This document shows, piece after piece, positions 1 to 64,000 of a stretch of 64,000 nucleotides of DNA. Both the position numbers and the translations under genes were made by a program. Source of the DNA: an uncultured Phycisphaerales bacterium (lineage in GTDB: Bacteria > Planctomycetota > Phycisphaerae > Tepidisphaerales > Tepidisphaeraceae). The first letter of the stretch is position 1. Each line of letters begins with the position of its first letter. The DNA lies in assembly GCA_963844715.1 (NCBI GenBank), contig CAWJPJ010000007.1:416001-480000 (forward strand), in the 5' to 3' direction. The notes beneath the pieces are model-generated. The model made no database searches and was not told where the DNA came from. It was given only the letters and a program-made list of their open reading frames with translations.

Positions 1-74
1 GGTGGGCTGGGGTTGGGGTGTTTGTTTTATGTTGATCAAACAGTTGCGAGTTGGCCGTCGCGGCGGCCCTTCGG

Positions 75-968
75 CTAGGGCCTGTCTGATGAATCGCTTT
101 TGGTTATAAATAGCGGTTTTCAGACGAGGTGTCACGGATGCGACGTTATGAGCTCACGGATGAGCAGTACGAGTTGATCGGCGATCTGCTGCCCGGCAAC
201 GGCAAGCGCGGCGGGCAGTGGAACGACCACCGCACCACGCTCAACGGCATGTTCTGGATTCTGCACTCGGGCGCTCAATGGCGCGAGATGCCCGAACGTT
301 ACGGCAGATGGCAAAGCGTCTACGACCGCTTCAACCGCTGGAGAAAGGACGGAACGATTGATCGAATCCTCCAGCGGCTGCAGATGAGGTTGGACAAGCA
401 AGGACGAATCGACTGGGACCTGTGGTGCATCGACGGCACCAATGTGCGAGCCAGTCGATCCGCCGCCGGAGCCAGAAAATCAAAACCGCCCCGGAAGAAC
501 CGGCGGATCACGCGTTGGGCCGCAGCCGAGGCGGGTGGGGCAGCAAGCTCCACCTGGTTACTGACGGCCAGGGAGTTCCGCTCGCCGTCGAGGCCAGCGC
601 CGGCCAATGCCACGAGAGCCGGTACGTGGAGCCGGTGATGAACGCGATGCGCATTCGGTCGCCGCCGTCGTCGCCCCAGGAGGCTGGCGGGCGACAAGGG
701 ATACAGTTACGGAAATGTGCGGCGATGGCTGCGTCGCCACCGAATCCAAGCGGTGATCCCGGCGAAATCGAATCAGCCGCCGCAGGAGAACTTTGATCGC
801 AAGGCGTATCGCCGACGGAACGTGGTGGAGCGTTGCGTGAATTGGATGAAGGAGAATCGCCGCCTGGGCACGCGTTACGAGAAACTGGCGGTGAACTTTC
901 AGGCCATGGCCAAGCTCGCCATGATCCGTCGCTATTTCAGGATTTTGGATTCATCAGACAGGCCCTAG
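75..968 (+). mobile_element. IS5-family (IS427-like) insertion sequence, copy 1, including flanking CTAG
   Basis: Perfect inverted ends ctagggcctgtctgatgaatc (75-95) and gattcatcagacaggccctag (948-968); encodes a split IS5 transposase; near-identical inverted copy at 61825-62717. Confidence 0.95.
138..968 (+). CDS. IS5-family transposase (two-frame; extra 1-nt insertion at ~654 in this copy)
   Basis: N-part RRYELTDEQY..GAQWREMPERYG.WQSVYDRFNRW, IDGT; C-part GRSRGGWGSKLHLVTDG, ADKGY-like, YRRRNVVER, TRYEK; GAGG RBS at 126-129. Confidence 0.92.
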
Positions 969-1217
969 TTGCCAGTTGCGAGGCGGGGGGAGAGGTCGAT
1001 TTTCGGGGTTAATATCGCGGCTGGGGGATCAAAAAAAAGAAAATGCATATGTTGGTAGCAAGAAGATTTAATTTTTGCCGATGGGCGCAAGGGGCGGGGG
1101 GATAAGGGGATGGGAATGAATGGCGAAAAATCGATACATGGATTTTCGAATAATTGATAGTTGCGCATTGGGGGAGATTTTCCGCGCGACAAAGCCCAAA
1201 GACTCCCGCTGGTTCTC

Positions 1218-1556
1218 TTAGGTGAGTTGTGTCTCGATATAGCAGAACAAGGCGATCAGACCCGTCATCCATAGAATCGTTGCGATGCATCCGATCAGGG
1301 CCAGATTTCGGCCTCGCAGATGGGGATGCCTCGACACCCACGTATAAGTCAAACAGCAATAAATAATCACCGGGATACCGATTGCCGCCACACAACCGCT
1401 GCCGACCGTTGAGATGCCGTAGGCTATACCCGTGAGGTGCACGACAAACACCATGATTGGCCCGCAGCAAACTCCCAGGATCACTGCGAAGATGGCTGCC
1501 GTGCTCCAGCGTCGCGTGCTTTCCGTGTGGTAGTCAAGCTGGATCGGGTTGTTCAT
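1218..1556 (-). CDS. Small membrane protein (DUF4190-like)
   Basis: 112 aa, three hydrophobic segments, LRGRNLALIG motif, N-terminal LDY motif. Confidence 0.6.
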   Translation of the reverse strand: MNNPIQLDYHTESTRRWSTAAIFAVILGVCCGPIMVFVVHLTGIAYGISTVGSGCVAAIGIPVIIYCCLTYTWVSRHPHLRGRNLALIGCIATILWMTGLIALFCYIETQLT

Positions 1557-1909
1557 ATAACAGTTTGGGCGTTTGGCACTGGATCGGCTTAATTATACCG
1601 GTTTCTATCTAACCGGGGATTTTTTTCGGGTGGGGTTTCCGTGCCTCCCGAGTGCGCTGGCTCGAATATGAAAGCGCGTTTTCGATGCGATGATCGTTGG
1701 CTGGCCTGCTGTGATGGATGAAGCCTTTTGCGAATGAGAGAAGGGTTTTGCTGTCTGCGGCGGCAAATGGCAGGGGTTTTCGCCTTTGCGGCGACTTCGA
1801 CGCGTCCTTCACAGCCCGGGTTGAAATGGGGGCCAACAGACGCTTTGAAACTCGAAGGCCGTAGGCTAACCTTTTGCTTACCGCATGAGCCGCAAATCTG
1901 ACAGCGCAG

Positions 1910-2977
1910 GTGTCGAAGTTGCCTTGTCCGAAACTCTGCGCAAAGGTGAAGGGCGAAGTGATTAAACTCGCCGCTCCCGCTAAGGCCCAAAAATATGAAG
2001 AAGGATCACCCGCCTCAGATTTCTCCGACTTCGTTCCTGCGGAAGTCGCCGACCTAAAGGATTCTCAACGGGACATTCCCCGGATAGCCCGCGATCCGAA
2101 ATTAACGGCTCTGATCGAATCAGCGGTTCAGAAGATACCCACCCGCCACTCTCTTTACCGCCGCGATGCGCGCGATTTACGCGACTTCGCCGCGGAAAGC
2201 GTTCACCTGGTTCTAACGTCGCCTCCCTATTGGACTCTGAAGGAATACCGGGATGCCAGCGGGCAATTGGGCCATATCGTCGACTACGAAGAATTTCTTT
2301 CCCAGCTCGACAAGGTCTGGCGGGAATGCCATCGCCTGCTCGTTCCCGGCGGGCGCCTCATCTGCGTGGTCGGCGACGTCTGCCTATCGCGGCGAAAAAA
2401 CGGCGGCCGCCACACCGTCGTCCCTCTCCACGCGTCGATTCAAGAACGCTGCCAGTCGATCGGCTTCGATAATCTCGCCCCGATCATCTGGCACAAGATC
2501 GCCAACGCCGCCTTCGAAGTCGAAGGCAACGGCGGCGGCTTCCTCGGAAAGCCCTACGAACCAAACTCGGTCATCAAAAACGACGTGGAATTCATCCTCA
2601 TGCAACGCAAGCCGGGCGGCTATCGCACCCCCTCCATTCCGGAAAGGGTCCTCAGCGTCATCTCCGCCGAAAACCACAAAAAATGGTTCCAGCAAATCTG
2701 GTCCGGCCTCACCGGAGCCTCAACACGATCCCACCCGGCCCCGTTCCCGCTGGAACTAGCCGAACGTCTGGTACGAATGTTCAGTTTCGTCGGCGATACC
2801 GTCCTCGACCCTTTCATGGGCACCGGAACCACGAATCTCGCGGCTGCTAAATGGGGGAGAAACAGTATTGGCGTGGAAGTCGACTCACATTACTTCAGCC
2901 TCGCCGAGCAGCGAATAAACTCCGGTAGCTCGGATCTTTTTCGTGCCGCGTCCGTAACGGCTCATCACAGCGAATGA
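1910..2977 (+). CDS. Beta-class N4-cytosine/N6-adenine DNA methyltransferase
   Basis: Motif IV LTSPPYW precedes motif I VLDPFMGTGTT; HPAPFP motif. Start codon uncertain. Confidence 0.93.
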   Translation: MSKLPCPKLCAKVKGEVIKLAAPAKAQKYEEGSPASDFSDFVPAEVADLKDSQRDIPRIARDPKLTALIESAVQKIPTRHSLYRRDARDLRDFAAESVHLVLTSPPYWTLKEYRDASGQLGHIVDYEEFLSQLDKVWRECHRLLVPGGRLICVVGDVCLSRRKNGGRHTVVPLHASIQERCQSIGFDNLAPIIWHKIANAAFEVEGNGGGFLGKPYEPNSVIKNDVEFILMQRKPGGYRTPSIPERVLSVISAENHKKWFQQIWSGLTGASTRSHPAPFPLELAERLVRMFSFVGDTVLDPFMGTGTTNLAAAKWGRNSIGVEVDSHYFSLAEQRINSGSSDLFRAASVTAHHSE

Positions 2978-2981
2978 CCCA

Positions 2982-3755
2982 ATGAAACTCGACCCGCAGC
3001 TACGCAAAGCCGTCAAGCAGTTCTGGCTAACCCGCGAATCCCAGTCACAGAAGCAAGGCGCCGCGACCGGCCAGCGCGACGCCGGTGCTCGCACCGCCGT
3101 CACCGGCGGCAAGCAGATGAACGGGTTCGTCAATCTAGTTCGAGATATGCTCGTTGCGGGCGGCATCCCCAAGCCTTCCGTCTACTGCGAGAAAAGCGTC
3201 GAGCTTCCGGGATTCTTTCGACCCGAAAAATGTTGGGATCTGCTGGTCGTCGTCGAAGGAAGCCTGATCGCATCGATAGAATTCAAATCCCAAATCGGTC
3301 CCTCGTTCGGCAACAATTACAACAACCGGACCGAGGAGGCCCTGGGCAACGCCACCGACATCTGGGCGGCCTTCCGTGAAGGCGCGTTCAAGCCCTCCGC
3401 CCGCCCCTGGCTCGGCTATCTCATGCTGCTGGAGGAAACTGAAAAGTCCACCGCGCCCGTTCGCCCGCGCGAACCGCATTTCAAGGTCTTCCCCGAGTTC
3501 AGGGATGCCTCTTATGCCAAGCGGTACGAAATTCTGCTCATGAAGTTATTGCGAGAGCGACTCTACGATGGAACTTGCTTTCTTCTCTCGGACCGAATCT
3601 CTGGCCTCCGTGGCGGCTACCGCGAACCCAATCCCGAATTGAGTTTTAGAAAATTCGCCGAAGGATTGCTGGCTCGTGCGGTAGCACATGTGCGTACGTC
3701 GGCGCTCAATCCTGCCGCCCTGAAGAAGGTTAAGGCTAGATCAAGCAAACGATAA
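2982..3755 (+). CDS. Type II restriction endonuclease, XhoI/PaeR7I family
   Basis: KCWDLLVV..EFKSQIGPSFGNNYNNRTEEALG..PWLGYLMLLE resembles the XhoI family; 4 nt downstream of the MTase. Confidence 0.88.
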   Translation: MKLDPQLRKAVKQFWLTRESQSQKQGAATGQRDAGARTAVTGGKQMNGFVNLVRDMLVAGGIPKPSVYCEKSVELPGFFRPEKCWDLLVVVEGSLIASIEFKSQIGPSFGNNYNNRTEEALGNATDIWAAFREGAFKPSARPWLGYLMLLEETEKSTAPVRPREPHFKVFPEFRDASYAKRYEILLMKLLRERLYDGTCFLLSDRISGLRGGYREPNPELSFRKFAEGLLARAVAHVRTSALNPAALKKVKARSSKR

Positions 3756-3854
3756 CCCGCTCCCACGCCAGCCGATGATGGTGTCTGGGACCATTCATGC
3801 ACCGGGCTGCCAACTAAAACAGAGGAGGCGAGCGGGCTCGCATTTTGGAGCTTT

Positions 3855-5054
3855 TCACACCTCGAGCATGAGGCGGCCGGGGTCTTCCAGGTATTGCTTG
3901 ATCCTTACGAGGAAACTTACGGATTCCCTCCCATCGACCAGGCGGTGGTCGTAGCTGAGGGCTACATACATCATGTGGCGGATTTCGATCTTGTCGGCGA
4001 CGACCATGGGGCGTTTTTGGATGGTGTGCATTCCCAAGATTCCGGACTGCGGGGGGTTCAGGATCGGCGTCGAGAGGAGCGAGCCGAATACTCCTCCATT
4101 GGTGATCGTGAAGGTTCCGCCGGCGAGTTCGTGCAGGGCTAGTTTTCCTTCGCGGACGGCGCCTGCGACGCGTTTGATCTCTGATTCGAATCTTGCGAAG
4201 GACATTTGATCGGCATCCTTCAGCACGGGGACCGCCAAGCCCCGCTCCGTGCTGACGGCTATGCCTAGGTTCACGTACTGGTGATAGATCACCTCATCGC
4301 CGTCGATGAAGGCGTTCAATCTTGGGAATTCTTTAAGTGCCAGGACGGTGGCGCGTGCGAAGAAGGACATGAAGCCTAGGCCGACGCCGTAGAGTTCCTG
4401 GAAGCGTTCTTTGTAGCGGTTGCGGAGATCGACGATGGTTGTGAGGTCGATTTCATTGAAGGTGGTGAGGATGGCGGCCGTGTGCTGGGCCTGGACGAGG
4501 GTTTGGGCGATTCGCTTGCGGATTTTGCTCATCCCCACGCGAGCGACGCCGGAGTTGTCGAATTGGATCGGCGAGCTGTCTGCCGCCGGCGCGGATGACG
4601 GCGCAGCCGCCGGCGCGACGGAGGAACTGGGCGGCCCGGCGGGGATCTCCCTCTTTTTCGCCGCCGGTGCGGCAGGCGATGATCTTTCCGGCGGTTTTTC
4701 CGCAGACTTTTCCGCGGGGGGCGGCGCAGTCTTTTTCGCCGACGGAGGCGCCGATACCGGCGCCGATGTCTGCGCTGCCGGGGCGGATTTCGCTGGGGCC
4801 GCTGGTTTCGTTGCCGCGGCCGCGCCATCGATTTGCGCGATGGCTTCGCCGACGTTTACGGTGTCGCCCTCTTTTTTCAATCGGCGGAGAGTTCCTGCTA
4901 AGGGGGACGGGATGTCGACGTTGGCTTTGTCGGTTTCCAATTCGCAAATGGGCTCGTCGATTTGGACGGCGTCGCCGTCGGATTTGTGCCATTTCAGGAG
5001 TTTGGCTTCCTTGATGGATTCGCCTAGTTCGGGGACGGGAACGGGAGTGGGCAT
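3855..5054 (-). CDS. sucB: 2-oxoglutarate dehydrogenase E2, dihydrolipoyllysine succinyltransferase
   Basis: Lipoyl motif ETDKA, catalytic [32 protein letters not shown]; downstream of sucA. Confidence 0.95.
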
Positions 5055-5133
5055 TGTTATCTCGCTGCGCGAAGTAAAACGCGCCGCACTGGTGCGGGCG
5101 CTAAATGTTCAATGGGGGTATTGTAGGGAATGA

Positions 5134-7966
5134 TCAGTCGCCGCCCAAGCCGGAACCGGGGGCGATTTTTGCGAGTTCCGGATTCGCGGGTTGCGGGGCG
5201 GCGGCGGGTTTGGGCTCGGGGGCGGGGAGTTCGAGGGCGCGGACGAGGATTTCGGCTTCCTCGGCGTCGCTGACTTTCTTGGAGCCAACCGATGGGCTGG
5301 CGGCTTCGTCGCGGCCGGCGTAGATCAATACGGCGGTCTCGGAAAGCATTGGATCGAGCCGATCGGACATGAACGTCCAGGCGCCGCGATTTCGCGGCTC
5401 TTCCTGCACCCAGCAGATTTCGTGGGCATTGCGGTATTTGGCCAGGATGCCCTGAATTTCCTTTTGCGGGTAGGGGTAAAGCTGCTCGACGCGGACGAGG
5501 GCGACGTCTTCGAGGCCGACGCGTTTTCGAGCGGCTTCGAGGGCGAAATAAATCTTTCCGGAGCAGAAGAGGATGCGGCGGACGCGCTCGCGGTTGGGAT
5601 TGTTGGGGTCGTCGATGAGGACCTGAAAGGAGCCGTCGGTGAAATCGGTCAGCGGGGAGATGGCGTCGCGCAAGTTGGCCTTGGGCATCATCAGAACCAG
5701 GGGCTTGCGGAAGTTCCGCTTCATCTGGCGGCGCAGAACGTGGAAATATTGCGCCGGGGTGCTGGGATACACGACCTGGATGTTGTTCTCGGCACAGGAG
5801 GCGAGGAAGCGGTCGAGATACGCATAGGAGTGTTCGGGCCCGGAGCCTTCGTAGCCGTTGGGGAGGAGCATGACCAGGCCGGACATTTTTTGCCACTTGG
5901 ATTCGGCGGCGACGATGAACTGGTCGATGATCGGCTGGGCTTCGTTCACAAAATCGCCGAATTGTGCTTCCCAAACGACGAGGTTTCTGGGGTCGGCGGA
6001 AGAGAAGCCGTATTCGAAGCCGAGGACGGCCAGTTCGGAGAGCATGGTGTTGACGAAAATGATCGGGGCCTGATCGGGGGAGATATTGGCCAGGGGCGTA
6101 TATTTTTCGCCGTTGTTGTAATCGCGGAGCGCGGCGTGACGATGGGAGAAGGTGCCGCGTTGGGTGTCTTGTCCGACGAAACGGACGGGGGTTCCATCCA
6201 GGACGAGGGAGCCGAGGGCGAGCATTTCGGCGCAGCCCCAATCGACGGGGGTTTTGCCGGTGGCCATGTCGAGTCGGCGGGCCAGCAGGGCCTTGAGTTT
6301 GGGATGGATCGTGAAGGTATCGGGGACGCGGGTGGCGCCTTCGCCGACGGTCTTAAGGATATCCGCGGAGACGGCTGTCTGGGCGGACCAATCGGAGCCG
6401 GCGCGGGAAATTCCTTTCCAGATGCCGCCGAAGGTTCCTCCGGCGGCGCGGCTTGGTTTCGCGGGCTTTGGCGAGGGCTTTGTCGAGGCGCTGGCGGGAC
6501 TCCGCCTTCATTACCTCATATTCTTCGGAAGTGAGGCTGCCTTGCTCGATAAGTCGTTTGGCATAGAGATCGCGGACGGAAGTTTTGGCCGCGATTTCGC
6601 GGGCCATGACCGGCTGGGTGAAGCTGGGTTCGTCCTGCTCGTTGTGGCCATTTTTTCGATAGCACCAGAGGTCGATCATCACGTCGCAGTGAAATTCCTG
6701 ACGGAAGGCGATGGCGAGTCGCCCGGCGTGGAGGCAGGCCTCGGGGTCGTCGCCGTTCACGTGGAAGATGGGGGCCTGGATCATTTTCGCGACGTCGGTG
6801 GGGTAAGACGTAAAGCGGCCCTGGCGCGGGAGGGTCGTGAAACCGATTTGATTGTTGACGATGACGTGGACGGTGCCGCCGGTGCGGTAGTAGGGGAGTT
6901 CGGAGAGGGCCAAGGTCTCGGGGACGATTCCCTGTCCGCAGAAGGCGGCGTCGCCGTGCAGGAGAATGGGGACGACGCGGGTGCGGGTGGCGTGGTCGCC
7001 GAGATAGTTTTGCTTGGCGCGGACGATGCCTACGACGACGGGGTCGACGAGTTCGAGGTGGCTGGGATTGTAGCTGAGGGCGATATGGATTTTCTTGCCC
7101 TCGCGCAGGGCGCGATCCTGGGCGTAGCCCAGGTGATATTTGACGTCGCCGTCGCCCTCGTTGGCGACCAGGGAGATTCCCTCGAATTCGCTGAGGATGA
7201 CTTCGTACGGTTTGTTGAGGACGTGCGCCAGGACGTTGAGTCGCCCGCGATGGGCCATGCCCATGACGACTTCCTGGATGCCGAGGTTTGCGCCGTCGTT
7301 GACCAGGGTATTGAGGAGCGGGATGAGTGATTCGCCGCCTTCGAGGCCGAAGCGTTTTTGGCCCTGGTGCTTGACGGCGAGGAAATCCTCGAAGCCCTGA
7401 GCGGCGACGAGTTCGTAAAGGAGGGCCTTTCGCTCCGCAGGTGTGAGGGCGGGGCGGTTGAGATTGGGCTCCATACGCTGGAGGAGCCAATCGCGCTGGG
7501 TTTTGTCGGAGATATTGGTGAACTCGACGCCGATGGTGCTGCAATAGGTGGTGCGCAGCTTGGCGAGAAGATCGCGAAGGGTTCCGTCGAACGGGCCGAG
7601 GAAATCGCTGTGGGTGACGCGTTTGTCCAGATCGGAGAGCCCGAGGCCGAACTGGCTGAGTTCGAGGAGCGGATGGGTGTCGCGGTTGTGGCCGAGGGGG
7701 TCGAGCTGGGCGATGAAGTGGCCTAGCTCGCGATAAGAATGGACCAGGTTTTTGACTTCAACGCCGGCTTTGGCGTCATGGGGTTGCGGGGATTCCTTGT
7801 CGCTGAAGGCGCCGGTAAGGGAGACGGCTTTGCCGCCGGCTGCTTCGAAACCGGCGAAGAAGGCTCGCCAGTAGGAGTCGACGGAGTCGGCGTCGGCCTG
7901 ATACTGCTGGTAGAGTTGGTCGATGTAGTCGGCGTTTGCCCGGTTGACGAAGTCCAGCGATTCCAT
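5134..7966 (-). CDS. sucA: 2-oxoglutarate dehydrogenase E1 (frameshift at ~6445)
   Basis: GMAHRGRLNVL, GDVKYHLG, HGDAAF, RGTFSHRH, WEAQFGDF, GPEHS across ORFs 6353-7966 and 5134-6267. Confidence 0.95.
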
Positions 7967-8358
7967 GGTAGAGATGAACCTTAGCGACGCACCATTATAG
8001 GCTGCAAGTCATCCGTGACCTGCTTTAAGCCGGCGCGGGAGCGAGGAAGATACTATACCTTAACTCGCGGGCAAATGTGTGTCATTGCCCAAAGCGCCGG
8101 TGATCGAACCGACGATCCGGCCTATAGTTACATCGTCCTTTGCAGCCCGCACCCTGAAACAATGCGCAGGCGTTTTTGCAGTAGACACGGCGGACCCCGT
8201 GGACGATGGGAGCGGGAATAAAAACTATATAAGTCATTATTTTATGTGAGGTTATGTGACTGCAAGGTTTAGCTTGGGTCGCTTCGGGCATGGTTTGGGG
8301 GTATTTTCTCTCAGAGAGCGGCGCGTACAATCGGTTTTAGACGATATTCGAACGGCTT

Positions 8359-8898
8359 ATGGCATCTGACTTGATGTATTGTCCTGACTGCGGCGGGCTG
8401 ATCGGTGCGACGGAGACGACCGATGAGGGGCGGCCGTGCACATGTTTTAAGACTTACGCCTCGGCGTCGCCGCCTTCAGACGGGGGAGCGGACACATCGG
8501 TTATGGGGCAGCAGGTGGTCGCCAAGGCGAAGGTATGCTGCAAGTGCGGGAAGGACCTTTCGGGCAAAAAGCGGTTGCGGGACAGCCTGGGATACTGGTG
8601 CGTGGAGTGCCATCGGGCGGACGAGGCGGCCAACGCGCCCAAAGGGGTGAAATGCGCGGAGTGCGGACGAGTCGTGGCGGAGGGGGCGATCACCAATTAC
8701 GACGGGATCAAGATTTGCGGGCGATGTCTTGAAGATCGAAAGGAACAGGCGAAGCGCGACCGGAAGTTCGGCAAGGTGGACGACCGGTCGTTTAAGGAGC
8801 ACGAAAAGCAGCGGCTCTATTTGTTTCTGGGGATATTGGGAGTTTTGTTCCTAATAATTGTGCTACGAGCGTTGCATTTGCTGGGCAATATGTTTTGA
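8359..8898 (+). CDS. Multi-CxxC zinc-finger protein with C-terminal transmembrane helix
   Basis: CPDC, CTC, CCKC, CVEC, CAEC, CGRC motifs; hydrophobic C-terminus. Confidence 0.75.
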   Translation: MASDLMYCPDCGGLIGATETTDEGRPCTCFKTYASASPPSDGGADTSVMGQQVVAKAKVCCKCGKDLSGKKRLRDSLGYWCVECHRADEAANAPKGVKCAECGRVVAEGAITNYDGIKICGRCLEDRKEQAKRDRKFGKVDDRSFKEHEKQRLYLFLGILGVLFLIIVLRALHLLGNMF

Positions 8899-8914
8899 AT
8901 AGCCGCTCAAGCGA

Positions 8915-9340
8915 ATGCCGCAACTGCTCTTCAAACGGAAATACTTTGAAGCGATTCGACGGGGTCGCAAGATGACGACGTTGCGCCGTTGGAAATCGTG
9001 CAAGGTTCATGCGGGGGGTTCCGCGACGACGCCGGGGCTTGGGGTTCTGAAGATTCTCGATTGCCAAAGGGTGAAGCTCCGGAATCTAAAGGATGATGAC
9101 GCGAAGGCGGATGGGTTTGAATCGCTGTCGGACCTGCGGCAGACGTTGAAGCGGCTGTATCCGAACCTGAAGAAGGACGGGAAACAGTGGTACAAGATTT
9201 CGTTCGAGCTGGTATCGGAGGCGGGGTCGAAAGAGAACGGGGAATGGGGGCTGCGGGGTCAAAAAGCGCGATTGGCGAAGCGGGTTCGGGCCGAGCTTGA
9301 CAAGGCGGTGCGACGCAACGGATCATTGCTCGCTCTATGA
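8915..9340 (+). CDS. ASCH domain protein
   Basis: FEAIRRGRKMTTLRRW (GxKxxxxR) and DAKADGF motifs. Confidence 0.8.
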   Translation: MPQLLFKRKYFEAIRRGRKMTTLRRWKSCKVHAGGSATTPGLGVLKILDCQRVKLRNLKDDDAKADGFESLSDLRQTLKRLYPNLKKDGKQWYKISFELVSEAGSKENGEWGLRGQKARLAKRVRAELDKAVRRNGSLLAL

Positions 9341-10130
9341 GCAGTGCGGTCGTTTTGCAGCACGTTCCTTATGCCGGTCCGGGGCGAATTACGCCGATTT
9401 TCAGGGATTTTGGGATACCAGTGGAGATTCGCCGGCTCTATCAGGGGGATGAGGTTCCAACTGATCTGGAAGCGATTCGAATCCTGATCATTCTCGGCGG
9501 GCCGATGGGCGTGGCGGACGTGGGGGATTCGAAATATCCGTTTTTATCGCAGGAAGTGGAGTTGCTGAAGCGGATGATTCATGTGGATCGGCCAGTGCTG
9601 GGGATTGCACTGGGCGCTCAGCTGCTGGCGCATGCGGGGGGGCGAAGGTTTGTCCGCTGACGCGGCCGGGGGCGAAGCCGGAGGATCCGCCGGTGCCGGC
9701 GCCGGAATTGGGATGGGGCCCGGTGACGTTTCCATTTCCGGGCGGGACGGAGCCGATTGTGCTGGGGATGATGGACGGGGCGCCGATGTTTCACTGGCAT
9801 TTTGACGCCTTTGATTTGCCGAAGCTTCCACCGCCGCCGGGCGCGCCGCCCAATGCTGCGACGGGGAGCGCGCTGTTGAGTTCGAGCCGGGCGTGCAAGA
9901 ACCAGGCGTTTCGGTTCAAGAACCGGTTGTTCGGATTTTTATATCACATCGAATGCACGCAGCCGGAGATCGAAGGGATCGTCGGGGCGGGTCGGCAGGA
10001 GGCGGCGAAGTGGTTGGGGCCGGATGGGGATACGAAGATTCGGCAGGAGACCGGGAAAGTGTACTCGCGCTACGATCGATTGTGCGCTCGCCTGCTGGGG
10101 AATGTGGTGCAATTTTTGAAGGTTTATTGA
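9337..10130 (+). CDS. Class I glutamine amidotransferase-like protein (frameshift near G-run ~9640; nucleophile reads Ala)
   Basis: VLQHV..GPG, ILGGPMGV, LGIALGAQLLA, ELGWGPV, FHWH, YHIE; ATGA overlap with the ASCH gene. Confidence 0.85.
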
Positions 10131-10178
10131 TTTCTGCGCGGGGAACCGCGAAGGTCCCGATGCTGGGGCCATTAGGTT

Positions 10179-11657
10179 TTGAAACCGCTTCTGGCTCAGA
10201 TTCGCCGCCGCAAGAAGCCGTTCGTGCGGCCGTGGGCGCTGGCGACACCGATCGCGGTGCTGCTGGTTTGTTTGCCGCTGCTGAGGCCGCTTCGGCATCC
10301 GGGGCAGGTGAGCACGGACGAGGAGCTTCGGCTGGCGACGATCTCGGCGCTGGTTGAGCATCGTTCCTGGAATGCTCCGCTGGCGGACCGGCTGGCGATC
10401 GACGAGCGGCTTTTTTCCGCCGATTCACATCTGATCAGCGTCAAAGGGAAGGTATATAGCGATCAGCCGCCGATGCTGGCGTTTTTGCTGAGCGGGCCAT
10501 ACCGAATTCTCAGGGCGTTTGGGTATCAATTGCGGGACTATTCGGTGCTGGTGCCGTATCTGCTGACGCTGATCGGCTCGACGCTTCCGGCGGCGGCGGC
10601 GGGGGGATTGGTGTATCGGCTGGCGCGGACGTTTGAGCTGAATCGCCCGCTCAGGGCGGCGCTGGCGGCAGCGGTGGTGTTTGGGTCGGGCCTGGTGAGC
10701 TATGCGGTGGTGCTGAATCCGAACGTTCCGGCGGCGGCGCTGGTGCTGGGTTCGATGGGATGCCTGATTCATCTGGCGGCCAGTCCGGACCCGAAGCGCG
10801 GCGGGTGGTGGATCGTGATCTCAGGATTTTGCGCGGCGCTGGCGGCGACGATCGATCCGTGGGCGACGGTTTATCTGCTGATGCTTTTGATCGTGATTCC
10901 GGCGATGCGCGTGCCGCTGCCGATGCGGTTTGGCGGGCTGGTTCTGTATTTGCTCGGGGCGGCGCCGCCGATTTTGCTGCATGCGGTGCTGACGGTTCCG
11001 GTGACGGGAAATTTGCTGCCGGGGTATATGCATCCGGAGCTGGCGGCGACGCCGCGCGGAGTTGATGCGGGGGATATTTCGGGCGACGACGACAACGGCG
11101 CGGATATCGTGGACGATGAGGATTCGGGAGTCTGGTCGAGCTTTTGGCGCGGGACGGGGAGGCTGACGACGGCGCTGTTCGGCGCGCATGGTCTTCTCGT
11201 GCATTTTCCGGCGGTGATTCTGGGGTTCGGGGGCATGCTGGCGGTGATGCATCGGCATTGGCCGACGACGACGAAGCTTCTGGCGGGGGTGAGCGCGGTG
11301 GCGCTGGTGGTGGCGGTGTTCGCGTGCGCGGCTGGAGGTGGAGACGGGGGATCGGCGGCGGGATTCGCGAATCGGAGTTTGCTGGTGTTCAGTCCGATTT
11401 TATTTTTCTGGACGGGGGCGTGGCTGAGACGGGCGCATCGTCCGGGGGTGTGGTGGATCGCGGGAGTTTTGCTGGCGTTTAGCGTGATCGTTTCGCTGAT
11501 CGGGGCGACGGATCCGCTGCCGCGCGGGGGGTATGATCGGTATACGGTGGCGGGGGCGCTGCATCATTTGCTTTATCCGAGAACATCAGTGGCTCCGCCG
11601 GCAGTTGGGCTAGGGGGATCGATGATGGGGAATTTCGGAACTTTGTCTTCGTACTAG
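10179..11657 (+). CDS. Polytopic membrane protein, possibly a GT-C-like glycosyltransferase
   Basis: 492 aa, about 10-11 hydrophobic segments, first loop with DEE..RLATI and YSDQPP. Function inferred weakly. Confidence 0.55.
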   Translation: MKPLLAQIRRRKKPFVRPWALATPIAVLLVCLPLLRPLRHPGQVSTDEELRLATISALVEHRSWNAPLADRLAIDERLFSADSHLISVKGKVYSDQPPMLAFLLSGPYRILRAFGYQLRDYSVLVPYLLTLIGSTLPAAAAGGLVYRLARTFELNRPLRAALAAAVVFGSGLVSYAVVLNPNVPAAALVLGSMGCLIHLAASPDPKRGGWWIVISGFCAALAATIDPWATVYLLMLLIVIPAMRVPLPMRFGGLVLYLLGAAPPILLHAVLTVPVTGNLLPGYMHPELAATPRGVDAGDISGDDDNGADIVDDEDSGVWSSFWRGTGRLTTALFGAHGLLVHFPAVILGFGGMLAVMHRHWPTTTKLLAGVSAVALVVAVFACAAGGGDGGSAAGFANRSLLVFSPILFFWTGAWLRRAHRPGVWWIAGVLLAFSVIVSLIGATDPLPRGGYDRYTVAGALHHLLYPRTSVAPPAVGLGGSMMGNFGTLSSY

Positions 11658-11684
11658 TCCTTATTGCGATTGTTCCGATTGCCT

Positions 11685-11859
11685 TTTTCATTTTCGGATG
11701 GCCGCGATTGACTGTGGTTCGGCCGCGGATTGGGTAATTTCTTTTAAGACAAATGCAATGCAGGGGAGGCGGGAGAAAAACCATAGGGCCCATCCTGCGG
11801 AAACTATCGGAATCCTCCCCCGCACCCCCTCCACCCTCTTTTCCTTCCCCTCAACCGTC
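11685..11859. repeat. Dispersed intergenic repeat, copy A (degenerate)
   Basis: Shares aaatgcaatgc, ggga..aaaaccata, cccgcaccc, ttcccctcaaccgtc in the same order with 59097-59264. Confidence 0.7.
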
Positions 11860-12008
11860 CGGGTAGGGGGCAAGACAGCGGCTTGACCCGCCGGGCGATA
11901 ACTTCGCGATGGTTGCTTTCATGTCCGGATCGCAGACCAGGCAGAACTCTTCTAGTCCGATGGGTCCGCAAAGATCACGTGCGCGTGGGTCGGGTGAGTA
12001 TGGAAATC

Positions 12009-12733
12009 CTAGCTGATAGCGGCGGCGATAGCCTCGCGGAGATCGACGGCGCCTTCGTAGAGGCTTCGGCCTACGATTGCGCCCCAGAGGGAGAGTTTGG
12101 CGAGTTGGCGGATGTGGTCGAGATTGCCTACGCCGCCGCTGGCGATGACGGGGATTTTCCTGCCTGGGCGATGGCTTGGGTTTGCTGGAAATTGGGGCCG
12201 GTCATCATGCCGTCTTTGGCGACGTCGGTGTAGAGAATCGCGGCGACGGGCCAATTGGAGATTTGCGTGGCGACGTCTGTTGCGGTTCGGCCGGTGGTTT
12301 GCGTCCAGCCTGCGGACGGCGATGTTTCCGTCCTTGGCGTCGAGGGCGAGGATGAGGCGGTTGCGATATGCGGGGTCGTGGGCGATGGATTCGAACCAGG
12401 GCCAATCTTCGATGGCTTTGGTGCCGATGACGACGCGCTGGACGCCGATTCGAGGAGGAGATCGATGTCTTCGCGGCGGCGGATTCCGCCGCCGACTTGG
12501 ACCGGGAAGGCCGGCGGTGGCGACGATTTTGGAGATGAGATCGGTTTGCATGGGCCGGCCTTCCTTGGCGCCGTCGAGATCGACAATGTGCATCCATTTT
12601 GCGCCGGCCTGCGGCGAAGGCTGTGGGCGGTTTCCAACGGGTCGACGGCGTAGTTGAGTTGCCGGGCGTAATCGCCCTGCTGGAGGCGGACGACTTGGCC
12701 CTGGCGAAGATCGATACTGGGAATGACGATCAT
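12009..12733 (-). CDS. hisA: ProFAR isomerase HisA (several indels)
   Basis: MIVIPSIDLRQGQVVRLQQGDY, HIVDLDGA, QVGGGIR, YTDVAKDGMMTGPN, IASGGV, GAIVGRSLYEG. Confidence 0.93.
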
Positions 12734-12783
12734 GGACACGTTCCGAGTGTCTGCGAACAATAGCAATGAGAACACACAACTCG

Positions 12784-14139
12784 ATGGATGAGAGGCTTAC
12801 AAAACTTGCGGAAAAGGCCAAGGGGCTTCCGAAATCGCCCGGCGTTTACCTGATGAAGGACGAGGAGGGGCGCGTGATTTACATCGGCAAGTCGGCGTAG
12901 CCTGCGCGACCGGGTGGGGAGTTATTTCACTCCGGCGACGAAGCTGGAGCATAAGAAATCGGGACTGCTCGATCAGGTGGTCGATTTTGAAATTGTCGAG
13001 ACGGACAGCGAAGTCGAGGCGCTGCTCGGCGGAGAATCGGCTGATCAAGGATATCCAGCCGCGGTATAACGCGCGGTTGCTCGACGATAAGACGTTTCCG
13101 TATTTGATGGTCACGACGGACGAGGAATTTCCGGGGGTGTATGTCACGCGCGAGCCTAAGAAGAAGGGAGTGAAGCTGTATGGTCCGTTCACCAGCGTGG
13201 GTGGGTTGAAGGACGCGGTGACGCTGTTGCAGACGGGCGATGAAGTTCCGCACGTGTCATCTGGATATTCGGGAGGACGATGACAATCGGCGATTTTTCC
13301 GGCCTTGTCTTCTCTATCCGATTAAACAATGCACGGCGCCGTGCGCGGCGAAAATATCGAAGCAGAACTACCGGCAGGACATCGCGCGATTGACTTCGAT
13401 TTCTGGATGGGGAAAAGAAATCGGTCATGGAGTCGATGGAAAAGGAGATGCTAAAGGCCAGCGTGGACCAGGATTACGAGACGGCGGCGAAATTGCGGGA
13501 TGAGATCAAGGCGCTGAAGGCGCTGGGCGGCGCGGGCGCGAAGGGGGAGCAGGAATATTGGCAGCCGGAGGCTTTTGTTACGGACCCCAAGGAGGGGATG
13601 TCGAAGCTTCAGGAGGTTTTGGGTCTTCATGAAACGCCGCGAATTGTCGAGGGGATCGACATCGCGCACCTGCAGGGGGGTGAGATGGTGGGGAGCAAGG
13701 TGTGCTTCATCGACGGGGTTCCGTTCAAGAACGCGTATCGGCGTTATAAGATCAAGCACGGGGAGGGGAATAACGATTACAAGAGCATTCAGGAAGTTGT
13801 TTCGCCGGCAGATATCGGGAGGCTGGGGCGAGCAACGAGTTATATCCGGATGTGATTCTGATCGACGGCGGTCTGGGGCAATTGCATGCGGCGATGGAGG
13901 TATTCAAGACGATGGATGTTCGTCCGCCGATGGTTGTTTCGCTGGCTAAGAAAGAGGAGCTGGTGTACGTGCAGGCGCGGAGCGAGCCGATCCGGCTGGC
14001 GCGGAACAATGCGGCGCTTCGTCTATTGCAATACGTGCGGGACGAGGCGCATCGATTTGCGCAGCATTACCATCACATCCTTCGGCGTAAGTCGCAGATT
14101 GCGCAGGATGCTGAGCGGAAAGAAGGGATTACTGACTAA
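12784..14139 (+). CDS. uvrC: UvrC-like excinuclease, short form (several indels)
   Basis: GIY-YIG PKSPGVYLMKD..IYIGK, YGPF, Cys cluster, UVR domain YETAAKLRD, RNase H-like IEGIDIAH..LIDGGLGQL..RDEAHRFA. Confidence 0.88.
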
Positions 14140-14250
14140 AACCGGTTTCGACGTTATCGAGGAGACGATTCAGGGTCGGTGAATATCCTTTTTTGGGGCC
14201 CTCCTTCGGCGGCGTCGCCCCATCGAGCGGATGCTGGTAACATTCGCCCG

Positions 14251-15943
14251 ATGGCAGGCTGAAGCGAACAAAATCATTTATTCGATGATCGGCGTGGGAA
14301 AGTCCCACGAGAAGAAGGTCATTCTCAAGGATATTTATCTCTCCTATTTCTACGGGGCGAAGATCGGGGTGCTGGGGCTCAACGGGTCGGGGAAAAGTTC
14401 GCTTGCTGCGGATACTGGCGGGGGTGGATAAGAAATTCGAGGGGCAGATCAGCATTCAGCCGGGGTACAGCGTGGGGTTTCTGCCGCAGGAGCCGCAGCT
14501 GGATGAGAAGCTGACGGTTCGGCAGATCGTCGAGCAGGGGATGCAGTCGACGCTGGATCTGCTGGCGGAGTTTGAGCGGATCAATGAGAAGCTGGCCGAG
14601 CCGATGGACGATGCGGAGATGACCAAGCTGCTGGAGAAGCAGGGGGCGGTGCAGGAGAAGTTGGACGCGGTGGGTGCGTGGGATTTGGATGCGCAGCTTG
14701 AGATGGCGATGGATGCGCTGCGCTGCCCGCCGGGGGATGCGGTGGTGAAAGTTCTGTCGGGCGGAGAGAAGCGGCGGGTGGCGCTGTGCCGGTTGCTGCT
14801 GCAGAAGCCGGATGTTTTGCTGCTGGATGAGCCGACGAATCATCTGGATGCGGAATCGGTGGCCTGGCTGGAGCAGCATTTGGCGCGATATGCGGGGACG
14901 GTGATCGCGGTGACGCACGATCGGTATTTTCTGGATAACGTGGCGGGGTGGATTCTGGAACTGGATCGCGGGCAGGGGATTCCCTGGAAGGGGAATTATA
15001 CATCGTGGCTGGAGCAGAAGAAGGCGCGGCTGGAGCAGGAGGAGAAGTCGGAAAGCAGCCGGCAGAAGGCGCTGGCGCATGAGCTGGAGTGGGTGAGGAA
15101 GAGTCCCGATCGGCGCGGCGGGCGAAATCGAAGGCACGCCTGGCGGCGTATGAGGCGATGCTGAACCAGAACGCCCAGAAGCAGGCGTGCGGAGATCGAG
15201 ATTTATATTCCGCCGGGGCCGCGGCTGGGGGCGAAGGTGATCGAGGCGGTCGAAGGTGACGCAAGGCGTATGGGGAGAACGTGCTGTTGCAGGAGATGAA
15301 TTTCATCCTGCCGCCGGCGGCGATCGTGGGGGTGATCGGGCCGAACGGGGCGGGGAAGACGACGCTGTTTCGGATGATCACCGGGCAGGAAAAGCCGGAT
15401 GCGGGGGAGATCAAGCTGGGGGAGAGCGTGAAGCTGGCGTATGTGGAGCAGAGCCGGGATGCGCTGGCGGCGGAGGCGACGGTCTGGGAGGCGATCAGCG
15501 AGAAGCAGGAGAATATCAAGCTGGGTGCGACGCAGGTGAATTCGCGGGCGTATGTATCGCGGTTCGGATTCAGCGGGACGGATCAGCAGAGGATGGTGGG
15601 GACGCTTTCGGGCGGCGAGCGGAATCGCGTGCATTTGGCGCGGATGCTGAAGCAGGGGGCGAATGTGCTGCTGCTGGACGAGCCGACGAATGATCTGGAT
15701 GTGAATACGATGCGGGCGCTGGAGGAGGCGATGGAGAATTTCGCGGGGTGCGCGGTGGTGATCAGCCACGACCGGTGGTTTCTGGATCGGATGGCGACGC
15801 ACATTCTGGCGTTTGAGGGGGAGAGCCAGGTGAGATTGTTCGAGGGGGGGTGGTCGGAATATGAAGCGGATCGGCACCGGCGTATGGGGACCGAGGCGGA
15901 TCGGCCGCACCGGATTACCTATCGCAAGCTGACCAAGGGCTGA
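14251..15943 (+). CDS. ettA: ABC-F energy-dependent translational throttle protein (several indels)
   Basis: [69 protein letters not shown]. Confidence 0.93.
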
Positions 15944-18900
15944 GCCATGTCGATGGTGACGATTCAGGAGGCTCTGGAGCGGGCGAAGCAATGTCACCGG
16001 GCGGGGCAACTGGCGGAAGCGGAGAAGATTTACCGGCAAATCCTGAAGGCGGAGCCTCGGCAGGCGGATGCGATGCACCGGTTGGGGCTGGTGGCGTTTC
16101 AAGTGGGGAATAAAGAGACGGCGCTGGGGATGATCAATCATGCCATCGAGGTGAATCCTTCGGCATCGGAGTACCTCAGCAATCGGGGGATGATTCTGGC
16201 GTCGCTGGGGCGATGGGGTGAGGCGCTGGATGATTATCGCCGGGCGATTCAGTTACATGAGAATTATCCGGAGGTGCATAACAACCTGGGCAATGCGCCT
16301 GCGCGCGATGGGTCGGAATGAGGAGGCATTGACCTCTCTGCGGCGGGCGCTGGAGATTCGGCCGGACTATCCGGAAGCGCACAACAATCTGGGGATCGTG
16401 CTGCAATGCATGGGGAAACTGGATGAGGCGATCGCGGCTTTTCGCAAGGCGGTGGAACTGCGGCCGGATTTCGCGGAGGGGTGCAAGAATCTGGGCGGGG
16501 CGCTGGCTTCGGCGGGGAAGTGGGAGGAGGCGATTGGCGTATGCAAGCGGGCGACGGGGTTGCGCTCGCGCGATCCGTCGGCGCTGGCCAATCTTGGCTA
16601 CGCTCTGCGCGGCGCGGGGAGGCATGAGGAAGCGATCGCCGCCTATCGGCAGGCGCTGGCACTGGATTCTAATTTCGTCGAAGCGCTCGACGGACTGGGG
16701 AATGTATTTCTTCTTCAACAACGATTGGAGGAGGCGGTGGCCTGTTATCGGCAGGCACTGACGCGCGATCCGAATCACATGGAATCGCACTTCAATTTGG
16801 GCATCGCGCTACAAATTCAGGAACAGACGGATATGGCGATCGCGGAGTTTCGCGCGGCCGTCAAATTGCGGCCGAACCACGTCGACGCGATTAACAATCT
16901 GGGCGTGGCGCTTCAATGCAAAGGGGAATTGGAGGCGGCGATCGAATGCTATCGCAGGGCGATGCAGCTAAAGCCGGGATACGTGGAGGCGTGCATTAAT
17001 TTGGGGAATGCCATGAAAGATCGCGGGCGATTGAACGAGGCACTTTTGCCGTATGGCCATGCGTCGCCGTCTGGGCCCGAGGATACGCGCGTGGGTTGCA
17101 ATCGGCTTTTTGCAATTCAATACCATGCGGATTATGGCGCCGCGGCGATCTTGCGCGAGGCGCGGGTGTGGAATGAGCGGTACGCCAAGCCGTTGGCCGC
17201 CGAAATTCCGCGGCACGAGAACGATCGCGATCCGGGACGCCGATTGCGGATCGGGTACGTGTCGCCGGATTTTCGGAATCATTGCCAATCGCACTTTACG
17301 ATTCCGCTTTTGTCGCACCACGATCACGAGAAATTTGAGATTTACTGCTACGCGAATGTGGCGCGCCCTGACGATCGGACGCGGCAAATTCAGAGTCATG
17401 CGGATGTCTGGCGAGACATCTTTGGGATAAGCAACGCGCGTATTGCGGAGGTCGTGCGGAAGGACGCAATCGACATTCTGGTGGATTTGACGATGCATAT
17501 GGCCAACGGGCGGCCGCTGGTTTTTGCGCGGAAGCCGGCGCCGGTGCAGGTGGCTTGGCTGGCATATCCGGGGACGACGGGGATGGAGGCGATGGATTAC
17601 CGGCTGACTGATCCTTACCTGGATCCGCCGGGGATGAATGATGGGTTTTATAGCGAGAAGTCGTTTAGGTTGGCGGAGACTTTTTGGTGTTATGATGCGC
17701 TGAGTGAGGGTCCGGGGGTGCAAGCACCCCCGGCTTCGCGGGATGGGGTTATCACTTTTGGGTGTTTGAATAATTTTTGCAAGGTCAATGAATCGACGCT
17801 GAAGCTGTGGGGCCGCGTTCTGGAATCGGTGCGAGATTCGCGGCTGAAGTTGCTGTGCCCGCGCGGGTCGCATCGCGCGGCGGTGATCGAACGACTTGGA
17901 GTGCCGGAGAATCGAATCGAGTTCGTTACGATGCAGCGGCGCGAGGAATATCTGAGGGAATATCATGGGATCGACGTGGCTTTGGATACCGTTCCCTATA
18001 ACGGGCACACGACGAGTCTGGACGCGTTTTGGATGGGGGTGCCTGTGGTGACATTGGTGGGAGAGACGGTGGTGGGGCGGGCGGGGTGGAGCCAGTTGTG
18101 CAATTTGGATTTGAAGGAATTGGCGGTGCGCAGCGAGGAGCAGTTTGTGCTCACGGCGACGGCGCTGGCGAACGATCTCGTGCGATTGGCGGACATGTGC
18201 GCGGGGTTGCGGGCGCGGATGGAGGGATCGGCGCTGATGGACGGAGCGCGATTTGCGCGGAACATGGAATCGGCGTACCGCCAGATGTGGCGGAACTGGT
18301 CACTGGTCGGGGGCCGCTGAAGCGGGGAGCGAAGGGCTGAGCCATGTCGATGGTGACGATTCAGGAGGCTCTGGAGCGGGCGAAGCAATGTCACCGGGCG
18401 GGGCAACTGGCGGAAGCGGAGAAGATTTACCGGCAAATCCTGAAGGCGGAGCCTCGGCAGGCGGATGCGATGCACCGGTTGGGGCTGGTGGCGTTTCAAG
18501 TGGGGAATAAAGAGACGGCGCTGGGGATGATCAATCATGCCATCGAGGTGAATCCTTCGGCATCGGAGTACCTCAGCAATCGGGGGATGATTCTGGCGTC
18601 GCTGGGGCGATGGGGTGAGGCGCTGGATGATTATCGCCGGGCGATTCAGTTACATGAGAATTATCCGGAGGTGCATAACAACCTGGGCAATGCGCCTGCG
18701 CGATGGGTCGGAATGAGGAGGCATTGACCTCTCTGCGGCGGGCGCTGGAGATTCGGCCGGACTATCCGGAAGCGCACAACAATCTGGGGATCGTGCTGCA
18801 ATGCATGGGGAAACTGGATGAGGCGATCGCGGCTTTTCGCAAGGCGGTGGAACTGCGGCCGGATTTCGCGGAGGGGTGCAAGAATCTGGGCGGGGCGCTG

Positions 18901-20695
18901 GCTTCGGCGGGGAAGTGGGAGGAGGCGATTGGCGTATGCAAGCGAGCCACGGGGTTGCGCCTGCGCGATCCGTCGGCGTATATCAATCTCGGTTATGCGC
19001 TGCACGGGGCGGGGAAATCGGAGGAGTCGATCTCGGCTTACAGGCAGGCGCTGGCGCTGGATCCGAATTCGGTCGAGGCGATGAATGGGTTGGGATGCGC
19101 GTTGCTTGAGACGCTGCGGATGGAAGAGGGGGCGGCCGCCTTCATGCAGGCGCTGTGCGCGATCCGAATCACGTGCAATCGCACTACAACCTTGGCGTGG
19201 CGCTTCAGGCGCTGGGGCAGACGGAGGAGGCGATCGCGGAATTGCGAGCAGCCATCGCGCTCAAGCCCAATTTCCCCGAGGCTTTGAGTAATCTCGGATT
19301 GTCATTGCAAGACAGGGGGAGGCTCGACGAGGCGCTCGAATGTTTCCGGGCGGCGGTCAGGCTAAATCCGAATTATGCCAATGCGTGCAACAACCTGGGC
19401 AACGCGCTGAAAGATAGCGGGAGGCTTGATGACGCGATCGCAGCCTACTCGCACGCCGCGCGGGTGAAGGGGGAGAATCCTCGGGCGTTGAGCAACCGGC
19501 TGTTTACGCTGCAATATCATCCGGACTATTCGGCGGCGGATATTTTTCGGGAAGCGAAGGCGTGGAATCAGATGTATGCCAAGTCTTTGGCGAGGGATAT
19601 CCGGCCGCACGGGAACAATCGTGATCCGGAGAGGCGGCTGCGCGTGGGGTACGTGTCGCCGGATTTTCGGAGTCACTGCCAGTCACTGTTCACGATTCCG
19701 CTTTTATCGAATCACGATCGGAAGGGGGTTGAGATTTTTTGTTACGGCACGGTGGCCCGGCCGGACGAATGGACGAAACGGATTCAAGCTTGCGCGGATG
19801 TTTGGCGAAGCACAATCGGATTGAGCGATGCGCGGCTGGCGGAGATGGTGAGGGGGGATGGGATCGACATCCTCGTGGATTTGACGATGCACATGGCGAA
19901 CGGTCGGCCGCTGCTGTTTGCGCGGAAGCCGGCGCCGGTGCAGGTGGCGTGGCTGGCGTATCCGGGGACGACGGGGATGGAGGCGATGGATTATCGGTTG
20001 ACTGATCCTTATTTGGATCCGCCTGGGATGAACGACGCGTTTTACAGCGAGAGGTCATTTAGGTTGGCGGAGACGTTCTGGTGCTACGGGCCGGGGAGGG
20101 TCCGGGGGTGCAAGCACCCCCGGCTTCGCGGAATGGGTTCATTACGTTCGGGTGCTTGAATAATTTTTGCAAAGTGAATGTGGAAACACTGGAGCTGTGG
20201 GGGCGAGTGCTCAAAGAGACGGGGAATTCTCGGCTGAAAATGCTGTGTCCGGAGGGGGGCGCACCGAGCGGCGGTGATTGAGCATCTGGGAATTGAGGAG
20301 AGTCGCGTGGATTTGATCGCGGTCAAGCCGCGTCCGGAGTATTTGACGGAATACCACGGGATCGATGTGGCGCTCGATACCGTCCCTTATAACGGACACA
20401 CGACGAGCCTGGACGCGTTTTGGATGGGGGTGCCTGTGGTGACATTGGTGGGAGAGACGGTGGTGGGGCGGGCGGGGTGGAGCCAGTTGTGCAATTTGGA
20501 TTTGAAGGAATTGGCGGTGCGCAGCGAGGAGCAGTTTGTGCTTACGGCGACGGCGCTGGCGAACGATCTCGCGCGATTGGCGGAAATGCGCGCGGGGTTG
20601 CGGGCGCGGATGGAGAGATCGGCGCTGATGGACGGAGCGCGATTTGCGCGGAGCATGGAATCGGCGTACCGCCAGATGTGGCGGAACTGGTCACT
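15935..20695 (+). repeat. Tandem duplication, unit ~2.4 kb (15935-18305 and 18332-20695)
   Basis: Both units start aagggctgagccatgtcgatgg; first ~600 bp and last ~300 bp near-identical, centre diverged. Confidence 0.92.
15947..18320 (+). CDS. TPR + GT41 (SPINDLY/O-GlcNAc transferase family) glycosyltransferase, copy 1 (indel at ~16298)
   Basis: About 10 TPRs (NNLG motifs), then RLRIGYVSPDFRNH, DILVDL..H, APVQVAWLAYPGTTG, TFGCLNNFCK, DTVPYNGHTT. Confidence 0.9.
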
Positions 20696-20771
20696 CGGCC
20701 GGGTGGCGGCGCAGCCGCTTGGCGGCGGTGACGAGGGCGAGGCCGGCCAGACCGGCGAGTCCCTGCCATAG
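18344..20771 (+). CDS. TPR + GT41 glycosyltransferase, copy 2 (indels at ~18696, ~19155, ~20090, ~20255)
   Basis: Same motifs as copy 1 across ORFs 18344, 18703, 19155, 20081 and 20274. Confidence 0.88.
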
Positions 20772-21392
20772 CGCGGCCGGAAGCGGGACGGGTGGCGTCG
20801 AGCCGTCGACGGGCACTTCCTTGAAGGTGAAGGTGGTGCCGAGGCCGAGCGGATCGGCGTCGATCATGAGATCGCCGTCGGTGCCGATGCCCCAGAGGGA
20901 CGTGGCGAGATTGGCTTGGGTGCCGCCGCCGTAGACGACGGCGGGGTTGCCGTCGATGGTCGTTGTGCTTTCAGTGGAGAAGACGCCCGACGGAGGAGAG
21001 AAGGGCGAGTTGAGATTGCTCGCGAAGGAGGCGCTGGAGTTTCCAGAATTAAGCAGGATGAAATCGAAGCCGGACCAGGATTCACCGGTTACGTTGGTAA
21101 TCGATTCATCGGTGAAGTCGATGACGGGTTTTGCGCTGCTTGAAGTTTGCGTGAAGGTGATGAGGAGCCCTTCCCCAGCGCTCGCTTCGGTGAAGGTCGC
21201 GGCTTTTTCGACGTTGAGCTGCCCGCTGGGCTGACTGGGATCGGAAACGAGCGCCAACCCCGAGAACGTGGCGGTCCAGCCGCTGTCTCCGATGTTAGTC
21301 AGAACGGTGGCGGCCCGGGTGGGGGATGCCATCCAACCCATTAGAGCGGACGAAGCGGCCAGAGTTATCGTAAGTTTTTTCTTATTGAACAT
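20691..21392 (-). CDS. VPLPA-CTERM (PEP-CTERM-like) exosortase substrate protein 1
   Basis: Signal peptide; Ser/Thr/Gly-rich body; tail VPLPAALWQGLAGL + TM + KRLRR; GGAGGT RBS. Confidence 0.9.
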   Translation of the reverse strand: MFNKKKLTITLAASSALMGWMASPTRAATVLTNIGDSGWTATFSGLALVSDPSQPSGQLNVEKAATFTEASAGEGLLITFTQTSSSAKPVIDFTDESITNVTGESWSGFDFILLNSGNSSASFASNLNSPFSPPSGVFSTESTTTIDGNPAVVYGGGTQANLATSLWGIGTDGDLMIDADPLGLGTTFTFKEVPVDGSTPPVPLPAALWQGLAGLAGLALVTAAKRLRRHPAE

Positions 21393-21498
21393 ATTGCACC
21401 TCCATGCAACAACTTTGTATCCAACCCACTTTTTGATCTACCCACTGCGCGATTCCACGGCAAGTGTAACGAGTAATCGTTTTATACCATGTATGCAG

Positions 21499-21514
21499 GC
21501 AAAATACGGGCCAA
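21499..21514 (-). promoter_or_regulatory. Sigma54 -24/-12 promoter candidate
   Basis: Minus strand TTGGCCCG-TATT-TTGC versus consensus YTGGCACG-N4-TTGC, exact spacing, ~105 nt upstream of 21392. Confidence 0.65.
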
Positions 21515-21600
21515 GGGGGCTGCGCGTCAACAGAGAGAACCGCCCGCGACAGGATTTATATTTAGATGTGGCGAAATGACCGGAAAGGGGAGGGATGAGC

Positions 21601-21638
21601 AAAAAGAAGCGAGGGTTGAGACGAATCTCAACCCTCGC
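21601..21638 (-). terminator. Intrinsic terminator after VPLPA-CTERM gene 2
   Basis: 13-bp stem gcgagggttgaga/tctcaaccctcgc, 4-nt loop, followed by TTCTTTTT on the minus strand. Confidence 0.85.
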
Positions 21639-21664
21639 GTAGCTTACGAGTTAATGATCGATCG

Positions 21665-22345
21665 TTAGGCAATGAGCTTTTTGAGGCTCTTCGCCGAGGC
21701 GATCAGGCCGAGGCCCAGGAGGCCGGCCAATCCCTGCCAGGCAGCCGCGGGTAGGGGAACCAGCGGGCCGGTGATGGGGACTTCCTTGAAGGTAAAGGTG
21801 GTGCCAAGACCGAGGGGGTTGGCATCAATGATCAGGTCGCCATCCGGACCGATGCCCCACAGGGAGGTGGCAAAATTTGCCTGGCTGCCTGTGTAGACGA
21901 CGGCGGGATTGCCGTCAATCGTGGTCACGGTGACCGAGGTATAGCCGTCTGGCGGGGCGAACGGAGAACTGGCGCTGCTGACAAACGACGCATCGGCATT
22001 GCTGTTCAGCAGGACGAAATCGAACCCGCTCCAACTTGTGTTAGTCGCGTTGGTGATGGATTCGTTCGTGAAATCGATGAGCGACGTTGCGCTCGCCGAA
22101 GTCTGGGTGAACGTAATCAGAAGCCCTTCGCCGGCGTTAGACGGCATGAAAGTGGCTGCTTTTTCGACGTTCAATTGACCAGTGGGCTGAGACGGGTCGG
22201 CAGTCAGAGAGAGACCCGAGAAGGTCGCCGTCCAACCGCTGCCGCCGATATCGGAGACAACAGTCGCCGCCTTGGTGGCGCTCGACATCAAACCTAGTAC
22301 TGCGGAGAAGCCAGCCACGGTGGCGAGCTTAGTGATGCGCTTCAT
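21665..22345 (-). CDS. VPLPA-CTERM exosortase substrate protein 2 (paralog of protein 1)
   Basis: Start MKRITKL with AAGGAGGT RBS; signal peptide; tail VPLPAAAWQGLAGL + TM + KSLKK. Confidence 0.9.
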   Translation of the reverse strand: MKRITKLATVAGFSAVLGLMSSATKAATVVSDIGGSGWTATFSGLSLTADPSQPTGQLNVEKAATFMPSNAGEGLLITFTQTSASATSLIDFTNESITNATNTSWSGFDFVLLNSNADASFVSSASSPFAPPDGYTSVTVTTIDGNPAVVYTGSQANFATSLWGIGPDGDLIIDANPLGLGTTFTFKEVPITGPLVPLPAAAWQGLAGLLGLGLIASAKSLKKLIA

Positions 22346-22744
22346 CTGTTCTACCTCCTTAAGAAACCAAACCGCACAGAGCGCCAGACGGCCAGGTTTC
22401 GGACAACTTTTTTTGTTCCACAAAGTCTCGAGTCTCCCACGACCCAAAGACAATGAACACCCACGAACTGCCGTAACGGAACAGTTACGACGAGACTGAA
22501 TATACAACGATTCGTAGTATTAACAACAAGAAAAATACGCGATTCCCCGGGGAGATCATAAACAGCGCAAGATTTAGGGGTTGTATCGGACCTTAAAAGG
22601 GGCTCATTGGCCCCATTATTTTCGGCAGGAAATGCCCAGATTTGCAAATCGTTTTAAATGCACCAGTTATGCAGCGCAGAGCGCCAGGTCCGATAAACTG
22701 GGTAGTTTGATAGAAAGCGCGTATTATCGGTCCAAAATGAGCTT

Positions 22745-25700
22745 TTATTGGCTTGGGGAGGATGCGGCGGCTTTCTTGACCAGGTCTCGAGCCGAGTCCA
22801 GCTCGGCTTGCGAATCTGGAGAAAGCTGAGCGTTGGCGGGCAGAAGGGAATCGATTCGATTGAGATAGCGAGCGGCATCATCGAAGCGACTGGCATGCGC
22901 ATAGGTCGAGGCCAAGCCGATCAGCACGCTGAAGTTCTTCGGCTGCAATTGCTCACCCTGCTGAAAGGCGACGATGGCATCGTCGGTGCGGCCTTCCTTC
23001 AGGAGCGTGCGCCAGCGTGTCGTAGAAATTCGATGTATCGGGATTATTGGGCTGGGCGGCAATGGCGGTTCGGGCGAGAGTTTCAGCTTCGGCGAGCGCT
23101 TGGGGAGAATCCTGCTTACGCAGAAGATCGGCCAGATTATTTTCGGCGACGGGTTGCCTGGGATCGATTTTGAGAAGCTGGCGGTAGGCGTGTTCGGCGG
23201 TGGTGTCGTCGCCGATGGCGCTGCAGGAGAGAGCGTAGGTCATGAGTAGGGAGGGGGTGGCCTTGTCGGTATCGGCGAAGGGGGCCAACGTGTCGTGCGC
23301 CATTTGGAACGCCTTTGGGTAGCCGAGATGAATCGCAACGTCGAAATATGCGGTGGCGATTCTTTGCTGGTCTTCGACGGAGGTGGGATCGAATAGCGGG
23401 CGGATCTGATCGATCCAGGCGCAGGCGGCGGCGCCGTCGGTGTGCGCGATGGCGGCGATCTTCAGCCAGTCGTTGCGCCACTTGGCGGATTTTTCCGCCA
23501 GGGGATGAAGGAGCGCGGCTGCGTCGGGTTCGCTGCCGGAGCGAATGAGGGCCTCGGCGTAAGTCACCAGGACGTCTTCATACGCGTCGGGAGAATTTTT
23601 GGCGTCGGGGATGTAGGGGGCGAGGCGCTCGACGGCGTCCTGAGCCTGATCGGTGAAGAGATCGGCGATGGCGATCATGATGTCGACTTGCTGGGGCTGA
23701 TCGGCGCCGCGCTGGCGCCATTTGTTGGCGGCTACGATGCAGTCGCCCCAGCGGCCGACGGCGGCGTAGCTCTCGGCGCTTAGCGCGCGGCATCCGGGGA
23801 ATCGGGGAATTCGACCATGGCGCTGGCCGCCAGTTGCACCGCGTCGTCCATGCGCCGGTCGGTGAGCATCGCCTGGACAGCCAGTTCGTAAGCGGGGAAA
23901 AACCGCGGATATTTCTGCACGAGATCGGACATGGATTGAGCGATCTGATCCGGATTCTGATCGGAGGCGGCGTAAGCGGTGAGCGTATCCATGCCAGCGA
24001 CATTGGAGGGATCGCGCGTGATGGCGTCGATGAGATCGGGCGCCTGCTGGGCAATCTGCGGGGAGGCGGAAAGAATGTCGTTGATCTTTTTCAGGGCGGC
24101 CAGATCGTCGTTGTTTTGCCAATAGGAGGTGGAGATGTTGAGAGCGGTGGTGGCGGGGGCCCATTCGTGGCGGCGGATGAGGAAGCCGATGCGCGCGATG
24201 GCGGGATCGGAGTGATCGCCGGCGGTTTTGGAGGCGTCGGCGTAAAGAGTATCGGCGGCGGCGGGGTCTCCGAATCGCTCTTCAAAATCGGCGAGGATCA
24301 AGTCCTTTTGCCACGCGGGAAGATTCAATTCGTCGAGGCGGACCAGGAATTTTTTGGCGGCGGGGAGATCGTGCTGGGTGCCGAAGAATTCGGCGGCTTC
24401 GCGGATGGTCGCCGCATCCAGGGCGGGGGCGTTGTTCAACTTGAAATAGACGGAGGCGGCGTCGTTGATCTGGCCGAGAATGCGATCGACTTTGGCAAGC
24501 GTCGCGTCGTGAAGAACCTGATTGGAGCAGGTTGGATAGGCGACGAGGAGCCGCTGGGCGCGTTGCATGTCCCCTTCGCGGGCGATCAGCAGGGCGGCTT
24601 GAAGGGCCATGTCGGGGGAGAGATTGGGAACGTTGGCCAGGCGGTCGAAGGCAAGACGGGCGTCGTCGGGTTGGCCGTCGGCGTCGAGGCAACTGAGCAA
24701 TCCCCAGAGCACGCGGGCGTTACGAGGAGCGAGATCGGCAGCTTGGCGCCATTCGGCGATGGCGGCGCCGTAATTTTTCAGTTTTTCGTTGGCGACGGCC
24801 ATGAGGATGTGCGGGCCGACGTCGCCGGAGGAGATTTTGAGAACGTCGGTGAGCAGGACGATGGCGGCGTTGGCGTCGCGCTGGGTATCGTCGCCGTCGA
24901 TCAGCCAGCGGGCGCGGTAGATTTTCCAGCCGATGGCGTCGTCGCCGGTCATATTCTTGAGGCGGCTGATGGTGCGATCGATGAAGGGTCGAATCGACCA
25001 GGCGGAGTTTTCGTCGGCGAGAATTGTCGATTGCACGAGGAGATCGTTGGGATAGGCGTCGCCCAATGTGACCCAGGCGGCGGCGGCGGTCGGATCGCCG
25101 GAAAGTTCGCGGTACTGGCAGATTTCCAGATCCCATTGGACGGGGGTGCCGACGCCTTTATCTTTGTTGGATTCGAGGAGATTGATACCCTGGGCGGTTT
25201 GTCCGTTGTTAAAAAAATCGGTGGCTTGCGCGAGGGCGAGGCGCGGGGTGAGGCCGAATTGTTTTTCGATCGTGGCGTAGATCTCCGATTCCATTTTCAG
25301 GCCGTCCTGCTGGCTGATTTTGGCCAGACGAAGCAGGGTGTCTTCGTGGAGCTGGGCGGCCTGGGCTTCGGCGACACGGATGACGGCGATGGCTTTGTCC
25401 TGATCGCCGGTCTGGGCGAGTAGATCGACGTAGACGGGGAGAGTTTCGGGCTCGTTGGGATACTGCGACTGGAGGCTCTGGAGGGCGTTGATGAGTTTCT
25501 GAGCGGCATCGGAATCGTGGGTGTTTTTCCACTCGGAATAGCCGACGAGAATCTGAGCGGCGATGGCGCGGACGTCGTAGGCGCCGCCGCCTTTTGAGCC
25601 GGCCAAAGTCGCGCGCTGCACGGCGCTGAACGCGTCGTTATTGATATGTCCCTCGCTGGCGAGCATCTCGGCGATGCGGAGCTGCGGCTCGGCCCAGCTT

Positions 25701-27004
25701 GGGGCGCGAGCGGACGCGTTGTGCCATTGCTCCAGCGCCAGAGAGTTTTCGCCCATGCGGAGATAGGTTTCGCCGAGCAGATAGAGGATGACCGGATTGT
25801 TCGGTGCGTGCTGCAAGGCTTCCTGGAGCTTGTCGAGACGGTCCTTGGGCGAGGAGTTTGAATTGCCGTACTCGGTCTTGAGGACAATGGTCCACGCCGC
25901 GGCGGAGGGCTCGTTGTCGCGGGAGGCGAGGGCCGCGGCGAGCGCGTCGGCGTCGCCGGTCTTATTCAGGTTGTAAAGCGAAAGCGCCTTGAAGGCGACG
26001 AGATCGGCGTTGGTCTTGTCGGAGGCCGCGCTCGCGGGGGTAATGTCGGGGAGGATGGCGACGACCTGGTCAAACTCGTGGTTCTGCCAGAGGCGCTGCA
26101 CGAGTTGCGGCGTAAGGGAGGGATCCTTGAGCTTGGCTTGGGCGCGGGTGAGAAGATCGAGGGAGGCGGCGTACTGCCCGGTGTTGTCGAGCATGTGCGT
26201 GGTGATGGTGACGAATTGCGGATCAGGAGGTTCCTGCTGAGCCGCCTGGGCGAGAAGTTTGCTCGCCTGCTGCAATTCAGCGGTGCGCTCCTCGGTGGTG
26301 TCGGTGGAGCTTTGGGCATAGATATTCGCCATCGCCTGGACGAGTATGAACCTGGGATCGTTGGGATATTTCTTCTGCAGGTCGTCGGCACGGGCGTGAA
26401 TTTGCGAGGGCTCGTCGCCGACTTTCTGCATGAGGTAGAGGGCGCGCTGCTGCATTTCGACGTCGGTGGGATTGGCGTCGCAGTATTTTTCGGTGGCGTC
26501 GAGGGCTTCGTCGAATTTTCGCTCGCGGGTTTGAATCTGGGCGATGGCCTTGAGCGCGGTTAGATCGTTGGGGTTGGCCTGGAGAAGCTCATGAGCCTGG
26601 TCGAGGGCGGCGGCGGCGTAGAGAGTGAGCGGGGCTTCCAGCTCGAGAAGGAAATGCTGCGCTTCGACGTTGTCAGGTTGAAGATCGCAATATCGCCGGG
26701 CGATGGCGACGGCTTGGACGATGTATCCGCCGTCAAGAGTGGGGACTTTGCTGCGCGCGATGGCGAAGGCCATGAGGGCTTCGGTATCGCTTTTGCGCTT
26801 GGTGACGTAGACGCTGAGTTTCTCGATGGCGGTGGGATAATCGCCGGCGTTAAAGGCGGCCATGCCTTCGGATTTGATTTCGGCGATCTTCTGATCGGCC
26901 TGGTACATGCGGTAGCGATAGAGTCCCGCCCCGGCCACGACAAGAAGAAGGGCGATCAAAGCGAGAATGAAGACGCGTCGTTTGGTTTTTGGGCGGATGC
27001 TCAT
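22745..27004 (-). CDS. Large membrane-anchored TPR protein (PrsT-like position; indels at ~23790 and ~23000)
   Basis: N-terminal TM, long helical/TPR repeats, VAENNLA..DTLA C-terminal TPR; ATGA-coupled to the sugar transferase. Confidence 0.8.
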
Positions 27005-28479
27005 GCTCGGGTCACCTTGCGGAAGATGCGCACAATGGTCTTCCAGATGATCCAAACGTCAAGGGCGAGGGAACGCTTTTCAACGTATTCGATGTCGTAT
27101 TTGATCCATTCCTGGAAGTCGGTTCCGCTTTGGCGGGTGCGGTGAATTTGCCAGAGTCCGGTGATGCCGGGACGGACGCTGAGACGGGCCTCGCGCCAGG
27201 GCGGGCAGAATTGATTTTCGACGCGCGGGCTGGGGCGCGGGCCGACGACGGACATCTGGCCGAGGAGAACGTTGATGAACTGCGGAAGCTCGTCGAGATC
27301 ATATTTTCGCAAAACCGCACCGACGCGCGTGAGTCGCGGATCGGTGGGGATGTAAAACTGCGGGCCGTCGGCGAGATTCTGCCGGCGGAGGCGTTCTTTC
27401 ATTTGCTCGGCGTCCTTGCGCATGGAGCGGAATTTGATGCAGGGGAACTCGCCGCCGCCCATGGTTTCGCGGTGATGCGTGAAAAAGAAGGGGCGTCCAT
27501 CCTCGAACCAGATCGCCAGGATGATGAACGGATAGAGCGGAAGAGTCAGAAGCAGGGCGAATAAGCTGAAGACGATGTCGAAGGCTCGTTTGATGAAGCG
27601 AGCGAAGCGGGTTTCGTCCTTGATCGGAGGCGTTTGGGCGGGAATTTCGGAGCGCTCGATGGTGAGCCATTGGATGTCGCGAATCGGGGGGCGCGCCTTG
27701 GGATCGTCCCAGATAATGGCGGGACCGATGACGGTGGTTCCGGCGGGGACGTTGCGGCCGGCGCCGACCCAGACGGGGCCGATGAAACGCGCGTCGGGAT
27801 CGATGGTGCTGTGGGGATCGCGCCAAACCTCGGGCTCGACGAACAGGGCGCGGTCGATGGTGGAATTGGGCTGAGACCAGCGGCTGATGAGATGCCTCAG
27901 ATACGCGGCGATGTCCTGGTCGAGACTGCGATCGAACACGCGGCCGTCGACGGAAAGAGTCAGGCGCTCGTGCCTGGGCGTGTACCGGCGCAGGCGGCGC
28001 CAGCCGCTGAGCGGGTCCGGGGAGGCTTGCCAGAGGCGGGCGACTTCTCGGTCGGGGGTGAGGACGGCGCGGGCGAGGCGCATATCGTCGGCGGTGTCGT
28101 AAAGTCGCTGGAAGCGGACGAAGCGATTGGAGTCGTCGGTGATGACGCGCTCGCGATAGCCGCGTTCGCGGTCGTCGTGCAGTCGCAGGAAAAGAACGGT
28201 CGGCTTGATCCAGTTTAATTCCTCGATGACCTGGCTGACGCGAAAGATGGCGAGCGATCGGGGGTCGGTCAGAAGATACAGCTCGGCGTCGCGCACGATT
28301 TCCGAGGGCTCGCCCTGGCGAACGACCTGGATGCCCCGGGCGGCCCAATAGCGATGATGAAGAGCAAGGATATCCAGACCCCAGACGGTTTGGCTGGAGA
28401 TATGAATAGCCTCTTCGCCGGGGTCAGCGGCGTGGTCGGGCGGGGCGATCAAGGGCGAGGCAACCATGGGTCTGGGCAA
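27001..28479 (-). CDS. Priming phosphoglycosyl transferase (WcaJ/WbaP family) with unusual N-terminal domain
   Basis: [51 protein letters not shown]. Confidence 0.92.
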
Positions 28480-28503
28480 AATGCCGCTTCAAAGCACTGT
28501 AGA

Positions 28504-30801
28504 TCAGGAATGCTCGCCGTGCGAGCCGAGGCCCGACCGAACCGACGAGGCGACGGCGGTGACAACGGGTCCGATGCGGTCGCCGTTGCCGTTGGCGCCG
28601 GGGAGATCGTGCAGGCTCATGCGGCTGACGGAGCGATCGAAATCCTGAGCTTGTGCCCGGTTGAAGACTACGCCGGCGAGCGTGGCGCCGATGGCATGGA
28701 GATGGGCGATGGCGCGGTCAACCAGATGTTTCTGCTGGCCGCGGGAGACGCAAAGGATGACGCCGTCGGCGGCGACCGCCATGGGCGAGGCCTCGATGCT
28801 GCCGAGGATCGGACCGGTGTCGATGATGATGACGTCAAAATGGCCTCTGGCCGCAAGGATGAGTTTTCTGATGGAGGCGGGGGCAATGGAGCCGGTGTAT
28901 CCGCCCATGGCGCGACCGACGGGGAGGAGGAACAAATCGGCGACGTCGGTATTGTGGATGAGGGGGAGAACGTCGCCGGAGGCCATGGCTTCGAGGACGC
29001 CGTGATCGGCGGTGATGGCGAGGCGGCCGGTGAGTCCGCCGCCGACCAGATCGCCGTCGATCATGAGGGTGCGGGAACCGCTGGCTGCGAAGGAAAGGCC
29101 GAGGGCCAGGGTGAGGCTGGTCTTGCCGTCGCCGGATGAGCCGCTGGTGACGGTGAAGACGCGGCGGTCGAGGCTGTGCCCGGTGATCTGCAATATCGTT
29201 CTGATCTGATGGACGCAGTGAGCGGCGGTGGCGGCCTGATCGGGATCGGTTAGCAGATCGGGCAGGTTGGGCAGAATACCCAGGAGATGCGACTCCGCCG
29301 AGGTCGCTGTGGGTCTCGTCGCTGTAACGGAGGCGTCCATCGAGCAGGCCGATGAGAACAACGACCGCTGCCGGGAACATGCCGCCGCCGAAGAAGCCAA
29401 GGGCGGCGTATTGAAAGCGTTTATCGTGGGTGGGCTCGGCGGCGACGCTCGGCTCACTGATGATTTCCAGTTGGCCGGACATCAGCGACTTCTGAGAGTT
29501 CAGCGAATCGAAATCCTGGTCGATGGCGTCGAGATCGCGCTGTTTGGCGGCGATCTTGCCCTGGACCTCGCGGATCATTTCCATTTGCTGGCCGATCTCG
29601 TGGCAGAGGGTGTCCTGCCGATCGCGCTGATCCTTGAGAATGTTCATGCGGAGGCGCTTGGCTTCGAGATCGGCCTGGAGATTCACGACGACGGGGGTCA
29701 GCCCGTTGTAGGATCCGAGACGGTAGTTTTTGTTCCAGTTTTCGACGTATTCCTTGATCTCGGAATTGAGGATATCCAGATCGTTCTGCATGGACTGGAC
29801 GCGGGGATGGTTGTCGCCGTATCCGTCGGCCTTCATGCGGGCCAAATCCTCGATGAGTTGCATGCGTTCTCCGAGCAGGGAGCGCATTTGCTGATCGCCG
29901 AGATTGGCGATCTGGGTTTCGCTGAGGCGCCGGTGGAGTCGGGAGTGCGCGGAGAATTGGGGTCAGGAGGAAGAGACGAGCCGGCGGAGGTTCCGCTCTT
30001 GGAGGCGATGGCGACGGCGGCCTCGGCCTGCTTGTACTGCTGTTCGGCATCGCTCAATTCGGCGTCGAGATGGGCGAGCTGCTGCATTTGCGAACTGGAG
30101 AAATCGCCCAGATCGTCGGAGCCGTATTTCTTGGACAAATCGGAAAGCTGGGCGCGGAGAAGTTCCAGATCGTTTCCGATTCGGCTGCGGGTGGTGTCCA
30201 ACTGGTTGATCTTGTGAGTAAGAAGGAGCGGGTCCTCGGATTCGTAGAAGTCCTGATAGGCCTCGCCCATGACGTCGGCGCCGATTTTGGCGGTGACGGG
30301 ATCGGGATCGGAGTAGGAGATCTGAAGGATCGAGGTATTGGGGATCTCTTCGACGTCGAGATTTGAATAGAAGGCGTCGACCGAGGCGTCATCCTTCCCG
30401 CCGCCCTGGGCGAGCCATTTGGGATTCTTGAGGGCGAGTTCGACCATGTCACGGCTTTCGATCACCGCGGCCTGCGATTGCAGGAAGGTATTGAATCCGG
30501 GGACCGGGGTGTCGCTGATCGCGTGAGCGGAGGGGATTGTGGGGCTGACGTAGATTCGGCAATGGCTTTCGTACATGGGCCTCTTGGAGAAGAAGCCGAT
30601 GAGGCCGAGGGTAATTCCGAGGGCGAGTCCGAGTCCGATAACCAGGGGATAACGTCCGCGCAGGAGGCGGTGGATTTTCTTGAAGCCTGTCGCCGGCGGC
30701 ACGTGGGGCGGGGGAGCGATTCCCGCGGCCAATTGATGAGAACCGTCATGTCCGACGACGGGAAGCCCCGCTGCTTGCGCTAGACGCGTATCGCTGGTCA
30801 T
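28504..30801 (-). CDS. Wzc-like polysaccharide co-polymerase / BY-kinase (indels at ~29900 and ~29290)
   Basis: Two TMs around a coiled-coil; Walker A SSGDGKTS, LMIDGD, IIIDTGP, GVVFN. Confidence 0.87.
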
Positions 30802-31541
30802 AGTGATTTCCCTCCGGTATCGCGATTCATGAGCGTCCGGATTACGCCTTGGATCGGGGTGATGAGATCGACGAACGCCGCGTCCCGTTCCTCGGCGCTC
30901 ATCGTGCCCGACATCACCAGTTGAAATTCGGCCGCGCCGAAATATCGGCGCTGGTAGTCCTCGCCGGAGATATATACATCGTCCATATCGCGGCAGATGG
31001 CACCATTAAGTTCCTTATGGCTGACGGCGACGCCGGGGACGCAAGGGGTGATAAAAAAGTTATAGACCACCTGCCGGTCGCCGAGTTCGTCCTTGGAGAA
31101 TTCGTATACCATTCCATTGATATCCAGATTGTTGAGATGCCAGGTTCGGGGACTCGAGGCGAGGAGCTGCTGGCCCTGGGCCGGATAACAACGCGGGGGG
31201 TAGTGCCCCTGAAGGTCGCGGGCGTCGCTGCAATCGACGATGAGGAGCGTGGCGGTGAACCCGCTGCCTTGCTTGACGTAATCGCGGCTGAGAATGGTGT
31301 TGGGGCGAAGCAGTTCGGTGGCGGCGGTGGCGACGGGGACATCCGCGCCGGTCCAGAGATTGCCGGTGGGCCCGACGAGCGTCAGGGGGATGCCGTCGAT
31401 GACCTTGCGGGAGGCTTCGAGATATTTGGCGGCGTCGGCAGGATGGACGTGGGTGCCCGCCTCGGCCACGATGCCACCCAGCATCAGGACCGAAATCAGC
31501 GGCCAGAGCCAAACGCCTTTGCTTTCCTTTCGATACGCCAT
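30798..31541 (-). CDS. Exosortase-associated EpsI-family protein
   Basis: N-terminal TM, LSRDY, GHYPPRCYPAQG motif; directly downstream of the exosortase. Confidence 0.8.
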   Translation of the reverse strand: MAYRKESKGVWLWPLISVLMLGGIVAEAGTHVHPADAAKYLEASRKVIDGIPLTLVGPTGNLWTGADVPVATAATELLRPNTILSRDYVKQGSGFTATLLIVDCSDARDLQGHYPPRCYPAQGQQLLASSPRTWHLNNLDINGMVYEFSKDELGDRQVVYNFFITPCVPGVAVSHKELNGAICRDMDDVYISGEDYQRRYFGAAEFQLVMSGTMSAEERDAAFVDLITPIQGVIRTLMNRDTGGKSL

Positions 31542-31555
31542 AAATCAAAACCTTT

Positions 31556-32494
31556 TCACTGCGAAGCCAACGTATATTGCGTCACGGGAATTAATGCCCA
31601 CTGGAGCATCTTGATGATTCCATACAGGATAAGGAACGCCAGGGGGAGCATGGCCCAACCGGCGTAATTGTGGAACGGCTGGAAATATTTAGGCTCGTAG
31701 CCGTAGACCCAGACCGTCGCGGGCACGCGGATGACGTTGCACAAAATCGCCGCCAGGGGGCTGGCGACCAGAATGAGGATGCGCACGAAGTTGCGAAGCG
31801 GCAGGGCAAAACCGAAGGCAAAACAGACGAGGATCAGGGCGAAGACCATTCGCATGCCGTTGCAGGCCTCGGCGACGAAGAGGGGCTGGCCATTGATAGT
31901 GAGGAGATTTCCGGTGACTTCGGTGTTCACTTCGCCGCAGAGTTCGAGGACTTTTTCAGAGATGGCGGCGGTCCAGTTTTGCAGAGGCGAGGCGATCGCC
32001 AGGCGAAGTCGCGCAGGAGCGGGGACCAGGAAGATGAGAACCACCATTGCGGGGAAGAAGCGGAAGACGACGTTTCTACCGAGGACCGAGAGGATGCAGC
32101 CGAGTACGACGAGCACGGCCCCCCCGTGCCAGAAGCTTTGGATGCCGCGGTAGAAGCCGAAGGATCCGAGGGCCCAGCCGATGGCAATGACGATCGGCCC
32201 GATATATCGGCCGGCGGGGCGGCAATGGCGCAAGCGCAGTGCGGCGCACCCAGATCAAATACAAAGCGATGATCGGGACCAGGAAGATGTGGCTGTTTTC
32301 CTCGTCTTTGCTGGCGATTTCGTAGATGTCCTGCCAGGCGGGAAGGGTGGCCAGGACGCCGAGCGTCGCCATCCCGGCGGCGAGAAGGAGATGGGCCAGC
32401 GTCAGGCGATCTTCCTTCAGCAGCTTCTTGCGCGGATGCCCAGAGGCGCTGGGCGCTGCGTGAAGCGATCTTCCTGGAGGGTCGGCGTCGTCAT
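31556..32494 (-). CDS. Exosortase/archaeosortase-family transpeptidase (indels at ~32240 and ~32400)
   Basis: Catalytic motifs VAEACNGMR (Cys), CNVIR (Arg), FHNYAG (His); ENSHIFLVP; multiple TMs. Confidence 0.92.
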
Positions 32495-32515
32495 AACACG
32501 TCTCAACAAGAACAA

Positions 32516-34393
32516 TTAAGCGGCGTCATCCGGCGTGACGCATTGATCCACGGTTTTTCGATCTTTTCTGACGGTCGCGTTGGGCGCCACGAGCGATCGG
32601 ACCAGCACGGCGCCGGCTTCGACGGTTGCGCCGGCGAGCACTACTGAATCGTGCACTCGCGCCGTGGCGGCGACGGTTGCGCCCGGTTCGACGATCGCGA
32701 AAGTCGATCTCCAATCCTCGGCCAGGCCTTCAAAGCCGGCGGTTCGCATCTGTCCGTCGGTGCGATGCAGGTCGCGCAAGGCGGCGACATAGTCCGATAA
32801 AGTGCGGATTGGCGCGTCCGGTGCGCTGCCTTCGCTGCAAAACGCGCACGTCGTATTGCGCGGCAATTGCAGGCAGAGCCTGCTCTTTCATATCGACGAA
32901 CCCGACATTGGGGATAAGCCGCAACGTCCTACAAGTCAGGAGCATGATGCCGGTGGGGGTGCCATCGCGGTGGGCGACAATTCCCACGTCGCCGCCGGCG
33001 CCGTGCAGTTCAACGAGCAGGTCGGTGAGGGGTTCCAGCAATATTTGAGCGGCGTTGGCGACGAGGATGAGGTCGTCATCGGCGTATTCCCTGGCGAGCG
33101 CGGCCAGGAGGCCGCCGGTGCCGCGATATTCGGACGTGTCGCGCTCGATGCGGAAATGTGCGGATGCGGGCGGTGCGCTTTGGGGTTCGACGGCGTGCGG
33201 ATCGACGAGCAATCGCACGGGCAAGTTTTCGATGCCGACGAGCTTTGCGACGGTGGCCGCATGATCCATCCAGCGGGTGATAACCGTCGCGGAATTTCCG
33301 GTGGGGAGATCCATAAGGCTGCGATGGATTGCGGACGCCAGCGGGCCGGGCGCACCGAGCCGCCGAGCAGGACCAAGCCGCGCAGGCGGGCGAGGGATCG
33401 GGGCGCGGCGGATTGGGCAGTGGAGCGCGCGGCGACGGGGACCGATGGAATCTCAGTCCGCGGGACCGAAGCGGGCGCGGGACGCGGAACGGCGGGAAGG
33501 GGCTCCGGGGGCGCTTCGGCGTCCATGACGGGCTTTTTCCCGGTGAGGCGATTGGGGATTCCGGTGGCAGCGGCGCCGACGAGCATGGCGGCGGCGAAAG
33601 GCATGCCGACCATGACATAGCGTTTGAAGAGGCGTTTGGGCTCCTGGGCCAGGCGATGAATCCATTCCAGACCGTATTTTCGCATCCAGAGCGGGGCGCG
33701 GCGGACGTCGCCGCAGAGAAAGCTGAAGCTGACGCCGACGCCGAGCCACCAGGCGCGGGGCATGGTGTGGCGGATGCGATCGATGATCTGCTCCTGCTTG
33801 GGAGAGCCGAGGCCGACGTAGACGATGTCGGGAGCGGCCTCGCGCAGAACGGTGATGACGTGCTGGAGCTGGCCGGGGTCTTTCTCGAAGCCGCGTTCGG
33901 GGCAGAAACTTCCGGCGATTTTTAACTGCGGGTACCGGTCGTGAAGGATATCGGCGGCGGCTTTGGCGGTGCCGGGATCGCCGCCGAGGAGGAAGATCGA
34001 TCGGCCCTGTTGAGCGGCGGCGGCGCTGAGGCTGGAGATGAGATCGGAGCCGGCGACGCGCTGCGGGAGCGGCGTTCCCTGCAATTTGCTGGCCCAGACC
34101 AGGGGCATTCCGTCGGCGACGACGAGATCGGCCTCGGCGAGGACGGCGGCGAAATGTAGATCGCGGCGCGCGCGGCGGAGGTGATCGACGTTGGGCGTCA
34201 CGACGACGCCGCCGCGGCCGGCGCTGAGACGATTGAGAAGATAGTCGATGCAGCGTTGTTCGGTGATGGCGTGGATGGTTACGCCGTGCAGGACGATGCG
34301 CGGGAGGGCCGGCGCGGGAGTTGGAGAGGCGGGGATGGATTCGGGCGCGGCGGCAGCGCGGAGGGGGCGGAGGGCACGGGGCCAGACTGCCAC
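32516..34393 (-). CDS. WecB/TagA/CpsF (GT26) glycosyltransferase fused to a nucleotidyltransferase-like + LbH module (indels at ~33340 and ~32840)
   Basis: VTPNVDH, VADGMP, RVAGSDL, GLGSPKQE, RAPLWM..GLEW..RL; in-frame Pro-rich linker to GLVLLGGSVRP; later EYRGTGG, VDMKEQ and hexapeptide repeats. Start uncertain. Confidence 0.82.
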
Positions 34394-34743
34394 TGAATGT
34401 CGCTCTCACGCACGTACACTTTGCCCCTGCCTTTTGTCCGGGTGGACGGTCCTCATTGCAAATCCCACGACGCGTCAAAACGAACGTGCCACTCCCCCGC
34501 CGTAGCGAGGCAGTTTTCCGTTCCTCTTTGGCATTCCATGCTCCCGGATCCGACAAACGGCGAACGCACGAGCGGCGGGAAGCAATATGCTCATTTATGC
34601 TCCGGAAAGCAACCGATAAATGGGTCCATGAATCACGCCGAATGACTGCAAACGGCACATCCAGTGGGCGCAGTGTCCCCGTCAATCCTTTATCGACGCG
34701 TCATTTGAGCGTCATAACAAAAGGCGGGGGCGTATTTTCCGCT

Positions 34744-35685
34744 TCAATCGACTTGCGCAGATGGGTTCCAGAGGGGAAGCTGCTTTTCATTAAGAGCGGC
34801 GGTGGCGGCACTTTTGCCGCGCAATAGGCAGGCCCACTGATAATTGCGCAAAAATAGCCTGAATGACGGATCGTCGTAGCGGGGCTGATCCTGAATCATG
34901 CTTTTGAAATAGCCCCATAAATTGGCGATGGAGCCAATGACGACCGGAGGGTGGGCGAGGCGATAGACGGCGCTGGCGAGCATATAGAAGGGCCCGGTGC
35001 CCATGAAATATTGTCCGACTCCGTGGCGGACGCGGCCGGTCCACCAATTTTTGTGGCTGGTTCCCATGGGGCGAAGGTGGATGAAATTGAGATCGGGCGC
35101 GTCCCAGGAGACGGCGATCCAGCCGAGCATGCGGCAGCGATGTCCGTCGATGCCGTCCCACATGAGTTCGCGGACGAACCCGCCGATCTGCTGGAAGCAG
35201 CGGGTTCGATAGAACTTGATCATTCCGACGGAATTTTCGTCGCCGCATTTTTCGCTGATGAGGTTGCCGGCGTTTGGGCCGCGGAAATAGGGTTTTCCGC
35301 TGGCGGTGCCGATGCGGGGCTGGCGCTCCATGCGATCCATGAGGGACTGAAAATATTTGGGGGGGAGTTCGAGATCGAGATCGATTTTACAGACGTAGTC
35401 GAAGTCGTTGGGATTGATGGTTTCGTAGCCGTGGTAGAAGGCGTCGATGACGCCGCCGCCGAGTTTTCGGAAGCCGCGGTCGTCGCGGCGGAGGATTTTG
35501 ATGAAGGGGTATTTCGCGGCGTATTCGGCAAGGATGGCGGGGGTTTGGTCGGTGCTGCCGTCGTCGACGATGAGCCAGAGGGCTGGGGGTTCGGATTGAG
35601 CGGCGACGGTGTCGAGAGTTTTGCGCGCGAAATCCTGCTCGTCGCGGCAGGGGGTGATGAGGCAATATCGGCGGGCCTGAGTCAT
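34744..35685 (-). CDS. GT2 glycosyltransferase
   Basis: LITPCRDE, IVDDGSTD, KIDLD, WDGID. Confidence 0.9.
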   Translation of the reverse strand: MTQARRYCLITPCRDEQDFARKTLDTVAAQSEPPALWLIVDDGSTDQTPAILAEYAAKYPFIKILRRDDRGFRKLGGGVIDAFYHGYETINPNDFDYVCKIDLDLELPPKYFQSLMDRMERQPRIGTASGKPYFRGPNAGNLISEKCGDENSVGMIKFYRTRCFQQIGGFVRELMWDGIDGHRCRMLGWIAVSWDAPDLNFIHLRPMGTSHKNWWTGRVRHGVGQYFMGTGPFYMLASAVYRLAHPPVVIGSIANLWGYFKSMIQDQPRYDDPSFRLFLRNYQWACLLRGKSAATAALNEKQLPLWNPSAQVD

Positions 35686-36929
35686 GGGATGTTCATGGCC
35701 TGTTTTAATCGGGATTCGAGGCGATCGACATTGGCGGCGAGGGAAAATTCCGCGACCACTTTTTGCCGGCCGGCGGCGGCGAGATTTTTGCGAAGCTGCG
35801 GATCGCCGGCGAGCTTGGCGAGGGCCTCGACCAGGGCGGGGACGTTGCCGCCGGGGACGAGAAGGCCGGTGGCGCCGTCGTCGATGAGTTCGCGTATGGC
35901 GGGGAGATCGCCGCTGACGACCGGGACGCCGCACGCCATCGCTTCGATGAATACGACGGGGATTCCGTCCTGATCACCCTTTGCATCGGGGCGGCAGGGA
36001 AGGGCCAGGACGTCGGAGTCGGCAAGAAGTAGCGGGATTTTGGAATTGTCGACGTCGCCAAGCCATTCGATTTCGACGGAATGCATTTTGGCACGGCCGC
36101 GGAGGCGGCCCTCTTCCTCGCCGGAGCCCGCGACGGTGAGTTTGGCGGCGACTTTCCGGCGGTTGAGATCACCGAAAGCTTCGATGAGCGTGTCGACGCC
36201 TTTTTTTTCGACCAATCGGCAAATGGTGGTGATTCGGAATCGATCCGACGGGGTTGAGCTTTCGGCGGGGCGCCAATCGCCGGTTTCCACGCCGCAGCGA
36301 ATCAATTCGCATTTTGTCGAAATGTCGGGGGTGATGGATTGATACCAGTTCTGGTGCCAGCGACTAATGCACGCGACGAAGGCGCATCGCTGAAGTTTTC
36401 TAAGCAAAATGGCGCGGCGTTGGAATAGATCGTTGGCGTGGCCAGTGAAGCTAAAGGGGATCGCAAGCTGCCGGGCGGCGTACATGCCGACGGTTGTGGG
36501 AGAGTGGGCGAAGTGGCAGTGAATCCATTTGGTGCCGGCCTTGCGCAGACGGCGGGCGAGCCCGAGAGCGGCCAGGGCCTGGAGAGGGAGTTTGATACGA
36601 GTCAAGAAATTGGTCGCCTCGCCGGGGTCAATCGCGTCGCGGAAGGATGTAAGCAACGTGTTGATCGATCGAATGGGATGCGAGAATAATTCCCTGACGA
36701 TGTTCCCGAGCGTATCGAAGAGTCCGGCGCCGTAGACGACGATGCGGGATTCAAAGAGGTCTTTGAGTTCGACGGTTGGAGGCGGGGCATCGTTCAGGCT
36801 GACCGTGACGATCTGCCAGCCGCGGCGGCGCATTTCGCGGACTTCGCGGTAGACAAACGTCTCGCCGGGAAGGGGGAATTTCGCGGCGATGTAGGCGATG
36901 CGCCCGGGATGGGTGGAGGTGTCGGGCAT
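35682..36929 (-). CDS. GT4 glycosyltransferase (WcaL-like)
   Basis: FPLPGETFVYRE, HCHFAH, CRLVEKKG, DGIPVVFIEAMACG. Confidence 0.9.
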   Translation of the reverse strand: MPDTSTHPGRIAYIAAKFPLPGETFVYREVREMRRRGWQIVTVSLNDAPPPTVELKDLFESRIVVYGAGLFDTLGNIVRELFSHPIRSINTLLTSFRDAIDPGEATNFLTRIKLPLQALAALGLARRLRKAGTKWIHCHFAHSPTTVGMYAARQLAIPFSFTGHANDLFQRRAILLRKLQRCAFVACISRWHQNWYQSITPDISTKCELIRCGVETGDWRPAESSTPSDRFRITTICRLVEKKGVDTLIEAFGDLNRRKVAAKLTVAGSGEEEGRLRGRAKMHSVEIEWLGDVDNSKIPLLLADSDVLALPCRPDAKGDQDGIPVVFIEAMACGVPVVSGDLPAIRELIDDGATGLLVPGGNVPALVEALAKLAGDPQLRKNLAAAGRQKVVAEFSLAANVDRLESRLKQAMNIP

Positions 36930-37459
36930 TAAGCGACGGGGGTTGACTGCGTTTTGGGAAGAATGACGCGAGCAGGCACGCCTACGGCGGTGGCGCCCGG
37001 CGGGACATCGGAGAGGACGACGGACATCGCGCCGATTTTGGCGCCGCGGCCGACGCGCACGCCGCCCAGTACCTGGGCGTAGGCGCCGAATTCGACGTCG
37101 TCTTCGATGATCGGTGGCGGGCCGTCGTTGGTTCGGTTGCCGATGGTGACACCCTGCCTGAGCGTGCAATTGGAGCCGATGACGGCGTCACGATGAACGA
37201 AGATCATTCCGAAATGATAAATGCGCAAGCCGGGGCCGATGCGGCTGCTTCTGGGGAGACTGATTCCCGTCAGAGTCTCGACGACGCGGAAGACGAGCCA
37301 ATAGAGCCGGCTGCGGACTTTTCTGCAAACGCCGGGTTTGGCGGCTTCGATGCGGCGGCCCCAGCGATAGACGGCGATGGCCCATACGGATTGCTCGCGC
37401 AGCAAGGCTCGTTTGGGATAGCGTGCCAGATCGGCGGCCAGATCGGGGTCGCGGGTCAA
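36929..37459 (-). CDS. Serine-acetyltransferase-like (LbH) polysaccharide O-acetyltransferase
   Basis: IGPGLRIYHFG, TLRQGVTIG, IGAMSVV, AVGVPARV; TTG start with GGAGGT RBS. Confidence 0.88.
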   Translation of the reverse strand: MTRDPDLAADLARYPKRALLREQSVWAIAVYRWGRRIEAAKPGVCRKVRSRLYWLVFRVVETLTGISLPRSSRIGPGLRIYHFGMIFVHRDAVIGSNCTLRQGVTIGNRTNDGPPPIIEDDVEFGAYAQVLGGVRVGRGAKIGAMSVVLSDVPPGATAVGVPARVILPKTQSTPVA

Positions 37460-38634
37460 GCCTTGACCTCCTTGGGCGCGGCTTCCAGCGGCAGGGGCTT
37501 GGGCGCAAGGGGCAGGGCAGCGATGGGAGCGGCGGATTTGTATTCGATCAGGACGGCGCGACGTCCGGCGTGGTGATCCTGCCGCCAGCGCCATTGGCCA
37601 TAAACGGCGGCGAATTTTCCGATCATGGTAAAGACGGCCCAGGCGAGGCTGAGTTCGAGGTTGCGTCCGCGGCGACGAGCGTCGGCGGCGAGCTTCGCGC
37701 ATTGCGCCGTCCACGCCGCGATGCCCAGAAGCGCCAGCAGACCGCCGGCGGCGAAGACCGTCCAATCGGTCAGGGGCGCGACGATGATGGTGAAGAAAAG
37801 TGCGACGGCGATAAACGCGGGGATATACAGACCCCAAATGCGTGCGCTGCGCACTTGCGAGGCGAAGAGACGATCGGATTGGCCGAAGCGAGTGAAGACG
37901 TCGATCGCGCCGTAACCGCCACGGACCTGGCGGCGCCAGAGCTGGTAATATTTTCGGATCGCTGAATCGTGGAGGGTCATTTCGGCGTCGATGCGCCAGA
38001 TTTTCCAGCCGGCGTTGCGAAGGCGCAGGCAGAGTTCGGGTTCTTCGCCGGCCATGACGGAGGAATCAAACGGGCCGACCTGCCTGAGGGCGGCGATTTT
38101 CATCATGGCATCGCCGCCGCAGCTTTTGGCGGGACCGACGGGGGTGTTCCATTCGAGATCGATGAACTGATTATAAACGGAACTGTCGGAGTGCAATTCC
38201 CGGCGGCGTCCGCAAACGGCGGCGAGATCTTGCCGGGATTGAAGGTAAGCGCGTGCGGCTTCCAGCCAGCCGTCGATGACTTCGCAGTCGCCGTCGATGA
38301 ATTGAACGAAAGAGAGGTCGGGAGCGACCTGGGCGAGTTTTTCCAGGCCGGCATTGCGGGCCCGGGCCGCGGTGAAGGGTTGGCGGGTATCGAGATAGAC
38401 GACGTGAGCGCCTGCGGCAGTCGCGATGCTGGGGCTGCCGTCGTGGCTTCCGGAGTCTACATAAACGATGGCCGCGACTTTTCCGGCGAGCGAGGCGAGG
38501 CAGCGCTTGAGGCGATCGCCCTCGTTGCGGCCAATGGCGACGACGCCGACGTCGGCCAGTTCGCCCAATCGAGGAGAGGGCGTCACTTTGGGGAGCGGCT
38601 CGGTGAGGCTATGGAAGAAATCGATGTAGCTCAA
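37456..38634 (-). CDS. GT2 glycosyltransferase with C-terminal TMs (start possibly GTG 38586, or fused to upstream GT4)
   Basis: VAIGRNEGDRL, YVDSGSHDGS, ARARNAG, FIDGDC, GEEPELC. Confidence 0.88.
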   Translation of the reverse strand: MSYIDFFHSLTEPLPKVTPSPRLGELADVGVVAIGRNEGDRLKRCLASLAGKVAAIVYVDSGSHDGSPSIATAAGAHVVYLDTRQPFTAARARNAGLEKLAQVAPDLSFVQFIDGDCEVIDGWLEAARAYLQSRQDLAAVCGRRRELHSDSSVYNQFIDLEWNTPVGPAKSCGGDAMMKIAALRQVGPFDSSVMAGEEPELCLRLRNAGWKIWRIDAEMTLHDSAIRKYYQLWRRQVRGGYGAIDVFTRFGQSDRLFASQVRSARIWGLYIPAFIAVALFFTIIVAPLTDWTVFAAGGLLALLGIAAWTAQCAKLAADARRRGRNLELSLAWAVFTMIGKFAAVYGQWRWRQDHHAGRRAVLIEYKSAAPIAALPLAPKPLPLEAAPKEVKA

Positions 38635-39689
38635 GCCGATCGTGGACCAGGAGAATTTCCGCGCGCGAGGGCGCGGCGGTCGGCGATTTGCGCGGGGGTA
38701 TTGGCCTGAAGGGCGGTCTTTAAGCCGGCGACGACCTGAGCGGGGTCGGAGCCATCGACGAGGATGGCGCAGTCTTCCAGGGTCCAGCGCGTCACCTGCC
38801 AGTCATGGGTCACGATGGGCAAACCGGTGGCGAGGGCTTCGAGATAAGCATTGGCGGACGATTCCTCGCGGCTGGTGTGAAGAAACACATCGGCGCAGCG
38901 ATAGAGCGCGGGCATTTGCTCGCGCGGGATGGTGAGGCGCAGGAATCGATCGGGAAGCAGACGCGCGGCTTCAGATTCGATCTGGTCCTTGCATTCGCCA
39001 TCACCGGCGACGACCAGGAAAAGATCGTCTACGCGAGAGACCGCCTGAATCCCTTCTACGAGGCGCTTGGAGGGGATGAGGGCGCTGACCATCAGGGCGA
39101 TTTTTCGATTTTGCGGGAGGCCGAATGCGGTTCGATCGACCGGGCCGGGGCAGAAGCGATCGGGATTGACGCCGTTGGGAATGAGGGCGGAGGGAAATCG
39201 CCCGCGATGGCGCTGGAAAAATTGCGGGTTGGTGCAGACGAGCGCGTCGCAATTAAAGAAGCCGTATTCGGCGTCGTGGGCCTGGAGCATCCAGTCGCCG
39301 TTCTGGGTGATGAAAATGTGCTTTGGGCGATGACCATGGCGGCCGCGGCGCAAGACCCAATTGACGAAGGGGTAGGAGCAGGCGACTGTGAAATCGAAAT
39401 TTTCGGGGTGATATTTGCGTAGCAGTCCGACGGAAAACGAAAGTTCCTCGTAGGCGTAATGGGTTCGCAGCGGAGGGAACTTGGTCCAATCGACGAAACG
39501 CTCGCGCGGGGTGCAGGGAACGTATTCGTAACGGTAAAGCTCCCCATCGCGGACCGAGCCGGAGCCGAAGAGGGTGACGTCGTGGCCGAGTTTGGACCAT
39601 TGCCTGGCGAGTTCCTCGAACGCGGTTTCGGCGCCGCGAACCACGCGGTGGACGCCGGGGAGGGCCATGGCAATTCGGTACTGGTCCAT
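38631..39689 (-). CDS. GT4 glycosyltransferase (probable indel at ~38660)
   Basis: RGAET, IPNGV, SALIPSKR, ESSANAYLEALATGLP. Confidence 0.88.
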   Translation of the reverse strand: MDQYRIAMALPGVHRVVRGAETAFEELARQWSKLGHDVTLFGSGSVRDGELYRYEYVPCTPRERFVDWTKFPPLRTHYAYEELSFSVGLLRKYHPENFDFTVACSYPFVNWVLRRGRHGHRPKHIFITQNGDWMLQAHDAEYGFFNCDALVCTNPQFFQRHRGRFPSALIPNGVNPDRFCPGPVDRTAFGLPQNRKIALMVSALIPSKRLVEGIQAVSRVDDLFLVVAGDGECKDQIESEAARLLPDRFLRLTIPREQMPALYRCADVFLHTSREESSANAYLEALATGLPIVTHDWQVTRWTLEDCAILVDGSDPAQVVAGLKTALQANTPAQIADRRALARGNSPGPRSA

Positions 39690-39699
39690 AAAGGGAATC

Positions 39700-40669
39700 T
39701 TACCTTTTTTGAGCCGCGGGCCATCTTAGGAGCAGATTCAGGATATCGCGTTGGACGGCGAATTCCGGGGTGTCCTGTTTTCCGCCGAGACGGAGTTTGA
39801 GATAACGGAGGCCGAAGCTGGCGATATCGACCAGGCGGATAAACATTTCCGCGAGGCGTCCGTAACAGCGGCGCTGGAGCTGATAGCGGGCTTGCCAGGA
39901 AAAGGCGTTTTTGTGTTTCGCGGCGAGGCGCGAGGCGTCGCTGGAGGCGGAGCCGAGATGGATGGCGGCATGCGCCGGGGTCGTAGCGGACGCGCCAGCC
40001 GTGCTTCCAGGCGCGATGGCAGAATTCAGCGTCTTCGCCGTAGAAGAAGAATCGTTCGTCGAGAAGACCGAGGCTTTCGAGAGTTTGCCGGCGGATAAGC
40101 ATGAACGCGCCGCCGACCCAATCGACATCGCGGGCGAGGGTTTTTCGGTCCCAGCCGGGCTCGTCGAGATCGGCCCAGGAGAAGATGCCGGGGATAAGCC
40201 AGGGGAGTCCGAGGCTGTAGGCGGCGAGTCGCGCCGGAGTGGGGAATCGCCGCGCCGTGTTCTGAACGGAATGATCGGGATTGAGGAGCATGCAACTCAT
40301 GACGCCGATGGTCGGATCATTTTGCATTTGCTCGACGCAATAGCGCAGGACGTTGGGTTTGAGGACGGCGTCGCTGTTGAGAAGGAGGACGAACTGGGCG
40401 CGGGGGTGGGATTGCCTGAGGGCTTCGATGCCGAGATTGCTGCCACCGGCAAAACCGCGATTGACGGGGGACGTCACAAGCGTGATCCAGGTCCATCCGT
40501 AACGCTGGATGGCGGAGCGGAGAAAGGAGACGGAGTCGTCGCCGGAGGCGTTGTCGACGAGGACGACGCGGGTATCGGGGACGTCCTGAACCTGCGCGGC
40601 GACGCTGGTGAGGCTGTTGAGGGTCACCTGCGGGGTGCGATAGTTGACGATGACGATGCCCAGGCTCAT
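39700..40669 (-). CDS. GT2 glycosyltransferase, rhamnosyltransferase-like (indel at ~39972)
   Basis: IVNYRT, VDNASGD, NRGFAGGSN, LLNSD, DWVGGAFM, FFYGEDAEFC. Confidence 0.88.
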
Positions 40670-41987
40670 GCGCCTCTCCCTGAGGAAACTAATATGGGGG
40701 GCGATTTTTCCCCGGACGACGCGGCGTGCTTCTCGACGGCTTCAATGGTCCACTCAGCGCGGCGGCGATACCAGTTCTCAGCCGAATGATACTCCGCGGC
40801 GGCGCGCGCGGCGCGAGCCAATTCCGCTAATCGCATGGGTTGACCCTGTAGTTGCACGAGAATCTGGGCGGACTTTTCGATCTGGTTCAAAGGTAGGGGC
40901 AGGACGGCGTGTTCCTGATCGGAACGTTCTCGGACGTAGTCGATGTCGAAGGCGAGAAGCGGGAGGCCGGCGGCGTAGGCGTCGAAGATCATGCGCGGCG
41001 TGTCTTCGGCGATGGGGGTGAAGAGGAGCGCATCGCATTCGCTCAAACGCCGCAGAAGATGGTCGTCGTAAGGGGCGGCGCCGAGGAATCGGACGGAGGG
41101 GGCTACACCTAGTTTGGCGGCGAGGTCTTCGAGTCGCTTGCGCTCGGGGCCATCGCCGAGGATATCGAATTGATAATCGGCGCCCTGGGCGCGGGCGGCG
41201 GCGAGGATTTGCAGGCTTCGATCGACGCCTTTGCGTCCTACAAGCCGGCCGCAATAGACGAGGCGGATTGGGCGCGGGGATTGCAGGGTCGCCAAGCCAG
41301 CTTTTCCAGGGCGTCGAGCGGAACAATTTGGGCGGCCGAGTACGAAGTGTCGTGAAATTCATGCGCGTTTTTGGCGAATCGGCCGTATCGGCGAATGAGG
41401 GAGGAGCCTTTCAATAGGGAGAGATCGGCGCGGGCGACGGACCAGCGGCACATGCGCTCGTAAATCCACAAATACGCGCCGGATTTGGTTCTTTCGACGG
41501 TCGGTTGATTGGCGAAGATTTGGCGCTGTTGGATGACGTTGTCGGTGTCCTGGACGAAGACGGTTGCGATGTTGCGGCGGATGCCGGCGCGAAAGCCCTC
41601 GAAGGCGATAGGGCGATAGACGTCGTCAACGCCGGCATGAACGACTTGCGCTCGCGGCAGAAGGGACGCGAGATCGGCTTGCCAGCGGGCGCGCTGGCGG
41701 AGCCAGAATTCGCGGGCGCGGCAGCGCTTGTCGAAGCTGGGTTTTAAGATCAAGCCGTCCGTCGTCGGGGGAACTTCCACGAGGGTTTGCTCGGTTGTCG
41801 CCTGCGAGGTGGGAAGGCTGGGGGCGATGAGGGCGACGGGACCGAATCGTCCCTGGAAACTATCGCGGAGCAGAATGAGGGAGCGATGCCATTCGGTGGT
41901 GAGCAGTGGGCGGCTCGCCGTCGAGGTAGATGGGAACTTGGATGGGGACGAGATACATGATTGATAAGGGCGCCCGTGCGCCTTCAT
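40666..41987 (-). CDS. GT4 glycosyltransferase (indels at ~41950, ~41920, ~41295)
   Basis: YCGRLVGRKG, LGDGPE, EDTPRMIFDAYAAGLP; ATGA-coupled at both ends. Confidence 0.82.
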
Positions 41988-43376
41988 GAGCCGCCCGGGG
42001 CCGTTTTGAGCGGGAGGGCGGCGGGTTTCGCGTGACGCATCGGGGCCCGTGCGGTTTGCGGTTCGCGCATGGAGAAGGTGAGTCCGCAGATTCCGCCCGC
42101 GCCCAGGACGAAGATCGGGTTGATCATGGCATTGAAGAGATTGTCGCACATATATAGGCCGCAGAGTACGGCCAGCGCCGCGGCTGGGGCCGCGCCGGGG
42201 TGAATCCAATAGGGGATTGGAATTTGTTTCCAAAGGACGAAGATCGGGAGGATCATCGCCAGAGTCAGGGAGATGAGGCCAACGAGGCCGTTGTGACCCG
42301 AGCGCGATGATCCAGAGGGCGTCTGGAACGCCGATGCCATTGCCTTGGGCGTCACGCTGACGGAAGCGGTCCCACCCGGCCCAGCCGAAGATGGGTTGTT
42401 CCATCGCTCTTTGCACGAACGGTCCTTCGGAGAAAAAGCGGACGCGGAGGGAGTCGGCGCGGCCGGCGTTTTCGTGGCTGATGGCGTCGATGAGCCCTTG
42501 GCCGGTCCAAATTCCGGTGCCGCGGACGAACATATACGTTGGCGCGGCCAGAGCAATGATGAGGATCCAGATCGGCCAGCGGGTTCTTTCCGTGAGATAG
42601 AGGCGCGGTGATGCCCATCAACATAAGGACCAGGGCGCCCGTCGAATGGCAGAAATAAGTGGTCAGGAGGAGGACGAGAAAGATCAGCCACATCGGGATA
42701 TCCCAGACGGCGCGGATGAGTTTGGAGCGCCAGAGCCAGAAGGCGGTGATGGTGCAGGCGGCCATCCAAAGTCCGACGGCGAGGCCATGCTGCATGAAGA
42801 CGGTTGGGCGGAAGCCGGCGTCGCGTTTGGATTGGTCGAAGGCGAACTGGTAATAGCCGTAGACAATGTAATGAAGCTGCGGACTAAAGCGGATTTCGTA
42901 CCAGCAGAGAGGGCGCGTAAATCATGCCGCCGATGAGGACGCCCATCGCCAACTCGCGCAAGCCGGCGAGATCGTTGAAATAGACGCGCCCGATGAAGTA
43001 GGGCAATCCCCAGTCGGTGGTTTGATAGGAGACGGCGACGATGCCGTCATAGGGACCCAATCCGTTGGTGATCGAGGAGAAGAACGGGACGATGCACCAG
43101 ATGAGCATGGGGAGGTCCCATATTCGCGGGCGGAAGGCGAAGAGGGTGCGGCTGTCAAAGATGAAAGCGGAAATGATGCACGCCGAAGCAGGCGGCGGAC
43201 ATTTTGTTGTAGTCGGGGATGCCGTCGAGTTTGAGGTGCGACATCGGGAGGAAAAGCCAGGCGATCAGGAAGGAGAATATGACGGCTCTGCGCGGGGGAA
43301 GAACGGCGAAGAGGACCAGGACGAGGGGAACCCAGCCGAAAAGGGCGACGTAGACGAGTGCATTTCCCTCGATCAT
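41984..43376 (-). CDS. O-antigen ligase / Wzy-like polytopic membrane protein (many indels)
   Basis: Multiple TMs; FRPTVFMQHGL, HSTGA, RADSLRVR, QPIFGWAGWDR, DALWII. Confidence 0.75.
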
Positions 43377-44493
43377 CGGGCTGCTCCCAGGCTGTTTCCG
43401 TGGATGGGACCCTTGGCGATCGCGGTTTCAAGGGCCTTTTCCATGAGAAACGCGGCGTCCTGCCACGTATATCGGCATGCCTTAGCATATGCGGCATCGG
43501 ACATCTGCCGCCACTGCGGGTCCGATAACTTGAGCACTTTTGGCGATTCGATCGGCCAGGGCGGCGTGATCCTCGACTTTCACGAGGAAGCCGTTTTGGC
43601 CCTCGTCGATTGTATCGAGGGGGCCGCCCACTTCGGTGGAGACGACGGGGCATCGGCAGGCCATCGCCTCTAATGGAGGGAGATGAAATCCTTCGCTGCG
43701 GCTGCCACAGAGCCAGACGTCGCATTGTGCATACAGATCTCGAATTTGGTCTTGCGGGGGATTGAGCACGAATCGCGATTGCGGGACCGAGTGGTTTGTT
43801 TTCGTCGGCGGCTCGGCGCCGAAGGCGAGCAGTTCCAGATCAGGAACGGATTTTCTTGCTTCAGCGACGGCGGCAAGCGAGACGTCGAGGCCTTTGATCC
43901 AGTGGCGGATTGAAGAGCAATCCGACGGTAGGGATGGGATTGCTTTCCGCGCGGCGGGGCGTGGAAGAGTTCCATATCGACGCTGTTGGGGACACGGGAG
44001 ATTTCGCGATCGGCGAATTTATCGTTCGCCAGGTCCGCGAGCCAGCGCGAGATGACGATTTTGTGGAGCGGGAGTCTCCAGGCGGCATCGACGTCCTCGG
44101 CGTCGCCGCCCCAGGTTTCGTAATGCTGGATGAAAAATGCCTTGGCGCCCTTGGTCGGGGAAAGGTTAGAGATCCACGGGGCGGTTTCCCACCAGGTGGC
44201 GACGACGACATCGGCGTCGGGAAGATCGTTATCGCCGAGCGGGCGGTAGTGATCGATCGCGGTGTGCGGGACGCCGGTGCCGTCGAGGAAGGATTTGCCG
44301 GGTGTCCAGACGGCGGGGAGTTTTCCGGTGCGTAGGAAGCGTCGAGACTTTTCGCTCAGGCCAGCGGGTCGAGCGCGGCGGTGGAGAAGACTTCGACATG
44401 ATGACCGCGGGCGATGAGGTTGCGGGCGTGGGTGGCGATCACGCGCGTCCCTCCGCTGAAACCGGCGTAGGTCATGACGAAGGTGATCTTCAT
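43373..44493 (-). CDS. GT4 glycosyltransferase (many indels)
   Basis: MKITFV..SGGTRVIA, VVATWWETA, EGFHLPPLEAMAC. Confidence 0.82.
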
Positions 44494-45454
44494 GTGGTTT
44501 TCGAGTTTCCGGCTTTCTTCACAGCCAGGGCGGCAAGGCTTTTCCAGGCGGAGATTTTTCGCCGGCTGTGCCATGCAGGCGCGGAAGCCGAGGGATATCG
44601 CCTTCATTTTCTCACCGCTTTGATGATGACGCCAGGAAGCGCCGATGAGCATTTGCTGAGTTTGGTCGGCGGATTTTAGGGCGTGATTTTCCGTATTGCG
44701 CGGGAGGCTCGGGGGGCTTGCCGAGCTGGAGGTCGTCCTGGCCGCGGGATTGGCGCTGTTTTTGGAATTCCCTCGCGGTTTTTTCGAAGAATTCGCGCAG
44801 GTTATTCGCCTGGGTGTGGGTGACGGAATGGTCGTGCAGGCGCCAGCGGTAGGAAATCGCCGGGTCGAACCAGACGCGGAATTTATCGCCGAAGCGCAAT
44901 TGGAAGTCGATGTCGTAGGAGGTTTTGAAATATCCGCGGAATGGCGCGATGTCGAGCATTGCCTGGCGGCGGACGGCGTAGGTGCAGAAGCTGGTTCGGG
45001 TGACGCCGGTGCGGAGTTCGTCGGTGATTTCGCCGGCTGCGGAATCGCGATGCAGCCAGGCGATGGCGGCGCCTTTGCTGGTGAGCGTTTCCATGCCGCC
45101 GGCGACGGCGGCGCACTCGGGATGGGCGACGAGGAGTTCGGCGTGGCGTTTCAGATGATCCGGCGGGTAGAGATCGTCGGCATCGCAAAGGGAGATGAAT
45201 TGGCCGCGGCTGGCGCTGAGGCCGCAGTTGAGCGCTTCGGCGGGGCCGGGATCGGTGGTGTTGCGGATCACGCGAACACGGCGATCCGCGCCACTGCCGG
45301 TCAGGCGGACGCATTCATCGAATCCGTTGGCGTCGTCGATGACAATCAGTTCCAGGTCGGCTTCCGATTGGTTCAATACGCTTTCGGCGGCGGCGGTGAG
45401 GTATTGCCGCTGCGCCGACACCGGCATCAAAATGGAAAAGCGCGGGTCGGACAT
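44490..45454 (-). CDS. GT2 glycosyltransferase (indels near 3' end)
   Basis: FSILMPV, IVIDD, GPAEALNCG, CDADD, YDIDFQLR. Confidence 0.85.
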
Positions 45455-45461
45455 GATCGGC

Positions 45462-46704
45462 TTAGGTAAATTTCCATTTTGAACGCGTGAAGATCGGGCC
45501 CTCGAAGGGAAGGAGCGTTTGCCCGTTTCCGAAATAGTCTCCGAATTCGACGTCGACGGCGGTGGCGTGCTGAATGTAATCGGCGACGCGGCCGGCGCTG
45601 AAAATTTCCAGATCAATGTTGTATCGTCCGGAAGCGAGGGGAAGGGAATCGACGCGGCAGACCACGGTCTGGCGGCCGGGCTGGATCGTCATCAATTCCC
45701 CTTCGCAGCGCGAGCTGATTCCCAGAACGCGATACCCCTGGTCGGAATTGAACATGATGGTGACCGCGGCGCTCTGGATCGGCTCGGTGACGTTCAGTTC
45801 GATTTCAAAAATGACCGGCGTGCCTGAGGCGACGTGGCGGCCGGCTTCGGCGGGGCGACAGGTGAAACCGGCGATGGCCGGGGCCAGACCCTGAAAACGC
45901 GGGCGGCTGAGGAGATTGAGTTCCTGGGTTTCGCCGGCGCTGTTGAGATATTCGGTGACAACCTCCACGGACGGACCGATCGAGACCAGTTCTCCGTTGC
46001 GGAGATAGACGGCGCGATCGCAAAGCTGGCGGACGGCGCCCATGTTGTGGCTGACGAAGAGGACGGTGCGTCCATCTCCCTGGGCCACTTGCTGAATTCT
46101 GCCGAGGCATTTTTTCTGGAATTCCGAGTCGCCGACGGAGAGGACTTCGTCGACGATAAGAATTTCCGGCTCGAGATGGGCCGCGACGGCGAAGGCGAGG
46201 CGCACATACATGCCGCTGGAATAGCGCTTGACGGGCGTGTCGAGGAATTTTTCGATTTCGGCGAAGGCGACGATTTCGTCGAACTTGCGGTCGATTTCCG
46301 CCTTGTGCATGCCGAGGATCGCGCCGTTGAGATAGATGTTTTCGCGGCCGGTGAGTTCGGGGTGAAAGCCGGTGCCGACTTCCAAAAGCGAGGCGACGCG
46401 GCCTTTCATGCGGGCGAGGCCTTCGGTGGGTTCGACGATGCGGCTGAGGATTTTGAGGAGGGTCGATTTGCCCGCGCCGTTTCGGCCGATGAGGCCGACG
46501 ACTTCGCCGCGCTGGACATCAAACGAGACGTTGCGAAGGGCCCAGAAATCGCCCTCGGATGGGGCTTTCCCGCGCAGATCGGCGAATCGCTTGAAAGGCG
46601 CTTTGATCGCGGAGACGAGGGCATCGCGGAAGGTGAGGTATTTCTCGGCGCAGACCGAGCTGGTAGCACTTTCCGATGTCGGAGATGGAAATGGCCGGGC
46701 TCAT
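45462..46704 (-). CDS. wzt: Polysaccharide ABC exporter ATP-binding protein with Wzt C-terminal domain (indels in 5' part)
   Basis: GRNGAGKST, LLEVGTGFHPELTGRENIYLNG, PVKRYSSGMYVRLAF, IVDEVL, VSHNM. Confidence 0.92.
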
Positions 46705-47603
46705 GCGATGTCCGCGAAGCGGCGTTCGATCTTCTTGAAGTAGTACAAGCCGAAGAGGAGCATGCCCGCGACTTCAACGCAGGCGATAATCAAACCCGGC
46801 CAATCCCAGTGCATGCCCAACAGGGCGGAGCGATAACCGTTGATGATTCCGAAGAGAGGATTGAGGCGAAGCAGCCAGAGTTTCCATGCCGCCAGCGGCG
46901 CCAGGGGATAAGCTACCGGGCTGACGAAGAACCAGCACTGGATCATGAAGGGAAGGACGAAACGGAAATCGCGATAGGTGACGGTCAGGGCCGCAAGGGC
47001 GAAGGCGGTTCCCATGGTGGCCAGGACGGTCAGCAAAAGGAGTACGGGGAAGAGCAGGGTCGAAAGAGGCGGAACGATTCCGCGGCAGAGCATCATGGCA
47101 AAAAAGACGCCGAAGGAAATCATCGTATCGACCAGCGCCGCGCCGATGACGGAAGTCGGGACGAAAAGGCGCGGGAAATAGACCTTGGTGAGGAGATTCT
47201 GCTGATTGACGAGTGATTGGCCGCCGCCGCCGATGCCGGTGGAGAAGAGCATCCAGGGGAGGAGGCCGGCGTAGACGAAGAGGGAGTAGGGCGTGTGGCG
47301 TTCGATGAGTTCCTTGGGCATGTTGGCCGCGAAATTGGCGAAACCGCCGAAGATGGTGGTGAAGATCACCATGTTCACCAGCGGCTGGAGGATCGCCCAG
47401 GCGAAACCGAGGACGGTTTGCTTGTAGCGGACTTTGACGTCGCGCCAGATGAGAAAGTAGAGGAGTTCGCGATAGTGAAAGAGTTCGCCGAAATCGACGG
47501 CGACCCAACCGCGGCTCGGGCGGATTTCAAATTCGGGAATCTCCGCCTCGGGTGGAGCGGGAGCGGCAATGGGGGCGGTACTGGACGTGGCGCTGAGATC
47601 CAT
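46701..47603 (-). CDS. wzm: Polysaccharide ABC exporter permease
   Basis: WRDVKVRYKQTVLG, KVYFPR, YRDFRF, LNPL, ERRFADI. Confidence 0.93.
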   Translation of the reverse strand: MDLSATSSTAPIAAPAPPEAEIPEFEIRPSRGWVAVDFGELFHYRELLYFLIWRDVKVRYKQTVLGFAWAILQPLVNMVIFTTIFGGFANFAANMPKELIERHTPYSLFVYAGLLPWMLFSTGIGGGGQSLVNQQNLLTKVYFPRLFVPTSVIGAALVDTMISFGVFFAMMLCRGIVPPLSTLLFPVLLLLTVLATMGTAFALAALTVTYRDFRFVLPFMIQCWFFVSPVAYPLAPLAAWKLWLLRLNPLFGIINGYRSALLGMHWDWPGLIIACVEVAGMLLFGLYYFKKIERRFADIA

Positions 47604-47646
47604 CTTTGGCAGCTTCCCGAGGTACGGCGGAATCGGCCAGGCAGGT

Positions 47647-47677
47647 CATGCTACCGCCTGAAACACGAAATTGGCAA
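47647..47677 (-). promoter_or_regulatory. ops-like 12-mer GGCGGTAGCATG and/or sigma70 promoter TTGCCA-N18-TAGCAT upstream of wzm
   Basis: Exact GGCGGTAGnnTG match at 47647-47658; alternative -35 box at 47672-47677. Confidence 0.5.
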
Positions 47678-47709
47678 TAAGCGTCTGCTTATTCAGCTTG
47701 CTTCAGAAC

Positions 47710-49023
47710 TTACGATTCATCAGGTATAGGCATCGGCCAGAATGGCTTGTCTGTTTTCTCGCCACGGAGCCATTGATAGATTTCGAGGACACAGCGGGCT
47801 TTGGCGTCCCAGGTGAAATAATGGCGGGCGCGAGCTCGCGCGGCTTTTGAGCGAACGGCGAGGGATTCTGGGTTCTCTACGACGTCCGATAACAACCCGC
47901 GCAAGTGTTCGACAATATGTCCGCGCGATCCGAGGGGGATGAGATAGCCGGTTTGGGGCGTGGCGAGTTCGCCGGGGCCGCCGTAATCGACGACGACGGG
48001 AACCGCGCCCATGGCCATCGCTTCGAGCACGGCAGCGCCGCCGAATTCTCGGACCGACGGGAAGGTGAAGAGGTCGGCCTCGGCGAGGTGATTTTGGAGT
48101 TCGTTGTGCGGGACAAAGCCGAGGAGGCGGACGGATTCGGCCAGCGACTCGCGCTGGATGGTTTGGGAGAGAAGCTCCTTTTGCGGGCCGTCGCCGATGA
48201 TCTCGAGGGTGAGCGCGCCGGATTTGAGCAGGGGCGTGGCGGCTTCGAGGAGCATGTCGGCGCCTTTGTAGGGGACGAGACGGCCGACGAAGATCGCCCG
48301 CAAGGGGCGCTGGGGGGTGCGATCGCGCGGAGTCGTGAAGCGCGCGGGATCGATCGCGTTTTCCGGGACGTAGAAACATTTCGAGTGAAAGCTGCGCGGC
48401 ATTTGCCGCCAGGTGTCGCGGGAGCCGATGAGGATGGCGGCGGCGCAGCGGCGGGTTTGGAGATAGCCGGGAATAAAGCGATGGGCGTCGCGGATATAGG
48501 AGAGCCATTCTTTTTCTCTGCGCCGCGAGCTGTCGAAGCCGGGCGGCCAGGGGACACCGCCGTTGAGTGGGCCGAGCACGAACGGGACGCCGGCTTCGCG
48601 GCATTTGGCGGCGATGGAACTGGGGATGGTGGGGCTCAAGGGGGTGAGGCGATGAACGATGTCGAATTCGCCGGCGGCGATGCGCGGGCCGAATTGCTGC
48701 CAGACGAGGCGTTCGAAATAGGGATAAGCTGCGGCGGCGAGCGCGGTGGTGGTGGTCCACCCTTTGCCTTTGCCGCCGCGGAGGAGGGACGCCAGCGCAT
48801 ATGCGGGGCGGGCGGCGGGCTCGGAGTCGATCGCCGTGAAATCTTTTCCTTCGATGAGGCCGGCCCGCAGGATGGCGTCGCGATTGCGGATTTGGGTCAC
48901 GAGATGGGCGGGGGTGAGCTTTGAGATCGCCTGGCTGTGGGACCAGCCTTCGAGGGGAATGCTGACCCATTCGGGATTGCAGGCCTCGGCGATAAGAAGG
49001 ACCTTCCCGGGGGGTCGCGGCAT
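47710..49023 (-). CDS. GT4 glycosyltransferase
   Basis: AEACNPEWVS, GPLNGG, FVGRLVPYKG, REFGGAAVLEAMA. Confidence 0.92.
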   Translation of the reverse strand: MPRPPGKVLLIAEACNPEWVSIPLEGWSHSQAISKLTPAHLVTQIRNRDAILRAGLIEGKDFTAIDSEPAARPAYALASLLRGGKGKGWTTTTALAAAAYPYFERLVWQQFGPRIAAGEFDIVHRLTPLSPTIPSSIAAKCREAGVPFVLGPLNGGVPWPPGFDSSRRREKEWLSYIRDAHRFIPGYLQTRRCAAAILIGSRDTWRQMPRSFHSKCFYVPENAIDPARFTTPRDRTPQRPLRAIFVGRLVPYKGADMLLEAATPLLKSGALTLEIIGDGPQKELLSQTIQRESLAESVRLLGFVPHNELQNHLAEADLFTFPSVREFGGAAVLEAMAMGAVPVVVDYGGPGELATPQTGYLIPLGSRGHIVEHLRGLLSDVVENPESLAVRSKAARARARHYFTWDAKARCVLEIYQWLRGEKTDKPFWPMPIPDES

Positions 49024-49030
49024 GGGGGGC

Positions 49031-49044
49031 ATTCTACTTACAAT
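49031..49044. promoter_or_regulatory. Back-to-back -10 boxes (bidirectional, probably leaderless)
   Basis: TAGAAT on minus strand 7 nt before ATG 49023; TACAAT on plus strand 8 nt before ATG 49053. Confidence 0.55.
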
Positions 49045-49052
49045 CGGCTGCG

Positions 49053-50265
49053 ATGCTCGGAATCATGATCCCGGAATTTCCGCTTCAGACGCACATATTT
49101 TTTTGGCGCGAGATCGTGGCGTTGAGGGCGATGGGGGTTCCGGTCGCGATATTGTCGACACGGCGTCCGCCGGAGGGAGCGTGCCGGCATGACTTCGCGC
49201 CGGAGGCGCGAGAGGAGACGCATTATGTTTATCCGCCCTCCGCGTCGTCGACGCTGGGGGCGCTTTTTACGAATCCAAAAGTGCGGCGGGCGCTCGGCTA
49301 TTTGATGAAGTTGAAGGAGACGCCGTTTCGCGAAAAATATCGCGGGCTGGGATTGTTTTTGTGCGCGGCGGACCTGAAGGCATATTCGAAGCGGAAGGGG
49401 ATCGAGCACATTCACGTCCACTCGTGCGCGGATGCGGCGCACGTGGCGGCGATGTGCAACATTCTGGGCGGACCGAGCTATAGCCTGACATTGCATGGGG
49501 ATTTGCCGGTGTATGGCGTGGATCATGCGGCGAAGATGGCGCGGGCGGCGTGTATTACCTGCGACGGGCCGCATTTGAAGGAGCAGATCGTCGAGAAGGT
49601 CGGGTATCCGGCGGAGTCGCATTTTGCCGAATTGGATGGGGTTGGATACGGAGCATTTCTCGCCGGCCTCTGGCGCGAACGGAGAGGCTGGGAAACTCAA
49701 GTTGGCGACGGTGGCGCGATTGGATGCGTGCAAGGGGCATCGATTTGCGATCGGTGCGGTGAGAAAGGCGGTCGATGCGGGAATGGATATACGGTACACG
49801 CTGGCGGGGGAGGGGCCGGAGAGACGGAATATCGAGGAGCTTGTCGCGCGATTAAATTTAACAGATCGCGTGACGCTTCTGGGCACGCGCGGGGAATCGG
49901 AGGTCTTGGAATTGCTGCGAAAATCAGATGCGTTTGTTTTGAGCAGCGTGGGGATGGGGGAGGCCGGGCCGATTTCGCTGATGGAGGCGATGAGTTGTGG
50001 ATTGCCGGCGGTTTGCAGCGTGATCGGGGCGACGCCGCAGATGCTGACGGATGGGGTGGAGGGGATGCTTGTACCGCAGGAGGATGAGGGGAAATTGGCT
50101 GACGCGTTTGTTCGGCTGGCGCACGATCCGGAGTTGCGCAAAACTTTGGGGGCGGCGGCTCGGCGGCGCGCGGTGGCGCAATTCGATAGCGCGGCGACCA
50201 CGCGCCGGATGCTGGAGTTCATCGAGCTTCACACGGGGTTGACGTTTTCGAAGGACAAGTCGTAG
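49053..50265 (+). CDS. GT4 glycosyltransferase (indel at ~49620)
   Basis: PEFPLQTHIFFWRE, HVHSCA, TVARLDACKG, EAGPISLMEAMSCG. Confidence 0.9.
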
Positions 50266-52038
50266 GGGGTCTTGGATTTGATCCAGGCGATCGATCGGGC
50301 AATTTTTCTGGCGTAGGCGACGATGTCGGCGGTTCCGCCGCGGCCGCGGGCGGGCTGGCCGTCCCAGATGGCGATCAGGGCATCGCAATGATCGACGATA
50401 AAGAAACCGGCGCGTTCGTAGGCGGCCTGGCGATCTTCCATCGCGGCGGCGGCAGCGCCGGCGGGGGGTTTGCCGCGCGCGGGTTTTTCGGGGGCGGGTG
50501 GGAAGGCGATGGCGTCGGCGGAATTCAACAGAGATTGGAATCGCGTCAGGTCCGTCGCGTTGAAATCACGGCGGTAGTCGTCGGGTTCGAGAGGTAGGAC
50601 GACGCGCAGGCTGGCGTGTCTGTCCTGCATGGCGGCCTCGGCGACGAGGGAATCGGCGCCGGCGGCGATGGCGGAGAGAGCGATCATTGAGTTTTTGCCG
50701 GCTGACAATCGAGTCATTGCTTCGACGATTTTCGCGCGAATCGCGGGCTCGTCCTCGAGCTTTCGATGGCCGGTGACGCCGATGGTCATGCAATTTACAT
50801 CGGCGAGGGGAGGCGTCGGTTTAAAAAAATCCTTGCCGGAGAGGGTGATGCCAAGGGGAGCGAGATGGCGCTGCGCCTGATCGGTGGCGACTTTGATGTT
50901 TCCCCTGGATTTGGATTGCCCGGCGAAGGCGGCCTGATAGCGCGATCGGGCCGCGGAGAGTTCGCCGGTGAGAAGCTCGGCTTCGGCGAGGGTGACTTCG
51001 TCCCAATAGGAAGCGGCGAGCATTTGCTTGTCGCCGGCCCTGGCGACGGCGTCGACGCGGCGGAGGAGGAGTTGGCGCACTTCGCCGGCGAGGCGGCGGG
51101 AATCGGCGCGCGCGCCGAGCCAGAGGGCGGTGGCGGCGGCGTTGATGCCGAGATAGGCGTTGGAACTCTTGGACCCTTCCCAGCCGCCGAGATAGGCGCG
51201 GTGGCTTTTCTGGAGCATGTCGGCTTCGCCGGCGTCGAGGAAGAGCTGCTTGTAAACGCCGGCGATGATGCCGGCGGTTTCGTCGTCGTCGCGGGTTCGG
51301 GCGAGGAGCGGTCCGGCTTTTTCGACGGCTTTCTTCAGATCGCCGCGGCGCTTCCAGGCGAGAACGGTGAGTTGCTGGATGCGCAGGTCGTCGGGAAATT
51401 TGGCGAAGGCCGGGTCGAGGACGGAGAACGCCAATTCGGTTTCGCCGCGGCAGAGGAGGAGATCGGCGATCACGGCGGCGAGCGTGGCGGCGATCATGTG
51501 GGTCGGTTCAGCATCTCCGGCGGAAAGCTGGGCTACGGGATCGAAATCGGATGCGTCGACGGATTTGAGAAAGAGGGCGAGGCGCAGATCGCCGGCGACG
51601 AGGAGGGGGCTCGAATCGGACGTGATGGCGGGGAGCCTTGAACCGAGGCGGAACTGGCAGAAAAACCAGACGATCCAGCGTTCGGCGAAAAGGGCGGCGA
51701 GGTCGGCATCGGCGGGGGTGTGGTGGCGCAGAATATGGCGCACGTCGTTGCCTAATCGGCGCAGGCCGTTCGCCCAATAAAGCGTTGTGGTCGGGACGAA
51801 ATTAAATTGCGTGAGGGTTTCGAGATTGGCGAAGGCGCGTGGCGCTGGGGGTGATGCCGGCCATTTGGACGGCGGCGGCGCTGAGGACTTCGAGAATTCT
51901 GGCGCTATAGAAGATCGTCGCTTCGGTGGCGCCGATGGAGCGGACCGCGTTGAGATGGGTTAAGTCGGAGGCGAGGCTGTAGCCCTCGGCCTGATAGCCG
52001 GCGACCGGCGCGACCAGGCGGTCCGTGATCAATTCCAT
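50229..52038 (-). CDS. HEPN (DUF4145-like) + TPR-S/TRAF-binding-like + SLOG protein (indel at ~51838)
   Basis: ARILE..LRRLGNDVRH; ETAGIIAGVYK..YLGINAA..YWDEVTLAEA; IGVTGHR..AAGADS..YERAG..IWDG..GRGGTADIV. Confidence 0.75.
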
Positions 52039-52040
52039 GA

Positions 52041-53486
52041 TTACCGCTGCGCGGTGTCGTAATACCCGATGAAATAGAGGAATCGGTTCTGGTTCATCAC
52101 CGGGATGTGATACTCGCGGGCCTTGTCGAGAGTCTCGTCGTACGACTGCTGGTCGGCCTGCTCCTCTTTTTGCCGGCGGACGTAGAACGGGTCCTGCAAT
52201 TGTTCATCGGTGAAATCCTCGACGACGGGTTCGGCGCCCATGACGACGAAATCGGTATCCACGTCGATTTTCTTCTGAATCTTTCCGCCCCAGCGATCGA
52301 TGAGGGCGAGAATCTTGTCGCGATCGCCGTCGGTGGGATGGCCGGTGTGGGCCAGATCGAATCGGCCGTAGACGTAGAAATTGAATTTGTTGTTGCGGTC
52401 GTAAATGAGATTGGCGATGAGATCGCCGGCGGAGATGCTCTTGGTGGGCTGAAGCTGAACGACGCGGCACTGGCTGGAGTCGGCGTCGACGCGCTCGACC
52501 TCGATTGAGCCGAGGCCGGTCGGCATATTGTCCTCGCTCATTCCGTCGCCGAGCTTGGGGATGCCTTCATCGCGGTCATACACCTCGAAGGTCATGCCGG
52601 GGACGATGTGATCGCCCATGCCGAGATTGATGTAGACGATGTCGTCAGAAGCGACTTGAATAATCTGGCCCGCCGTTCGCCGGACGATCGCGTCCTCGAC
52701 AGGGACGCGGCGGCCGGAGAGTTTTTCTTTGGCTTCATCGAGATCCTTATTCAACTGCGCGATTTTTGAATTCAGGTCGGCTTCGGTGGTTTCGTATTTT
52801 TTCAGCTCGGCGTTGAATTCGGTCGTGCGCGTTTCCATCGTCTGGCCGTAATCATTGAGCTGCTTCTCGTATTGATTATTGGCGGCCTGGAGCGAGTCGA
52901 GAGCCTTTTGCTTTTCGTCGTTGGCGTGAGCGACGTCCTCCTGGGCCTTGGTGACCAGCTCCTGGGCGTGGGTGATCTGCTGGGCGGCGTCGGCCGCGGC
53001 GGAATCCTGTCCCTTGCGGGCGCTGTCGGCCTGCTGCTGCTGGCTTGCCGCATAGTCCGTCAGAGCGCCGATCGCGCCAACCAGATCAGGCGGCAGAGTA
53101 ATTCCGTTGAGCTTGGCGCTGGCGGCGGCAAGGGCCGCGGTGGCTTTATCAATTGCGGCGGTGGGCTGGGCGACTGTGGTCGCGTCCTTACCCACGATCG
53201 CATCGGATAGGTCTTCCGATTCCTGCATTGAGGCGGCCAGGACCGTATGCTCGCGCAGCTTTGGGTTGCTGTCCTTGTCCCTGAGCAATGCCACAACGTG
53301 GGGGCTGGTGGTGTCCTCAACGTAGGATCGCATGCGATCCTGGGCGGTCTTATAGAGTTCTTCCTCCTTGGACAGAGCGACGCCGTAGTAGATGGCGAGG
53401 ATGGTCGCCAGGACGAAGCCGATAGTGAAAACCACGACCGCGGTGATGAGACCGCCTCGTGAGCCTTGTGGGCTTACGGGTGGCAT
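52041..53486 (-). CDS. Membrane-anchored coiled-coil protein with beta domain and C-terminal BRCT-like domain
   Basis: N-terminal TM, long coiled-coil, VYINLG..GMTFEVYD, WGGKIQKKIDVDTDFVVMG, IPVMNQNRFL. Confidence 0.7.
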   Translation of the reverse strand: MPPVSPQGSRGGLITAVVVFTIGFVLATILAIYYGVALSKEEELYKTAQDRMRSYVEDTTSPHVVALLRDKDSNPKLREHTVLAASMQESEDLSDAIVGKDATTVAQPTAAIDKATAALAAASAKLNGITLPPDLVGAIGALTDYAASQQQQADSARKGQDSAAADAAQQITHAQELVTKAQEDVAHANDEKQKALDSLQAANNQYEKQLNDYGQTMETRTTEFNAELKKYETTEADLNSKIAQLNKDLDEAKEKLSGRRVPVEDAIVRRTAGQIIQVASDDIVYINLGMGDHIVPGMTFEVYDRDEGIPKLGDGMSEDNMPTGLGSIEVERVDADSSQCRVVQLQPTKSISAGDLIANLIYDRNNKFNFYVYGRFDLAHTGHPTDGDRDKILALIDRWGGKIQKKIDVDTDFVVMGAEPVVEDFTDEQLQDPFYVRRQKEEQADQQSYDETLDKAREYHIPVMNQNRFLYFIGYYDTAQR

Positions 53487-53676
53487 AAATTATCCTCCAG
53501 AATTCCTAAACGGACACCCGGTGAGCGATAACCTTCTCACCACTGGCGGCACAGCCGCGGGGCCTTCTCGGCAGGGTGGGACAATCCGCCGTCCGCATGG
53601 ACAACCTCTAATTTAACGCGGCTGGTAAACCCAGGTCAAGAAAATCCGGCTTTGCCCATGTAAAGGGTCGTTTTTG

Positions 53677-54631
53677 CTATGGGTTAACGAAACAATCTTC
53701 CCCTTTTATCGAGGAATTGATGACCCCAAGGTCCGACAACTGTTTTGCCAGCTCGTTCCAGCGGTCGGCGGTCATGGTCCCAAGACCGGCGGTTTTGGTC
53801 TGGTCGGTCTCAATAAGGGGCTTTTGGGCGGCGGCGGCTTCGGTGAATGTCTGGGCGTCCATGTCGGAATTCAACTGGTGCATGAGGGCATCGGCGGGGG
53901 CCGGATCGTCGAGATAGGCGCGCCAGCCTTCGCGGCAGGCGGCGGCCATGGCGCGAACGCGAACCGGGTCGCTGCGCCATAGATCGCCTTTGCAGATTAC
54001 GACGGTTGTATAGGGATTGAATCCCTCGTCGGCGATGAGGAAGGTTTGCGGATCGGAGCCCTGATGTGTGGCCAGGATCGGCTCGCTGGTGACGAAGCAT
54101 TGCTGGGAGTAATCGGTCTTGGCGAGAAAGTCGGCGATGCCGCCGTCGTAGCCGGCGATCTTCACCTGCGGGGGGCCGAATTTTTTCAGCAGGTAGTGCA
54201 GCCAGGAATTATCCTCGGCCAGGAGGACGCCGTCGTGAGTGAAGACATCGCGGATGCTGGTGAAGCCGCGGGATTTGTGGACCATGATCCCCTGGGGGAA
54301 GGTCTGATAGACGGTGAAGAACGCGATCACGTCCGCGCCGCTGGCGCGGGCGATGAGAACCTGATCGGCGGCGGTGGTGGCGAAATCGGTTTTTCCGGTG
54401 GCGACCAGTTGCCAGGTATCGGCACCTTCCCCGGCGGGTTTGATATCGGCGGCCAGGCCGTGGTTGGTGAAGGATCCCTTGATCTGTCCGGCGTAGAAGC
54501 CGCCGAATTCGGGTTCGGGTTTCCAATCCAGAGTGAGTGAGACGGGGGAGATGTTTTTGCGCGGTGGCGCGCGTCGAGCAGATTGCGGCGGGGAGAAGAA
54601 GAAGGAGAAGCGGGAGATATTTTTTGAGCAT
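53677..54631 (-). CDS. ABC importer substrate-binding protein, NMT1/THI5-SsuA family (indels in 5' part)
   Basis: Signal peptide; LDWKPEPEFGGFY in the corrected frame; QQCFVTSEP, GFNPY. Confidence 0.82.
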
Positions 54632-55402
54632 CAGGCTTGTTCCTTTTCGGAGGCGTGCCAATGGCGGAGGAGGAGTCTACCGGCGAGATTGACGGCGGCA
54701 AACATCGCCAGACCGAGGAGGGACGCCATGAGCACGTAGGCGAACATGGCGTCGGTTTTGCCCAATTTTTTCGCCGAGATGATGCGAACGCCGAGCCCCT
54801 CGGCGGTTCCCAGCAGCCCGACGAGAAATTCGCCGACGACCGTTCCGATGACCGCCAGCCCGGCCGCGACTCGAAGGCCGGTGATGATGTTGGGCGTCGC
54901 CGAGGGAAATCGCAGCTTCCAAAGGCGGTCGAAGTCCGAGGCGCCGTTGAGGCGAAATAAATCTTCCAGAGCGGGATCGACGGAGAGCAGCCCGGCCAAG
55001 GTGTTGGCGATGACCGGGAAAACGGAGACGACCAGGGCACTGATCGCCACGGCGGGAAGGCCTGGGCCGCACCAGATCATCAGCAGCGGGGCGATGGCGA
55101 CGATGGGGACGGTCTGGAAAAAGACGGCGTAGGGGTAAAACGCCCGCCGAACCAGAGACGAACCGGCTAGCGCGATAGCCAGGGCAATTCCGAGGAAAGC
55201 GGCGGCGAAGAAGCCGATCAGCGCCGCCTCGGCGGTGGTTTCCAGGGCGGTCGAGCAAATCCCGGGGATTTGAATACATGAATTCGATGACCGCCGTCGG
55301 GGTGGGAAGCAAGAATCTGGGCACGTGAAACGCGCGGATGAGAACTTCGGCGATTGCCATCGCGGCGAGAAAAACGACAACGGGAGGCCAGATGCGTCTC
55401 AC
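54631..55402 (-). CDS. ABC importer permease, SsuC/TauC-like (indel at ~55260)
   Basis: LPTP, QTVPIVAIAPL, FPVIANT, LAVIGTVVGEF; GTGA overlap with the ATPase gene. Confidence 0.88.
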
Positions 55403-56166
55403 GCGCCTCCCCGGCGGAGGGCGTCGTAAATCAATCGGGCGGCGGCGGCAAATTCGGGAGTGGTGCGGATGGAATGGTCGCGCCGGGCGGACAGATCGAT
55501 GCGCAAATCGTCGACAATCTGGGCGGGACGGCGGGTGAGGACGACCGCGCGATCGGCGAGGAAAGTCGCCTCGGCGGTGGAGTGGGTGACGAATAAAATG
55601 GTCATGCGGTGCGCGAGCCACAGAGTACGGAGTTGCTCGTCGAGCTTTTGGCGGGTGATTTCGTCGAGGGCGGCGAAGGGCTCGTCGAGAAGAAGCAATT
55701 TGGGCTGAGCGACCAGGGCGCGGGCGAGGGAGACGCGCATTTTCATGCCGCCGGAGAGTTGGGCGGGGTATCTGCGGAGGGCGTCGGATAGATCGACCTT
55801 GTCGAGAGCTTCGGCTGCGGCGTCGAGGCGTTCGGATTTTGCGATGCCTCGGAGTTCCAGGGGGAGGGCGACGTTGCGCAGGACGTTCCGCCAGGGGAGG
55901 AGATGAGCGTCCTGGAAAACAAAGGCGATGGAGCGGCGGTCGAAATGTTCGCCGCGATCGACGGAGCCGGAGGTGGGGCGGTCGAGGCCGGCGACGATTC
56001 GTAACAGCGTGGACTTTCCGCAGCCTGATGGGCCGAGGATGGCGACGAATTCGCCGGGGGGGATGTCGAGTGTGATGCCGGCGAGCGCGGGGACGGTTCC
56101 GTCGAAGGTTCGCCGCAGGTCGCGGATGCGGACGGGGCTGGCGGCTGGCGCGGCTTGGCTGGGCAT
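55399..56166 (-). CDS. ABC importer ATP-binding protein, SsuB/TauB-like
   Basis: GPSGCGKST, LSGGMKMR, LLLDEPFAALD, FVTH. Confidence 0.92.
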   Translation of the reverse strand: MPSQAAPAASPVRIRDLRRTFDGTVPALAGITLDIPPGEFVAILGPSGCGKSTLLRIVAGLDRPTSGSVDRGEHFDRRSIAFVFQDAHLLPWRNVLRNVALPLELRGIAKSERLDAAAEALDKVDLSDALRRYPAQLSGGMKMRVSLARALVAQPKLLLLDEPFAALDEITRQKLDEQLRTLWLAHRMTILFVTHSTAEATFLADRAVVLTRRPAQIVDDLRIDLSARRDHSIRTTPEFAAAARLIYDALRRGGA

Positions 56167-56201
56167 CTTCAAGGACCTAACATAAGCCGGAGAGTCACCG
56201 C

Positions 56202-58952
56202 GTGTCCAAAACGTTTTATATCATCGACGGTCATGCCCAGATTTACCGGGCCTATTTCGCGCCGTTTCGTGACTTATCGACGGCATCGGGGGAGCCGACG
56301 AAGGCGACCTACGTTTTCACGCAATGGCTGATGAATCTGGCCGAGACGCGAAAGCCGGATTATCTTGCCATGGCGATTGATTCGGGGGATGGGGCGGTAT
56401 TTCGGCGCAAGATATTCAAGGATTACAAGCAGAACCGGACGCCCCCGCCGGATGATTTTTTCCCGCAGGAGCGGCGGATTTTGCAGATCGTGGGGGACCT
56501 GGGGATTCCGATTTTTGCGCAGGTTGGATTCGAGGCGGACGATCTGATCGCCACGATGGTGAAGCGCCTGGCCGACGAGGACGTGGAGATTGCGCTGATC
56601 TCCAAGGACAAGGACCTGCGGCAGCTCATCGGGCCGCGGGTGCGGATGTACGATTTGCAGACGGACGCGTTTATCGACGCCAAGGCGATGCGCGAGAAAT
56701 GCGGGTTTGGCCCGGAACAATCGATCGAAGTGCAGACGCTGATGGGGGACGCGATCGATAACGTGCAGGGAATTCCCGGGGTCGGAGAAAAGACGGCGGC
56801 GAAGCTGATTTCGACTTATGGAACGGTCGAGAATCTGCTGCAGCATACGGCAGATTTGACGCCCAAGCTGAAGGAGAATCTGGAAACGTACGCCGATCGA
56901 TTGCCGATTTCGCGGCAACTGGTGACGCTGAAGAACGACGTGGAGATGGATTTCGATGCGGAAAAATGCGCGTTTCGCGGATTGAATGCGGCGGCGCTGC
57001 GGCCGCATTTGGAGCAGCTTGGATTTACGAGCCTGGTGAAGCGCTGGGGACGGCCGGAGTTCAGGCGGCGCCTGCGCCGGAGCAGGGTTTATTCGGGAAG
57101 ATGGACGAGGCGGCGCCGGCGGCGACGATTCACACTTCGCAGGATTGCGACTATCGGCTGGTGGATACGCCGGAGAAATTCAAATCCTTTCTGGCGGAGC
57201 TTAAGAAGCAGAAGCGGTTTGCGTTTGACACCGAGACCAATGCGCTGGGGGCGATGGCGTCGGATTTGATTGGGATGAGTTTTTCGTGGAAGCATGGGAC
57301 GGGATGGTACGTGCCGGTGCGCGGGCCGACGGGGTCGTCGCATTTGAGTCCAGAGGATGCGATTAAGGGGCTGCGGCCGATTCTGGAAGACGCGGGGGTG
57401 AAAAAAGTCGGGCACAATCTGAAATATGATCTTCTGGTGATGCGCGAGGCGGGGGTGAATGTGCGCGGGGTGGAACTGGACAGCATGATCGGGGCGTTTT
57501 TGCTCGACCCGAGCCGCATGCAATATGGGATTGACCGGCTGGCTTTGGAGTTTCTCAATTTTAGAAAAATACCCACGAGCGAATTGATCGGGTCGGGGAA
57601 ATCGCAGATTTCGATGGAGACGGTGGATTTGGCGAAAGTCGCGACGTACGCCGCGGAAGATGCGGATATTGCGATGCGATTGGCGGATTTGCTTTTGGAA
57701 AAGCTCAACGCGATTCCGACTTTGAAGAAGCTATGCGATGAACTGGAGACGCCGCTGATCGATGTGCTGGTGGAGATGGAAGGGAACGGGGTCGCGATCG
57801 ATCCTGCGATTTTGAAGGAACAAAGCGCGGTATTGGCGAGCGCGGATCGAGGAGCTGCGCGCGAAGATCATCGAGACGGCGGGGGCGGAATTCAATCCGG
57901 ATTCGCCGAAGCAACTTCAGGAGATTTTGTTCAATCGGCTGGGGCTACCGATCATTAAGCGGACCAAGACGGGGGCGAGCACGGATGTGGAGGTACTGGA
58001 GAAGCTGGCGGACAAGCACGCGACGCCGCGATTGATTTTGGAATATCGCGGGCTGTGCAAGCTGAAGAATACCTATCTGGATAATCTGACCGATTTTGTG
58101 AACGCGCGCACGGGGCGGATTCATGCCAGTTTCAACCAGATTGGGGCGGCGACGGGGCGACTGAGCTGTAGCGATCCGAATTTGCAGAACATCCCGATCC
58201 GCACGGATGAGGGGCGGCGGATTCGGCTCGCGTTTGTGCCGGGGGACCGGGAAAAGAACGTGCTGCTGACGGCGGATTACAGCCAGATCGAGCTGCGCAT
58301 CCTGGCGCATTTCACGCAGGAGCCGGCGCTGCTGGCGGCGTTCGCGGCGGATGAGGACATTCACCGGGCGGTAGCGGCGGAAGTGTTCGGCGTGGCGCTG
58401 GAAAAGGTCACGCGCGAGCAACGCGGGCAGGCGAAGACGATCAACTTCGGCATCATTTATGGCGTCACAGCGTATGGATTGGCGCGGCGGATCGAACAAC
58501 TCAGCGTTCAGTCGGCGCAGGAATTGATCAACGCTTATAACAAGCGATTTCCGTCCATTCAGAAATTTCTGGATCAGTGCGTGATGGAGGCGCAGTCGCA
58601 GGGGTACGTCGAGACGATACTGGGGCGGCGGCGGCCGATTCCGGAGATCAATGCGCATGTCGTCTCGGTGCGGAACGCGGGGGAGCGGATGGCGATTAAC
58701 AGCGTGGTGCAGGGGTCGGCGGCGGATTTGATCAAGGCGTCGATGAATCGAATTTATCGGCGATTGAAGGAAGAGAAGCGGCCTAGCCGGCTTTTGATGC
58801 AGGTGCATGATGAATTGGTTTTCGAGACACCGGCGGGGGCGGTGGAGGAAGAGGCGGAGATGGTGCGGGGGGAGATGACGAGTGCGCTGAAATTGTCGGT
58901 GCCGCTGAAGGTGGATATTGGGTGGGGGAAGAATTGGCAGGAAGTGAAATGA
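56202..58952 (+). CDS. polA: DNA polymerase I (indels at ~57048 and ~57840)
   Basis: 5'-3' exo FEADD, GIPGVGEKTA; 3'-5' exo FDTET, HNLKYD, YAAEDAD; pol ADYSQIELR, KTINFGIIYG, QVHDEL. Confidence 0.97.
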
Positions 58953-59096
58953 GTCGGCCTCCGCTTGGAAATATTTTTATGCGCTGGCTCAAATTCTCGG
59001 GGGACGTAGGAGGACGCGCCGACAAAACTTGACACTTTTGTGGCGATTGTGAGTTTGGGTTAAATGGGAATTGCAGGGGGGGATGACTTCTTTCCA

Positions 59097-59264
59097 TTTC
59101 ATTTGTCGTTCTTGTCTGGGATGGTGCCTTTCAAATTGGGTGCGGGTCGGCGCTCTTTTTAGATGCAAATGCAATGCGGGAGGGCGGGAAAACCATATAA
59201 GGCCCTCAAAAGTTTTTCCCGCCCTCCCGCACCCTCCCACCTTTTCCTTTTCCCCTCAACCGTC
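59097..59264. repeat. Dispersed intergenic repeat, copy B, with perfect 18-bp inverted repeat
   Basis: Arms tgcgggagggcgggaaaa (59175-59192) and ttttcccgccctcccgca (59214-59231); homologous to 11685-11859. Confidence 0.75.
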
Positions 59265-59461
59265 GCAATACGGCGACAAATAAAAATAAAAAAAGTTTCG
59301 GTCGCGTAAGTAAGTTTTCGGGCGGGAGATACGCGGGGCGCGGAAATTCTTGGTTGTTGAAAAGGGGGCGAAACCTTCAGGTGGGGGAACCCTATACAGC
59401 GGGCATTGGTTTTTTTCACACGGCGTGACGTCGCCCGTGCGCCCAATTATTGAGGTGAAAT

Positions 59462-60052
59462 ATGAGCGGACAAATTGTTTCAGAGGGCCAGATTCGGCAG
59501 GAAAACGAGTTGAATCGGGTGATGGAGGGGTTGGATGTCGGGCAGTCGATCGCGCTTCAAATCTTGATGAGTGGAGGGACGGTCACGGCGGCGGCGGCGG
59601 GGGCGGATGTTTCTCGGCAGGCGATCTATCTGTGGCTGGCCGCGGGGCATCCGTTCCGGGTGGCGCTGGACCTTTGGAAACGAGACCTGGCTCAGTGCGC
59701 GCGGACGCGACTGGTGATGATGACGGACCTGGCGACGAGCAATGTCGCGCTGGCGCTGAAACGCGGGGATACGCGGACGGCGCTGACCCTGCTGGAGAAA
59801 TTGGGGGTGCTGGCGCTGACGCCGGTGGGGGATGCGGTAGAGGAGGTGCGGCGTGAGCGGGTGGAGACGAAGGGGGGGATGGAAAGGGCGGATGGGGACA
59901 GTACGGCGGAATCGCTTGCGGAGGTGGGATTGTGGAACGAGGAATTCGGGGCGGCGCGGATGGCGCGGGATTCGGCTGAAGGGGAAGGATCGGTAGCGAG
60001 GTGTGAAGGTGTGAAAGTGCGAAAGTGTGAAGAGTCGACCGGTGAAAAGTGA
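59462..60052 (+). CDS. Helix-turn-helix protein (phBC6A51-like HTH)
   Basis: GGTVTAAAAGADVSRQAIYLW HTH; GAGGTG RBS. Confidence 0.7.
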   Translation: MSGQIVSEGQIRQENELNRVMEGLDVGQSIALQILMSGGTVTAAAAGADVSRQAIYLWLAAGHPFRVALDLWKRDLAQCARTRLVMMTDLATSNVALALKRGDTRTALTLLEKLGVLALTPVGDAVEEVRRERVETKGGMERADGDSTAESLAEVGLWNEEFGAARMARDSAEGEGSVARCEGVKVRKCEESTGEK

Positions 60053-60320
60053 CGTCGCAGGGACATTCGAGGGGTTGCACTTCTATCGGGGTCGGCGGGG
60101 GACGAGGAGATTCGAGTCGCTTGCGGGGTAGGCGTGGAGGAGGGGGATTCTGTGGCTGTGGTTGAGCCGGAAATTGGGGGAGGCTGGGTTGCGAGGCGGG
60201 GCGTGAGCGATTCTTGGGAATCGTTCATGTGCCGGTTTTTGTTTGTCGACGGGAAGGAGCTGGGTGCCGTTTAATCTCTGCGTTCAGCTGCCGTCGAATG
60301 GTTCAACGTGCCAATTTCCG

Positions 60321-60991
60321 TCAACAAGAACGTAAATTCGCGATACTGGAATTTCGGTTTGTTGGCGGAACAGACCCGCGAAGTCGCCTGGCAATATCCT
60401 TGCTGAGCCAGCCGACGAGACACCACGTCTGCTCACGAGCGCAATCGGTAAACACAATTTGCAGTTCTCCCCAGTACCGCTCGCCTCGATAGCTTAGCGT
60501 TTGAGGTGAGAAGCCGCGTGGATCCGTCGATACAAATTGCAGGCGTACCACGTCGGCAAATGGGATACGCTTATTCGCCCGCGGAAGATAAATGAACCTT
60601 TTGCAGCGATCCACTTCGACCCAAAGCGCCAGCAATCGACGACGAGCGCTCAAGAGCCCGGGAATGATCAATAATCCCATTATCAATAACCCCCAAACCG
60701 CAATCCGTACTACCGACGCTGTCAAAGTTGAATGTGCCTCGCTTGATCTCGTGGTAAATGCGATGGCGGAAATACAGCCAAGCGAAACGATGCAGATTCC
60801 AATGAACCGCACAAATAAGGGGCCCGGCTCAAGGCGGAGGAGGTCACCGCTTACCGTAATAGTGCCGGATTCCAGAACCCAGCACGATCAGATGGATAGG
60901 CGTATTCTCGATAGCCGCTGCTGCCAATGCGGAGCTGGGGGTCTGCATAAGGAATCTTGGGGACTTTCGATAACTCGCTGTCCTCTGCCAT
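60321..60991 (-). CDS. Hypothetical membrane protein (probable indel at ~60860-60900)
   Basis: Two TMs then a soluble tail; joins ORFs 60851-61045 and 60321-60812; visibly more AT-rich than neighbours. Confidence 0.45.
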
Positions 60992-61027
60992 AGAAACGAC
61001 TATATCCTCAGTAGGCTTGAAACGGGC

Positions 61028-61127
61028 GATTAAACAGGGACGCATCTAGTTGTTGACGATCGGCGTGTTCGGCGAGAGATTAAACCGGGACGCAGCTAGT
61101 TGTTGACGATCGGCGTATTCGGCGATA
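61028..61127 (+). repeat. Two tandem 50-bp units upstream of the RAYT-like gene, each with the IR motif
   Basis: 61028-61077 versus 61078-61127, 4 mismatches. Confidence 0.9.
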
Positions 61128-61138
61128 GGGTGGCGGCG

Positions 61139-61824
61139 ATGCCGCGTGGGAATCGGATTACGCCTGGGGGGTGGGTATATCACGTTCTGAATCGTTCAGC
61201 GGGGCGGATCGATTTGTTTGGGCGTGAGGCGGATTTCGCGGCGTTTGAGCGGGTGTTGATTGAGGCGCAGCAACGCCATCCACTGCGTCTGTTGAGTTAT
61301 TGTGTGATGTCGAATCACTGGCACTTCGTGGTTTGGCCGCAAACGGATCGGCAGGTGACGGATTTCTTTCGCTGGCTGACGCAGACGCACGCGATGCGCT
61401 GGCGGGTGTCGCACCGGACCGTGGGGTACGGCCATGTTTATCAAGGCCGATTTAAGAGCTTTCCCGTGCAGCAGGATTTTTACCTGCTGACGCTTTGCCG
61501 GTATGTGGAGCGCAATGCGCTGGCGGCTGGTCTGGTGGATCGGGCGGAGAAGTGGCGATGGTCCAGTCTCTGGACGCGTCTGAACGGCGACGAGAAGCAA
61601 AAGGCTTTGTTGTCGACGTGGCCGCTGGAGCCGCCGCGGAATTGGATCGAACTGGTGAATCGTCTGCTGGGGGAAAGCGACGTTAAGTCGGTTGAGGCGA
61701 GCCTTGAGCGCGACCGCCCGCTGGGCACGGTTGCGTGGATCGGCGCAGTGCGCGAAAGCTCGGGCTGGAACACACAACTCGGCGTGAGGGCCGACCAAAT
61801 AAGCGGCCGACCCGTACGCGATAA
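61139..61824 (+). CDS. REP-associated-type tyrosine (Y1/HUH) transposase (probable indel at ~61750)
   Basis: MPR..YHVLNR, YCVMSNHWH, QGRFKS, YVERN, AGLV..WRWSS; corrected tail RKLGLEHTTRREGRP ends at TAA 61822-61824. Confidence 0.88.
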
Positions 61825-62654
61825 CTAGGGCCTGTCTGATGAATCCAAAATCCTGAAATAGCGACGGATCATGGCGAGCTTGGCCATGGCCTGAAAGTTC
61901 ACCGCCAGTTTCTCGTAACGCGTGCCCAGGCGGCGATTCTCCTTCATCCAATTCACGCAACGCTCCACCACGTTCCGTCGGCGATACGCCTTGCGATCAA
62001 AGTTCTCCTGCGGCGGCTGATTCGATTTCGCCGGGATCACCGCTTGGATTCGGTGGCGACGCAGCCATCGCCGCACATTTCCGTAACTGTATCCCTTGTC
62101 GCCCGCCAGCCTCCTGGGGCGACGACGGCGGCGACCGATGCGCATCGCGTTCATCACCGGCTCCACGTACCGGCTCTCGTGGCATTGGCCGGCGCTGGCC
62201 TCGACGGCGAGCGGAACTCCCTGGCCGTCAGTAACCAGGTGGAGCTTGCTGCCCCACCCGCCTCGGCTGCGGCCCAACGCGTGATCCGCCGGTTCTTCCG
62301 GGGCGGTTTTGATTTTCTGGCTCCGGCGGCGGATCGACTGGCTCGCACATTGGTGCCGTCGATGCACCACAGGTCCCAGTCGATTCGTCCTTGCTTGTCC
62401 AACCTCATCTGCAGCCGCTGGAGGATTCGATCAATCGTTCCGTCCTTTCTCCAGCGGTTGAAGCGGTCGTAGACGCTTTGCCATCTGCCGTAACGTTCGG
62501 GCATCTCGCGCCATTGAGCGCCCGAGTGCAGAATCCAGAACATGCCGTTGAGCGTGGTGCGGTGGTCGTTCCACTGCCCGCCGCGCTTGCCGTTGCCGGG
62601 CAGCAGATCGCCGATCAACTCGTACTGCTCATCCGTGAGCTCATAACGTCGCAT
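61825..62654 (-). CDS. IS5-family transposase, two overlapping frames
   Basis: ORFs 62154-62663 and 61825-62370; the second part is uninterrupted in this copy. Confidence 0.92.
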
Positions 62655-62717
62655 CCGTGACACCTCGTCTGAAAACCGCTATTTATAACCAAAAGCGATT
62701 CATCAGACAGGCCCTAG
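61825..62717 (-). mobile_element. IS5-family insertion sequence, copy 2, including flanking CTAG
   Basis: Reverse complement of copy 1 minus one T; CTAG at 61825-61828 and 62714-62717. Confidence 0.95.
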
Positions 62718-62888
62718 CTGCGTCCCCGTTTATTTCTCCTCGTTTATTTCTCGCCGCGGTTTCGTTCGCGATTTCCACTCCAGTGCATTCCAACTACCAA
62801 CGCCAAATCAGAACGATGGATTCGATTAGCTTTTAGGACATGAAATGGAGGCATCAAACAAGGGCCCGGTGCGTCACTGTTCAGTCAG

Positions 62889-64000
62889 CTACATCGCCAA
62901 GCCGGGGGCGGGGAGGTTGTTTGTCTGGGGCGGTTGCATCAGGGAGAGGTAGCTGTTGCGATAGGCGGCGTAGCTGATGTAGGCCATGAGGGGGGCGATG
63001 AAGCCGCCTACGATTGGGATGAGTTGCAAAAATATCATTGCGATAAACAGTGCGCGGATGGCCCATCTAAGGATGAATCGTTTGCCTAGGGGGAGGTATT
63101 GGGCGAAGGGGAGGACGAGTTCCATTCTGTAGTAGACGCTGGCGACGATCAGGCCGAGGATGGGGACCAGGCTCATGAGGAAGCTGACGCCTAGGACGAT
63201 GGGGAGGCGCTGGGCGATGTAGTCGGCGTAGGCGGTGGTGAATTGGGGCTCGGCGTAGTGCGATGTGCCGCAGGAATGACAGGGGTCGAAGGCTTTTCTG
63301 GGTGGGCGGCGGGTGGCACAGGTCGCGCATCTTCGTTTTTCAGTGAGTCTAAACGGGTGATGGGCGGGGTCGGGGGTGATGAAGTCTTTGGATTGGCCTA
63401 GGAAGCCTATGGCGTGGGGATTGGGGTTGGGTTCTCGGCAACGGGGGCAGGCGAGGGGCGCTGGGGTAGATCAGGGTTTGGCACTTGGGGCAGGGGAATT
63501 TGGTTTTCTCTTCCGTGATCTCCAATCGCTTTCTGAGTAGGTACAGGACGGCGGTTGCGATTGCGATCAAAAGCAACATCAGCAAGGGGAGGAGGATGAG
63601 GAGGAGCGAGCCGAAGGCGACCCAGGCGTCTTCGAGCCAACTGAGGAGATGATCGAGGTGGGTGCCTTCGATGTGATCGAAGACAGCCAGGGCGACTTCC
63701 TTGCGGGCGACGCTGAGGCGCCAGGTGAGGAAGCCGGAAATGAAGGGGGTGAGAATGTCGGCGAAGCCGGCTTGTTGGGCGGTGTGGGCGGCGAAGTTGG
63801 CATCGGAGGCCTGGATGACGCCGAAGCTGGTGAGGATGGCCAGAGCGGGTTTGAGATAGATATCGAATTCGTGGAGGAGGTTTCTGGCCTCGGGATTTTT
63901 TTGGGCGAGCATTTCCAGGATCGAGAGGATTCCTAGGGCGACGATGCAATAGTCGCTGGTAAACCAGGCGGGGTGGTTTTGCTGGAGATGGGCGAGCAGG
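62889..64000 (-). CDS. Membrane protein, DUF4126-like with CxxC zinc ribbon (5' end outside window; indels)
   Basis: PAWFTSD..LEMLAQKNP, SWLED, CPKC, multiple TMs. Confidence 0.6.

Follow-up and report, generated by a model that had tools for sequence, protein, structure and literature searches.

A HEPN-TPR-S-SLOG protein from an uncultured Phycisphaerales bacterium as a candidate RNase counterpart to TIR-signal immune effectors

INTRODUCTION

TPR-S proteins reportedly belong to conflict systems built on nucleotide signals, as set out by Burroughs and Aravind in 2020. A preprint citing that account links the TPR scaffold to TIR, the YpsA-type SLOG, and patatin. Type VIII Thoeris, composed of a hydrolase and a TPR, is activated by cADPR, and the TPR is presumed to be its sensor, according to the Thoeris preprint (bioRxiv 10.64898/2025.12.03.692087), which also counts 29 putative types, including unnamed RNases. 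BcTpr binds cADPR with a Kd of 1.9 μM (bioRxiv 10.1101/2023.05.26.542521). We infer that the TPR of ThsI corresponds to the Pfam TPR-S domain. In type I Thoeris, ThsA (SIR2-SLOG) combines an effector and a SLOG in one chain. RAZR, a proven DUF4145 RNase, carries the catalytic pair R146/H154 in R-x7-H spacing, and its zinc finger assembles on ring proteins of phages (PMC13017515).

Here, we describe a gene that lies in a 64-kb window (the whole stretch of DNA analysed) and encodes HEPN, TPR-S, and SLOG domains in a single chain. The original prediction did not recognise this architecture as a named system; in agreement, neither window piece of the split gene has a match in PADLOC or NCBIfam, and none of 52 family members matches PADLOC 2.0 (2023 library) at E ≤ 0.001. 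Outside Burroughs 2015, Burroughs and Aravind 2020, and the Thoeris preprint's Table S1 and Fig. 1C, any of which may include the fusion, the literature searches listed no description of HEPN-TPR-S with or without SLOG.

RESULTS

One gene is split by a single extra base

50229..52038, minus strand: whole gene, about 602 aa, HEPN (DUF4145-like) + TPR-S + YpsA-like SLOG, from the frames and intact relatives
51839..51839, no strand: frame-shifting extra base, probable assembly error, missing from a short-read contig and both congeners

The span from 52038 to 50229 on the minus strand comprises 1810 nt, that is, whole codons plus one base. Frame 1 reads from the initial M through YSARILE to ITPSAT, while frame 2 reads from AFANLETL through LRRLGNDVRH to NVNPV, and one intact protein of 601 aa, P0003, covers both (80% over residues 1–70 and 81% over residues 63–601). 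Intact relatives are 601–626 aa long, with 67–82% identity. A single gene broken by one indel near 51838 had been predicted, and the break was placed at 51839. LRRLGNDVRH was located at 51764-51735 as claimed, and the other motifs named (YSARILE, ETAG..GVYK, YLGINAA, YW...TLAEA, GVTGHR, AGAD, and IWDG..GRGGT) were all found.

The X2 run contig (163 nt, 51759-51922) has one base fewer at 51839, with the reservation that it is the sole listed piece across this position (4 runs, one study) and that a single contig of depth 3.5, below 5, may itself be in error. Both congeners are also one base shorter at the corresponding point. Frameshifts occur in 3 of 8 valid gene comparisons within the window, and polA is hit twice. 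The split is thus a probable one-base assembly error. That this strain carries a genuine pseudogene here is extremely unlikely: the break is present in the assembly and the read evidence amounts to one low-depth contig, but the extra base is missing from that contig and from both congeners, and the essential polA is also broken twice in the same window.

The HEPN domain retains a predicted RNase site

51630..51999, minus strand: HEPN domain (P0003 residues 14-136), spanning the break, from the fold match to 2hsb and DUF4145 matches
51898..51900, minus strand: Arg47 of YSARILE, invariant (166/166), at the modelled dimer interface
51735..51761, minus strand: predicted catalytic motif R93-x3-N97-x2-R100-H101 (R-x7-H), from conservation and RAZR spacing

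The three-domain architecture of the original prediction was borne out by both Pfam and structure matches. The HEPN fold aligns to HEPN 2hsb over 117 residues (VIA Z 12.7, rmsd 2.3) and also matches 1ufb, 1wol, and 3o10. At E ≤ 0.01, DUF4145 was matched by 41 of 51 HEPN domains from the family, the lowest E being 1.6e-8; the Pfam cut-off is 23.1 bits, and the fragment in the window (16.2) and P0003 (18.5) fall below it, while relatives P0115 (30.2) and P0142 (24.8) exceed it. Among 166 relatives, R47, R100, and H101 are present in all, N97 in 165, and R93 in 164. The predicted R-x4-6-H motif held in part: the R/H site is intact and conserved among homologues, but its strongly conserved Arg is R93, whose x7 spacing to H101 lies outside the classical x4-6, whereas R94, at x6, occurs in only 138 of 166. 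On these comparisons, the domain is a DUF4145-type HEPN with intact catalytic residues and is a predicted RNase. Like RAZR/PD-T7-4 (PMC13017515), it combines a DUF4145-type HEPN with R-x7-H spacing and, in our model, a composite dimer site; unlike RAZR with its zinc finger, it is joined to TPR-S and SLOG and has an invariant Arg immediately before the His.

Modelled at full length, the protein is compact (pTM 0.91), and structure comparison showed that the HEPN, TPR, and SLOG folds together account for the entire chain. HEPN dimers are textbook. The HEPN dimer expected in the original prediction was obtained in modelling, with a homodimer score of 0.55 versus 0.00 for the best control; of the solved homodimers, 20 of 30 attain this mark, as does 1 of 23 monomers, and the pass may stem from resemblance to solved structures, since such dimers are so well known. 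The dimer runs share at least 95% of contacts, with pLDDT of at least 86. The modelled HEPN-to-HEPN dimer would have a composite active site, its interface involving R47, R100, and H101 as well as TPR-S residues 250 and 288.

The TPR-S domain is a proposed ligand sensor

50820..51584, minus strand: TPR-S/ASK1-type TPR domain (P0003 152-406), proposed ligand sensor, from Pfam, the ASK1 fold, and pocket residues

The region matches Pfam TPR-S (PF20308) at 1.9e-13, with 51.3 bits against a cut-off of 27.6, and MAP3K_TRAF_bd at 1.3e-5; a PF13281 match is confined to profile positions 170-319. Its best structural match is the central regulatory region of ASK1 (MAP3K5), with 234 residues aligned to 5ulm (VIA Z 16.9, rmsd 2.8), although ASK1 is a eukaryotic kinase regulator without an RNase. 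A sequence search of solved structures returned generic TPRs only, and Foldseek results with the whole model were dominated by TPR proteins. The ESM Atlas gave TPR-S clusters below 0.9, which serve as a lead only.

TPR-S is present in every one of the 166 relatives, with a conserved polar pocket. Eleven positions (R230, E253, G256, K263, Y282, Y295, G297, N299, W345, T349, and E352) carry the same residue in all 8 DUF4071-type stretches, which are taken as being of the ThsI/BcTpr kind. The protein resembles ThsI and BcTpr further in having an N-terminal enzyme domain before a TPR tied to TIR signalling, but this enzyme is a HEPN rather than a CMP-hydrolase/glycosidase, a C-terminal SLOG is added, and the pocket Arg is replaced: position 260 is G, A, or S in the family where DUF4071-type TPR-S has a conserved Arg, and R219/Q222 are family-specific. 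The pocket thus departs from the DUF4071 type, and the ligand may therefore differ.

The missing pocket Arg would also fit a TPR-S domain that reads a protein, be it from a phage or a STAND/TIR partner, with assembly activating the HEPN as in RAZR. Phage proteins activate RAZR, BcTpr acts in complex with BcTir, and family members often have FHA-trypsin and kinase genes nearby. We consider protein sensing improbable, as HEPN and TPR-S are both well conserved across the genus and a small ligand would suit the polar and aromatic residues that are invariant here and common to nucleotide-linked TPR-S proteins.

The SLOG domain is YpsA-like and optional

50259..50795, minus strand: YpsA-like SLOG with GVTGHR (50780-50763) and GAD (50660-50652), accessory, from the YpsA fold match

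The SLOG fold aligns to YpsA 2nx2 over 156 residues (VIA Z 16.6, rmsd 3.0), whereas the ThsA SLOG 7uxs ranks 22 with a Z of 6.4. Pfam SLOG families gave no match of note, YAcAr being weak in 7 of 23. The domain aligns at 29–34% with its counterpart in neighbouring SLOG-SLATT proteins, and its GxD/E motif is kept, with G459 and D461 conserved (D461 in 32/33). SLOG is present in 63 relatives and absent from 103 of 166; 93 of these 103 span 380–445 aa, a size range that makes random fragmentation unlikely. On a FastTree tree of the relatives, the domain has been repeatedly gained or lost. These sequence data make HEPN and TPR-S the fixed core of the family and SLOG an option. TPR-S is therefore the likelier switch, being obligate, whereas SLOG is optional and far from the ThsA SLOG.

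The original prediction had likened the protein to ThsA, with SLOG as the gate. Effector and SLOG do share one chain in both, but the effector here is HEPN, with no SIR2 match in the chain. A SLOG that senses the ligand while TPR-S merely relays the change to HEPN would be compatible with the conserved SLOG motifs, the compact full-length model, and the description of YpsA-like SLOGs as sensors of cADPR variants. Such gating is nevertheless quite unlikely, given the structural distance from ThsA and the SLOG-less majority of relatives, which still retain the TPR-S pocket as well as the HEPN site, and the analogy is not supported.

Relatives lie in conflict-type neighbourhoods

The wider family context is, from gene content, of conflict type, as the original prediction had supposed. 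TIR/DUF4062, SLATT, or STAND genes lie near 19 of 28 SLOG-less loci versus 2 of 10 SLOG-fused loci; within ~8 kb of these two-domain relatives, TIR/DUF4062 occurs at 14 of the 28 loci and SLATT also at 14, compared with 4 of 289 16-kb tiles of this genome, with the caveat that the neighbour profiles were derived from the same loci as counted and that kin are non-independent. Co-occurrence with TIR and SLATT is shared with type VIII Thoeris. TIR, SLOG, and patatin neighbours at family loci recall the TPR-S conflict systems, for which the citing preprint does not mention HEPN. Many neighbouring TIRs are carried on STAND-TPR proteins, and co-location may for this reason merely mirror defence islands; such TIRs are set aside as likely NAD-depleting effectors in the Thoeris preprint (bioRxiv 2025.12.03.692087). 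For the small gene of the TIR-STAND/SLOG-SLATT/HEPN-TPR-S operon, of which L029 is an example, the ESM Atlas gave nothing named. No relatives with HEPN or TPR-S turned up in phages, on plasmids, or among viral contigs; plasmids gave two SLOG-only matches.

The scarcity of such neighbours at fused loci raises the alternative that the YpsA-like SLOG takes the place of a TIR gene by producing an NAD-derived messenger in cis, to be read by TPR-S. Production of ADPR-derived signals has been predicted for some SLOGs (PMC9503650), the GxD motif retained here has a predicted substrate-binding role in YpsA (PMC6459960), and SLOGs of this type also occur fused to SLATT, a further kind of effector that responds to cADPR. 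The contrast between fused and SLOG-less loci (p = 0.023) is overstated, however, because the loci are related, 3 of the 10 fused loci being from one genus and 7 SLOG-less loci of one operon type. Fused forms also adjoin TIR or DUF4062 (L099, L053, and the short L016), SLOG-SLATT genes co-occur with TIR-STAND genes, which would make a generator redundant, and a trigger-sensing part is not evident. Signal production in cis is accordingly unlikely. The label of a self-contained sensor-effector is likewise not supported, as SLOG-less relatives mostly adjoin TIR, STAND, or SLATT genes.

The gene holds a fixed position in the genus

52041..53486, minus strand: upstream core gene, 481 aa, coiled-coil, not a defence partner (38/41 relatives)
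49053..50265, plus strand: convergent glycosyltransferase, frameshifted, at the polysaccharide-cluster edge, context only

The upstream gene ends 2 nt ahead of the HEPN-TPR-S-SLOG start, and the two are probably co-transcribed; scanning for promoters and terminators gave no more than expected by chance. As a defence partner, the upstream gene was rejected: it gave only weak coiled-coil matches in PADLOC/NCBIfam and is a core gene. The glycosyltransferase is frameshifted like the gene studied here. As predicted, no TIR or cyclase gene is adjacent in the window, and no TIR, SLATT, or STAND gene was found within ~8-10 kb at this locus (L011) or at the congener loci, unlike the operonic TIR of type VIII Thoeris and BcTir-Tpr. 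Elsewhere in this genome (85% complete), there are 5 TIR_2 matches, while DUF4062 was not found. Each of the three genus genomes has a TIR of one clade (72–89% alike), which is 47–61% identical to TIRs adjoining family members in L058 and L099. By this resemblance, the clade is a candidate trans partner, though it may be merely common.

The gene is present in 3 of 3 genus genomes, in a fixed position between housekeeping and polysaccharide genes, which tempers the predicted role of defence effector that the conflict context in the family otherwise favours. This position at a polysaccharide-cluster edge, the placement in G072, again downstream of this core gene, and the precedent of B. subtilis YpsA, which acquired a non-immune role, would suit a domesticated stress or dormancy regulator that trims RNA on NAD or redox state rather than phage in this lineage. 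We regard domestication as very improbable, since the HEPN+TPR-S part occurs in just 4 of 141 family genomes, the core gene in G019 is directly followed by a polysaccharide ABC gene without the insert, and the wider family retains its conflict-type context.

DISCUSSION

Our preferred reading, with a probability of about 0.55, is that the protein acts in immunity based on NAD-derived signals, as an RNase effector gated by a ligand, namely a TIR-derived ADPR-type signal supplied in trans. A TIR enzyme encoded elsewhere would produce an ADPR derivative (cADPR-like) upon infection or stress; this would bind the conserved TPR-S pocket and rearrange the HEPN dimer, whose R/H site would cut cellular RNA and halt growth. 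The SLOG would be an accessory that modulates this response, either breaking down or converting the signal or serving as a second input. The TIR-signal RNase reading draws on the near-invariant catalytic residues in RAZR spacing, the HEPN dimer model, the obligate TPR-S with its 11 shared positions beside an optional SLOG, the cADPR precedents of type VIII Thoeris and BcTpr, the enrichment of TIR/DUF4062 and SLATT near two-domain relatives, and the likeness of the genus TIR clade to family-adjoining TIRs. Against it stand the locus without TIR, SLATT, or STAND neighbours here and in congeners, the synteny with housekeeping and polysaccharide genes and the lack of HEPN/TPR-S relatives on mobile or viral DNA, the pocket differences at position 260 and R219/Q222, and the possible defence-island origin of the co-location. 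A TIR-free immune circuit in a single polypeptide, in which SLOG would make (or destroy) the messenger, TPR read it, and HEPN cut RNA, appears rather unlikely.

The family joins TPR-S and the YpsA-like SLOG to a predicted RNase read-out. Sensing of cADPR-type signals by the TPR-S/ASK1 scaffold is presumed only, and the literature examined gives no defined biochemistry for YpsA-clade SLOGs. As the family occurs naturally with (63) and without (103) SLOG, domain roles should be separable by addition of cADPR isomers. If the single-polypeptide circuit were true, YpsA-clade SLOGs would gain an enzymatic activity, and the ASK1 TPR scaffold would gate an RNase, possibly via a new ligand, because the TPR-S pocket is unlike that of the cADPR-linked type. 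On the preferred reading, the protein is most likely, to judge from its sequence, a candidate RNase counterpart to bacterial TIR-signal immune effectors; if this is true, TIR-derived signalling would gain an RNase output, and the finding would be relevant to the response of animal ASK1 to cADPR, for which a genetic link has been reported (PMC13455253).

Gene integrity

The feature is real, and the gene at 52038-50229 (- strand) spans 1810 nt, or whole codons plus one base, with one frame encoding the N-terminal ~65 residues and the other the remaining ~537. Both frames align to a single intact 601-aa metagenome protein (P0003, used here for residue numbering) at 80–81% identity, in agreement with the original prediction of one ~600-aa gene split by a single indel (~51838), and the extra base is placed at 51839. 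A word-based search, in which 8000 candidates were scored, gave 84 relatives, the closest being 601–626 aa long and 67–82% identical. The reads also speak for the predicted indel: the base is missing from a 163-nt short-read contig of run X2 (depth 3.5), the sole listed piece across 51839 in four runs of one study and, as a single low-depth contig, itself liable to err, and both congeners likewise lack one base at this site. Frameshifts were found in 3/8 valid gene comparisons within the window, polA and a glycosyltransferase among them:

Window 56202-58952: polA, split by two frameshifts
Window 49053-50265: glycosyltransferase, split by one frameshift

Split genes in this assembly deserve doubt. 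The break at 51839 is most likely an assembly error, and a true pseudogene is extremely improbable. In another assembly, a 99%-identical protein (P0014) is broken in frame at different places, which fits error-prone assemblies.

Domain architecture

Folding used natural sequences throughout, mostly intact homologues. The AlphaFold2 model (52-row alignment; pLDDT 92.4, pTM 0.91) yielded structure matches that bear out the predicted HEPN/TPR-S/SLOG architecture:

Residues 14-136: HEPN, match to 2hsb (Z 12.7, rmsd 2.3, 117 aligned)
Residues 152-406: TPR-S, match to the ASK1 central regulatory region (Z 16.9, rmsd 2.8, 234 aligned)
Residues 414-592: SLOG, match to YpsA (Z 16.3)

Matches to both DUF4145 and TPR-S had been expected; in Pfam, TPR-S lies above the cut-off, DUF4145 below it and YAcAr is weak, though 41 of the 51 family HEPN domains match DUF4145 at E<=0.01. 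Folded alone, the SLOG of the window matches YpsA (Z 16.6, rmsd 3.0, 156 aligned) and DprA (12.7), and aligns at 29–34% with its counterpart in SLOG-SLATT membrane proteins whose genes adjoin those of SLOG-less relatives. In P0197, the domain order is permuted to SLOG-HEPN-TPR-S. Some family members carry a fused RyR domain, at the N- or the C-terminus, and others have one encoded immediately upstream (P0031, P0034, P0132, P0142, P0162, P0137, P0210; L015, L063).

Putative RNase site and dimer

Conservation was analyzed in the 166 of 207 collected proteins with near-complete HEPN and TPR-S. R47, R100 and H101 are invariant (166/166), followed by N97 (165/166), R93 (164/166) and R94. The predicted classical motif, R-x4-6-H (PMC3710099), stood as to the conserved R/H pair but not as to its spacing, since the near-invariant arginine is R93 at x7 and the x6 arginine, R94, occurs in only 138/166. 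The x7 spacing of R93 and H101 equals that of R146 and H154 in RAZR, a DUF4145 RNase in which substitution of either residue is reported to abolish defence (PMC13017515). A RAZR-style protein trigger is an improbable alternative for the present family. P0003 residues 1-410 were modelled as the expected homodimer via HEPN (score 0.55 vs 0.00 for the best control; at least 95% of contacts agreeing between runs, pLDDT at least 86), a mark reached by 20/30 solved dimers and 1/23 monomers; resemblance to HEPN dimers of solved structure may explain the pass. The modelled interface contains R47, R100 and H101, together with TPR-S residues 250 and 288.

TPR-S as the likelier gate

HEPN and TPR-S form a constant core, while SLOG is present in 63/166 proteins and absent from 103/166; 93 of these 103 are 380–445 aa long. 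On a FastTree phylogeny of 165 cores (frameshifted P0015 left out; P0142 and P0169 judged by eye to bear SLOG and relabelled), the distribution of SLOG requires 25 changes, and well-supported branches force at least 7 of these. A polar and aromatic TPR-S pocket is kept in SLOG-fused and SLOG-less members alike. Eleven TPR-S positions are identical in TPR-S stretches (8/8) taken from loci of DUF4071 (PF13281), and a TIR gene adjoins one of these loci; the conserved arginine of DUF4071-type TPR-S is replaced by G/A/S at position 260 in our family, and R219/Q222 are specific to the family. One preprint describes type VIII Thoeris (hydrolase plus TPR) as cADPR-activated, with the TPR as presumed sensor, and SLATT effectors as responsive to cADPR as well (bioRxiv 2025.12.03.692087), and another reports cADPR binding by BcTpr (bioRxiv 2023.05.26.542521). 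We infer that these TPRs correspond to Pfam TPR-S. Because the core is constant, SLOG optional, the pocket conserved and TPRs part of cADPR-linked systems, TPR-S is the likelier gate, its ligand being uncertain. That SLOG produces the signal in cis is unlikely. The gating by SLOG originally suggested by analogy with ThsA was not supported and is slightly less likely still: SLOG is missing from most members, and the SLOG of the window matches that of ThsA at Z 6.4 vs 16.6 for YpsA. At four comparison loci (L106, L108, L110, L112), DUF4071 genes are paired with a second TPR-S protein, which is alpha/beta-hydrolase-like in L106 and L108 and a patatin in L112; L108 also has a TIR gene.

Locus and distribution

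Upstream, 2 nt away, lies a core gene found across the class, and on its other side the gene is convergent with a polysaccharide cluster:

Window 52041-53486: core gene, 481-aa coiled-coil protein with hydrophobic N-terminus and without confident family

The core gene is present in 38/41 genomes, a tally that counts the unpublished G004, whose sequence no claim uses. Gene order is identical in congener G001; in congener G002, the polysaccharide side is kept and the core gene sits on another contig. In G072, the gene again follows this core gene, separated from it by mscL, and in G019 the core gene is followed directly by a polysaccharide ABC gene. The congener proteins are labelled Tepidisphaeraceae at source, which points to this planctomycete family as the probable origin of the window. 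The HEPN+TPR-S part occurs in 4/141 family genomes, three of them of this genus, and in 4/400 other genomes of the phylum sample (G004 possibly counted in both). From these low counts and the order shared in the genus, the gene is rare and has been kept by vertical descent within a single subclade, a pattern uncommon among defence genes but not disqualifying; a domesticated stress regulator is decidedly improbable. A fragment just upstream of the gene in G002 (L010:11928-12168) resembles a transposase, and by their motifs ORFs at window 61100-62663 (REP-associated type, 61100-61828; IS5-like, 61825-62663) look transposase-like as well.

As originally noted, no TIR is linked to the window gene. 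Five TIR_2 matches lie elsewhere in its genome, and one TIR clade is common to all three genus genomes (72–89% identical), with 47–61% identity to TIRs adjoining family members in L058 and L099. This clade is a candidate trans partner, and may simply be common:

G000:C8:675649-676992: genus-clade TIR gene, predicted membrane segment and repeat domain
G000:C8:209397-210305 and C8:191186-191995: TIR genes of the same clade, apparently frameshifted after TIR

Family neighbourhoods

Pfam scans of selected neighbours revealed TIR-NB-ARC-TPR, DUF4062-STAND, SIR2-TIR, SLATT, patatin, RyR, TPR-S-cyclase, Cas_NE0113, FHA-trypsin and kinase genes. The anticipated conflict context was found at loci with at least 8 kb total flank (10 duplicate or truncated, 2 further truncated and all shorter loci dropped): SLOG-less loci have TIR/DUF4062 in 14/28, SLATT in 14/28, STAND in 16/28 and any of these in 19/28, compared with 2/10 SLOG-fused loci. 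The contrast (p=0.023) is overstated because the profiles were built from the tallied loci themselves and loci on both sides are related (three fused loci from one genus, seven SLOG-less of one operon type); the same profiles match 4/289 16-kb tiles of the window's genome. L016, a short fused locus outside the tally, has a TIR neighbour. TIRs carried on STAND proteins may act as effectors and not as producers of the signal. In a second recurring context, SLOG-less HEPN-TPR-S adjoins FHA/trypsin-like protease genes (L019, L020, L023, L030, L067, L101), often with TPR-kinase genes nearby.

Relation to known systems and proposed mechanism

The window protein lacks the SIR2 of type I Thoeris, and its gene lacks the hydrolase and linked TIR of type VIII, which places it outside both. 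PADLOC models matched 0/52 family proteins, in line with the original impression of an architecture outside named systems. No description of the HEPN-TPR-S-SLOG fusion was found in the literature searched, a scope to which Burroughs 2015, Burroughs and Aravind 2020 and the table of 29 putative Thoeris types are external; that survey counts RNases among its types (bioRxiv 2025.12.03.692087). Further papers were drawn on for comparison (PMC6459960, PMC9503650, PMC7159879, PMC8195603, bioRxiv 2026.10.19.760177, PMC13455253).

We infer each functional step from computed domains, residues, distribution and context. In the reading we favor, with a probability of roughly 0.55, a TIR enzyme encoded elsewhere would make an ADPR-type signal in trans, the signal would bind TPR-S, and signal-bound TPR-S would switch on the HEPN dimer; SLOG would tune the response. 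This mode of working would resemble that of ThsI/BcTpr in type VIII Thoeris, an RNase taking the place of the hydrolase. An operon of TIR-STAND-TPR (TIR-NB-ARC-TPR), a small gene, SLOG-SLATT and HEPN-TPR-S, in this order, recurs in the family (e.g., L026, L028, L029, L075, L076; example span of the operon, L029:1386-9278). Its small gene encodes an unnamed protein of 166–231 aa, and in L028 a Cas_NE0113-like gene lies upstream. This operon is a candidate complete system and would make a better subject for tests than the solitary gene of the window.
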